Below are positions 1 to 64,000 of a stretch of 64,000 nucleotides of DNA, piece after piece. Made by a program: the position numbers and the translations under genes. Positions within the stretch are counted from its first letter, which is position 1. Each line of letters starts with the position of its first letter. The stretch is from Phallusia mammillata (Eukaryota): positions 19,840,001-19,904,000 of the forward strand of contig OZ281497.1 of assembly GCA_965637545.1 (NCBI GenBank), read 5' to 3'. Below the pieces are notes generated by a model, which was not told the DNA's origin, made no database searches, and worked only from the letters and a program-made list of their open reading frames with translations.

Positions 1-1074
1 AGTAAAATGTCGTCTCCAGGTTAAACTGAAGTGTAACTTCCTGCTCGTTATTTGCAGCTTGCCACCATGTGTGTGAATGCAAGTACGTGGAATCTGTCAT
101 GAACGAGCTCGGGTGCTCGTGACCTCGTTTGCCGGCCTTGCAGCGTCGGCAGACCGGCGGCGAACAATCCTGAGGGCCGGCTTCACAAAATTCCTCGCCG
201 GCGTTTTGACCACATGTGCTGGACGCCAATATGCGGCGACCCGCGGCCAAGTTGCCCACGTCTCCATGGCAACTGTATCGTCCGCATTGTTGCGCGGCAA
301 CGAGTGTCGTCACCGTGAAGCCTGTGGAAAATCAATCATCCTGATTAGATGACAATAACGATTAAAGGAAAGTGCAAGTAGCCTTTGCTTACGTCACTTG
401 CCTGAAACTGTACTTGTTTACGACCTTCTAGGTGCGCATTAACCCCAAAAGATTTGCTAAACCTCGTTGCCGACCTTTAGCCAACGTCAAACCCGATCTA
501 CGTTACGTAATAATACACTGGTATTGGGTTCGGAAGCACCTTTTCCAAACAATGCAGCCATTGTCTATCGATTCTACGTGTTTACAAAGCAATGTTTGCC
601 TGGAAACCCAGCGCTGACCCTGAGAATGGGGTCGTTTTGGGGGTTACGCTAGCTCACCCAACACCACGTAGGTGGAGTTGTGGCCTATCCGCCGATGGTA
701 GAGGAAAGGGTAATTGGTTGGCTGCAGGCGGCAGGTGCGAGAAATTTAATGAGCTCCTGTTTACTGCGTAAGGCAGTCAGGCGCGTGGCACTCACGTTTG
801 ACTTTTATGCGTCGTGATTGCGGGATCAACATAGAGTCATAGGTTCAAGCCGCCCTCACAGCAGGATTATGGTTTTGCTCGAAACACTTACACATTCAAC
901 CGCCACAATCTACCGTTAAGTTAACTTAACATGCAGTATATACCTTATTTTTAAATATGACAGGACATACCAGAAAACAAATGGTGGCATACAAAGCACA
1001 AAAGCAAATCTTTAAAAGACATTAGGGTGTTGCTTACCAAAAATCCACAACAAGATTCTTGAGTATAAAGGCAT
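1..1074 (-). CDS. NTN4: Netrin-4-like / laminin N-terminal (LamNT) domain protein, 5' part (exon 1 1074-1038, exon 2 321-1, continues off the window)
   Basis: Manual minus-strand translation gives signal peptide MPLYSRILLWIFG|FTVTTLVAA, then QQCGRYSCHGDVGNLAAGRRILASSTCGQNAGEEFC...HEHPSSFMTDSTYLHSHTWWQAANNEQEVTLQFNLETTFY. This matches the netrin-4 LamNT pattern (GNLALGR..TTCGQNA..HLPSAMAD..TWWQS..IQLDLE). GTAAGC donor at 1037 and TTTCCACAG acceptor at 322 are phase-compatible. Not in the ORF track. Confidence 0.85.
765..900 (+). mobile_element. Degenerate tRNA-derived SINE-like fragment
   Basis: B-box-like GGTTCAAGCC at about 842-851 followed by a ...GAAACACTTAC... segment in a locally GC-rich block; ends not defined. 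Confidence 0.3.
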
Positions 1075-2299
1075 CGGTTTTCCTGTCATATCATAAGAAG
1101 TGAAATTCGCGGCTAAAACCTTGCGACGTCGGTAGCATTAGGCTTACCTATACTAAACCCAAACTCGAAAGCCAAAAACCTGTTAATTTCTCTAAAACAT
1201 AACATTGCATTACTAAACTGCCAATAAAAAATCCTTTCACGCATGTTGTTTTCCTATTTGCGACTCACAAACAAACAAAACGCCAACTGAAATTTCATGT
1301 GGGCTATATGTTATATTCGTTTGCTATTTATGCTTTCGTAGGTATTTCCCAGCAAGACAAACTCATAACTACCTTTGACATTTTGCGGCAACAGCGCATA
1401 CATATCGTTGCTTACAAGTGCACGCAGCTCTAGCAAATATGTTCGTTCAAATTTCTGTGCATCTGTTTTTCGTCCAATACAAGTGTAGCAATCGCAAGCA
1501 AAATTGACTCTCTAGCACCCAATACTATTTAGCGGTACTATTTTGCGTCATTAAATTGTAATAAATAATTAGAAATTTATAGTATGTACGCATTTGGTTG
1601 ACAATATTGCACTACTTTAACAAATCAGATTTAGTGCTTGCATGTAGTACAAAAATTTTGCACAAGTTTGACGACAATTGGCAAAGACTTCGTGACGGAT
1701 TATTATTATTGATTTGAACAGACATCAGAAAACGTGTCGTCTTTATGTGTTAATAATCATTAATGTGTTAATATTCGGTTGCAATAACCGGAATATAGCG
1801 CGGGTTTGCAGTTTCGTATTAATAACTGCTGCCTATTTATACTTTTTGCCGCCGCGTTTATATCTACGTACGCTGTACCGGGTTAGTTGACTTCCGACTT
1901 ATGATTGTGAGGCCTATTGCTGTCAACAGGTTTGTTTTTGTAGTTTTTGTCACGTTTTCATTTGTCAAAACTTACCAAGTCGCTGTTTTTAAAGTAGGTG
2001 CAAAGCACTTCGCACAAATTGCAAATAATTTAAACAAATGACCTTACATTTGCACCTTTTTTGGTAGCTTTAGTTTGATGTTTAGTTTTCAGATAAGTGT
2101 TTAACTATTATTGGATTAAAGTAGTTTTCACAATTTGTTTAGATTTTTGTGTGTGGTTTAAATATGGTGTCTTTAGGAAATCAGATCTATTTGCATTTTG
2201 CAATGAAAGAATATGTTTGACTTGATATTTGATATCATGGACTTAAATATTGTTAAACCTGATAACTGCTAGTGTTGGGATATATTTGAGTTTGTCAGC

Positions 2300-5200
2300 A
2301 TGCCTGGTTCTGGGTGGATTTTGCCGGTTAAGGCAAAGTATGGTGTAGGTGAGTATTCATATATATTTGCTAAAAAGACGTGTAAATGTATGACATGCTA
2401 TTCTACACATTGCACAGCCAAGATGTTTTTTGTGCTTGTTAAGTTTATTTCTGCACCCAACTTGTTTCTAGTGCATTGAAAAACTAGAAATCTTACAAAG
2501 TCAAACTTCCAAAGTTTACTTGATTTAAGTCTCTGTAGTTTAAAGAATTAAACCACACAAAAGAATTAAAAGTGTATTTCATTTTCATTATGAATCAAAG
2601 AATACAAGTTCTGCATTTTCAGACAGAGTTTATCTAACTTGATTTGGTTCAATTTTTTAGCTGTTTACAACTATAATTCAAAAAATGAACACCACCTGAA
2701 GCTGTCAGTTGGGGACACGGTTCATATAATAGAGGAATATGAAGGTGAATTATTGTTGATTTTGTGATTATTTAATATTTGCAACTGAAACATAATACTG
2801 CTCATTGAAAACCAATTATCAATCATACTAAACTGGTGCCTTGACTACAGTTTACCTGACTTTGTTTTGGTTTTAGGAAAATGGTATCGTGGCTACATCA
2901 TTCTAAACAAAGCTGTCAAGGTATGAGCTAACTTAAAATGATTAAATTTGCTAGTTATTGGTTTCCATTGATTTGTTTCTAATATTACTTGTATAAAACA
3001 TACATGACAAACATGTGGGATTTAAGTGTTTTTACGTAATCATTCATATACTTGTGTTTTTAAAGTGTATATATACTGGTTGCAACCATGATGGAAAGAT
3101 ATACATCTTTGCAATAAAATCGTTTGAATCAAACACACTTAAATTTTGTTCCAAATATTGAACAAAATTATCATTTGTTCCCAGGGTATTTTTCCTGCAA
3201 GTTATGTCCACTTAAAAGAGGCTATTGTTGAAAGGAGGGGGTGAGTTTCTCTCATTATTAACACTAATGCATTTTTGATAAACACGTAGTGCCATTGCAG
3301 TGCAATTTTTTTGAAGTATATATTATCTATTTACATTGTCATTATTTGCAACACAGAAAGACAGAGAGTATTGTCACCACAGAGCTTCCAATAGTGCAAG
3401 AGGTTTCCCATGTACTACGAGAATGGGGAGCTATATGGAAAGACATGTTTATGGTTAGTTGTTGGAGTTTTTCTATTGAACTGTATAATATCCTATTTTT
3501 AATTCTACATCAACAGCTGAATCGAGATGAACGGGTGTTCACTCATGTTTGCAAAATGATGCGAGAATTAATTTACATGAGACGACAAGTTGTGTCAGGA
3601 ACTTTGCCTGCTGATGAGCTGGGGCGAACATCCCATCAAATTGCAGACAGAATGGATTATGGCAATCGCTTACTGCAACTCGATCTAAGCATTCGCAGCG
3701 AAGAAACTTGTATCCCAGCTGATGTTCAGACATTGTCTGCTGTCGAAGTGTTTAAACTGGTAAGTTCTGTAATTGGTCACAGTTGGAAGGAGTTTTATGT
3801 GAAAATAGAATCCATTCACACATTGTAGTTCTGGGTTACATTGCTTACAAAACATACTATTGGTTTTGTTGTTACATATTTTGCACTGCTTCGCTTTAGA
3901 TTTAGATCAATATCTTCAATACCTTTCTGGACAAATTGCTGTTTTTATTTTTTAGCATGAAAAAGCGTCCATAAAGGTTGACCGACGTATTGCTGAAGAA
4001 AGGATACACAGTGGTAAAGAATCAACCACAGAAGTAATTCAGGACAACAGAAAATCACATGTGGACAGGTAAACTAGTTACCAATGTTTAAATTACAAAG
4101 CAACTGTACAATGTTTAATATTTACCTTTACTTGCAGCTTGTTTGTGATGGTAAAAAACTTTGTTTGTCGAATTGGTGAAGATGCCGATGTTTTTATGTC
4201 ACTGATGTGCGAGGACAGAGAAATCATTCCTATTAGGTAAAATTCCGAACATTGCATGTGTACATGTTCTTTACTTGCCAGTGAATGTGCAATTCTTTCA
4301 GTGAAAACTACTTTGTGCGATGGGGAAGTCAAGGTCTGCCCAAGAACATTGAAATGCTTAACAACCTCCGGGCTATTTTCACTGTAAGTTGTTGCCATGT
4401 AAACAAAGCGGTAGATGAGTTGTTAAGGATTTGCCAATCAGAGCCTATCATAGTTCCAACTTATTGCATAACCTTCCAACCATGTTTGCAACGTATATTA
4501 ATAGAAAAAAATGTTTTAGGATTTGGGGAGCAAGGATTTACAAAAGGAAAGGATATTTTTGGTTTGCAAAATTGTGAGAATAGGTGGGTTTTATTGTTAG
4601 AATATTAAGTCTAAAGTTTTCTGTCTATTTTTTCCTAACAATAATATTGCTCTGTTTTTTAAATATAATAATGTGTCCTTTTTTCCACTTGCTCTTGTAT
4701 ACCCACGCATTTGCTTAATTAACTGTACTAGGTCGAATGGATCTAAAGGTCACTGAAACCAAAAAGATGACCCTTGGACTAAGAAGAGCTTTTGGTGCTG
4801 CTGTCATGGATATCACAACAATTATGAAAGGATCCACAGAAAGTGATGAAGACAAACAGCATTTTATCCCTTTTCTTCAGTAAGCTTTTTAAATTGATTG
4901 TTTAACCATAATTTTAGGGTTGCTGACCTAATAGTTGCTTTCTTAAACAGAGTCTCTGGTGAAAATGAAAGTTTGCAGCAGGTCATCCAGAGAGCAATAA
5001 GTAGTCGTGGTGATATTAATCACAAAGGACAAGGTCTGTGATTAATTGCCGTCTTAGGTTGTATTTGTTTTTGTAATGTACAGTATACAGTGGCATGTTG
5101 TAATGTAGAATATAAATATCGGATTGCATCAATGTAACATAAAAGATAATCATATATGGGAGGAGTTTGCAAGTTGCATTTAAAATGCAGGTTTATGGGT

Positions 5201-8200
5201 GTCACTAAAGATGCTTAATGGTGATCTGAAGACCATCCGACATGACTTTCCCCACTTGGTCGATAGAACAACGGCGGTTGTCAGAAAAATGGGTTTTCCT
5301 GAAATTATTATGCCTGGAGATGTTCGCAATGATTTGTATGTTACAATCATCCAGGTACACATTCATTTTTTTATTAGTACTTTGCCTGATCAGACAAGAT
5401 ATAGATACTGTTTGTACCCCAAAAACTCTAATAAACTGTCTGATTGTTATGTGCATGTTTGTTATTCCAGGTCATAATACAGACCTGTTTTAATCCTTGC
5501 TATGTATACACCACAGTAGTGGGAACCTGACAGGCTTGCCTCTTTAGTGTTGTTGTGTAGTCGAAGCATTGCATTTCCTGATGGTGTCACTCATGTTGGC
5601 ATGTATTCAAGCCTATGTATTTTGGTCTTCACAATCTCAATACGTTTTTGCAGTCTCATCCAATGTTATGTTGATTACAGGGTGAATTCGAAAAAGGCAG
5701 CAAGACTGCTCAGAAAAATGTTGAAGTTACTATGAGTGTTTGTAATGAAAAGGGCGCTGTCATTCCTGTAAGTACAAAAATACATACACAGGATGTTATT
5801 ATGTCTTCTTAAATTTTTTACCGGGTGTTCAAAGTTACAAATAAAATGTGAATAATTAGACAATAATTTGTGACTTGACCGCTCTACTGAAATATCAAAC
5901 CAAACTTTAAATGGATATCTTACCTCAAGTGTTCAACAATTCTTGATGTAACTAACCCTTATCTGCATTTTTGTTTCTGAGATATATTTGTGCAGGTACG
6001 AGTAACACCTTAAATTTAACAGTTTTTAATGTACATGTGCATACAGATTGTAGTCAGCATGGGATCTGGGGAAGACCCTGAAAATCAATATCGCTCACAC
6101 ATCTACTACCAGAACAAAACTCCAAAATGGATGGAGGTTGTCAAGGTATGTGTTGAACAACTTTGTGTGTTTACATTGTAAGGAAATTTCTGCTTGTTTT
6201 GTAAACCATCACCAAATGCATGCACCAGATTTCAAATATTGCAATGCAGGAAACAAATGTGTTTCAGGTCCAAGTCCCCATTGAGGATTTTTATAATGCA
6301 CATTTGCGCTTCACATTTCGCCATCGCTCAACTACTGAAAATAAAGACAAAACTGAGCGGGACTTTGGATTAGCATTTGCTCGTCTTATGAGGAATGAGG
6401 GAACTACACTTCATGATGGAATACACAATCTGCTAGTTTACAAAGTAAGTAGGTTTCAGTCAGGCTATCTATGTTTGCTTGGATAATCATCTAGATTTTA
6501 TTGGCAACAGGTAAACAATTACCATGTGTTAATTTAGGGACCTGTATTCCAGCATGAATTGTGACTATGAAAATTAAAAACTTGGAACATACAAATTTAG
6601 TCGATAAAAATATGTCGCATTATGAAAAAAAATATATGCATGAAGTGTATTTTCATTTTTAGGTTGAATCTCGCCGACTTGAGGCAAACGATGCTAAAAA
6701 GTACCTCAACTTGCCATCTACTCGTGAAGAATGGGAAATTATGCAAAATTCACATAAGGGCAAGGGAGGGGTGTCACCTTCAAGTGGTCATCGCTCATTT
6801 GCTCCAAGGGCCGAGGGTTTTACAGGAAGCAAAGATGTTTTTCAAATCTCAACACTTGTCTGCTCCACAAAACTTACTCAAAATGGTGAGGTTCTTAATG
6901 CATTCTTCAAATGGTAACTTTTTGCAAGTAATTTTTGTATCTGGCTTCACTTTTTGCAGTGGATTTGCTTGGATTGCTTAAGTGGAAAGCTCAACCAGCG
7001 AAGTTAAAAAAGACCCTTGAATCTATTATGAAGGTGGATGGTGAAGAGGTGGTGAAGGTACTAAATTCAATTTGTCAAATTTATGTCTAACTTCCATTGA
7101 AGGACACTGCTTAAATGAGTACCTTTTCTGTAGTTTTTGCAAGACACCTTGGATGCCTTGTTTAATATACTGATGGAAAACCCTGAAAATGGATCTTATG
7201 ACTCAATGGTGTTTGATGCACTGGTAAGTTTTATACATACCTGGAGTTCAAGTGCGCATGGCAAATCAATTTATAGCATTGCTTTTTTTATTTCAGATAT
7301 ACATCATTACTTTAATTGCTGAAAAGAAATTCTTTCATTTCCATGCTGTACTGGATAGTTATATCCTTGAACATTTTAGTGCAACTCTCGCTTATGAGTA
7401 AGACTTGGCTATCCCAAATTTGCAAATAAAAAAAATGCTAATTATTTTTTTTATCACACTATCTGCAGAAAGTTAACAGCTGTTTTGGTGAAATACCTGG
7501 ATCAAGTGAAAAATGCAGATTATCGTGAACCACTGTTAAAAGCACTCAAGTCGTTGGAATATATTTTTAAATTTATTGTCAGATCAAGGGTTCTTTTCCA
7601 ACAGTAAGTAAATGTTAGGTTTTAAAACTGTAAGTTTGGTATTTTTCTTTGTATTTGTTTTCATATATTGACTCTCGTTTGAAACCACCATATGTTTAGA
7701 AGCAATTTTACGTTTTATTTTGTCCTTGTCCAGTTAGCCTGTAATCTAATTGGTTAGACATCCCAATTATATTTGGGTTTTTTTAGGCCCCCTGAACTGA
7801 TCCCACCAACGTTCCCCACCGCCGTGTTTACCCACAATGCGCCAACCTTAGTTTCTTGTAATACACAATCACATAACGCCTTATAATACGGTGTGGCTGC
7901 AGCGCGTTCAGCCATGATTCACCAATTGTGCACTTTTTTGCGCCCCATAACGTTTGAACGTTGTGCATCTATTTCCGGCTTGGTGATTGTTTTAGTGCTA
8001 TTGTGTTGCTATAAAGAAAACAATCTCATCTCATCATCTTTCATACCTTGTTTTCTGTAGGTTCGATGACAAGGGTCGCCAATCGTTCGAGCAAGGAATA
8101 CGAAAGGTCTTCGAGGCGATCAACAAGCTAATGAAGATCACAGATGACTCGATGATCGTCCTGCAGGTAACGCAATAATTGTTTACCTTGACAATTGGAT

Positions 8201-11200
8201 GATTTCACGTTACGAGCTTTTTCATAGGATTTTCTAGGCCGTTTTATAGACACGGACTGCTGTGTTTTGTAGCAGGTTTCCGGCAGTTCATGTAAACGCA
8301 TATATTAAACAACTGGTTTCTTAAACAAGTTTCTTAAGTACCAAATGCAAATAGAAATATCATTAGGTTGTCTACTTTGTAACGCGATGCTCGTCGTTAA
8401 GAAACGTGAACAAGCATTGAGGTTGGTTCAGAGCTGTACCAAACACGACCTTGTTTAATTTTATTGCAGGCAACGGCCATGAAATACGCTCCATCGGTGA
8501 TTAAGGACGTAGTCACCGTGTTTGAACCAAAACAACTAAGGTGAGCAGAAGCAACAAGCAAGGCGTGCCATGGATTAATTACCTCCATTTCACCTCACGC
8601 ACCTCTGTTTCCTCCATTCATTACTATTTCTACACACAAACAGACAACAGCGGCAGCCCAGTCAGCTCACCAGGAAATGGGCCCCATCACAATGCACGCG
8701 TTCTCTTTCTTTCTCTGCTGTTTGCTTTAGCCTGCGGTCATACGTCGTGAGTCGGAAAGCGTAGACAGCGTCATTGGATCGCTATTGGTCGGCGGCGCGC
8801 GACATGCTCTGGCGGGCCTGTTTAAATACGCCGGGCGCAGCAATAGGACAAGGCATGTACAGATGATTTCAGGTGTAGTGTTACTCGAGACACGTAGTCG
8901 CATTGTTTATTGGTGTCACTTAGAAAGATCAGTTGAGAGGGTACCGAGTAATGGACTTGCCAGATAAGGTTACAGTTATAAGTGGGGTTTAATTGGGCCG
9001 ATTGAAACCGCGTGCTGTTAGTCAGCGTGTTTACTTTAGTGTAGTTGTCTAGCTGGCCGTGGATTTGTGTAGGACCAGGTAAGCAAGGATTTATTTCTAC
9101 CGTGTTGTTGTAGCCAGCGCTAGGATTGTTTCAATAAGTAGCAAGTGATGGACCTTCGACGAAAAACCTCATTCAGTTTGGTGGACAAGGTCATACGACG
9201 CACTCCGTCGAAGCGTAAGAACCAAGTTATTGGTGAAAGTTGTACACCAGGTTCTACTGGCACCCCTTCCAAAAGAAGACTTAGGCACATTGGCTCCGAC
9301 CTTGTAAAGCGAGTTGAAAGTGCAGTACAGGCTAAGAAGATAGAGCACAATCAGAGGTATGATACTGTGCTGGGCAAAACGTGGATGTTTTTGTACCCAG
9401 GCTACTTATTTTGAGTGACAGTAGTAATAATATACCCTTTTTGCTAGTGGAAATATGTTGCCTTATTGTACATATAGCCTACATGTCAAAATTTACTTGA
9501 CATAGCCCCCACTGTTGCAAGACTGCAGTAATGATTCTAGTTGTTGTTAGTGGAAATGTGTTGCATAGTTGTTGTACATATCAAAAATTTATTTCACAGC
9601 CTGCTGCTACAAGATTTCATCAAAAACGTTCCAGCCGAGCGGTTGACGCGACAAAAAGTTGTTTGCATGTTGGACATTGTGCACAGTGACATATTTAAGA
9701 TCCAAGGTATGAAATGATGTGTTTCGTTTTGCAATATTCACCTGTAAAATTTAGACCAACCCTTGTCAAGGTGGTGTTTGTTTGAACAGAATGTCGTGTC
9801 ATCCTCTTGAAAATGATGATGCTTCACTTGAAAGAACTCCTAGAGAAAGAAGAAGAGCTTGAAGTTTGCGTTCACTTGCTGGGCGATATCCTTACCATGC
9901 TTCGTTCTTCTAACGTGATTGGAATATTTCTTTGTTCCAAACCTATTTTTTCTTCTCTAACCCTGCAATTTTTGCGCAGGACTCAAACAAAAGCGATATT
10001 CAAGAAGTGACCAACACCCTTCTCCGAACGGTGATTCAGACCGTCATTAGACTTGATCGCAAAGGCAAACAAGCAGTAAGATTTGCAATCCTCAGTACGA
10101 AGTTGGTTTGTTTACCTATTTTTTCTGTGTTTCAGGCAAGTTTCGTAGCGTGTCTCATATCGATGTTACGACAAATGGAAGAATACCATTATGACGCATA
10201 TCTCTCTTCGTTTCCAAACAAATTTGACCTCATGGTAATGTGAAAAAAAGTCTATGGGTATCTTTTACTTGCTCGTGTTGTCTTGTCTTAAAATAGCCTT
10301 TAACAAGATACAGTAACCCTAAAAATGGCCGGTTGTATAAATCTAAACGTTTTTGAAGACATGCCAAAAATGAAATATTACAATGTAGCCTAGTCTATGT
10401 CATATAGTTTTTGGCCCCGAAAGTGAGTTGGTTGGTTGCTTTGCTTTTAAAATTTTTGTCAGATGTTTAAATTTAGTTTTAAATTACGATGTAAATTTAA
10501 ATGCCAAGGTAAATCACCTTTATAAAAAATCCTGACTTTTATTGATTAGCCTAGCCTATATGTTTTTGTTTTTAAAGGATTTTTTAATGGAAATCTTCTC
10601 GCTGTTTAAAGACCTCATTGACAACAACGTGTACAGAAACGATTGGATTACAATGACGTCGCTTCAAAACTTGTAATTGAGCACCGTTTTCTTTACACCT
10701 TTGAAATGAACCCGATAACATAACCTCAATTGGAAAAGTTGTGAATAAAATTGCATTTTGTATTTTTTAGGACGTTCATGAGAGCAATCAAGTTTTTCAC
10801 CAAAACCCTAAACAAGTCATTCCTGGACGAAAATTCATTTGAATCTCAGGTTCGTGTTTATTTAACAAGTGTAGTTTAAACGCTTGTCGGTCCATTACTA
10901 GTTTTGTCATCTTTCACGTAAAACCGTACATGACGCACCGAGCAAATGTTCTCTTATAGTGCATGATCTTTAACTGCCTTTTAGTTGCGTTTATCTAAAG
11001 GTCATAAAATGGGATATGCTAACTTGCTGCTGCAGCGTTATTTGAGCTTTTTCGCACGAATTAAAGGGGGCCTGTAAACGGTTTTAATTAACACCAATAG
11101 ATTTTAAACTAAATACACTTTACTAGTTGCTGGATTGTAGGCTACTTGCTAAAAAAACTTGTCCGCCAAACTTAAGATTTTCATCAACATTATTTGAAGT

Positions 11201-14200
11201 TATGAGCTTAATTTTCACCATGTGTAAATTCCACAGCTTTGGAACAACTTCTTTCACCTTGGTGTGACCTTCCTAGCCCAGGACGCCCTACAAATGGAAC
11301 GATTCTCTCACAACAAACGCCTCAGCATGGTTAAAAAGTAAGCGCACGCTCCCGCATCATTCGAATGTTATTTTTCAAACGCGACATGCGTCACACTATG
11401 CGCTCAAGCATGACCCGACCAAGACTGTTAATTACTGGTTCGCTTGTTTGCAGGTATGGAGATCTTCGATGCGAGATGGGATTTGAAATCAGAGGAATGT
11501 GGTTCAACCTGGGTAGGTGCCTGATTCTTGCACTTGCGGCCCATGAATGTAACTTCATTACCCGACTGATAAAAGTTAAAGCATATAAGTTATTTAGATG
11601 TGTTTCTTTTTTGACCTAAATTCAAAAGCGGTATTTGTATTGCTTAACTGTTTTGAAACATGTTTCTTATACATATAAATTAAACATGATAAACATACAA
11701 ATTTCCAAGAAAATTCCTAATAAAACCATGTGACTTTTGTATCCAATCAGGTCCTCACAAGATCAAGTTCATACCGGGCATGGTCGGTCCAATGTTGGAA
11801 ATGACGCTTGTGCCCGAACCCGACTTAAGAAAAGCGACGATTCCAATCTTCTTTGACATGATGCAGTGCGAGTTACATAGCAAGGGAAACTTCAAAACGG
11901 TTCGTGTTTACTTCCGGGTTTATTCATTCATTGTTTTCCTCTTACGCTCCCCAAATTATTCTCAATTGTGTTCTGCGTTAAGTTATATATATTACAGTTT
12001 TTTCCTTATAGTGATGGGTTTTTAAGGGCATTAAAACAAGCCACTTGGCTAAATAGGCATGCTTTTTCCATTATGGCTATAACTACAACATTGTTTTATG
12101 CTCTTCTCTTTGTTTGTGTTTGATTAGCAAGTAAAGTAACACTTCTTGAGCATTTACACGCTACTTGTATCTTTTTTAACGCGACAACCCCTAACAAAAA
12201 ATAATCATAAAATGACAATTCTGAAATACGATTGCATTGCTATCTGGTCGAATGTGATTTTGTACATTCAAAACAACTAGTAAATTTAAGTTGCCCTTTT
12301 TCTTGGCTTTTAGTTTGAGAACGAGATGATCACGAAGCTTGATGTACTTGTGGAGGGTGGGAGAGGTGACCAGGAGTACAGAAAACTCTTCAACGAAATG
12401 TGAGTAATTCGTCTCATTCATGTTCAAAAATGATTTTGAGAAAATAAGTGTTTGTGCAGTAGTGTAGCTGCAAGCTAATATGTAGTGGCTCCTGAACCCC
12501 GGGAGTAAACTAAAAATACATTTATGTCAACGATCACGGAATCAAGTTGCTGCTAAAATTCTAATGATAATAATAATGATGGAGCGACGCTTTTGAATCT
12601 GTCAATTAACAAAGTTCCTTTATGAGATCTGGGAAAAAATAGAAGAGTAAATCATTTTTCAAGAAAGACAAATAGGCCAATAATATGGTTTCGAAGTAGT
12701 TTCGAGCTTTAATTGAAATAAACATTTTGGAATCAAATTTCAGCATGTCCGAGTGGTGTGGAAAGCATCAATACTTGCGTACAACGGGAGTGGAGTTTGT
12801 AAATCTCGTCACCAAGCTTCTCGGTCGCCTGCTTGACTACCGCGATATCATCAGAGACGAGAACCGGGACAATCGGATGAGCTGTACCGTAAATCTCCTG
12901 GTAAGTGCCACAAGTATCAATAACACCCTATTGAGTTTGTCGTATAATGATTACTGCAAAATGGTACCACAAAACATCCAAAAAATGTTTGTGCTGAAAA
13001 AAGCAAATTTACCTATTGTCACGTAGATGTATTGTCTTTTTACAGCATTTTTAACAAACTACGCTGGGTTTCGTGTAGGATATAGTTAAATATTTGTTTT
13101 TCAATGCAATTATTTGACCGCTGCAGAATTTCTACAAAGACATCAACCGGCTTGAGATGTACGTCCGTTATCTCTACAAGTTATGCGATCTACATCTCGA
13201 GTGCGAGAATTACACTGAGGCTGGCTTCACGTTGCTACAACACGCACAACTGCTGAATGTAAGTACAAACGGTTAGCACCAAATATGAGACGGTACGCGC
13301 ATTACGCACTAACAACTTTTTAATAAAGCGCTTGATTTTCAAAGGATGCCTTTTTAACGAACTGAGAAATCTTAATTTGTACAAACCTTTTGCCGACCAC
13401 CACCTTTTTGGTAACTGCTTAAATTTCGGGAAAAATGCCCTGATTGTAAACAATGCGCTTTAAAACTATTAGCTGAGCACCATAAAACATTGTCTTTTCT
13501 GTAAATTCACCGCACAAACCCATCGACTGGTCAAGTAGAAGAAGATTGTAAGCAAATTGACTGATGTATTGTCATGTAGTGGTACTGAGGGCCCCTGGTC
13601 TTACCTTTACATGTTTAGCTATCTGTCAAATTCACGACATATCAAACCTTTATCTTGATGTGCAGTGGTCGGACGAAGTTCTTATCACCCGCAACCTGCG
13701 CTACAAGGAAGCTCAAACTCACCGGGAGTTGAAGGAAGCTCTCTACTACGACATCGTTGATCTCTTTCAGCGGGGTAAGATGTGGGAGGAGGGAATCAAA
13801 CTGTGCAAGGAGCTCGCCGTCCAACATGAACAAGAAACTTTCAGATACCAACTCTTGTCTGATATCCTGGTAGGTTTATTCGATGGTTGAAGTAAATGTA
13901 TGATGTCTTTGGTCTGAAACATTTATACATTGCTCAACTCGTATTTAGCTAGGATGCCATCAATACATTTGTGGATAGTATGAACTCTTTAATAGCGGCA
14001 ACATGGAACAGAAAGCCACACGTGTCAACTTTGTAAAAAAAAATCACAAATTATTTCTTGCCTACTTCGTCGCTTTAGGCTTGTTAGGGACACATACAGG
14101 CAACAAAGCACAAAGATTTATGTTTGACAGCTTGTTCAATTTGAAACCTTCAACTACATTCTTTCCCAATTCTGATTGTTTGTTTACTAAATCCAAATTT

Positions 14201-17200
14201 TCACAGATTAAACATTTTTTCATTTTTTGCAACCAAAACGTGCACAGCAAAAACTTCAGTCAACTGGAATTGCAATCAAGTTTTCATTGTTTCTTTTTTC
14301 GTATAGTTCCGACAAGCAGAGCTGTACAAGAACATCACGACAGCCATGAGACCAGAACCCGAGTACTTCTTTGTTGGTTATTACGGTCTTGGATTTCCAA
14401 CGTTTCTCCGAGTAAGTTTTACCGAACTACACAATACCCAAAATCATCACCCAAAAACAATATTTTCGTTGCTTAACAAAAACTTGAAATCTTTCAGAAT
14501 CGCAAGTTCATTTACCGCGGCAAGGAATTTGAGCGCTTGAGTGATTTTACCACTCGCATCCTTAACCTCCTACCGAGCGCAAAGAAAATGACCACGACGG
14601 CACCGCCCGGGGATGATGTACTTAACTCGACAGGAATGTGTATCCTTTGATTGTGACATAGCGACACCAACATTGAAGCCTATGCTCGATTGAATTAGAA
14701 TTAAGTTTATATGTAGACACAGAGTAAGTTCGATACTCATAAATATTGAACTGAAAGTGTGTGAACTAAACTGTATCGGGCCTTCAACTGACGATAACCG
14801 TTTATGTAATTTAAAAAAAAATATATAGTTCACGATATTGATCGAATGATTTCTAAGAAAATATTTTCCATTCCAAGCTCATAAACACTGGTTATACTGC
14901 GATTGTGCCACTTTTGTCTTGCTAACAAAACTTTCGCGACTCTTGCCCGGTCGGTCAACGAAAAATCCGCCCAGTGGCGTGGGCAGCTAAAAATTCTGGG
15001 TGGGGCCAATACCGTTTACTTTGACAACGCTTTAGGCGTAGAAGGTGTTTTCACCAAACATGTGGTTTTTCAACTGGGGTTCGACGAGACCAACAAAGGC
15101 TTGTTTTACGGATTTCATGTCTGCATGAAAATAATGATTTGCGGATTTCGGCTTACAACTCGGTGACAACTGTATATATTCCTTTGACAAGTAATTCATC
15201 TTCTACGAAACCACACTGAATTGAAGCATCTTAATGTACAACTTTAAAAAAATGGCAATGGCACCTCCTAGGAAACGCCAATAGTACCACCGATTTAATA
15301 TGCTGTAATTCCCCCAAAACCCTTCGTCCAAACAGAACCGACCCATATATCCAATATTTCACCAGTTTTTATCTTTAAATATACTATGATTTGAACACAA
15401 ACTTTGTCGCCGTTTTTGTGAATACATTAGAATAGTAGTATTTAAATAGTTACTACTTCCTTAACGTATGCTTTGCAAATGTGAAGCCGTTCAAATGTAC
15501 AAAGTAAATCCATTAATGGAGGAACCTCCCCACTTCAGAGGCAAAATCGTGGACGACCAGATACTAAGGTTGGTTGTATGTCCTAATATAATCGAGAAAG
15601 ATTTGGTATAGCTCCTAACAGTAAATGTTTCGTTGCAACCAACAGCTTTTATAAAGTTAACGACGTCCATCGCTTCACCTACTCCAAACCATTCAGGAAA
15701 GGGGCCAAAAACAAAGACAACGAATTCGCGGTAAGTCGCAGGTTCTTTAACAGGGATTTTTTTAACGCTGTACCAAAAAACGACCTATTTTATTACCTTT
15801 GTTTCCTCCTTTTTTGTAGAGTATCGGGGTTCGCTTAAATTCTGACTAGTTAAGGCAAAGGTGGTCCTAATATCTTGTCAATGGCAAGCATCAATAATGT
15901 AAATACATCAAAATATATGAAAGAATCGCCTTTTTAGTTGCAAGCATGTGATTATTTAACGTAAACGTTCATAACATTAAAGAACACAAAAAAGAGGCAA
16001 CCGAACAACGACTGAAAAACCAAACTGCAGGTCATGTACGTTATCTACTAATACGCAAAAACATTTTAAGTTAGTGAAATGTTAGTTGAAGTAAATGTTT
16101 GAATAATAACGCTTGTCACATTTTTCGTCTATTTGGGCCGTTATATTCCCCATTAAACTTACGAACAGATCCAAGTATAGTGTCCTAGATATATTTTGAT
16201 TAACAGGTGCCCCATATCACTTGCTGTTTTCAGTCTTTATTTGTTTTATTGTTTGATTTCAGAGCATGTGGATCCAGAGATTTACTTTCACCACCTGCTC
16301 CAAGTTGCCGGGCATCCTGCGCTGGTTTGAGGTCAACAACTTCACCATGGTAAATTATTGTTCGATATTTTGCGCTCATTTTGTGACATCTCGTGACAAG
16401 GTTAGGTGTCGTGAAAACCGCCATATAAATTTGTCGTAAAATCCACCTCAATAAATTTATGTTGAACTTAACAAAACATTGGTTCAATAAATCATTGGTT
16501 TTGAAAAGCACTTAATATTTCACCAATGCCTAATTTACGGCAATGCTGTAAGTTAAATTAGTTCTTAGCAACCGAAATGCAGCTTATTAAATTTGGAAAT
16601 GGCGCATAGAGAAAAAAACGCGTTTTTCTAATTTCGTGTCCAGTGTCCACCTGATTTTAGTTGCACCAAACAAATATCATGACCCATTGCAGTGGTTCTT
16701 ACCCTTTTAGGTATAGTTTCCCACTCAATTAAAGTCAATCACCAAATTCGAATTTCCCTCTCTGTTATTTTTATGATTATGATTTATGCCATACACTGAC
16801 AGTAATGTTCTTTGTTTGATTGAAAATACTCCACTTAGTGACTAAAAAATCACATTTATAGCTTCAACTATTTGAGTGCATCTTAAAACAACAATTTCCC
16901 ATTGCATGTACACAATTTTCCACAGGTTAAGAACCATTGGCCAACTGGCCCAGTGGCTCTTGGATTGTATAGTCAACCTAATTTCTTTCTGTAGAAAGAG
17001 TTGAGTCCACTGGAGAATGCCGTCGAAACTATGGAGACGAGTAACAGGGAGTTGCGACAACTGGTGATGCAATATCACCGCGTCCCTGGCGAACCTATCA
17101 ACCCATTGTCGATGAAATTGAATGGCACCGTAGATCCCAGGGTCATGGGAGGTTTTTCCAACTACGAGAAGGTATAGGCCTAGCTGTTTTATAACACTCC

Positions 17201-20200
17201 TTTAGACATAATTTTGTCCAACAATCGCGATGCAAATCTTCGGTTATAAATCGCAGTTTAAATCGGTTTCTGTTTTACGTTATTGCATAACTTTGCTTTT
17301 TGCTTTGTAAACAACATTTGTCAAAAACTTTTATAAACGACCAATTTTTGTCTTAATTGAACAAATTGCAAAAAGTGTACACAAATTCAATTTACAGGAA
17401 ACTGAGTAGTAGCGCACCTGTTGTATTATTTATCTTAGCTTGTGTTATGCTTCAAAAAATTTCGTTATGAAACAATTTCGGCAATAACATTTATGTTGGC
17501 AGGCTTTCTTCGTCGATTCGTACATAAAGGACAATCCGGACGACCACGGAAAAATTGCTACCCTCAAGGACCTGATTGCATCGCAGGTAATTTTATCAAA
17601 GTATTGATATTTTCGTTATTTACCAAACATTTAAAATCCGGTTTTTACCTCATCCTGGTCACTAATTGTAAATTGACAGGATTTTATGTGAAGTGTGTTG
17701 TAACCATGTCTGTTTGTGTTCAGTTTTTAATGTTTGCCTTGAAATCCTTGACAGATTCCATTACTGGACGAAGGAGTTCGTTTGCATGGCGAATTGGCTC
17801 CAGCAGCTCTCAAACCTTTCCACCAGAACATGGAAACCTGCTTTCAAGATTTAAAAGCCAATGTGGAGAAAAACTACGGAAAGAAGGTGAAACACCCACA
17901 CCTGAATAATTGACGAACACGCTTTTCAATTTTACTTTAAGATTTCTTCACTGTTTTCCAATATGTGGTGCACGTTACAAAAGCTACAAACTTCTGTATG
18001 TGTAATAGATCATTTCAAAACGGAAATGTTACTTCGTTTAATTTTTGTGCAAAGAACTCTCTTACATGTTCCCATATATTATGAAAAATTTGACACCACT
18101 TCATTAAAACCTAATTTGCGTTTTACCTATGGATGACGAAAAGTAATTTGCGATGTCAAGGTGGGGCTGGTGCAAAGGTTAGGGAAAAACTGAACAAACA
18201 CTTACAACAAAACTAGGTCGCATATGTATCCTGCTTTATGTTTTATACCTATATTATAATTCCATTGTGTAACCCCTCCATTATATGATGCTCTAACTTT
18301 TATACTTGTTACCAGCCCCCGTTTATTGCTGGAGGAGCTGTACGTCGCCCATCTCCTCAACATTCCAGAACGATGCAACAACCACGACCGGAGTCTATTC
18401 TCTCCATACAGTCAACTACATCTGATCATTCCACATATGGCGGAGAGAAGTAAGTTAACTCACCTGAACACAAGTCCTCATCCATTGAATGTTTACGTTT
18501 TGAGTTGTACCTTAAAGATTGTCTGGTGGGAGTTATTTATAATTGTATAAAGCAGCCTGGACACCACTGTACAACTAATGGCATGCATAAGATCAAACCA
18601 AAAAAATGTTGACCCTGTTATGTATGTTTTTTTAAACACTTCAGATCCACTATAACACACTAAACTGTATGAATCCGGTCTTTGTTAATCCACGCTTTGA
18701 AACTGTAAGATCCATCATTTTTCAACCAATATGCTTGGCCTATCATTTACATAGTAATAACAAGTTTCTCGAAATCATCACCTTTACATTACAGCGGACC
18801 ACCGGAAGTTCCGGTTAAAAAGCGTGGCGGAAACACACCGGTCGGAAGGTCCACCTCGATGGCCATCCCTGACCGTTCAAACGTAGCAAATCGACGAAGC
18901 AAAACGTCCGAGTGGTTCGTCAACTTCGGGTCAAACAACTCACTCGACAAGAGCGGGACTTCTCTGACGTCAAATTCCAGTACCGGAAACGGCACCGTAG
19001 AATTACGAGAGGAGGTAAATGACAAACTAAAATATTGATTTATTTTTTTGTGCACATTTTTAAGGCAAGTATTCCAGCGATTGTATAACATAGGCATGAC
19101 CAGATATGGAACAATTGATTAAGGTTTGTTTTGCTTTACATTTGCTGGTACGCACGAGTAGAACCGTTAGAAAAAAAGCAGCATTATTGTCCATCGTTTT
19201 TTTCACATTGGTTTGCGGCACGTATTTTTCGAACTTATTAAATGTATAGAGGCTTGTTTAATTCCGGTACGATTTGGTGCATCTGACCTGAACTACAGTT
19301 GAAATCAGTTTCAGGGACCTTGCACACATGCCTAAAAATGTGACTGTATATGGTACCCTTAATTTAACCATTAATCAACAACGTTTCATTCAATGTCATT
19401 GATTCTTTTTGCTTATTGCAGTTGACACCACAGCGACCACGAAGACCCAAGAGTTCGGTGGGGATGCCGACCATGAGTTCCAAGCATCCTCCCAGTCGTA
19501 AGTTAAGCTTATCAATTTTTCTTGACGTTTTAATTTTTAGGCCACGAAAAACACTTACGCAAACGTACCGTCGAAGGTCGATTTTTTGCCGACTTGGCTT
19601 TAATTAAGGTTGCATCTTGCAATCGGTCGTTGAACCCGGCTCCAAGTGGTTAACAAAAAGTAATACCAAAGGTCGTAGCACCACTGCATTACTAATTGTT
19701 TGCATTGCTGTTAAATTACGTCATAGGTTATACCGGTCCTCTGATTTTATAGGTTACAAGGGTGCCCTGGTTTATACTTTGAAAAGTAGTTCTTGACTCT
19801 GTAGTGACCATAAAAATGCCCCAATCGGGTATTAGGGATGGTTGGACAGTGTTAAAAAAATTAAAATCTGTCAACAATTTATTGTGAAAGAGCTACACTG
19901 CTACACAGTCACTTGTATAAGTGCGAAAAACAACTAGCAACTATTTGCACCCAGTTCACTCAACGAACACCAACATAACGTAGACCTTTTATTGAATGCA
20001 CAGACATTGCAAAAAAGTATATTGAAGTAGTTGGTAATACCTTTGTCAATATTAAAGCTCACTTACCTATTTTCAATTGGTTATCTTCATCTGCTGGATG
20101 ATATAAGCAAGTAGACCACAAACCATTTTGATGAGAAAAAATTAGGTTCACCCGTTTGTTTCCACTTTATAGCGAATCATCCACCACGTGCAAACCCTCC

Positions 20201-20717
20201 GCCCCTCCCCGTCAAACAGTGCGGTGACTATGGCAACCTGCCTGGTGACGAGGTGCCCAGAAAGCACGAATCCGTTCCCCTTTCTCCTATTCCAGCCAAC
20301 AAAAAGGTGAGCATTGTGTATGTCAAGAATAAAAAGTATAACTTACCTAGTGGACATTAAAAGCAAGGAATAGTAAATTAAATTGTCGGTGTGTTGTAAA
20401 ACCACCTTTAAGAGTGGTCTTTTTCAGCTCCTCTGGATCGATTACAACCACGTTAAATCACCAAATACTAAAACCGCTGCGTTTATTGGGCTGCGTGTGG
20501 CTCCCGTATTTCTGCCAAGTCATTTCCTTTTGTCAAATATTTGCATTGCGGCGATGTCGTTAACCCGTACTTCGCGGAACAACCTTCACTCCCTTCGATT
20601 AATATTTGTGATTTCGTGCAGCCTCCGCCTCCATTGCCTGTCAAGCGACAAGAATCCAACGTTACAAGACCCTTCTCCCCTCCCAAGAAACCAATGCGAC
20701 CTGCAAAATCCCCGTAG
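2300..20717 (+). CDS. DOCK1: Dedicator of cytokinesis, DOCK-A class (DOCK1/DOCK5-like Rac GEF), roughly 50 exons
   Basis: Exon 1 2300-2348 [18 protein letters not shown]3 exons 2661-2744, 2877-2920, 3185-3240 (AVYNY...KWYRG...[12 protein letters not shown]). LREW motif at about 3415. DHR-1/C2 ([26 protein letters not shown]). DHR-2 with catalytic loop [18 protein letters not shown] (about 17120-17170). Pro-rich tail [15 protein letters not shown] (about 20200-20240). Last exon 20622-20717 [10 protein letters not shown]...AKSP-TAG. GT-AG boundaries in frame wherever checked. DOCK1 vs DOCK5 orthology not resolvable. Confidence 0.95.
7826..8038 (+). mobile_element. 5'-truncated retroelement 3' end with (CTCAT)n tail; copy 1
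   Basis: Homologous to the reverse complement of 46925-47148 (shared TTTACCCACAATGCGCCAACC and TATTTCCGGCTTGGTGATTGTTTTAGTGCTATTGTGT), ending in CTCATCTCATC. Confidence 0.7.
9148..9356 (+). CDS. Alternative internal first coding exon of DOCK (short isoform)
   Basis: ATG 9148, 69 codons + 2 nt ([24 protein letters not shown]...EHNQ-AG), donor GTATGA at 9357. Same phase 2 as the flanking DOCK intron, so it splices in frame to the exon at 9600 ([12 protein letters not shown]). In-frame stop upstream argues against a cassette exon. Confidence 0.65.
14972..15274. mobile_element. Old non-autonomous DNA transposon (hAT-like MITE)
   Basis: Starts CAGTGGCGTGGGCAG; degenerate complementary end ACGCCAATAG near 15265-15274; no clean TSD. 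Confidence 0.35.
16690..16939. mobile_element. hAT-type MITE in a DOCK intron
   Basis: TIRs CAGTGGTTCTTACC / GGTTAAGAACCATTG; flanking 8-mers ACCCATTG / GCCAACTG only partly match (old insertion). Confidence 0.6.
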
Positions 20718-21844
20718 CAACAACTCTCTTCATTTCTTGTGACGAAGACGCAAATTCATGAAGTCATTTTTAATGACATAATCGCAATATTAAGTTCCAA
20801 GACGTTGGTGGTGTACTGACGGCGTGTATTTGAAGACCTCTTTTATTTCGCAGTAAATTAGTCATTACATTGTAAGCAGCTCAAATTAAAGTGGTTCGGA
20901 AGCGGGGGTTTGCTTGATTTAAACCAGGGCTTTTCAACTTAGGACCACACCTGTCTGTGTGTTTTTAAAAAAAAGTAGTATTCGTACAATACATCACAAA
21001 ATACGTTTGTGATCAAAAATATTTCCTCTTTTAACAATAATGTTTAAGTGGGCGGTATGGTAAAAACGGTTGTGGAGCTCTGTTTTTAACACGGACTTGA
21101 ATGAATGTTACTGCTTGTAGTCAGCAATGCCTAAAGCCGAATAAAATTTCTTGCGTTTACGCCGACCTTGACAGCGATGTGTTTCACAACGTTCATATGA
21201 ATGCAATATACATTCTCTGTACGCGTCTCCATTTGTTTCTCATTGCTCAGTGAATTGCACTTACCAATCTATCACATCTCCAGCGCTTTTCTTTATGTCT
21301 TGTATCATCTCGCGTAATCCAGAAATCCTTTTTCGCCTTTTGCGCTGTGCTTGTGCCGTTTTGTAGCATTTAGCCTTGTTTGTTTCACCCCCTGGTACTC
21401 AGCTCAACCTTACAAGGTGGCCTGTGTGCAATACCGAGTGGCGCCTTTATTTCGTGCCGCTGCATTCCCAGTGACCCAGTTTTATATCCTCGCCATCTTT
21501 ACTCAGTCCTGCATCGCGAATCGCCTCCTGATACCAACTTTTCAAAGTGTGGACCACTCTATTGTTTTTGCTCTCATCTCTCAAATCGCATTATTTCTGT
21601 GTTTTCCGCAGCTGCCTATGCGCGCGCCTAGCGCATCCCTCAATTAACCGAGAGTGTCTTACCGCGTCATTAACCAATCACGGCACGCCAACGCGGCGGT
21701 TGCTGTGACAACGGCCAAACCATTCATCGCCATTAACAAAGCGCCCCACCAGCCTGTTACCGCACTTAACATCTCGCGTTTTTCAGAATTACCGAAAGGG
21801 CGATGCCATTTTTGTATTGGGGTATTCCTCTTATATTTGGCCAT
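20067..21844 (-). pseudogene. TMEM178-like (PMP22/claudin superfamily) gene, apparently disabled, antisense to the DOCK 3' end
   Basis: ATG 21844, TM1 ...GALLMAMNGLAVVTATAALACRDWL, frameshift at about 21668, then DAVRHSRLIEGC...RKRRKRISGLREMIQDIKKSAGDVID-TG|GTAAGT (21264). Splices in phase to 20164-20067, [34 protein letters not shown]|GTAAGT, with the GLWxxC signature (cf. recalled TMEM178A ECGRPLFATYSGLWRKC...LILKG). Three in-frame stops at 21591, 21447, 21399. Confidence 0.5.
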
Positions 21845-22466
21845 TTTAAGCTCTTCACTGTCAAATTGTCGTTTTATGAAATAGTTGCTTCAGATTTGGT
21901 GGTGTGAAGGCCTCTACCCGTAATAAACGTATTAACAAGAGCAGTTGTTGTGTGAATCGTTAAGAAAAACTTTTAAATAAATGAAAGACCTGGTTCTTAG
22001 GCATGGGCTACATGAATTATGTGATATGAAAATATAGCACAGGTCAACTACAAGTAATTGCTGATTAGATTGTGTCGTAAATACCATTTGGACGTAGCCC
22101 TTGGCAGTTGATATACAGCACTATAGTTTGTCCAGACATATAACGTCATACAAAAAAAGAACGACCTAAATTTGTCGCTGCCTCCAATGCTGGTCTTTGG
22201 TAAAATAAAAACAATTGCAACCACAAACAGCGTGAATCAGACGTTCTGTTTTTGTGATGATCGCGCGTCGTTTAGTACTTCCAGCATCGTAATCATCCAG
22301 CCATCCTGTTCTTAATGTTTACGTTTTAACGGTCCGGTGCTGGTTCGGCGATTAGCTGTCAGTTGTTGTGGTGTGAAAACAGTTTGACACAACAGTGCTG
22401 AGTTTATATTGAGTCGGACAAGACTGCCAGTCATCAGTCTCGTTCAAGGGCAAGAGTAGGAACAAG

Positions 22467-23871
22467 ATGGCATCTGAACTTCAAGGAACCTGGAAGCTTG
22501 CAGAGTCGGTTAACTTCGACGCTTACATGAAAGCTGTTGGTGAGAAAGATTTTTATTTCTTAAGAGAACATGGCTTGAGTGGAACAAAATGTTAACAGTT
22601 ATTCTGCAGTATAGCTTGTAAACATAAGGTTTAATTTTGGAATGTTGCTAATTCTATAAGTTTGTAGGCAAACAAGCTAGCCTATATTTTACACAGCTTC
22701 CATGCTATAACTATCTAAATATATGATTGGGTCAAAAGTCGATGTTTCAACGCTACCGAATCAACTCGCTTTTGGGTTTGTATTACCATGCACTACAGCA
22801 GCTGCATGGTTGTCACGACATGTCGATTGCATTCACCAGTCCTAGGTCATTAACCAACGTTTGAGACGGTCGAAATTGTTCCTAAAGCTGTGAAGTCGCC
22901 TTACACCTTCTACTATTTGTTGAAACTGTTGTTTGAGTTGCTTCTTTGTGTATGTTTTATTCCTGCTACTTTAACAGGCGTCGGTTTTGCATTGCGCAAG
23001 ATCGGCAACGCAACCAAGTCAACGGTTTCTATTGAGAGCTCCGACCCAGAAGCGGTCAAAATTGTAACATCAAGTACATTCAGCACACACAGACTAGAAT
23101 GTCCTCTTGGCAAGGTGGTTGATCAGCAAACTGTGGATGGACGAAATTGCAAGGTAGTTTGTCAAAAGCAAATTCACTTACCCAATTCGGAAGACAATTG
23201 TGTAAACCTGAACAAATTGTTGCAAAAATGAATTAAAATGGCAGTGTTATGCAACGTTAAAGTAAAATTTGCTTAGGTTTAGTCTGATCTTTGTAGGTTT
23301 TGTCAAACGCCAATATATATACATATATAACGAAATGGTGACGCGTTATCTATTTCGAGGCGAACGTTGTGTCGCACAAAAACCAAGAAAATAATTGCAA
23401 AATAAGAAAGGCGGTACCAAGAAACAGTTTTATGATTGTGAAAGTGTCAAAAGACGGACTTTAAAGAAAAGATAAAATTACTAAGTGTCTGATGCGCGCA
23501 TAAAAACAAAAATAATACACAAAGAAATCACTTTGTTGCTGCAAAAACTCTTTTACTATAAACCAGGTTTCTTTTTGTGTTTGAATAACCATGTATTTTT
23601 AACGGCATAGAACAAGTGTAAATCGTATATTGCAGACTGTAGTCAATTGGAAGAACGATGTTCTAGTCCAGGAGGAATCGTGGAACGGAAAAACGACCTC
23701 TATATCTCGACATGTTAATGAATCAGGAAATTTAATCGCGGTGAGTTTAAAGCAGGGGTTAGAAAATATGTCCAGTTCTTTGCGTTAAAATATTCACAAC
23801 GACTATTTTTGTAGGAACTTCGAATGGGAGATGTTGTTGCAAAAAGAATTTACGAAAAAACGTCTGCCTAA
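22467..23871 (+). CDS. Intracellular lipid-binding protein (FABP/CRABP-like) 1; exons 22467-22539, 22978-23153, 23636-23740, 23815-23871
   Basis: [32 protein letters not shown]...QQTVDGRNCK...ISRHV...ELRMGDVVAKRIYEKTSA*; canonical 4-exon iLBP structure with a 73-nt first exon. Confidence 0.95.
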
Positions 23872-24677
23872 AAGCTCAATACAACAAAAATATTCGTTCT
23901 TCGACCAATTTAACCTATAATTTGTATCGTTCGGGTGTTGACCCGTATGTGATTCGCAAAAATAAATGCCCTTCCGCAAACACCAAACTGCCCTGCGATC
24001 GCCATCACATCACTTTCATTTGCAGCGCTCATATAACTTTGTAACAAAAACAATAAATATTTTTTTTAATTCCCTAATTTTTGGAAGTCGTTATTGCTCC
24101 ATATGTTTATGCAGTTGCAATGCGCAATAATGAACATCGATCATGTACAAGACGAATGTGATGCTCTTTTCTCCAAAGTGTTTTAATTGTGCTCGTTTTT
24201 AACAACCTGCAGATGGTACTCAGTAATAATCACCAGAAAGGCCAGAAAAGTTGTTATTGCTTTCTATTTTATAACATAAATGAAACGTTAAGCATGATGC
24301 TTAACTAGAATAAAACTACACGATAGTTGTTTCTCTGTGAACCGTATCGTCTCTGTGCAGTAAGCTATAAGAGTTGTGGCAACGAACTTACTTATCATTT
24401 TTAACGACAAATATGAACCACGAAAAGAAGCGCCCAAACTAAACTGTGCATTTCTGTGATTTCCCACTGACTGTCATCGCCTATGTAAGTGATGGTTAGA
24501 AACTGATTGAAACGATTGTGTTTTGTATGATATTGGTAGCTGAAGTGTCTAAGAAATCGAAAATACTCGAGCAAATTCCAAACAACAAACAAACTTTCCC
24601 GATTACTTATAAAGTATTGTCGAGACAGATTTAACTTTTTCGTCACTGTTTGCCAACCAATAACCAAAACGTTTACA

Positions 24678-27447
24678 CGACAGAAAGGCTCTTCGTATAT
24701 AGGTTGGACGTTTCCGAGTAAAAGTTGCACATTAACGTAATGGTGTTGCTATGTAGGAAAGTAGAAGGCACAGCAAGTTCGATTCCGTACAAAGGTCGTA
24801 ACATCCCACATATACGTCGTTGCAGGCTTGCTTTTCAGCACAATAAGACATCTTTTAGTTAGTTAGGTTTCGTTGTAAAAGAGACAGAAATTAAAGTGAC
24901 CAGCGATTACCTGTTAATGATACAGTTTTTAGGTTCCTTTTTCAGCTTATTTTATTTTAATTTAATAAATTTAAACAACATCTGAGCAAAAATGGCGGCA
25001 AAAATGAATGGAGTGTGGAAGATAAAGTCTTCCGACAATTTTGAAGAATACATGAAAGCACTCGGTAAGTGTCTAACAGTCTTCCAACACTTACATTATA
25101 ATGGTAACATTTATTGAGTATATATACTGAACCGCGATTATTGCTAGTTGAAAACTAAACCCAATACACCGCCCGGCTGCCTTCGTACGTTTAAAAAGAT
25201 GCAATATATTTTCGATTTATGTAATCGCTGAAAAGCAAGAAGAAAAACAATCTACGAAATAAACGGGAGGTTTTGTATGTCGCAATGGTCACAATTAACG
25301 TTGGGTTGAAATAAGCAATCGCTCCTGGAAGGCGAAAGTAGATTTTTTTCGCAAAAACTGAAGTTGCAAATAGCATGCTTGGTTTCAGAAGAAGCGTTAT
25401 ACTGATCACATGAAGCACACGTTTCTCGCGGTTGGGCAAACATGAGGAGAGCATACATGTGCCGGCAGTTTCTTGCTGTTTGCTTAATGTACGAGCGATG
25501 ATTTACTACGTAGCTCTCAGTTGCTGAGTAGCCAACGCCATATGAATAATAATTAACCGAAATTTAATTGTTCCTACACTCTCGCATCCGAACCCGAAAT
25601 ATATTTCCAGTAATGATGCATTGGGTGATACAAAGCAATAAGCAAACACATTTGCAGGGTTTTAAATCAAACAAAGTCAATCAACAAATTTTCAGGGTAT
25701 GATACTGAAGTTTGGTTATCAAACATATTTAGGGCTTTACAATAGTAATGTAGTCAATACCATGGTAAATGCCAATATAGTTATAGTCAATTTAATATTT
25801 TTTAGGTGTGAACATGGCCATGAGAAAGATGGGAAACTTGGCCAAGCCCGTGTTGACGGTGGAGATTAACGGAAAAGCTTTCTACATGAAGAGCGAAAGC
25901 ACCTTCCGCACACTGGAAACTCGCTGCACAATTGATGAGGAGTTTGATGAAGAGACACCGGACGGACGAAAATGCAAGGTAAGGACACACAAACGTGATG
26001 CAATGCAGGCAATAGTAAACATATCGCGTTTTGAATCACAGCGAAAATTTTTGCATGACGGTCATATGAAAGGCTTATGCGTAGCTTCATTGTTCAACGG
26101 TGATTATAATCACACTTTTTGGCAGATTTTGTTGACATTTTATTGAGTCTGATCCCACCACGTCCATTTTGTAACTCTGACTTAGCTTGTTTTTAGACAT
26201 TCACTGACTACAAACATTGGACTGTACAAAAGTCCAAAGATTACTTCGTGGGCCTATATGGTTAGGGCCGAAAGCTTATGTGTCAGCAAAATCTTGACTT
26301 TATTTACCCACAAATACGAAATAATTTGTCCGATGGGCTTGTTTTGTTTTAGAGCTTATTCTGTTGGCAAGGGGAGAAACTGATTCAAACACAGAAATGG
26401 GGAGACAAGGAAACAACCCTTACTCGATACTGCGAAGGAGATTTGTTGCTCATGGTAAAGTTATAAATATGACAATACAAATATTATTAAGTGTTAATAA
26501 AATTGGTACAAAACGGTCGAAAAGAAGACGTACATCAGATTATTTGTCAGTAGCACTTTGTTTACGCCAACTTTATAAGTTGTCAGAAAAAATATGCAGT
26601 AATCTTTGCATGTAACGTAGTGGTTATGTCATTCAGTTGCTTCCCTTAATGTTTTCAACATAACAATCCTTTTTCCATGTGTGCATTCAATCAATGACTT
26701 GCGATATTCAAGAAAAAGCGCATATACCTATATTTTCAATATTTTTTTTCAGGAGCTTAAACTTGGAGATGTCGTGGCAAAAAGAGTTTACGAGAAAAAG
26801 TAAAAAACTCGTACTTTACCAAATACCAAGCAAGCTTCTTTTATCCAAGAAAATTTAAATTATTAAAGAGCACAAATTCGATCCTTTTAAAGTTCGTTTC
26901 TGTTTCCGAATGTTTTTGCAACTTTTAAAGTCAAGAACACATTAAAAGTTTCTTGTTTGTCCGTAATTGTTTTGCTTGTGTCAAAGACGTTTGAAATAGT
27001 ATTTTAAATCTTGCTATAAGTTGTGAAACTTTTAAATATTGTTTTAATATATATGACTGCAATCACATTTTTTCGTCAATAAAGTGGAACTCAAGCACCC
27101 GAGTTTAATGCCTTACCAACACTTTAAGATATTGAGCTACGTTAACACACCAATTTCTTTGGATATTGCTGTATCATTAAGAAGTTTAAAAATGAAAATG
27201 GGTCGATAAACTATAAATTACGACGCCCCTTGTGGTACGATAAACATAAACTTGATTTGATTTTGCCTTCAGCCGAAGCCCTTACTCATCGACAATTTAC
27301 CACAACGGTCATCATAAAATCTGTGGCTTATTCTGGCTTTAAAAAGGCCTAATTTTGCAGGTAATAAATCGTAAAATAATTTTCACTTAAAATTCAGCTC
27401 TACAAATTATAATTATAGTACAGTGTCTTGAGGCTTGCTAAGACATA
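24678..27447 (+). repeat. Segmental duplication unit A (contains iLBP-2 with flanks)
   Basis: Colinear with 29615-32320 from GACAGAAAGGCTCTT to GTGTCTTGAG, including introns and 3' flank. Confidence 0.9.
24992..26803 (+). CDS. iLBP/FABP-like 2; exons 24992-25064, 25806-25978, 26353-26454, 26753-26803
   Basis: MAAKMNGVWKIKSSDNFEEYMKALGVNMAMRK...ETPDGRKCK-SLFCWQGEKL...ELKLGDVVAKRVYEKK*; exon sizes 73/173/102/51. Confidence 0.95.
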
Positions 27448-27479
27448 TAGTATTCCAATATGCCTTGCTCCGCAAATGA

Positions 27480-29580
27480 GTAGGCGATGGATTTAACCAT
27501 TAAAAATTCGCCGGAGTTTTGTTGATGTCAAAAGTTCCTTTTAAAATTATTACAGATATGAGTAAAAATTTAGCAACGAAGTCAGAAACAGCTGTACGAT
27601 TTGATTTTACAAATTTTTGCTTCATAGAAATTTTAGTAATTAGAAAACAGCATTTAACCAGCATGTGTTTCCAAACTTTTGCAAACCGGCGGATTGGTCA
27701 TTTTGTTGATCTAAGTGTCGTTTTATTGCAAAATTACAGCTGTTGGGAATTTTCGAATAAGACGTATGCAATCTACTGACGAAAAAACTTAGGGTCAAAC
27801 TTGCCAATGGATCGTTTTGATACGTTTGAAATAATCCGGTCTGCTCCATAACAGACGCAACACCGCAGCTCAACTGGTCAGTTTGTTGTATTAAAGCGCG
27901 CGAGAAAACATTAATCCTGGAACCTGGGTTAGTAAGGTTATTTAAAAATGGCAAAATATGGGTCTGTATTGACTTAACGAGTTCGTTCTGGCTTTCTTTT
28001 GCTGAATCAAACAATTCAAGTTCCATTTTATCTTTACAAAACCATGTAAACATGAAATGATTATTCAAAATAACTGCAAAAATAAATTATTCTTAATTTG
28101 ACCGTCTGTTGACCGACAGATGGGTTGCATAACCCTCTTGTAAGTTTTTTAATGGCCTATCGTTTAAAATTTGTTCAGTGACGCAGCACTCCACCATCCC
28201 AAACTTCCAATCATGTATTTCCAATACTAACCGATCGGCGTATATAAGAATCCACGACATTACTATTTAGCCATCCGAAAGTGTCCTTTGTGACTACATG
28301 TGACAGAAGTGCATCGCGTGTTGAGTTTTTTGGTTCGATGCACAGTGAGCACAATTCTAACCATGTTGAACTGCGGTTGGGTGTTATTAAAGCCTGATTT
28401 ACAATTGATGCGTCAAAATATAATTTGTCAATGCTTTCATCATTTAACGCATTGATAAAACAAAGGAAAAATGCGCCAAAGTTGACAAACAACAAACAGA
28501 GTCCGGGTTAATAAATTGTTGCTTTTAGTACTAATATTTTGAAACCGAATTCGTTTTGCCAATTGTGGTGATGAGTAAAAGCATTTTGAGTTTCGTTTCC
28601 GTTTTCTAAATTGCGTCAAAACTAGAGGCGAGGATTTTTCGTCTGTTCCAGTGTTTGGCGTTTTTTTTTATTAAAATGCATCAAACTGTCAGCAAATTGT
28701 TTTCCTGAAACTTTATCGCTTTGTGATATAGTTGGACAAAGTCGTCTATTCGTGCTATTCTTTTACCGTCGGTATAATTTTGTTTCATGTCCCCGAAATG
28801 CTGTTCTATAATTCCTTGTGTGTTATTGTTTGTCAAAATGGTCTGAAATTGGGCACATTTTTAGCTGCATTCATGACATAATTGTAACAATTACCTTGTT
28901 TGTATTTGGACATTGGACAAAATTATTGTAATAACGATAGCCCAAGTTGCCCAAAAGCATGATGACATTTTTAATGACATGAAAATTTTAGATAATGATG
29001 CATCAATCAAGCAACTTGTATTGAATGTTTTTTACGCAAATCATTGTATTTAGTGCAAACTTGTCCCTCGTACCGCTTTTTGCATTTGTCAAGCTGTAAG
29101 TTTGTTGTACCGCAAGCTATTTGTTTCACGGTGGGGCTCGTTTGACTGAGTTTGGTAACCCAACCTTTCGCCGCCATGTTCCGATTTACCTTGCTTTCAG
29201 GTTGGTGTTAAGTCACGTTTTGTTTTGCCAAACGGTATAGGGCATTTGGTTTCACAGTTGTCTTCTCCGATTCTGTGCTTCTTTGAACTAGGTTCTATCA
29301 ATTAAAAGTTATAGGGAAACATACCAGCATATCGAGTTAGTGTCACAGATTTATCTAAGAACAACTTGCCATATCATGCAAGCTTGGTGGTAAACTTCAC
29401 GCACTGTGGTTCGAAACAGACTTTGGTGTGTTGCGGAAAAACACTCCGCTGGATGCCAAATGAACCATGGCAAGACGATAATTTACGTTAGTCAAAGAAT
29501 GGGTAACAAACCCAAGACCAGACCAGACGTCGAAGAAAAGGTGGATATGATAAAATAACCACAGTATATTGCAAATAGTC
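27480..29580 (-). mobile_element. Degenerate transposon-like ORF relic with a Ulp1/SENP (C48) protease domain followed by a USP (C19) Cys-box
   Basis: Minus strand: GWLNSNVVDSYI (about 28240-28275), ILNNHFMFTWF...LFDS (His/Asp, about 28010-28070), IQQTDQLSCGV (Cys 27865-27867), then AGLQKFGNTCWLNAVF*LL (Cys 27661-27663). Multiple stops and frameshifts, no introns. Part is repeated at 44663-45523. Confidence 0.65.
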
Positions 29581-29614
29581 TAAGGTATAAGTCGCATAAG
29601 GTAATTTTCAAACC

Positions 29615-32320
29615 GACAGAAAGGCTCTTAATAGGCTGGAAGTGTGAAAGTAAAAGTTGCACATTAACGTGATAGAGTTGCTATGGAAGTCCGATTCCAT
29701 ACAAAGATCGTTACAACCCACATATACGTCGTTGCACATATATAGGCGTGCATTTTAGCAAAATCAGACAACTTTTAGTCAGTTAAGTTTTGTTACAAGG
29801 GAGGCAGAAATTAAATGTGTCTGAGGATTTGTTATTAATGATACAGTTTTTAGGTAACTTTTTACAGCTTATTTTGTTGTAATTTAATACAACACCTAAG
29901 CAAAATGGCGGCAAAACTGAATGGAGTCTGGAAGATAAAGTCTTCCAACAATTTTAAAGGATACTTGAAAGCACTTGGTGCGTGTCTAACATTGTTCCAA
30001 CATTTTTTTCATTTCATAATCGTAATGATAACATCAATTGAGGATTTTCGAACCTGAGATTATTGAAAACTAAAACCAATACTCCACCATGTGTAGCCTT
30101 TTTGTATGGGTTAACAGAAGCAACCTATGGATGAACGTTGTAATCGCTAAAAAACAATTTCAAAACAAATGTGAGGTTTTGTACAATGTCGCAATGTCTG
30201 GTTTAAATAAGAAATCTCACCGAAATTTAATTGTTCCTACACTCTTGCAACCAAACCCGAAATACATTTGCAACAATACTGCATTGGGTGATACAAAAAC
30301 GTTCAACAAACACATTTGCACAGTTTAAGGTAAACCAGGATCAATAAACGAATCTTTAGGGTATGATAATGAAGTTTGGTTAACAAACACATCAAAATAG
30401 TAAAAGTCAACCAGTACATCAGTTAAAACATTTTTTAGGTGTCAACAAGGTCATGAGAAAGATGGGAAACTTGGCCAAACCCGTACTGACCGTGGGGATC
30501 AACGGCAAAGCTTTCTACATGAGAGCGAAAGCACCTTCGGCACACTGGAAACTCGCTGCACGACTGATAAGGAGTTTGATGAAGAGATGCCGGACGGACG
30601 AAAATGCAAGGTAAGGACACACAAATGGTGATACTATGCAAGCAACAGTATACATATCGCGTTTCGAAACCATAGTAGCTATTTAGCATGGCGGTCATAT
30701 GATAGGCTTATGTGTAGCTTTGTTTTAACGGTGATAATAATCACAATTTTTGGCGGGTTTTGTTGACATTTTATAGAGCCTGATTCCACAACGTCCATTT
30801 TGTAACTCTGATTTAGCTTGTTTTCAGATATTCACTGATACAAACATCGGACTGTACCAAAGTCAAAAGATTACTCCGTGGGCCTGTACGGTTGTAGGGT
30901 CAAAAGCTTTTGTGTCAGTAAAATCTTGAATCATTTAACCACTGATAAAAAGAGATTTAATAATTTATTCGATGGGCTTGTTTTGTTTTAGAGCTTATAC
31001 TGTTGGCAAGGGGAGAAACTGATTCAAACACAGAAATGGGGAGACAAGGAAACAACCGTTATTCGATACTGCGAAGGAGATCTGTTGCTCATGGTAAAAT
31101 TATAAATATGACAATGCGAAAATCAAAAAGTCTACAATTGGTAGTACCACCAATTTGGTACAAAAAACAGTCGTAAAAAAGGACATACTGAACAGTATTT
31201 GTCAGTAGCACTTTGTTCACACCAACTGATTTGCTATCTTTCTAGTTGTGAAAAATATGCAGAATTTTGCATGTAGTGGTTATGTCATTCAGCTGCTTTA
31301 CCAATATGTTTGCAACATAACAATGTTTTGCCCTCGTGTGAATTCAATCAATGACTAGTGATAATCAGGAAAAAACATATACACCTATAATTTTCAAAAA
31401 AAGCAAAAAAGATTTGCTTTGTTTTTCAGGAGCTCAAATTTGGAGATGTCATGGCAAAAAGAGTTTACGAGAAAAAGTAAAGAACTCGTATTGTATCAAA
31501 TAGCAAGCAACCCTCTTTCACCAAGAAAAAAAAAACCTTATTATTAAGAGCACAAATTCGATCCTTCTAAAGTTCGTTTCTGTTTCCAAATGTTTTTGCA
31601 ACTTTTAAAGTCAAGAACCCACTCGAAAATTTTTGGTGGTTGTCTGGGATTGTTTTTGTTTTCTTATGTCCTGGCGGCAGAAAACACCCAGAAAACGGAT
31701 TTCAACCAATATTCAAATAACAGGACTCGATAACCCACGGTTTTTTTCGGTGTCCTTGCTGTTTACTTAACTGCTCAACAATGGAACTGTGATGATGATG
31801 TGACAATGCAAATAAAATCTTGACTTGACTTGACCATGTAAAAATCGTTTGAAACAATATTTCAAATCTCACTACAATTTCGAAACTTTTTAAATGCATA
31901 TAATATACGCCCGCAATCACATTTTCTTGTCAATAAAGTGGAGCCCAATTAAGCACCCGAGTTTAATGCTTTACCAATACTTTAAGATGTTAAGATACGT
32001 AATATAAATTAACACCTCAATTTCTTTGGATATTTTTGATATGGCTGTATCACTTAGTTTGAAAATGAAAGATAGGTCGATAAGTTATCTCATCGCGCCC
32101 CTTGTGGTACGATACACCAAACTTGGTTTGTTTTGCGTTCAGACGAAGCCCGACTGATCAGCAATTTACCACAAGGGTCATCATAAACTCTCTAGCTTAT
32201 TCTGCTATTAAAAACAGGCCTAATTTTGCAGGTAATATTTCGTAACTAAATTTTTACTTAAAATACGACGCTACAAAATTAAAATTATAGTAGAGTGTCT
32301 TGAGCCCTGTTAAGTCATAT
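29615..32320 (+). repeat. Segmental duplication unit B (contains iLBP-3)
   Basis: Colinear copy of 24678-27447. Confidence 0.9.
29905..31480 (+). pseudogene. iLBP/FABP-like 3, frameshifted duplicate of iLBP-2; exons 29905-29977, 30439-30610, 30992-31093, 31430-31480
   Basis: Exon 2 is 172 nt vs 173 (ATGAGAGCG at about 30519 vs ATGAAGAGCG in iLBP-2), shifting the frame; exon 1 donor weakened to GTGCGT. A single-base assembly error cannot be excluded. Confidence 0.8.
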
Positions 32321-32674
32321 TTTCCTCTGTTAACGACAATGTTTCTTTAAGCTGAGTGCGACTGTGCGAGTACTACACACATCGTAACATAGCTTAACAA
32401 TAGCGCACTATTTACTCAGAATAGTAAATTACAGTGGTTAACACAAAAGCAGTGTAGCTCGGATTTCACTTAACTGCGAGAAAACGAGCCGTTGGCAGTT
32501 GCATTAGCTTGCCCAGTTACACAATTGATGTTTACTTATTGCTCGTGCTCGGTTGTGCATGACACCAACACGATCTGTGCTATTAACTAGTCGAATTGCA
32601 CCGCTGGCATTTTGTGTTTGTAGCAGTCACTGCAGACCAGAAGGATAGTTTTGTGTGATAAGTTACAGCTTTCA

Positions 32675-33752
32675 ATGGAGCGGCGCGAAAAGTTAAACGG
32701 TAGATGGAACTTTGTATCTTCAGAAGGTTTCGATGACTACATGAAAGCAATAGGTAAGTTGCAATACATATACGGTGTAACACATTAATGTACCTATTCG
32801 GGATAAAACACTACACATTACCAAATAAATCATTCTATCACTTACCATAGCAACACTGTTGATGTAACATAGGTAGTTTCCTTGACTAATATCAAATTTA
32901 ATACATTACTTTACTTGCTGTTCAGGAGTGAACTTTGCCATTCGAAAACTGGCTGGTCTTGGCAGACCTGATATTGTCATGGAAGTTAAAGGTGACCAGT
33001 TTACATATACGAGCATAAGCACCGCTCGTACGACGGAAATCAAGTGCACAATTGGCAAAGAATTCCAAGAAACTATGCCTGATAAGAGCGTTACCAAGGT
33101 GTGTGTTTTCTGTTTGTCTTAAGCAACAAAACTGATAACAGCGAGTTACGGCTGGAAAGACAAAATGCAAGTGCTGTAAATGAAAGTATTGTGTCTTTAT
33201 TTATCACAACTGCCCCATAACTGTAACATCCTGAGTTACCCATGTATTTATTTGAAGGTAATTTACATTATACATGGTATAAAACCAAGTGTAGCGTAAA
33301 ATAGCTTGTTATTTAGAAAAGAAACTGTAAGTTATCTATGCTGTAACAACCGCTGAGGCGAGACCGCTACGCACGATTGCGCTTGGCTGCACGCAACTGA
33401 TCATTCGTCACATTTTTACCGTTTTAAAGTTATTTGTTGCATTTCACGACATGCACATTTTTCATGAACTTTTTTGCGCCCAAATGTTGTACCTTATCAA
33501 GCCTTACGTTGTTTATTGCAGTCAGTGATGAACTGGGATGGACATAAGCTTATCCATAGGCAGGAATGGGACGGGCGTCTTTCTGTAACTGAGAGATACG
33601 TTGACGATGACGACATGTTTGTTTTGGTATGAACTGTGAAGATTTAATGAGGGGGTAAACCCATCAACATTGGTAGCTAATGGCATTTTTATGTTCAGGA
33701 ATTTACCTGTGACAACGCCAAGTGTACGAGGAAATTTAAGCGGCAGTCTTAA
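32675..33752 (+). CDS. iLBP 4, CRBP2-like C-terminus; exons 32675-32753, 32926-33098, 33522-33626, 33699-33752
   Basis: [36 protein letters not shown]...SVMNWDGHKL...EFTCDNAKCTRKFKRQS*; all splice sites canonical and in frame. Confidence 0.93.
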
Positions 33753-34168
33753 CCCCCGCGGCTAACATTTCAGTGATTTCCATCTGGACGTGTTTTGACA
33801 GCTCTTTTTCGCGCGTTTAATTGTAACTTTCGCTTTGAAAAAAATCAATACAACTGTGATTGTCGTGCTTACTCAGCCATAGCAGCGAGGCTTAGGGCGG
33901 GGACAATTAAAACAAACTGGAGAAAGGTTAAATTTGTAACTCAAGTAGCTTCAAAAAGTCGCCTTATTGTACCCAACAAGCAATTGTTTAGATTGTCGAA
34001 ACCGGTAGCATGCTGGTTAATAGTGACAGTGAGTTGAAGACGATACTCGTTTATCAACAACGCGACTTTCGCTAACTGACAGCTGTTTTACGTTTTGTTG
34101 ACTTTAGTGGTTCCAAATGTTTGCTAACTTGGTTGGTTGATGGAAACGGACAGTTTAGGTAGTAGAAC

Positions 34169-35270
34169 ATGGCACAAGAAAAATTGAATGGGGTTTGGAA
34201 ATTAAAGACTTCAGAAAACTTCGATGGATACATGAAAGCAATTGGTAAGCACAAGTTTCATTTACAATGTACCAGCCTACCAGTACAGTCGTTAGTTGTC
34301 TGGGCGTGACTAGAAAACCTTGGCGACGTCTAGGTTAATCTTGCCAAGAATGTGACGCCTTGATATGACTTTCAAATAGTGTCTCGTGACTTGTGATTTT
34401 TTAAAGTCGAATTTAACGCAGACTTTAACTTTAAAATAACCAAAAAGTTTTCTTTCCTTTACGTGACTCAAGTGTATAAAAACGGGGTTGTTGTTGCCTT
34501 TATATTACTGATCATGACATGAGCATTTGCCAAAACGTTTAAAATATAAAGCATGTCGCTTTTTACGTCTATTTGGGCGGTTATTTTCAACACTAAACCA
34601 AAAAAGTGTCTCAAGTATGTTTACTTTTTTAACATACAAGGAAAACCTGACAAAGCCATCCAATTTTACAAAATGAGAAAAGGCGTATTTTAAAATTGCA
34701 GGTGTGAACATGGCGAAACGAGCATTGGCAAAAGTCCTAAAACCGACACTGACACTGGAAATCACAGACAAGTCCTTGTTTTTGAAAAATGTCAACGCAA
34801 TACGCAGCATGGAAATTCGTTGCACGCTTAATGAAGAATGGGACGAGCACACGCCAGATGGTCGAAACTGCAAGGTACCAATTTGACACATGTCTCCCTA
34901 CAACGCTCTGAATAGAAAAACAGCATGTTTATGATATCCATAGAGCATCGTGTACTGGGAAGGAGAAAAACTTGTGCAATTGCAAAAATGGGATAACAAG
35001 CAGGTGGAAATCACAAGGTTCATGGAAGGAGACACACTTATAGTGGTTTGTATTTTGGTTTGTTTCAAACGCCACATTTATGTTGCATATCAATATCATA
35101 GACCAATCTGATGCGTTTGAGAGATGTATGTTGTAAAACTAATTGAATGCACACATCAGTATGTAGGCTACAGCTTATGAGTGTAAAAAAGTGACGACAA
35201 ATAGATACATATTTTTTAGAAACTCGTCGTGGGAGATATCGTGGCACGGCTAATCTACGAAAAAAATTGA
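34169..35270 (+). CDS. iLBP/FABP-like 5; exons 34169-34244, 34702-34874, 34944-35045, 35220-35270
   Basis: [32 protein letters not shown]...HTPDGRNCK-SIVYWEGEKL...KLVVGDIVARLIYEKN*. Confidence 0.93.
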
Positions 35271-35922
35271 CTACGTACATCCTCGTGTGGTGGTTATAAA
35301 CATCAATTTAACTTCAGCGAATCTTCAAGTCTTCAAACGCTATTTTAAAAAAGATTTATTTGCCTTAATACAGTTTTTAAACTTTGTCACACCTGAAAAA
35401 GTTTCTTTTTCCCTTTAACCTGTTGTACTTCAAAAAATCCAGTTTGTCTCCGCTAGCCTCAAAACAGACTGGGACGAACAGTCGGGAAATCCCCGCCGGC
35501 GAAACAATAGTTTCTCTTTAGCCTTGACAGCGGCGTACCAAGCAATTTAAAACTGACAAAGCGAGGCACATCGGCTACTAGGGTAGCGATTACAGTCAGT
35601 ACAGTTGCTTTTCAAATTTTCTGTATAAGTTCCACTTTAGCTATTTTGCGTAGCGTACATCAGTTTCAGTTCACAGTTGGTGCAACTGCACTGCAGCCAA
35701 AATATAAATGGTACTGGACGTTTTAACTTAACCTAAAAATGTTGTATTCTACTTTCAGAAGCGTAACTAGCGTTTCGGTTCAAAATGTAAGCAAGATTAG
35801 TATCATTTAAAAATTGTAACTAACTGGCGGTGGTGATCCAACAGCTTATGTGCTGATTTAAGTTTCCAGTGCGACGCGAATTGGTTTTGCACGGTAACCG
35901 TGTCACCGGAGCATAACCAGGA

Positions 35923-36394
35923 ATGGGTGACGTCACCATAGAAGCGGAAATCAAAGCTTGTCTTGATGAAAAGCACCCCGATCCATGGCTAGCACGTGAC
36001 TTGGCAAAAAAGTTGTCAAGTGACAAAAAGACAATAAACCGAGTAAGTATAGCGATAAGTTGTTTTAAACTATAAATGTTAACTAAAACAACCTGATATG
36101 TTAACTGTATCACAGGTTTTGTACGACATGTTGAAAAGGAACATTGTTCAGAAAACCCCAATTAATCCGCCACGATGGAACCTTAAAAAGGAAGTTGAGC
36201 AAAACACAGTGACAGAGAATACAAGACAAACAAACGCCAGCCCGCGTGCAAGCACACACCTTTCCGCTGCGGTTACTGACAAAGAGAAAACTCCTGAGAA
36301 AAACAACAAATCTAAATTGCCGCAGATAGAAGCTCCTAAAATGGTTACGTCAATGTATTTTAATGACAAGTTTCCCGAAAGTCTTGCTAATTGA
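35923..36394 (+). CDS. Z-alpha domain exons (35923-36042, 36116-about 36343/36394): ADAR1 N-terminus or stand-alone Z-alpha protein
   Basis: MGDVTIEAEIKACL...LARDLAKKLSSDKKTINR|VLYDMLKRNIVQKTPINPPRW, with intact N-x-x-L-Y and P-P-x-W Z-DNA/RNA-binding residues. The splice link to the downstream ADAR exons could not be resolved. Confidence 0.8.
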
Positions 36395-37085
36395 CAAATA
36401 GTATTGCAATGCATTTTGCTGTTTTACATTTTAAACTGTTTGTTTTCATAGCGGTCAAACAATCTTTAAACAACAATCCTGTACAAAATCCCATTACTGC
36501 GGCAATAAATCTTTGTTGTTTGTGTTGTTTCTTGTTTAGGATGAATTCGCTAATATGCAGCATTGATATTTTATGCAATTAGTTATGGCTTTTGTGATGG
36601 TAATGTACAACTGCGTTAGCAATACACAGAGAATATGTCAATGGAGACTAACATACTCTCAGTGAAGTTGGTAGAGCGCTTACACAGTGAAGTTTTATAA
36701 TAAATTGAAATATTTTTCTGGACCTTGGGCATGAAATAAAGGCATTTTTAATGTATCATATGCTTGAGTCATTGTACATATACTTTATAGATTTTTGTTT
36801 TTATTGTTAAGGTGTATTCAAATTGTCAAAACTAATCGTGCGTTGGGTGATTTTGTATCAAAAGAAAATAAATTATGTGTGTTTTTCACCGTGTGGCGAA
36901 ACCATGTTCGAAAATGTGTGTTAGCTCAGGGACTTCCCCCTAAACGCGAATTTAGTTCCGTCGACAAGAAATTTGTTTTGTTGTTTTCTTCACCCATGTT
37001 AACCCAAATAAAAGTACGATTGTCTGACAGATGACCAGCTCTAACCAATTTATCCTAACTAAGATTATTGTGGTAAAGCTTAGCA

Positions 37086-40000
37086 ATGGAAACCAACAGT
37101 AAAGAGCCAGACATTGAAAGTAAAATTGTCAAGACATTGGAAAGGTTAGGTTGTAGAAAAAACGTCTTTATTTAAACATCAGTACCTTATAAAATTAACT
37201 TTGTTCTGTTTGTGTCAAACTCTATTGTTGTTGTGAAAAATTAGATTTTATTTAACAAGGTAATGGTACAGTAATCAAGTATTCCTTGCGTTAGACAATG
37301 GTTGATTTGATTGGTATGAACATGGAATTCAATCAAAAAACAGGGGTTTGAAAGCTTTTAAATGCTGCATTCCAATTTACTTGTAATGCTAAAGTCGCAA
37401 TGACTTTTCAGACTAGCATTTTTGAGTGCAATAGTGTTTTGTTGCCAACTTATGTTAATAGTAATAAGAAAGCAGGCAGACTTAAATTCACAGGTTGCGC
37501 TGTTGATACTGTTGGCCCATTAATAACTGAAAACAAACCAAGTAGAAATTCTATTAAACTGCCTTTTAATATGAAGACAGAAATTACTATACAGGTCATT
37601 AAAAAACCTTGCATGGTCGCCTACTCCTGGTATAGATCATTTGCCTTTGGGTTAATAAATATTGTTTACACTTTGCTGTTTCAGAGTGCCTTACAAGATA
37701 TTTTAGTAATTATTTAAACTTGTGCAGGTCCAATCCTACGCCACAGTCAACACCAAAACTGATACATGAGTTAAAAGGATTTTCTCCAAATAGGGTGACA
37801 ACAACATTACAAAAGTATGTGAAATGTTGTTGTACTTTTTTGTATTTTTTGGGAAATGTGTTCATATTAACCTGTAAAATCTAAATTCCACCGTTTAATA
37901 TATGTGTTGTGTTTCAATACAGCTCTCACATGCACAATTGCTTAATTTCAGCATGAAAAGAAATCATTCTATAGAACTGTTTTCTCATCGTCCACAAACT
38001 TGGGGTCTGAATCGACCAAGGACAACTCAAAGAGCAAGAAGACCGGTGCAACATTCCGGTATAAAACAACTAGTAATAAGTTGTAGTGTATGTCATTTCA
38101 TAAGTCTGTTTTCTAGGAAATGCAAATCAAATTGAACTGCTTTGTAAAATATATGAATCTAAGCAACCAGAAGTTCCAGTTCAACAGCTTGTTAAGTCAA
38201 CACCATACTCCAAGAAGCACATTAACCATGTATGTTTGTTGATGTTTCAAACATATAAGCATTTGCATTTTGACATATACTTTACCATTTTCAGCATTTA
38301 TATGATATGCAAAAGAAAAACCTAATCAAGAGGACTCAAGGCAACCCACCAAAATGGTATCTCCTCCCCAAAGGAAAGGAAAAATGCAGGTCCTATTTCT
38401 CGGAGGGGCAGCCAACCAACAACCAAATCATGCCAGAAAACAGTTCATTTGTGCCACAGTCTAACGCTCCTCCAACAGAGTCTGCACCTGTAAATGTTGT
38501 GCACATGCAAATGCCATCTGAGCCTGGTACAAACAGTAGCAGTTTATCTGAGGCACAGCAACATTTCACAGCTGCTACAGACACTTTATTGCCACCATCC
38601 TTTTTTGCATTAAAACACCAACAACCTGCACCATCATTGCATGAAGAATCTGAGAATAATAATCTACAGTACTTTCCTGCAGAGTTCAATTTTCCTCAGA
38701 CATCTGTACCCCCTGCAGAACTGGTAGAGAACAAACCTACTGTGGAAATGAATACTGATGGTAAGTTAGTAGATTCCTGTGTATATGACAAAATGTATGA
38801 CATTCTTTTGTTTGATGTAGTTGAGGGCAGGTTATGTGAGCAAGCCAACAATTCCCTCTTGTTGTCACCGGATATGGCTGCGGCAGGTGAAAAGAATGCA
38901 GTATCAATGTTAAATGAGCATGCCCAAAGCAATAAGCTTAAACTGGCCTACAAAGTTTCTGATGATGGGCCACCTCACAAAAGAAGGTATAAATTTGGTC
39001 AAAACAAATAGATTAAATAAAATGGTTTAAATTTATTTCTGGATGTGTTTCCATCCTTAGGTTTATGACTGTAGTGCAGTTAGGAAATAACTTTTATCCA
39101 CCTGTGGAAGGAAACTCAAAAAAGGAGTCAAAGTTGCATGCTGCTCAAATGGTGATGAACAGTTTATTTCCTACTTCATCAAATCTGCCTTCAACTTCTC
39201 AGCAACCTGAACCACCCAATGTGCCATCCCAGGAACAAGCAGAAGTAACTGACCAATGTTACTATGGCAATAAAACAAACAATGATTTACACCTTTTTAT
39301 CTTTAGATGGAAAGTGCTGACCCAAATATGCTCATATCTCCCAATAAAAATGCAGTGTCAATTGTAAATGAGTATGCCCAAGCTAACAGGCTGCTGATCA
39401 ATTTTGACTGTAAAATCCATGGACCAGATCACAAAAGAAGGTAACAACTCTGACAGCACTAAACTAGTCTTCAGCATCGGACACATAGACAGTTAATGAC
39501 ATAGTTTGTGTAAAGTTTCTCACTTGTTTCACTGCCCAATTTCCCCCCTCAATCATGTAGATGTACATTAACTTGGTAAAATGGCTCAATGTAGTATAAA
39601 AAAATTGTTCGATTTAAGTGTTGTAAATGGTACTTGTTAGTATACAATGTAATTTTGTTAAAGTTCTTCTTTTTTGCAGGTTCTTGACCACTTTAACTCT
39701 AGACAAACAAATTATAGCAAAGGTTGAGGGATCATCAAAAAAAGAATCAAAGCTTAAAGCTGCAGAGGCTGCTGTGCAAAAACTTCATGAGCAAGGCAAA
39801 CTGAAGTCCGTTCTTGGTGCCAACACACCAGAAGTAAGATTTTTCCTAATAATCTAAACATATCTTTTCCGTTTTCCCTATTTGAGTTGATGTTATTTCG
39901 TCGGGAAAAATCGTAGCAGCACATTTGCGTTCAAATATTCACCAGGCCGGCAATAGCTGCGCGTTGAGGGAAAAATTGGTGGATAGATGGTAGACGCGCT

Positions 40001-42769
40001 GCAGCTGCACCGTTACCGAATATTTCACTAATTTCTCACACACAAAAAATCGGTCTGGTTTGTTTCCATATTCAACAATACTAAGCAAAGCATTTTAAAA
40101 CTTCATTTAAACTCATGCCTTTTTTCAAACAGGTGATGTACCATGCACACACTTGCACTTACCATGATCGCGTTGCGGGTTTAGTTAAGCAAAAATTCGA
40201 TGAATTACTCTCTTTGCTGCCTGACACCATCGTGGGTCGAAAAATTATCGCTGGTTTTGTCATGTTAACCATCGCAACGCAAGAATGGGGTGAAGAACGA
40301 AAGTGGACTGTTATAAGTGTTTCATCAGGTTTGTGGTAACGTATCAAATATGTCATCTAAGGCAGGGCTTCTCAAACTGTGGGTCGCGACCCCAACTGGG
40401 GTCGCGGAATATAATTTTGGGGTCGCGAAACATTTTGCGTTATTATGTCAGTCACAATAAATGGTATACGTGCGTACATTTATTGTTTACTATACCAGGG
40501 ATGCACAACCATGCGGCCTTCATACAGAGACAAGTCAAACTGCTCTTAAAAGAGTCTTACCAAACCAAGTCGCCATATGTACCACACTTTTTATGTCTAT
40601 TGTGTGCAAACAATGCGAAAAAGCAGATACCACAAACGTCACAATATAGATTGTGACGTCATAAAAGCTAAGACTGTCAAGTTAGAAATTAATTTAGGCT
40701 TTTTATGCGCCATTAGATAGTATATGTATAATGTATATCATATATATAGTATAAGTATTTCTTTACGTCAGTAATTTTAAAACACAAGCAAGCAGGCAAT
40801 AAGCGGACGCTGGTGAAATAAAGATCTGTGATGCGGCGTCATAGTGAAAAGGTTGTGCACTCCTGGGCTATACCCATCAAGGGGTCGCGTAGATATTTTT
40901 GTTTTAAAATGGGGTCGCAGAGCAAGAAAGTTTGAGTAGCCCTGATCTAAGGCATCAACTTTTCATACATTTTTTCGCAAAAAGGGGATCTTGAGCACGT
41001 TTTAACTGTTACCACCCTTAAAGTCCGTGTCAAACAGGTTGAGCAATTGCTGCATTTTGGTTAACAATGAAATTTCAAATTCTTACATTTGCATGGCTTC
41101 TAAACACGTATGGGTAAATAGGGCCCCTTCTGGATATATTCCCCGTGAAACTTTCACATGGCTCTGGTAGTAAAGAAGTTATCTAAGCTGGTAAAATTTT
41201 CTTAGTAGGCACATGGATGATTTGTGTGTAGGTAACCGTTGCGTGGCAGGCGACAAACTGAGCTTGCGAGGCGATACTGTGAATGATTGTCATGCTGAGG
41301 TTATCGCCAGAAGAGGCTTGGTTCGTTTTTTGTACAGGTTGGTTCACCTTATCTTGTACGTGTCATAGTATGTGCATGGTATTTTTTTCTCCTTTTCAGT
41401 CAACTGCTTTATTTCATGTCTGGTCCCAAGAACGACGATTGTATCTTTATGCCAGGAAATAATAACAGGTAATATTGGGAGTAAAACGTTTCCCTGACAC
41501 ATTCCGTTTGCCTGTTAAAGCTTTAAGAGTTACTTAAACGCAGGTTGTGTTTGAAACCTGGGATTTCCTTCCATCTTTACATAAGCACAGCGCCATGTGG
41601 GGACAGTGCCCTGTTTGCAAAGAGTGACATGGACAATAGCGAGGGCGAAAGCGGGGACGGCGTCCATAAGCCATTGTTTGACAATAAAAAACAAGGCGTC
41701 CTGAGGACCAAAGTCGAAAACGGTATGTACCGCAAACGGTATTCATATTCTTTTTCGTTCAGGCCACCTGTTTTTGCCATGTGCTTTTGTATGGCAAAAC
41801 ATCTGATCATTTACAGCTCGACTTTAAAACATACGCGAAGGCCTGCACAAAACCATCACATAACCATATGAGAAAATACATTTTAAACGTAAACAATGAC
41901 TTCTAATACTGCCATCGTACTTTATTCATAGGCGAAGGTTGCATTCCCATTGACGAGGATGCGAATGTCCCGACTTGGGATGGATTGCTGCGTGGAGAAC
42001 GTTTACGGACCATGTCCTGTAGTGACAAACTTGCAAAGTGGAATTTCCTTGGACTTCAGGTACAATTCGCCCACGCACTGTTGGCCGTAAAAAAACCACT
42101 AACACTGTTTATATAATACTATCAGGGTGCTCTGCTAAGCCAATTTATGGAGCCTATCTACATGGCATCATTGACATTGGGAATGTTGTACCATCACGGC
42201 CACTTGACAAGGGCGATATGCTGTCGCCTGGAAAAGTACTTAATGGAACTACCCGAGTTTGATGCAACATCCTCAATTTTCCATGTCCAACATCCATCGG
42301 TATATTTTAAACTTAATGCCAAGTTGTTTTTCTGTCTGAACGACATTAGTTATTTCGAACAGGTCAGCAAGATCACTGGAGAGGATCCAGGAAGAGATAC
42401 TGGCAAGGTTAAAACCAGGGAATACAGTCTTAATTGGACAATTGGTGACCCTAAAGCAGAAGTTTTGGATGGAACAAAGGGAAGGTGTGAGCCGCGATAC
42501 GGCTGCACCAACCCTATTTCTCAAGTTTGCAAATCAAACTTGTACAAATGCTATCAAAATGTACATGGTTGTAACAAAAACTTTTTTCAATTGTATGACT
42601 GTTGCTATGGTTTCAGGTGAAACAAGACCAAGATTTTAAATCTTATGCTCTTGCCAAAGAGGCATCTCTTGAGTACCAACATGCCAAATCTACCATGAAA
42701 AAAGCATTTGAACAAGCTGGTTGTGGAAAATGGATGAATAAACCAGTTGAAGAAGATGACTTTGTTTGA
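37086..42769 (+). CDS. ADAR: ADAR1-like dsRNA adenosine deaminase (2 further Z-alpha-fold domains, 2 dsRBDs, deaminase domain)
   Basis: Exons 37086-37144, 37728-37814, 37952-38058, 38117-38229, 38295-38760... encode a degenerate wHTH and an intact Z-alpha (KKHINH|[21 protein letters not shown]). Two dsRBDs (KNAVS..NE.AQ...GP.HKRR|F...EG.SKKESKL.AA). Deaminase motifs [39 protein letters not shown]. Ends [12 protein letters not shown] at 42769. Confidence 0.95.
40363..40944. mobile_element. hAT MITE in an ADAR intron, containing a nested second MITE (40496-40865)
   Basis: TIRs CAGGGCTTCTCAAACT / AGTTTGAGTAGCCCTG; perfect 8-bp TSD ATCTAAGG (40355-40362, 40945-40952). Inner TIRs CAGGGATGCACAACC / GGTTGTGCACTCCTG with 6/8 TSD TACTATAC/GGCTATAC. 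Confidence 0.9.
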
Positions 42770-42895
42770 AATGCTTATTTTTTCTACTTTTTTACCATGA
42801 TTTGAAATTTTACATTTTATTGGTCATAGCAAACACGCTTTTATTACGATAAACCAAAACAAAATTTTGAGAAAATGTGGGGTCAAGTGTGATGC

Positions 42896-43347
42896 TTATT
42901 CCTTTGGAGGGGACTTTTCAAAAAGGATGGAATCTCTTTCAAATTCAATGCGGGCTAAAAACAAAAGGAATTAATGACTTTCTTGAATAGAAAAACCTTG
43001 AATAGCAATAAAAACCTTTTTCTGCCGCCTCATGCTTTTGTGCAAGATACTTTTCCTTGATGTCAAGTTCCACCTTTCTTTCCTTTTCTCTTTTTGCTTT
43101 TACAGTATCTGTAACGAAGTAGCAGTTAGCAATATTAACTAATATACTGCAAAAAACAGTGTCTATTATTTGTGGCTCTTACAGTGGTGTTTGCTACCAT
43201 ATATAATTCCCAGCCCAAGAAGACTCCATCGAGCAGTCTGCAGCAAAAGACATTGTTAAACAATTATTTAAAATCAACTTAATATCAAGCTTATTTTAAA
43301 ATCTCTAATACCTTTATCAGGGGTGATACTTGGACTGGTGTTGCCAT
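42896..43347 (-). CDS. ATP5ME: Mitochondrial ATP synthase subunit e; exons 43347-43312, 43237-43183, 43108-43016, 42954-42896
   Basis: MATPVQVSPLIK|TARWSLLGLGIIYGSKHH|YTVKAKREKERKVELDIKEKYLAQKHEAAEK|ARIEFERDSILFEKSPPKE*; PVQVSPLIK is the subunit e hallmark; phases consistent. Missed by the ORF track. Confidence 0.93.
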
Positions 43348-43920
43348 TTCTGATTAATTTGAAATAAAGAACTAAAATCTGAAACAAACAAGAAACAAAA
43401 CATTTTGTTAAAGTGACTTTCTTTACATGCCTCCCCTCAAGTTAAAAAACACCCTTGGTTAATTGTACTGAGACATGTTCTCAAAAACTAATATCACTTG
43501 ATATGTTTTTGAGAAGCTATCTGAATAAATTTGTGATTTGTTCCACTTGGATTGTGGTTTAGTAATCACCAAGAATAATTAAAAAGGCAAAATACTAGCA
43601 AATAAATATATAAAAAAAACATTTTTTTCTTTTTCTAAATTTTATTTGTTGTGCACATTTCAGTGCATTGGTGCTGGACCAGCATATGAAACATGCTACT
43701 TTTATGAAGCTGGTTGACTGCTGTGTCACTAAAAATTGCTCCCAACCAGGGCAGTATGCTAAAAGAAAGCGGCAATGTATGGTAAAAACTAGTGATGCAC
43801 CAAACCTGCCTAAAAAGACCGAACCTAAAATCCTGTTCTTATGAATGTTTTTGACTGAACCCTGTGTTGTTGATGCAAGTACACTTAATGCACCTTTCGG
43901 TGCAACTTTATTTTGCTTGG

Positions 43921-44080
43921 GATAAAGGTGTGCCAAGTGGCATAAAGAAGCACCAAGCGATGTAAGAGTGCACCAAGTGATATAAATGTGCACAAAACCA
44001 TATTAAGGTGCACCAAGAGATATAAATATGCATCTAGTGATATAAAGGTGTGCCAAATGTTATAACTGTGTGACAAGTGG
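43921..44080. repeat. Degenerate minisatellite, 8 x 20 bp
   Basis: Units resembling TATAAAGGTGCACCAAGTGA in exact 20-bp register. Confidence 0.85.
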
Positions 44081-44662
44081 CGTTAATAATGCAGCAGCGG
44101 TTTAAGCGATCCTGTATATTCACACACTTTTAAAACATATTCTTTAACAATAATACCCTTTGCCCTAAACACAATTTTAACCTTCAGCACATTTGATTTT
44201 GATAAGACTGAAACAAAAGCCAATCTAGTCTATTCCAGAACTGTGTATTTTGTCCATACAAAAACGTCTACGGTCAAAACCTAAAAGGTTTTGTCATTAG
44301 GTTTTTCACCATGCATCGTGTCAAAAGTCATAAACTTGACTTTAAATTCAAATAGACAGCTAAGTGTTATTGGCACAAAAAGTATAAATTAACTTCACCA
44401 ACAAATAACAAATACCATACGGTCCATCCGCTAATGTTATAAATTGCACTTCATGCAAGCAAACTTAAAACTTAAAAAAACACTTTTTTAACCTTCAGCA
44501 TTAGAACATAGAAATCACGGTTTTCGTATCGAGTCCGTTTTCTTTTCTTGCCAGTATCCGATCAACTTTTTTTCGATTTTTTTTTATCTGGCAAAATTAG
44601 TTCTTTGCAGTACACTCGGGTTTCATATTCACAAATAGTTACAAAATTGAAAAAATTAACAT

Positions 44663-45523
44663 AATAACGATAGCCCAAAAGCATGACGAAATTTTTAATG
44701 ACATTGTAGCGACCTCTCTCACTACCGTTATCGTGTGCTTTCATACTACAACGAACCGGACAGATTGCCTTCTTCTCTGACTCTCGTCTTATGCGGCGTA
44801 TTCGCTCATTGTGTTATTCTATTACGATGTACCTCGAACAAACACCTCGCTACATTTGGTGACCCCAAGCGTACAAAAACGTTATTTTTGTATTATGACA
44901 GAAGCCACAAACTCAATTTTAGATGATTATGCATCAAATCAAGCAATTTGTATTGAATGGTTTTAACGTTAATCATTGCATTAAATGCAAACTTGTGCCT
45001 CGTTCCGCCTTCTGCATTTGTCAAGCAGTAGCCTATGTTTGTTGAACCGCATGCTATTTGTTTCACAGTGGGCAGGGGCTCGTTTCACTGATTTTGGTAA
45101 TTCAACCTTTCGCGGCAAACTTCTCCTATATCTTGCTTTCAAGTTGGTGTTAGGTCACGTTTTGTTTTGCCAAACGGTATAGGGCATTTGGTTTCACAGT
45201 TTTCTTCTCCGATACGGTGCTTATTCGACCTAGGCTCTGTCCAGTAAAAGTTATAAGAAAACATACCAGTATATCGTGTTAGTGTCACAGATTTATCTAA
45301 GAGCTTGCCGGATCAATCAAGCTTAGTGGTAAACTTCATGCATTGTGGCTCAAAACAGACGTAGCTGTGTTGCTGAAAAACACTCCTCTGGACGCCAAAT
45401 GAACCATGTCAAGTCGATAACTGATGTTTGTCAACGTATGGGTAACAAACCCAAGACCGAGTCAGACGTTTAAGAAAAGGCCGATGTGATAAAATAACCG
45501 CAGCAGGTTATCTTGCAAATAGT
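44663..45523 (-). mobile_element. Second partial copy of the 27.5-29.6 kb transposon relic (5' part)
   Basis: Aligns to 28929-29579 from ATAACGATAGCCC to GCAAATAGT; carries about 215 extra bp (about 44705-44920) absent from the first copy. Confidence 0.85.
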
Positions 45524-46924
45524 GAGGTGAGTTATATAACGTAATTTGCAAGCCTTATTTTTCGGACACTGTTGGATGGGATTGCACTAGAAAAGTTGAA
45601 TTTCTACCCATTGGTGAGGTTAAGGTAGGGTAAGCGAGATTTTTTAGGTTTATATTTCATTAAAAGTTAGTTGTAGTTAAGTTTTGATAAACAACTGCTA
45701 AGTGACATAACAATGTGAAAATCCGACCTTTTTGAAGTTCAACCCTGTTTACCGTGACGTGTTGTTTTGTCGTGAATCAGATTTCCACATTTCTTGTGGT
45801 CTTAGGGAGTCACTTGTTGTGCTGTTCTGTTTTAAATCCAAATGGAACAAACCATTTTACGCGCTGAGATTCAAAGAGAGGTAAATCTTTATTTCTAAAC
45901 TATATCAAAAAATAAAACCCCACAGAATGTGGCATCAATTAAACTACCTTTGTTATGGACAGCTCGTCCACGAATTTGGTAACATCAGGCCGACGAAAAC
46001 CATTGCTAAAATTGATTAACATGCACTCTTCACAGACCATGTAATAAGCAAAAACCTTGGGTAGGTGTCTCGTGGTTTCCGTCTTGTATTGTTTGCTGCG
46101 TATGAGATGCTGTAAAAGAAAGTAAAAGTCGAACCACATGCCATATGGGTTCAGGTTCGGTTCGTTTTCCTTTTTGATGGTTCTTAAAGTTTTAGGTTGG
46201 CTTTAAGTTTCTAAAGAAAATATTTTCGAGAGCTTTTCTGGTTTTTATCGGGCACTGTAGCTGTTCCTGTTATCTTACATATTCGTCTAAACGCTGTTCT
46301 GAAATCAACAACAACTTAAAACAGAATGCATCTTTTGATCCGGTTCCGGTTAATCGCCAAACAAACTATCAAGTTTAAACAGTTTGACTTTTTAGGAAAA
46401 TGTAATTTACATTTTTGCTTCGGTTTAGGATAAAATTAACCACTTTCCCGGTTCGGGTTCAGTTTTGGTTCGACTCCTTGCTTTATCTAGTTTTGGAAAC
46501 CTTTGGATTTGATGCAAGCTTCGTAGTTCGAACCAAGTTGTTGTTAAGCCGCAGGTTTGTTTTGCTAATCGAGATTCGAGTTAAATGCAGTGCAAAGTGG
46601 TAAACCTAATACACTCTGGGGTCAAACAGTGTTTTTGGTATACAATCTTTGCTTGCGGTTTGCAAGATGGAAAAAGTAAATGAAATTGGCAAGTCGATAA
46701 TTGATAATTGTCAGCACATGGGTGAAAACAGTAGACCAGACCAGGGGTTGAAGGAAGAGTCAACATACAAAACAGCACCTAGCTGAATAACATCGCAATA
46801 ACTTGAGCTGTTAAGTCGGTGCAGAATTTTTGCGATTGCCAGGGGATATAGTTGCATTGAAAAATATTTCTTCCTGTTACATCGATAAAGGTTATTTGGA
46901 CGCTTGTGTTTTAAATACGGTTGA

Positions 46925-47290
46925 TGTGATGAGATGAGTTTATTTCGATTGGTGATTATAGCGACACAATAGCACTAAAACAATCACCAAGCCGGAAATA
47001 GCTGCGCAACGGTAAAACGTCATAGAGCGCAAAACAGTGAAAGGTACAATTGGTGGATAATGGTTAAACGCGCTGCCGCTACACCATGTTAAAAGGCGCT
47101 GTGTGACTAGGCTCACAAGAACGTGAGGTTGGCGCATTGTGGGTAAACTTTTGTGTTTAGAATGTAAGAAATCCTATAGACGAAGTTAGAAAAAACAAAA
47201 CAGTCTCAGCAAGAAAAATACTAGTCAATGTTTGTGTATAAAACATCACAACGTTTCGACGTTTGCTACTCTCATCGTCAGGCGAATTAA
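46925..47290 (-). mobile_element. Retroelement remnant with (CTCAT)n tail, copy 2; upstream hammerhead-core-like motif
   Basis: 46925-47148 is homologous to 7826-8038; the minus strand at about 47245-47283 reads CTGACGA-T-GAG...GTC-GAAAC. Confidence 0.6.
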
Positions 47291-47917
47291 GGGAATTCAC
47301 AGCACTTTTTCGTTCAATGTTTAGCGTTCTTGGCAAAACAACCGCGTATGTCCCAAATTGCATCCGTTTTTTTTACTATCGCCTGGTTGCTTCTATCTGG
47401 GTTGTGTCTCCTTTTTTATGTTGTGACAATAGCAGCAGAAAATGTCGGTTTGATGTTTTTATTTTTTATGTTGATAATGTTTAGAATCCGTGCATTATCT
47501 ACCTGAGTTGCAATAGGTTTTGATACAGCGACTTTGTCGACTTAGAAAATGATTTTTTATGTTGGTTTATTTTGGAAACAAACGGTAAAATGAAAGATTA
47601 CATAAGCTTAGCAAGCTCTACCTGAAGCCTCAACAGGGCTTAAACTTAGTCGCCGTAATTCTTGTGGTGACCAACCCGAAATGATTCAAATCTCAAACAA
47701 AATAATCCTGTTTTTCATTGAAAAATGCTAATAATTCATTTTGAGTTGACCAAAGGTAAGACGGCTTATATTGTCAAATTCTGACCTTGCTTGAACCTTG
47801 AAACGCTACCAACCGAATCTGTGACGCGTTTTTTTAACGTGCATCATCGGGCCTACTTTGTTTTGAACAGAACCACATAAGGCTGCTGGTCGTTGGTAAC
47901 TGTGCAATTATTTCAAA

Positions 47918-50451
47918 ATGGGAAGCAACTCCAACAAAGGAATATTGCAACTGTATAGAGAATCGTCCAGAAGAGACATTTTGCTGAATGTTGTCCAACC
48001 CCTTTTGGCTGAGTTCTGTGCCATGATTTTGCACACATTCTGGGGATCTATGGTCGTTGCTACAACAAGGACAATCGAATATCCTGCCTTAAATCGGTAA
48101 ATGTATTTAAAAAGACTTTGTTGTTGTGTTTTTAGTCGGTTTTAGTACTTGTTTTTAGTTTTTTGGGGTCATTTTTAAGCTAAAATGGTTTAATCTTTTC
48201 AAAAATGTGGGTTATCAGTAACAAGTAAGAAAGCAAACGATCTTTGTCTGCATTAAAAAAACAACATAATATACTGACTATGCATTAACCAGAAAACATT
48301 ATCTTCAACGCAATTTGCTTCAAGCAATTACTTTTTCAGGACCGTTGTAGCGGAGGAGTGGAGAGCGGACTACTTGGTGTCGACATTTATGCCCGCATTT
48401 CAGGCCGGGTTCGCTGTTTGGATGTTTGTCGTCCTTTTTTGGAAAGTCTGGTGGGTGCAGCTTTGAAATTTAAGTTGACGTTGGCTTCGTGATCGCATGC
48501 AAGCAAGCGGCAAATGCCAATGAGGCGAGAAGCTGTTGTTTTTGCGCCGTTTTTGTAATTGATCTTTCCCAGTTTCTTAACCTAGCACCCGTAATGCGTT
48601 CCATCATTCTCAAAAATTTTTGTACGCTGTGCATGGCTGAATTTTCAATTCAACCAGCATGATAACACACTGAAAACTTTGTTAAGTCTGAAAGCCATCC
48701 ACCGTTTACAAATTTCAAAAACATCAATTTTTTTCAGTCTGTCAGTATACGCTACTGTTGTGTCCATTCTCATGCCGAGTCTCTTTTGACTCGTGATCAT
48801 AGCATATAATATACTGCAGAAAATAAAATAACTTGCATTGCATACTTGAGCTGATGTCACATACCAAAACTGGACGGTGCTAACGGCAATCAATTGTTGT
48901 TTTGGCAACACAAAGACAATAACAACTTATGATTCATTGGTTATCATCGCAGTATAATCAACTTCAATCCGGCAATTTCCGTTGGGTTTCTTGTGACAGG
49001 CGTTTTGTCGCCGTGGATGTTTGTGCCATACGTTGTGATGCAGTGTTTAGGATCAACTCTCGGCGCGGTGATAGCACAGGTATGAACCACAAAACCTTAA
49101 TATTTTTGACAAGTTTTGTTTTGTTACGGGTTACGAACCCAAAACACTTACAAATAGAAAGAGCAACGAGGATTTTTGCTCCACAATTTAGGGCATTTCA
49201 CGTGTTAATCCACCTTTCACTTATATAGGCCTATAATTTGCAATGAAAGCTTTACTTCCGAAGATTCTACTTTAACTAAAGGAAAGTTGATAAGTCCTAA
49301 TTTAATGTAAAAGTAATAAAATTTAGCGATCCTTGAATATGGGGAGCAACAAAAGAAACCTATCAAAGTGATAGAGATAAACCTACAAATAACCACATGT
49401 TCTCCTGAAACCAGTATCTTGTAACTCATCTTATAATTTCGCTCCTGCTATATTTCCAAAGGCGGTGAAAGGCGACGACCCCGGCCCGTTTCTGATTGCT
49501 GATGACGCCAACATTGCTGCAATACTCTGTTGCGAAATCATGACCACCGGAGCGATGGTGTTTTTTGCCAACATGATGGTGGTGGATAAAACATACGACC
49601 AAGCCACTGGACCATTAGCGATCGGCATCACAGTTTTTCAAGGCATCATTGCCGGGTAAAATGCATAAAGCACGCTTGCTGTTTTGAAATGACACTTGTT
49701 TAAACGCAGGAAGTGGATTGGCGCTGGATGCCTAAACCCTTCACGAGCTTTCGGGCCTGCGCTGGTGCTTGGAGGCACAGTTTGGCATTACCACTGGGTG
49801 TGGTGGGTAGGAGATTGCCTCGGGGCTTTACTGTTTTCTTTCGTCTACATGTAAGTCCCATTTCGTTATTTTTTGTTGAAGGTTTAGAAAGCAGCGATTT
49901 AAATCGGTAAATAAAAATAAAAACTATGATCATATTTTCGCATGCGATCCATGTGCGATGTTGTCAATATGATACTGGTATAAATCAATATGATGACATA
50001 TTAAATTATTGCATTACCACTGGGTGTGGTGGGTAGGAGATTGCCTCGGGGCTTTACTGTTTTCTTTCGTCTACATGTAAGTCCCATTTCGTTATTTTTT
50101 GTTGAAGGTTTAGAAAGCAGCGATTTAAATCGGTAAATAAAAATAAAAACTATGATCATATTTTCGCATGCGATCCATGTGCGATGTTGTCAATGTGATA
50201 CTGGTATAAATCAATATGACATATTAAATTATTGCAACTTAACATAAAGCGGCGGTGCAACAATCTTGTGTTGAAAATGCTCGTGCTCCTTTGACTTGTG
50301 GACATTTTTGTTTTTATTTAGGTCGTTTTTTGCACCCGCTGATCGAGTCTGGATGGTGAAACTTTCAGACATGTTTGAAAAGCATAATGCCCTGAGACCA
50401 ACATCAACGAACAGAAAGGATGATGAGATTCAGCGCGAAGAGCAGTTGTAA
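47918..50451 (+). CDS. Aquaporin, AQP8-like; exons 47918-48096, 48340-48450, 48953-49079, 49462-49655, 49710-49850, 50322-50451
   Basis: VVQPLLAEFCAMILH (TM1), loop B CIINFNPAIS, ILCCEIMTT, GPLAIG, loop E GCLNPSRAFGPA, HWVWWVG; all junctions in frame. Confidence 0.92.
49785..50236 (+). repeat. Near-perfect 226-bp tandem duplication spanning the aquaporin exon 5 3' half and donor
   Basis: 49785-50010 vs 50011-50233 differ by one substitution and a 3-bp indel, as far as compared by eye. Confidence 0.92.
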
Positions 50452-51202
50452 TTTGGAATTATAAAACATCCATTAATAGGCTGTAAAAGAGCATAGTTTT
50501 GCTGCATTTTGTTTAACACCCGGCTTGTAAGTGTCAGAAATAGTCAGAAAATAAACTTAGACGTTAACATCAAAAGCAAAATGATAGTGGAACATCATTG
50601 CGCGTATTCAACTTACGCTAATAATAGGTTTAGCGCAATGCAGAAGCGCTTACTAACAAAATAATTTAATTGATGAGTCATTCTCGCTTCGTGTGAGTAT
50701 AAGCGTACGTCAATAACGCGCTTCAAATGTGCGAAGTTCAAAACAGGCGTCGGTATAGGTGTATACTTAAAGCGCAACATAACTTATTTTTGTACTGAAT
50801 CAAGTGGAAGTTTTACTTATTGTAGTGTGTGAGGCGATTATGCACTTTCGCTCTATACATATACATTTAACGTGCCAAAAACATCAAATATACTCTTTTT
50901 GCCGTGCGCATGTGTTCTTGTGTTGTTCCCTGATGTGTTTCGTATCGTGCTTTGCGCTTAAGCAGTATTTCCCCTTGGTCATATTGGACATTGATTTGTT
51001 TGATGAAAAACAGTGACCTTTAAGTTGGGTTTATGTCTCACGCACTAGTTTGTATTGTCATTTGGAGCTAACTTGTTTTTTTAACAAAGCTTTAACCGCT
51101 GTTATGTGCATTTTGTTTACTGGCCAGAGAAACATGGGCGTCACAGGTGTACTGGATCACTATGACCCGCATCACAGTTATAGTACACATGTAGTCTAAA
51201 CC

Positions 51203-51345
51203 AGAGTTGTAAGCGGGTCCAAACCCTAATTTTTACCTAAAAGTTAGCATTACCAACGTCAAATTACGAAATAAGTATAGCCGAGTGTTAAGCAAGGCCC
51301 GAATCCAAACCGTTTATTTCAAACGTCTGGCCCGACTTCCAAAGG
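51203..51345. mobile_element. Degenerate MITE (GTTGTAAG.CGGG.CC family; related fragment at about 59360-59415)
   Basis: AGAGTTGTAAGCGGGTCC at the left, GGCCCGACTTCCAA at the right; GGGTCCGACTTACAAC near 59400. Confidence 0.4.
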
Positions 51346-52665
51346 TGATTGCCGACTTACTGCACTAAAGAAAGCTTGTTCGTGAGCTTGTAACCCACTG
51401 TCCTTTATTTTTTGCAAGCTTGTTTTCTGGGAAATGTCGCTCATATTTAACACGAAGTCTTTGGAGTTAAAGATTGACCGAGGTGGTACCTCCGAGGTGG
51501 TAGGTTCGGTGCTCAGTAAAGGCATTTGAGGTGGTGATCGGTGCACCACAAAAATCATTGCTTTATAGAAAACGCAAAGGCCAGAAATAATTTCACATAC
51601 GGTTCGCTATTTTGTTATACTTCCAAAGCATTGGTAGGTTAACAAAGATGGAACATGCACGTCACAATCAACAAAACATGACTATGACCTTTTTTGAGTT
51701 AAAGTTCGTCATTCGGGCACCGCGTACCTTATAAAAACCAATTGCATTAGAATCGTGAGTTTTTTATAATTTTTCCTGATATACCATAACACACAATCAG
51801 CTTTTTCTGCAACGAGATCATTTCATACTTCACATTTTTTTAATCAAAGTCCTGTAAAGAGAGGAAAAGGGAAGAGGTCTAATACACCCGTCAAGGTATT
51901 GCTGTATACCCTCGGAATTTGTGGATTTGGTCACGGCCATGCAAAGAAAGCTGACGAGCCTAAACGCAACGATGCGTATAGTGACTTTTGTTGGTTGTAA
52001 ACCGTCGAGTTAAACAATCATTAACGAAATGCTGAATAGCTAAACCTGAAATCAGCCATTTACCTTTATAGAAGCTAAACGCGTGGAACTGAATAGTTTT
52101 GCCAGTACCAATGAAAAATATTGAAAAATAGGTTTGAGAGTTGTCCATAATAATTGGTTCAGCCAATGGGTGCAAAATATGAATCAGGATAGATGTTTAT
52201 TAAATTTATTTGTACTGGAAGCCACTGATAGAACTGTTTAGGCAGATACTCGGCTTCATTAACTGGTCAGAATAGACTTAACAGATATAGGATTTTCATG
52301 CCGAATGACACATGGTTGACCAGTTAGTAGATTGTTTGTTTAAGCCAAGTGTACTGGCGGCTAGTAATGAAATAGGATCCTTTCAATTTCAAATGACTGT
52401 TTTTTTTACTAATTAAAAAAAATATAGCACTTAGACATGGTGTAGTTGAACGTTAAAAAAGGACGCCACAAGTTTTCCAAAATGCCTGGAGCGTCCCTTC
52501 CATCCTTTTTCATAATGGAGGGAATTTTTTCGATTTTGATGGAACAGGTACTGCTGCTGATATTTTTCGTGAAACTTTGGTCCTTGCAAGTGACATTTCG
52601 CTTGATAGCATCATCGTGCACAAACAAAGCTGATGCAACAAATGTCACAAACATGTTTAACATTA

Positions 52666-52717
52666 AGCTGCAGACAGTGCACACTGTTTCGACCTATAAG
52701 GTCTCATCAGTGCAGCT
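52666..52717 (-). ncRNA. Type I hammerhead ribozyme (minus strand), identical copy
   Basis: Exact reverse complement of 52877-52928; predicted cleavage after the C opposite position 52673. Confidence 0.93.
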
Positions 52718-52876
52718 GGTGACGAGAGATCGGCCGCATTGGCTACTTTTGGCTATTCAACGGCACTCCAGTTTGTTGGGAGCACAGGGTACAACCCAAT
52801 GCATCACCTAGTCTGTGCGATGCCACAACTGGACATACAGCACTACACTAGCCAATGCGGCCGATCTCTCGTCACC

Positions 52877-52928
52877 AGCTGCACTGATGAGACCTTATAG
52901 GTCGAAACAGTGTGCACTGTCTGCAGCT
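52877..52928 (+). ncRNA. Type I hammerhead ribozyme (plus strand)
   Basis: Stem I AGCTGCA (52877-83) / TGCAGCT (52922-28); core CTGATGA (52884-90); stem II GACCT-tat-AGGTC; GAAA (52904-07); stem III ACAGT-gtgc-ACTGT; GTC cleavage triplet with C17 at 52921. All conserved core nucleotides are present. Confidence 0.93.
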
Positions 52929-53128
52929 TATCATTTATTGGCTCTATGCTTTTACATGTTTAACATTTGTTGTAAACTTTTTTGTATACTTGTACACCCC
53001 AGGCTTAGGTATTTAAAAAGTTTTATTTCGCGCCTTAGTTTTCAAAAGGAAACCAAATATTGATTTTGGAAATTGTAAGATTCCTACAGTTTAATAAATT
53101 CCGAGAAGAGTCTAAACTAAAGGAAAGA

Positions 53129-54847
53129 ATGTCGAGTGTATTGGGACTATTTTGGAAGATCTTTGTTGAATTTGTGGCAGCATTTGTCCGGTAAAGTTAT
53201 GTTACTATTGTGATTTTCAGTATTTCTTATGTATACCCTATACCCTGTATACATAAGAAAATACTAAAAATCAACTACAGTAAGATAAAAAATACCTTGC
53301 ATAACACTGGTTTACACAGGTTATTTTGGAAGCCGTCGGCCAAGTCTATTCGTGGTGAAATCGCCTTGGTGACCGGAGCTGGTCAAGGCATGGGACGACT
53401 TCTCTGTTTTCGACTGGCCGAACTCGGTGCAAAGATTATAGTAGGAAAACGTTTGCGATTATGGTTCTGTATACCATATTGTCCGTCTGCTTTGGTTAAA
53501 CCAGTACTGTTGAACCTTCTTATAATCATTGCACCTAAGAATAGACGGATGAATTCTATTTAGCCCCCTTATACAAACTAAAACAACTATGCTATGCGGG
53601 AACTAAAACAAGCAAAACAAGTAAAACGTCACCCTCAGGTTAAGAACCACTAAGTTAAACATTATAGCTTATAACTAATTGATACATAGGCTGTAGACGT
53701 AAAAGAAAAGGCGAACGAGGAGACTGTGGAAATTATTAAGCAGAATGGAAGTGTTGCATTTGGATACACAGTTGATTTAAGCAATGCAAAGGAAATTCAC
53801 AGGTACCGATTTGGTAGCCAGGGATGTATATATATATATCCTTTACCATCCTTTCAATCAAAATCTGTGCCCATTTTATTACCTTGACTAGACTTGCTTC
53901 GAGAGTACGCGATGAAGTTGGTGACGTCACAATGCTCATAAACAACGCCGGTGTCGTATATCCAAACACTATACTATCGGTGACAGAGGAAATGATTTTC
54001 AACACATTTCATGTCAACGTTATTTCTCACTTTCTGGTGGGTAAATTTTTATCATAACCAGACATACTATTAGTCAAGTGTTGCAATTTGTTGCAGTTAA
54101 TCAAAGAATTTCTTCCGAGCATGAAAGAAAACAATCATGGACATATTTTTGCGATGGCATCATACGCTGGCCTGTTTGGATTACAACATATGATCGACTA
54201 CAGGTACACGTATCCAGAAATAATCATGTGTTCCCATTCAACACCCAAACTCATCAATTTGGTAAACTGTTTCCATAATATTGACATAAAAACCTCGATA
54301 TTGACAAAATGGGTTAGTTTCCTTTATCATTGCTTAATATTCTTTCCGCTATAAATTTGTTGCGAATTGTCCCAAGGTGAGGTTGAAAACTCGTTGTTGT
54401 TTTTTATATAGCGCTTCAAAGCACGCTGTAGTCGGACTTATGGAAGGACTTCGCCAAGAACTGAGAAAAGAAAACTTGGACGGAATCAATCTCACGTGTT
54501 TTTGTCCAACCTTTGTCAATACTGATATGGTTAAAAGGCCACAAACTCAACTGGGCAGCGTTTTGGTCCTTACACCAGAATACACCGTGAATGAATCCGT
54601 GGATGCAATTCTGCGCAACAAATTTTTAGTCAGTTTGCCTTCAGCCACTGTCCTCCAAATCATGAGGTAAGCAAAACTTGATATTGGTTGATCCGCTGTG
54701 TTGAATATAACCACATAAACTGGCCCTGCCACTGTTAAATGTCATTTCTTCTTTTTTTGCAGAGAAGTCATGCCAGGCGCGGTAATGGATGCACTGAGTG
54801 ATCATGCTTTGGCAGACGTAAAATTCTTTGCCGACGAAGATAAATGA
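53129..54847 (+). CDS. SDR16C-family short-chain dehydrogenase 1 (SDR16C5/RDH10/HSD17B11-like), 7 exons
   Basis: N-terminal hydrophobic anchor, TGAGQGMG, AVDV, NNAG, S, YSASK, CP; ends FFADEDK-TGA. Confidence 0.93.
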
Positions 54848-55334
54848 TTTCACATTACTGTAACCGTTAACGTAATATTCTTTGCATGGTATTTTTAATC
54901 CGCGGCTGTTCGAAAACATTTCCTATGTTGCAATATATCTCAGCTCGTGCAACGCATCAATAAACCACGCAGATACTTAGAAATCTCCATTAATCAGTTG
55001 TTTGTTTGCTAAATCAACGTTGCAATAAAAACGAATTTATGCGTTTAACTTATGCGCATGCTGTGTGCAACATTACTACTGCAGTCAACTCCACAGCAAC
55101 AGACACCATGTGCAAAAATTGTTTTTTCGTACATAGTGTGCCCTGATCGTGGTTCCGATATCAAAACTCGACTGTTCACTAAACTTCGGCGTTTGCTGGG
55201 TTACTGAGAAGGCAAAAAAATCCCTAACACGCCCAAGAAAAAGGCGACTTTGAACGCAACAAAACAAGGCAAATGCGACTGGCGACTGTATATTATAACT
55301 TATACATTGTCGGGTCAAGTCATAACCATAAAAG

Positions 55335-55568
55335 TAGTGATGCACCGAACCCGCCTGCTCGTATTTTTAGACGCAACATTTGGTAGGTTCATGACGTTTC
55401 ATTTTGGCGATATTTACACTTTTGGCATAAATTTCATAGAATTACAACAAATCAAAAAGTTCGGTTTCAGCTGAATTTTCAAAAAAAGTTCGGGCCGAAA
55501 CCGAAACATGGGAAAACGGCATATTCGGCCGAAATGTTTCAGCCAACCGAAACTTCGGTGCATCACTA
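55335..55568. mobile_element. hAT MITE
   Basis: Perfect TIR TAGTGATGCACCGAA / TTCGGTGCATCACTA; perfect 8-bp TSD CATAAAAG (55327-55334, 55569-55576); internal CCGAA/TTCGG subterminal repeats. Confidence 0.93.
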
Positions 55569-56452
55569 CATAAAAGCACTTTTTGTCGATGATTTGAAAA
55601 AACTGTTTCGATAGATCAGATATCTGCAACAGTTTAACAGAGTCTACTAACATGTCTACTAACCTAACAGAAAATGTGAGTCTACTTACAACTTGAAAAT
55701 TTTGTATTGAAATATTAACTTCAGCCAGGCCAGTTTTGATTTTTACCGGCGCGCGAGCAGTGCATAAGAAGTAAAACCACCGCAAGGTTGGGTAGCGTTA
55801 TGTTAGGGAACAATTATATAAACTTTACTTACACTTTTTTACTTAGATAAATGGTTGTTCTTGATGACGTTTTGGGTGGCCTACAAGACGATAATTAAAA
55901 TGGTGGTAAACTGGAAATATTTAAACGCAAAAAGCTTGTCCAAATTATTGGTATTGATTGTTAGATGTCAGTTGTTTGATATCACTTCTTTCAATTTGGG
56001 TTAATTTCAAGCTAATTTGCTTGTTGTGAATCATTTCTTTGCCCTTACTTTACAATAGACTGGTCCACAATATTTATTTAATTAAACTGGTGATATAAAA
56101 ATCGTACGAGCTGTTTGTGCCACGGTTATTCCCCGCTGCTTGCGAATGAAAAAATGCCGTTTGTCGGTCGCAAATCGTGCGTAACTGTACAGTCGAGATA
56201 GGCAATTATAGCCGTAAACCAGTTAATGATTGATACAGTGCTTGCTAGCTAGACTTCTTTGCAACAATTAAAGCTGATCAGATTCGTTTGCCATGTGTTT
56301 AAGTGCAATAAAACCTATGCTTAACAGATTTTGTACACGTTGCAAATTGAATTAGGCAAATAACTGGTTTTTGATAATACCCTGTGGGCAATGATTACAA
56401 CTTGACACCCAATGCCAGAAATTGTATTGTTAGGAACAGCTAGAAAGGGAAA

Positions 56453-57894
56453 ATGTCAAATGTTTTTGAATTGTTTTGGCAAATGATGGTCGGTTTTGTG
56501 TCAGCATTTATCAGGTGAACTTAAAATCAAAACCTTTCGCGTCACTAACATGCATTCCTTAAAGTGGAAGAAGCATAAACACAGGTATTATGCAGGTTAA
56601 TTTGGAAGCCGTCGGCGAAATCTATTCATGGCGAAACCGCCTTGGTGACTGGAGCTGGTCATGGGCTGGGACGACTTCTTTGCATACGTCTTGCAAAACT
56701 TGGTGCAAAGATAGTGGTAGGAAAACACGACTAACGTCTCCTTATTCCACGAAAACATGCCGCTCTTTAAAGAGGCATTCAATTTGAAGAGTAAACGCTT
56801 TCTATTTTACAGGCCGTAGATGTAAATGAAGAGGCAAATCAAGAAACAGTGGAAATACTGAAACAGAATGGGGGAATCGCATTTGGATACACAGTCGATT
56901 TGCGCAAAGCTGAAGAAATCCACAGGTAGCGATACTGTACGTAAAAATGTGCATTCAGTCAGTCGTACTTTATTTCATACAATTGTTGTACATCCTCTTC
57001 GCAATTAATAGGCTTGCTTCCAAAGTGCGCGACGAAGTCGGTGATGTTACAATGCTTATAAACAACGCCGGTATTATTTATCCAACTGACATTCTGTCGC
57101 TGACTGAAGAAATGATCTCAAACACGTTTCGTGTAAACGTTATTTCTCACTTCCTGGTGAGCACAGTCTGTCATAAACAAAAACATTCATATTGGTGGCT
57201 AAAATTGAAGCGATTTTGTTTCAGTTGATTAAAGAATTTCTCTCCAACATGAAACGGAAAAACCATGGTCACATTTTTGCTATTGCATCGTACGCTGGCC
57301 TTATCGGAAACGCATTTCTGACCGACTACAGGTAGAACACTGGAGTGAATTAGACCCGTAAACAAAGCACAGCTTTTGCGACCTAATACTTATATGGGAT
57401 AACTATAGACATATAATTGGTCTAAACTCTAAATTACAATCGTGCTATCTTGTTTGACCCAGCGCCTCAAAGCATGCAGTAGTCGGATTAATGGAAGGAC
57501 TTCGCAATGAACTCAAGCGACAAAAATTGAACGGAATTAACCTGACTTGTGTCTGCCCATCGTTCGTCTCTACTGGAATGGTACAAAACCCACGAGCTAG
57601 ACTTGGTCTTGTACCGGTGCTTACACCAGAATACACCGTGAATAAATCCGTGGAAGCACTTCTGCGCAACGAATTTTTAGTAACTCTGCCCTCGGCCACT
57701 TTCCAAAGAGTCGTGAGGTAAGGAAAAATATAACAAGTCCGATTTGTTCCGAAAAAAACATCCCGAAAATTGATCCAGTCCTTTGTCAAAACAATTTGTA
57801 TTTTTGCAGAGATCTCGTCCCAGACTCGGTAATGGACGCATTGCAAGCTTACGTTCGGGCAGAGGTGGATTTAATTGACAATGCCGACGAGTGA
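56453..57894 (+). CDS. SDR16C-family dehydrogenase 2, 7 exons
   Basis: TGAGHGLG, AVDVNE, NNAG, YSASK; ends IDNADE-TGA; same intron positions as copy 1. Confidence 0.93.
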
Positions 57895-58700
57895 TTCTGT
57901 GTGTTTTTTCTTGTGATATCATCTCCTTTCGTTATGTTGGCAACTGTTTAAAAACCATTTCAAACCTCTGAAATAAGCCCGTTAATATATTTTTGCAATT
58001 TATTTTACTACCGCTATTTTGTGTTGCTGCGCTTAAATGATTCGCATTCTATGTAAGCCTATTTTTTATTCTCCACCAAACTACAAAACCATTTTAGTAG
58101 CAAAAAGTTTCAATAGTCTTTCCTATAGCTAATACCACTCAATATATGACGTGCATGCGATTTTGTGTATGTTTGCACAGGTATTCAGTAGTTAGTTTAG
58201 ACATTCTTTTGCAGAATTATTGTCATTTTGCCAGTGCCAATAGTACAAAACTTTAATCCCTTTTCTGTAAATATTAAAAGAATCTCGTCATCATTGCACC
58301 AAATTTTAAGGAATTGACGAAAATACAATCGACCAGTCATCAAGTTTGAGGCAGACGGTGGGTAAATGCAGCAGTGCCCTTCGTTAATCATTAACAGTTT
58401 AGCGATTAAGCAAAGTACAGCAGTGGGTGGAAAACAACTCAATCAGCAAATTTTTGAAACAAGATGAAAAGTATTTATCGATTTGGCATCAAATGCAATA
58501 GACAAAATGACAGGTATAAGTTATAAGGATTGTAAAGATATAGTGTCAATGTTGGGAGTTAAAAGGACCTTGAGAACCAGCATATGTCTGTAAAAGTCAT
58601 GTAATGGATGATACGTTGAATTTGCAGACTTTTTGTAGCAATACTGTGTGATTTAGGCTAAATCTTTCTGATAAAGCATTAAAGTGGACAACAGCAAACG

Positions 58701-60789
58701 ATGTTTGAAATACTCACTCTGATGTGGAAAATCTTCCTCGGCTTTTCCGCATCTATCGTAAGGTTAATAAACGTTTGTCTCATTCTCGTTCATAACGCTA
58801 TTAGAACGTATATAACAAGTAACAATTTATTAATTTATAGGTTGTTTTGGACAAAGAAGCCAAAATCAATACGCGGGGAAGTAGCTCTCATCACTGGAGC
58901 TGGACATGGGCTGGGACAACAGATGTGTCTACGGTTTGCCGAACTTGGAGCCACAATAATTGTCAGTTGATGTTTTTCGGTGTATATACGTTCTAACCTA
59001 AGTGATTGTATGTTAATACAGGCGGTCGATGTAAATCCCTCGGCCAACGACGAAACGCTGCAGATGTTAAAGCAAAACGGTGCAAATGTATACGCGTACA
59101 CAGCAGACTTGCGAAGCCGCGACGAAATTAGAAAGTATGTACAAAGTTGCAAGTAGTCGTTGTTTGCCCAGCTCCGTTTCTCAACTAACCGGTATCGAAC
59201 CATATTTTCTAATATAGTCGCGTTGCTGTTCTCGCTGCTTACTCTTCTCTGTCCCTTATGATTTGTAAATAACCTTAGAGGTGCGACTACTGCGCTTTCA
59301 TCCCACAATATCCCATGTTTGGCTTTACATTGGCGTATATGCCCGTTTTATTGAATTTGACGGCCGAACCCGGCCCTAAATCGAACCCAACAGGAAAAGC
59401 CGGGTCCGACTTACAACCTTCGCAGTCATTTCTATGTCACTGATGGAATTTGGACCTTTTTAATGCGTAGAAATAAAATTAAATACAATAATGTTACATT
59501 GCATAATGTTTAACACATACTGTTAGTCCATAAGTTTTAACTCCAACGTAAATGTTTCACCTGCAAAGTGGCGACCTTACATGCTTTTGCAGACTTGCAT
59601 CACAGATACGTGACGAAGTTGGTGATGTAACTATGCTTGTAAACAACGCCGGGGTTATATATCCAACTGATATACTTTCATTGACTGAAGACATGATTTC
59701 AAATACTTTTAATGTCAACATTTTTGCGCACTTCTGGGTAAGTGTTCATTACTCCAAAGATATTTCTCGTGCATAAGTGTGGCAATCAATATTTTCCCTT
59801 TTCTTATTAAAGTTAATTCAAGAGTTTCTACCGTACATGAAAAAACGGAACCACGGCCATATCATAGCAACTGCGTCTTACGCCGGACTTTTTGGAGCGG
59901 CTTTCATGACAGATTATATGTATCGACAACATTGTTACACAAGTTTTTGGCGTGTCAAACAAATTAACATCAGGGTTATCTGATTGGTAAATACCTACAT
60001 ATTGCATCAAACAGTATACAGTACACGTTGTACATTATTTATTTTAAAAGTCACAATAATTAGCTCCCGGATTTTGCTTCGGGACACGCAGCTTTGTCCC
60101 TATAACACTTGTTTGATGAAGCGAAAACCTACAGTCTATATGCAGAAAACTGCTGTGGTCCAGTCGTAGGTCATCTTACAACTGCATGCGCACTTGCAGT
60201 AACCAAAATGTGTTTTGAGATCGAAATGTGCATAAACACTCAAATTGTATCATAAAAAAGCTATATGGAGGAAATAATTTACAAACGCGCTCTCCCATCG
60301 CGAGCAATGAACGTATTCTAAACCCTGATGTCAGAGCAATGTCTATACATGTTTGTTTAACTGATCTCAAACATGAGAATTGACACAACAATTACTTTTG
60401 TTCAAAGTGCAACAAAGCACGCAGTAGTTGGGTTGATGGAGGCAATTCGTAATGAGCTGCTCAGGCAAAAATTCTTTGGAGTAAAAGTGACGTGCGTTTG
60501 TCCCGGCTTCGTCAAAACTGGATTTGTAAAAAATATTAGATCTAAGGCGAAAATTCCGATTCTGACTCCAGATGAAGTGGTCGACGCAGCTATGAAAGGA
60601 ATTCTACGCGATCAATCTTTGGTGACCATTCCACCAGCGTTTTTAAGATTTTTCAGGTTTTCCACATTTTAGTAATAATTTCGTTGGCCTTAGTTTATAA
60701 ATTAAGTATGTTTTAGAGATCTGGTGCCGCACAGTGTTATGGACGCCGTCAATGCCCACGTTTCTGCAGAAGTGGACTTAGTCAAATAA
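58701..60789 (+). CDS. SDR16C-family dehydrogenase 3, 7 exons
   Basis: TGAGHGLG, AVDVNP, NNAG, YIATK; ends EVDLVK-TAA; two AAG acceptors (59812, 60407). Confidence 0.9.
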
Positions 60790-61390
60790 CTTTCCGGTTT
60801 TCTTGACGTTTAATTCTGAAAATTAGCATGTAAATGTGTTCATGTTACGACACATTATTGTCATGTTTTCTGCTTTGCTTATAAGCACGTGAATGCAAAT
60901 TAATAGACCCAAGACACCAAGTGAATCCTGGTTGTTTATACCAGTATTATAGTTTGCGATATGTTATAATGCGGACATTATTGAACTTAGAACAGAAAGA
61001 ACATTTTTCAGAAGGCAAAATAAAGTGTCCTGAATTGATTGGTTTGATGTACTTTAATTCAGTCGTGAGACGATAGTTTTTGTGGATCGCGGCAACAATG
61101 ATTTGTGAACCCATGTAGTAGACCAGTTCAGTCCAGTGGCGTAGCCAGGGAGGGGCCAAAGGAGCCATGCTTAGAAACAACAGCCTTTCAGAACAGCCGT
61201 GTATTTACCTTAACACACGGCCTAAATTTGGACTTTGCTTTGCAAAACTTTTTTGAAAGTGACTGAATAGGTTTTGTAGCTGTAAGTTTTGGTATTTTTT
61301 AAATTAAACTTGAATTTGCTTCTTTGTTTTAAGAAACCAAGTGCAATCTTCTGAACAAATTGTATCCCAAGCGCAGTCTGAAAATAAATA

Positions 61391-63304
61391 ATGTTGAGTG
61401 TTTGGGAACTGTTTTGGCGAATGACGGTTGGTTATGTGACAGCATTTTTGAGGTAAATGTATGTTAATCAATCGAGTAGTATAGGTTTAGGTGAAAAGTA
61501 ACACAAGTTTTCACAGGTTAATTTGGAAGCCGGCGGAGAAATCAATACGTGGTGAGATCGCATTGGTGACTGGAGCTGGTCATGGCTTAGGACGATTGTT
61601 TTGTATTCGACTGGCCGAACTCGGTGCAACGGTTGTGGTAGGGAAATCTTTATACGACCAGTGCCGTTTTACATGGCCACTCTTTGTAAGTGAAGGTGTG
61701 TGACATTATATGTTACAAGTGCATCCTCTACGCAGGCTGTAAACAAAAACAAAGCAAGAAATACGGAAACTGTGGAAATCCTGAAACAGATGGGGGTAAC
61801 TGCTTATGGATTTACAGCTGATTTGAGCAAAGCCAGTGAAATTCACAGGTATAAGACCGTAACTTGTAAATACATTTGTTTGTCATACACAGACATTCCT
61901 TTGCTTCATACATTTTATTCACTAGGGTTGCTTCGAAAATTCGCGAAGAAGTTGGTGATGTTACAATGCTTATAAACAACGCCGGTGTTATTTATCCGAC
62001 GGATATTTTGTCTCTAACAGAGGAAATTATTTCTAACACGTTTCATGTAAATGTTATTTCTCACTTCCTGGTGAGCACAGTCTATCACAAATAAATAAAC
62101 ATGGAGTTTTGTGCTGACTGTGATAATTTGCAGTTAATTAAAGAGTTTCTCCCCAACATGAAACAAAACAACCATGGTCACATTTTTGCGATGTCATCTC
62201 AGGCTGGCCTTATGGGAACACCATTTATGACCGACTACAGGTAAAGTATTGAATAAAATGTCAAATCTTGTGACACTGTGCATTGGATGTGTAAAGCATG
62301 GCGACTTTGTCTGAATTGATCCTTCTAATGCAGCGGTACTCAACCTGTGGGTCGCGACCCCAACTGGGGTCGCCTGATAATTTGCCTGGGGTCACTTAAG
62401 GCATGGTTCCCAACTTGTTTTAGGACATGGACCACCAGCCCAAATAAAATAAACCCATGGACCACTTTATTGTAGAGAAAGATTACAGTCAAATTAATTT
62501 AGAGACCACTAATTTTATCCTTGCGGGGTCACCGCAACTTCGCAAATGTTATCAAGGGGTCCCGGCACCAGAAAGGTTGGGAACCGCTGTTCTAATGCGA
62601 AACAACTGCGGTGCAGTCAATCACATATGGTGGTCCAAACAGGAAACCATAAAATAACATAGCAAAAATGACCATAGTGGTTTGTTCTAATGCAAAACAT
62701 TTTCGCATTAAACACTATTTGTTTTATGCTCGGGAGAATTATTTTAAATAACTGTAAGGTCACTGTTTCAAAACTGTCCAACAATGTAAACTTTGCTAAA
62801 AAACGTTCTGCATTTTGTCTCATTCCTGTCTGATTTTGCCTGATCCCTGATTAGACCCACAAAATTACTTCTTAATCCACAGCGCTTCTAAGCATGGTAT
62901 AGTCGGGTTAATGGAGGGTCTTCGTCATGAACTGAGAAGACAAAATATGGACGGAATCAAAATAACCTGCGTCTGTTCGTCGTTCGTCAGCACCTCAAAT
63001 AAGCAGTATAACTGTGCTCACACCAGAATACACCGTAAAGAAATCAGTTGATGCAATTCTGCATGACGAATGTTTTTCCACTCTGCCTTCTGCTACTTTA
63101 TGGTTTAGAATCTTCAGGTGAGAAAAAACGAGTAAAAATAGCCCCTGTTCATTTGCACTTAACATGAGACAGATGATTTAGTATTTGTAAACATGATTTT
63201 ATTGTCCATTTTGCAGAGATATTGTCCCATACGCAGTGTCGGATGCACTAAACGATTACGTTCTAGCAGAAGTAGATTTGATCGAAACTACGACTAAAAA
63301 TTGA
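61391..63304 (+). pseudogene. SDR16C-family dehydrogenase 4, frameshifted in exon 6
   Basis: Exons 1-5 intact (TGAGHGLG, AVNKNK, NNAG, YSASK). In exon 6, 19 nt (TCAAATAAGCAGTATAACT) stand where copy 2 has 42 nt, giving a premature TGA at 63049-63051; the ancestral frame resumes as VLTPEYTV... and ends at 63304. Confidence 0.8.
62331..62589. mobile_element. hAT MITE, apparently chimeric, in SDR-4 intron 5
   Basis: CAGCGGTACTCAACCT / AGGTTGGGAACCGCTG ends; perfect TSD TTCTAATG; shares GTGGGTCGCGACCCCAACTGGGGTCGC with the 40363 element; internal second TIR-like CATGGTTCCCAAC at about 62402. Confidence 0.88.
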
Positions 63305-63794
63305 TGTAATTAAACCTCTCCTTTTATTGAGCGATATCTGATCCTCTGACAGGCAGCATACTAATCGGCGATAACTTTTTTTCGAGCATAACTCTAAATC
63401 CGGAAACAGATTCCCAAGGAAACGAATCGGTCGACAATACTCAAGACAATACATATTTCGCCTATTGGCATCGTCAGTTTCTGTAAAGCATGGAGTAAAA
63501 ACAATAATAAAATGAAGATAAAACAACTACACACTAACGTTGTAGCAACTACAGATTCATACAGAATATATAAGCAACTAACTAACAAACTTCGTTGTCG
63601 TTTATCGCAGGCAGGATTTAGGTTTACAGCAGAAAATAATTAAGCACAAGTTTCTTTTGCCGTGATGAGTATGATGTCACCAATGGTACCATACATGTTT
63701 TTTGGCACAAGTTCGCTACTAAATAGAGTGATTGCTAAAAAAAAGTTTAAAAGTAAAAATGTATTTATTCTTGGCAAGCTCCAACAACTGGTAC

Positions 63795-63953
63795 GGGAAC
63801 TTGGCCGAATGGCCTGGCGCGCCTGACCCGTAAGAAAACCTGATCTGGATTCGTCCCCGGGAGAATCCGGGGTTCGAACCCCGTGAACGACAAAGGGCAA
63901 TTTTCAGTTCTCGCCGCCTGATTGTCGAAAAATACAACAAAAAAAACAAAAAA
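63795..63953 (+). mobile_element. tRNA-derived SINE (tRNA-Thr(CGT)-like head)
   Basis: A-box TGGCCGAATGG, ...CCCGTAA..., B-box GGTTCGAACCC, A-rich tail, TSD-like AACTGGTAC / AACAGGTAC (63786-63794, 63954-63962). Confidence 0.75.
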
Positions 63954-64000
63954 AACAGGTACAATAATTCTTGTTAAAATGCGCTACCTTGCAAATTTAG

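What the first reader, a model, noticed from the sequence alone, without database searches (positions are those of the whole stretch)
52664..52930. Twin, outward-facing hammerhead ribozymes (one per strand) in a perfect 82-bp inverted repeat
Seen in sequence: each arm encodes a complete type I hammerhead (7-bp stem I, CUGAUGA, 5-bp stem II, GAAA, 5-bp stem III, GUC site). Either strand can therefore self-cleave, at 52921 (+) or 52673 (-). Established: animal genomic hammerheads occur mainly in Penelope-like pLTRs and retrozymes, usually as direct repeats that release circular monomers; both-polarity hammerheads characterise viroid-like RNAs. Inference: this inverted, ORF-less ambisense arrangement is not the canonical retrozyme layout. 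It may be a distinct ribozyme-bearing fold-back element or a Penelope pLTR inversion. The palindromic GUGCAC in stem III could also allow dimeric cleavage.
Basis: partly seen in the sequence, partly recalled or inferred. Interest (0 to 1): 0.92.

Follow-up and report, generated by a model that had tools for sequence, protein, structure and literature searches.

The report
Head-to-head hammerhead retroelement insertion
The twin hammerhead ribozymes are real, but they are two truncated copies of a very abundant ribozyme-carrying retroelement joined head to head in one insertion, which is the known insertion pattern of Penelope-like retrotransposons and not a new kind of element.

Summary
There is a perfect 82-nt inverted repeat at 52664-52745 / 52849-52930. 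Each arm carries a complete type I hammerhead: CUGAUGA, GAAA, a GUC site and 18 standard pairs, and the MFE of the 52-mer is the hammerhead fold. Rfam scores it 22.8 bits, below the gathering score of 34.

The unit is one insertion flanked by a 14-bp target-site duplication (52651-64 / 52954-67). It consists of two parts:
- a minus-oriented, 5'-truncated copy (52664-52843) with no tail;
- a plus-oriented, 5'-truncated copy (52843-52956) with a 26-nt tail.

Contigs from public runs of the same organism show that the element belongs to a very high-copy dispersed family. Other copies have variable 5' ends and two recurrent 3' ends, which match the two outer ends here. They depart from this copy exactly at 52843.

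An inverted 5'-truncated copy, a tail at one end and a short duplication make up the published signature of Penelope-like element insertion. Opposite-strand hammerhead pairs 100-700 bp apart were already reported in 2014.

A read-through transcript would fold into an 82-bp duplex (-198 kcal/mol), not into a ribozyme.

The scan has already met and followed up the same kind of element elsewhere in this genome. The finding is ordinary and of low interest.

The parts
52651..52664 (.). Left copy of the target-site duplication, ACATGTTTAACATT. Its last T is also the first base of the inverted repeat.
   Evidence: Exact 14-nt direct repeat abutting both ends of the unit. Chance of 14 exact matches at a fixed pair of places is about 8e-9.
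52664..52843 (-). Minus-oriented, 5'-truncated copy of the family (about 180 nt). Its 3' end lies at the left edge and stops at the family's tail-less terminus.
   Evidence: The left arm is the reverse complement of 52849-52930. The reverse complement of 52753-52785 matches the sequence that other copies carry upstream of 52843. A contig covering 52726-52843 runs on differently beyond 52843 (tables 7 and 8).
52666..52717 (-). Hammerhead ribozyme, type I, minus strand. Predicted cleavage after the C at 52673.
   Evidence: Identical to the + strand 52-mer. Rfam Hammerhead_1 scores 22.8 bits at 52667-52716.
52843..52956 (+). Plus-oriented, 5'-truncated copy of the family (about 114 nt), including the 3' tail.
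   Evidence: Many contigs from other copies align from 52843 rightwards and carry a different, shared sequence before 52843. Family 3' ends fall at 52956/57 (tables 7 and 8).
52877..52928 (+). Hammerhead ribozyme, type I, plus strand. Predicted cleavage after C52921.
   Evidence: Core and all pairs checked. Rfam alignment is full length with no non-standard pair.
52931..52956 (+). 26-nt 3' extension ('tail'), present at the right end only.
   Evidence: Absent from the left arm. Other family copies end either at 52930/31 or at 52956/57 (table 7).
52954..52967 (.). Right copy of the target-site duplication. Its first 2-3 bases overlap the family's 3' terminus, so the true duplication is 11-14 bp.

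Best explanation
This is one retrotransposition event of a short, very abundant, hammerhead-carrying retroelement, inserted in the manner of Penelope-like elements (PLEs).

Inferred mechanism: a PLE reverse transcriptase/GIY-YIG endonuclease, acting in trans, cut both strands of an AT-rich target (...AACATT) 11-14 bp apart. Each 3'-OH primed reverse transcription inside the 3' region of the element RNA, one at the tail-less start site and one at the tailed start site. Both cDNAs stopped early, after about 180 and 114 nt. They were joined head to head at 52843, and gap filling produced the duplication.

The two ribozymes are therefore passengers of a duplicated 3' end and face outward because both outer ends are element 3' ends. 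At this locus, 175 nt upstream of the ATG of a short-chain dehydrogenase gene, the insertion most likely has no ribozyme function. A transcript crossing both arms would form an 82-bp duplex. Only a transcript starting inside the spacer could fold the hammerhead.

Shown: the anatomy, the family membership, the recurrent termini and the ribozyme architecture. Inferred: the enzyme, the double priming and the lack of function.
For: - Perfect 82-nt inverted repeat and a 14-nt flanking direct repeat.
- The tail is present at one end only.
- Summed contig depth jumps from about 220-310 in the flanks to as much as 1.8 million across 52664-52956 in run X1. 7532 contigs were laid, with similar pictures in X2 and X4 from two other studies.
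- Copies at other loci end at 52954-56 but start at 52846-52867, inside contigs that continue on both sides. That means a fixed 3' end and variable 5' ends (table 8).
- Two recurrent 3' termini, 52930/31 and 52956/57, coincide with the two outer ends of this insertion (table 7).
- Other copies diverge from this one at 52843 on both sides.
- Literature: an inverted 5'-truncated copy adjacent to the element and a 30-40-bp tail at one end are typical of PLEs (PMC8557442). Inverted pLTRs, a 31-bp tail, 8-10-bp duplications and head-to-head as the commonest inverted arrangement are described in PMC3846280. A purified PLE protein cuts and extends both DNA strands, prefers AT-rich 5'-ATT-3' sites and starts reverse transcription internally, which explains the tail (PMC11167929). 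Hammerhead pairs on opposite strands 100-700 bp apart were reported in Schistosoma mansoni (PMC4209133).
Against: - No reverse transcriptase or GIY-YIG ORF lies in the element, and none was found among the four >=150-aa window ORFs scanned. The link to a PLE enzyme therefore rests on insertion anatomy alone.
- The family consensus and any parent PLE could not be retrieved.
- The tail is 26 nt, against the published 30-40 nt.
- The two copies are not identical over their whole overlap. At 52746-52752 the minus copy reads CTTTTGG where the plus copy's equivalent is GTGTAG. Three or four differences sit next to 82 perfect bases, which a single-template event does not predict.
- The hammerhead has a stable 5-6-bp helix III, whereas published animal PLE hammerheads are mostly minimal forms with little or no helix III (PMC4209133).
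- No contig spans the whole palindrome.
Confidence: 0.83

Rival explanations
1. The fold-back is itself the mobile unit: a distinct non-autonomous family whose RNA carries a ribozyme arm and a built-in anti-ribozyme arm and is copied as a whole.
For: Several unverified first-stage notes on this genome describe dispersed 250-300-bp elements with hammerheads of opposite polarity at both ends. The duplication flanks the whole composite.
Against: Other copies leave this copy's sequence exactly at 52843 on both sides. More than 230 different joints were seen among family contigs, including opposite-strand joints at other positions. Many copies are solo 90-110-nt 3' fragments (table 8). An RNA with an 82-bp perfect hairpin (-198 kcal/mol) is a poor template.
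Confidence: 0.07
2. It is a functional ambisense ribozyme locus, viroid-like or regulatory. Transcripts of either strand would self-cleave, or the hairpin would feed small-RNA silencing of the family or tune the neighbouring dehydrogenase gene.
For: Both ribozymes are intact. The element lies 175 nt upstream of the gene's ATG. A possibly-RNA run (X6) holds family sequence.
Against: X6 shows no depth on the flanks, so there is no sign that this locus is transcribed. The two hammerheads are one sequence in two DNA orientations, unlike the distinct plus and minus ribozymes of viroid-like RNAs. Nothing beyond the insertion mechanism is needed to explain the structure. The perfect arms and duplication indicate a young, probably neutral insertion.
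Confidence: 0.05
3. It is a DNA transposon of the MITE or foldback type with 82-bp terminal inverted repeats.
For: Long perfect terminal inverted repeats and a flanking direct repeat.
Against: The ends are asymmetric, with a 26-nt tail on one side only. The duplication is long at 11-14 bp. Family copies have a fixed 3' end and variable 5' ends. The repeated part is a ribozyme-bearing retroelement 3' end.
Confidence: 0.02
4. It is an assembly artefact: a palindrome created by a chimeric read or a collapsed repeat.
For: No contig in four runs spans the whole unit. PLE tandem/inverted insertions are known to cause problems in shotgun assemblies (PMC8557442).
Against: Contigs from three independent studies join the left flank to the reverse-complemented ribozyme end: X1 52434-52687 with 0 differences, X2 52554-52687, X4 52313-52672. 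Contigs from the same studies join the tail to the right flank: X1 52931-53300, X2 52930-53273, X4 52929-53300. Both outward-facing ends are therefore real.
Confidence: 0.03

Closest known systems
Penelope-like element insertions with an adjacent inverted 5'-truncated copy and a one-sided 'tail' (Arkhipova et al. 2013, PMC3846280; Craig et al. 2021, PMC8557442; PAc in vitro system, PMC11167929)
   Same: Head-to-head inverted copies, 5' truncation, a short extension at only one end, a short variable duplication, an AT-rich target ending in ATT, and a hammerhead in the repeated terminal region.
   Different: No RT/EN ORF and no direct pLTR pair are present; only two short 3' fragments remain. 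The tail is 26 nt, not 30-40. The parent element was not identified.
Hammerheads of metazoan PLEs, including dual motifs on opposite strands 100-700 bp apart in Schistosoma mansoni (Cervera and de la Pena 2014, PMC4209133)
   Same: Type I topology, a G10.1-C11.1 pair, near-palindromic helix III that allows a dimeric ribozyme, massive copy number, mostly truncated copies, and opposite-strand pairs.
   Different: This ribozyme has a 7-bp helix I and a stable 5-6-bp helix III, so it should be able to fold as a monomer. Most animal PLE motifs are minimal forms with almost no helix III.
Metazoan non-LTR retrozymes (Cervera and de la Pena 2020, PMC7229834; Li, Clavereau and Pollet 2026 preprint, 10.64898/2026.07.22.740005)
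   Same: Short non-coding elements with a classical type I hammerhead, a duplication longer than 4 bp, low GC, and a likely dependence on PLE enzymes.
   Different: Retrozymes are head-to-tail tandem repeats that release circular RNAs between two ribozymes of the same polarity. Here there is one ribozyme per strand, so double cleavage cannot excise a unit.
Viroid-like circular RNAs with hammerheads in both polarities (Avsunviroidae, satellite RNAs)
   Same: One hammerhead can be read from each strand.
   Different: In those RNAs the plus and minus ribozymes are different sequences at different places in a replicating circular RNA. Here they are one sequence duplicated in inverted orientation in chromosomal DNA.

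Membership tests
Hammerhead ribozyme, type I (Rfam RF00163) | Conserved core: C3-U-G-A-N-G-A9, G12-A-A14, A15.1-U16.1, H17 not G | tested here: met
   CUGAUGA at 52884-90, GAAA at 52904-07, A52907-U52920, C52921.
Hammerhead ribozyme, type I (Rfam RF00163) | Three helices around the core, with helix I open and helices II and III closed by loops | tested here: met
   7, 5 and 5-6 bp, all standard pairs. The MFE of the 52-mer equals this fold. The descriptor gave no hit in 300 resampled windows.
Hammerhead ribozyme, type I (Rfam RF00163) | Score at or above the family's gathering threshold | tested here: not met
   22.8 bits against 34. The alignment is full length, and the shortfall comes mainly from the 8-nt longer helix III and from stems that differ from the seed.
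Hammerhead ribozyme, type I (Rfam RF00163) | Site-specific self-cleavage | not testable with these tools
   Needs in vitro transcription. The laid runs were contigs only and cannot show RNA ends.
Penelope-like element (autonomous) | ORF with a telomerase-like RT and a GIY-YIG endonuclease | tested here: not met
   The 289-bp unit has no ORF beyond chance. The window has only six ORFs of 150 aa or more, and the four scanned carry no RT/EN domain. I therefore file it as a PLE-type insertion of a truncated or non-autonomous copy, not as a PLE.
PLE-type insertion signature | Inverted 5'-truncated copy adjoining the element, head to head | tested here: met
   Joint at 52843, with both 3' ends outward.
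PLE-type insertion signature | Optional short 3' extension ('tail') present at one end only, reflecting two RT start sites | tested here: met
   26-nt tail at 52931-56 on the right only. The family has termini at 52930/31 and at 52956/57.
PLE-type insertion signature | Short target-site duplication at an AT-rich site | tested here: met
   ACATGTTTAACATT on both sides.
PLE-type insertion signature | Sequence identity of the repeated end to the pLTR or 3' region of an autonomous PLE in the same genome | not testable with these tools
   Only the 64-kb window is readable. The family-specific 23-mer was absent from viral contigs, and the metagenome scan returned unrelated hammerheads.
Metazoan non-LTR retrozyme | Head-to-tail tandem repeats, each with a hammerhead of the same polarity | tested here: not met
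   There are only two copies, in inverted orientation, and no further copy in the window.
Viroid-like ambisense ribozyme RNA | Distinct plus and minus ribozymes on a circular replicating RNA | tested here: not met
   The two ribozymes are the same 52 nt, lying in chromosomal DNA between target-site duplications. Circularity itself is not testable here.
MITE / foldback DNA transposon | Terminal inverted repeats that reach both ends symmetrically | tested here: not met
   A 26-nt unpaired tail lies between the right arm and the duplication. The left arm abuts the duplication directly.

The most novel reading that the evidence does not exclude
The family may be a SINE-like parasite of PLE enzymes carrying a monomer-competent hammerhead, unusual for animal PLE-associated motifs, whose mobility does not need ribozyme activity. 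A sizeable subfamily (7-17% of summed depth) carries A in place of the catalytic G12 (G52904), while the three other CpG sites in the arm show no variant above 10%. Its head-to-head insertions would also create long perfect hairpins near promoters, which could seed small-RNA silencing of the family.
Probability: 0.12. Interest if true: 0.45.

Novelty: new member of a known kind. Interest (0 to 1): 0.15.

Why it matters
It matters little beyond annotation. The locus is a clean, young example of PLE-type double-ended insertion: perfect arms, an intact duplication, one tailed and one tail-less end, and a single-base joint. It fits the in vitro finding that a PLE protein primes on both target strands. 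Such fold-backs should be masked as retroelement insertions and not scored as ribozyme genes or viroid-like elements. They recur throughout this genome, where the scan has already flagged and followed up the same structure on other DNA.

Tried and rejected
- Rfam at gathering level found nothing in the window; only E-value mode shows the hammerhead.
- I looked for more copies of the family. There are none elsewhere in the window (blastn; 25-mer with up to 3 mismatches).
- Exact scans of viral and metagenome contigs with the 25-nt core plus stem II returned 24 loci. These share only those 25-27 nt and are unrelated type I hammerheads in marine viral-type contigs.
- A family-specific 23-mer gave no hit in viral contigs.
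- A MAFFT/RNAalifold alignment of those hammerheads with this one recovered only the invariant stem II, because helix III lengths differ, so it gave no usable covariation.
- The findings look-up by sequence was blank.
- Ciona, Oikopleura and nematode spliced-leader strings are absent from the window.
- I considered and rejected the MITE, assembly-artefact, retrozyme and viroid-like readings (see rival explanations and membership tests).

Full report
**1. The observation**

The repeat finder gives arms at 52664-52745 and 52849-52930: 82 nt, 100% complementary, 103 nt apart.

On the + strand the right arm holds the following (read; every pair checked by script):
- stem I: 52877-83 / 52922-28, 7 bp
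- CUGAUGA: 52884-90
- stem II: 52891-95 / 52899-903, loop UAU
- GAAA: 52904-07
- stem III: A52907-U52920 plus 4-5 more pairs
- the GUC site, ending at C52921

The 52-nt RNA folds by itself into exactly this structure at -17.3 kcal/mol. The minus-strand copy (52666-52717) is the same sequence.

A descriptor that demands core, helices and topology finds only these two sites in the window. It finds none in 300 first-order resamples of the 64 kb. The bare core pattern is expected 0.01 times per window.

Rfam reports nothing at gathering level. In E-value mode Hammerhead_1 aligns over its full length with no non-standard pair, at 22.8 bits against a threshold of 34. The longer helix III accounts for much of the shortfall.

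**2. What the unit is**

An exact 14-nt direct repeat, ACATGTTTAACATT, abuts both ends of a 289-bp unit, at 52651-64 and 52954-67. The chance of this at a fixed pair of places is about 8e-9. The left arm touches the repeat directly. The right arm is separated from it by a 23-26-nt tail (52931-52956) that has no inverted partner. This is therefore an insertion with asymmetric ends.

Laying Logan contigs from four runs of the same organism on 52300-53300 gave these results:
- **Copy number.** Summed depth is about 220-310 in both flanks in run X1. It reaches 1.8 million between 52664 and 52956, with 7532 contigs laid. X2 and X4, from two other studies, look alike. The unit belongs to a very high-copy dispersed family.
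- **A fixed 3' end with variable 5' ends.** Copies embedded in contigs that continue on both sides end at 52954-56 but begin at 52846, 52859, 52860, 52864 or 52867.
- **Two recurrent 3' ends.** Family sequence stops at 52930/31 or at 52956/57. These are exactly the two outer ends of this insertion, since 52664 mirrors 52930.
- **A joint at 52843.** Contigs that match from 52843 rightwards carry a shared, different sequence before it (...CCAAACAAACTGGAGTGCCGTTGGATGG). That sequence is the reverse complement of window 52753-52785, apart from a few mismatches. A contig matching 52726-52843 continues differently beyond 52843.

So 52664-52843 is a minus-oriented copy of about 180 nt, and 52843-52956 is a plus-oriented copy of about 114 nt. 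Both are 5'-truncated and they are joined head to head at 52843.

The outward-facing ends are not an assembly artefact. Contigs from three studies join the left flank to the inverted ribozyme end, and the tail to the right flank (table 8). No contig spans the whole palindrome.

**3. Mechanism**

This anatomy is the published signature of Penelope-like element (PLE) insertion:
- Inverted pLTRs, a 31-bp tail at the 3' end of one of them, 8-10-bp duplications, and head-to-head as the most frequent inverted form (PMC3846280).
- A purified PLE protein cuts and extends both target strands, prefers AT-rich 5'-ATT-3' sites, and starts reverse transcription at internal sites whose spacing corresponds to the tail (PMC11167929).

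The duplication here ends in ATT. I therefore infer one event with priming on both target strands, one tail-less and one tailed start, two aborted cDNAs, and a joint at 52843.

The enzyme is inferred, not shown. The element has no ORF, and the four of the window's six ORFs of 150 aa or more that I scanned carry no RT/EN domain. I could not read the rest of the genome.

**4. What it does here**

The whole unit folds as an 82-bp perfect hairpin at -198 kcal/mol, z = -23. Read-through transcripts of either strand would lock the ribozyme in duplex. Even the single 114-nt and 179-nt copies prefer an alternative pairing to the hammerhead fold.

Two ribozyme RNAs can form a dimer through a 14-bp intermolecular helix III, at -50.0 against -34.6 kcal/mol for two monomers. 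This matches published animal type I hammerheads (PMC4209133).

With one ribozyme per strand, no unit can be excised, so this is not a retrozyme-type circle source.

The locus lies 175 nt upstream of the ATG (53131) of a short-chain dehydrogenase gene. Three later pieces of that gene match adh_short. The locus also lies 10 nt upstream of the ATG of an unverified minus-strand ORF.

Run X6, which may be RNA, holds family sequence but nothing from the flanks. I have no evidence that this locus is transcribed. The most likely status is a young, neutral insertion.

**5. Comparison and novelty**

Opposite-strand hammerhead pairs 100-700 bp apart, attributed to truncated PLEs, were reported in Schistosoma mansoni in 2014 (PMC4209133).

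The ribozyme is closer to the classical type I form of non-LTR retrozymes than to minimal PLE motifs. Those retrozymes are now argued to be non-autonomous PLE derivatives (preprint 10.64898/2026.07.22.740005).

The one mildly unusual trait is the stable 5-6-bp helix III.

The scan's own notes list many such elements in this genome. An earlier follow-up on other DNA reached the same reading. I treated those notes as leads; the anatomy above rests.

**6. Loose ends**

- The two copies differ at 52746-52752 (CTTTTGG) against the equivalent of 52843-48 (GTGTAG on the same strand), right next to 82 perfect bases. The nearest relative seen in the runs reads GTGTGG there.
- A52798 is private to this copy; other copies have C.
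- G52904, the catalytic G12 and part of a CpG, is A in 7-17% of family depth. The other three CpGs of the arm show no variant above 10%. This points to a ribozyme-dead subfamily and not to random decay. It would agree with the in vitro finding that hammerhead mutants still insert (PMC11167929).

Noticed in passing
L001-L024 (e.g. L001:2400-2455, L003:2749-2816, L004:1536-1603, L005:845-912, L013:2046-2113): The 25-nt module CTGATGAGACCTTATAGGTCGAAAC (core plus stem II and loop) occurs exactly in 24 marine viral-type and metagenome loci (duplicates of the same contig included). There it sits in complete type I hammerheads whose stems I and III differ but stay paired. Several contigs carry two or three copies 200-750 bp apart. 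These are unrelated to the window's family outside the module.
   Followed up: partly
window 53198-53288: An AT-rich hairpin of about 90 nt (perfect 14-nt arms at 53223-36 / 53247-60) lies in the first intron of the dehydrogenase gene. It gives weak, sub-threshold matches to many miRNA precursor families on both strands (best 34.4 bits against 80).
   Followed up: no
window 52904: Across family copies in four runs, the catalytic G12 of the hammerhead is A in 7-17% of summed depth. It is the only arm position varying above 10%, which suggests a ribozyme-dead subfamily that still amplified.
   Followed up: partly
window 52746-52752 and 52798: Private changes of this copy: a cluster of 3-4 differences at the inner end of the left arm, and A for the family's C at 52798, next to 82 bases of perfect arm identity.
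   Followed up: partly
window 52409-52654 (-): A minus-strand ORF starts with a hydrophobic, signal-peptide-like N-terminus (MFVTFVASALFV...). Its ATG lies inside the left duplication copy, 10 nt from the insertion. It has no Pfam match, and it is unverified whether it is a gene.
   Followed up: partly
window 42147-42617 (+) and 3289-3825 (+): Exon-sized ORFs with an adenosine-deaminase (editase) domain (A_deamin, E 6e-16) and a DOCK N-terminal domain (E 2e-24). These are ordinary animal genes in the window.
   Followed up: no
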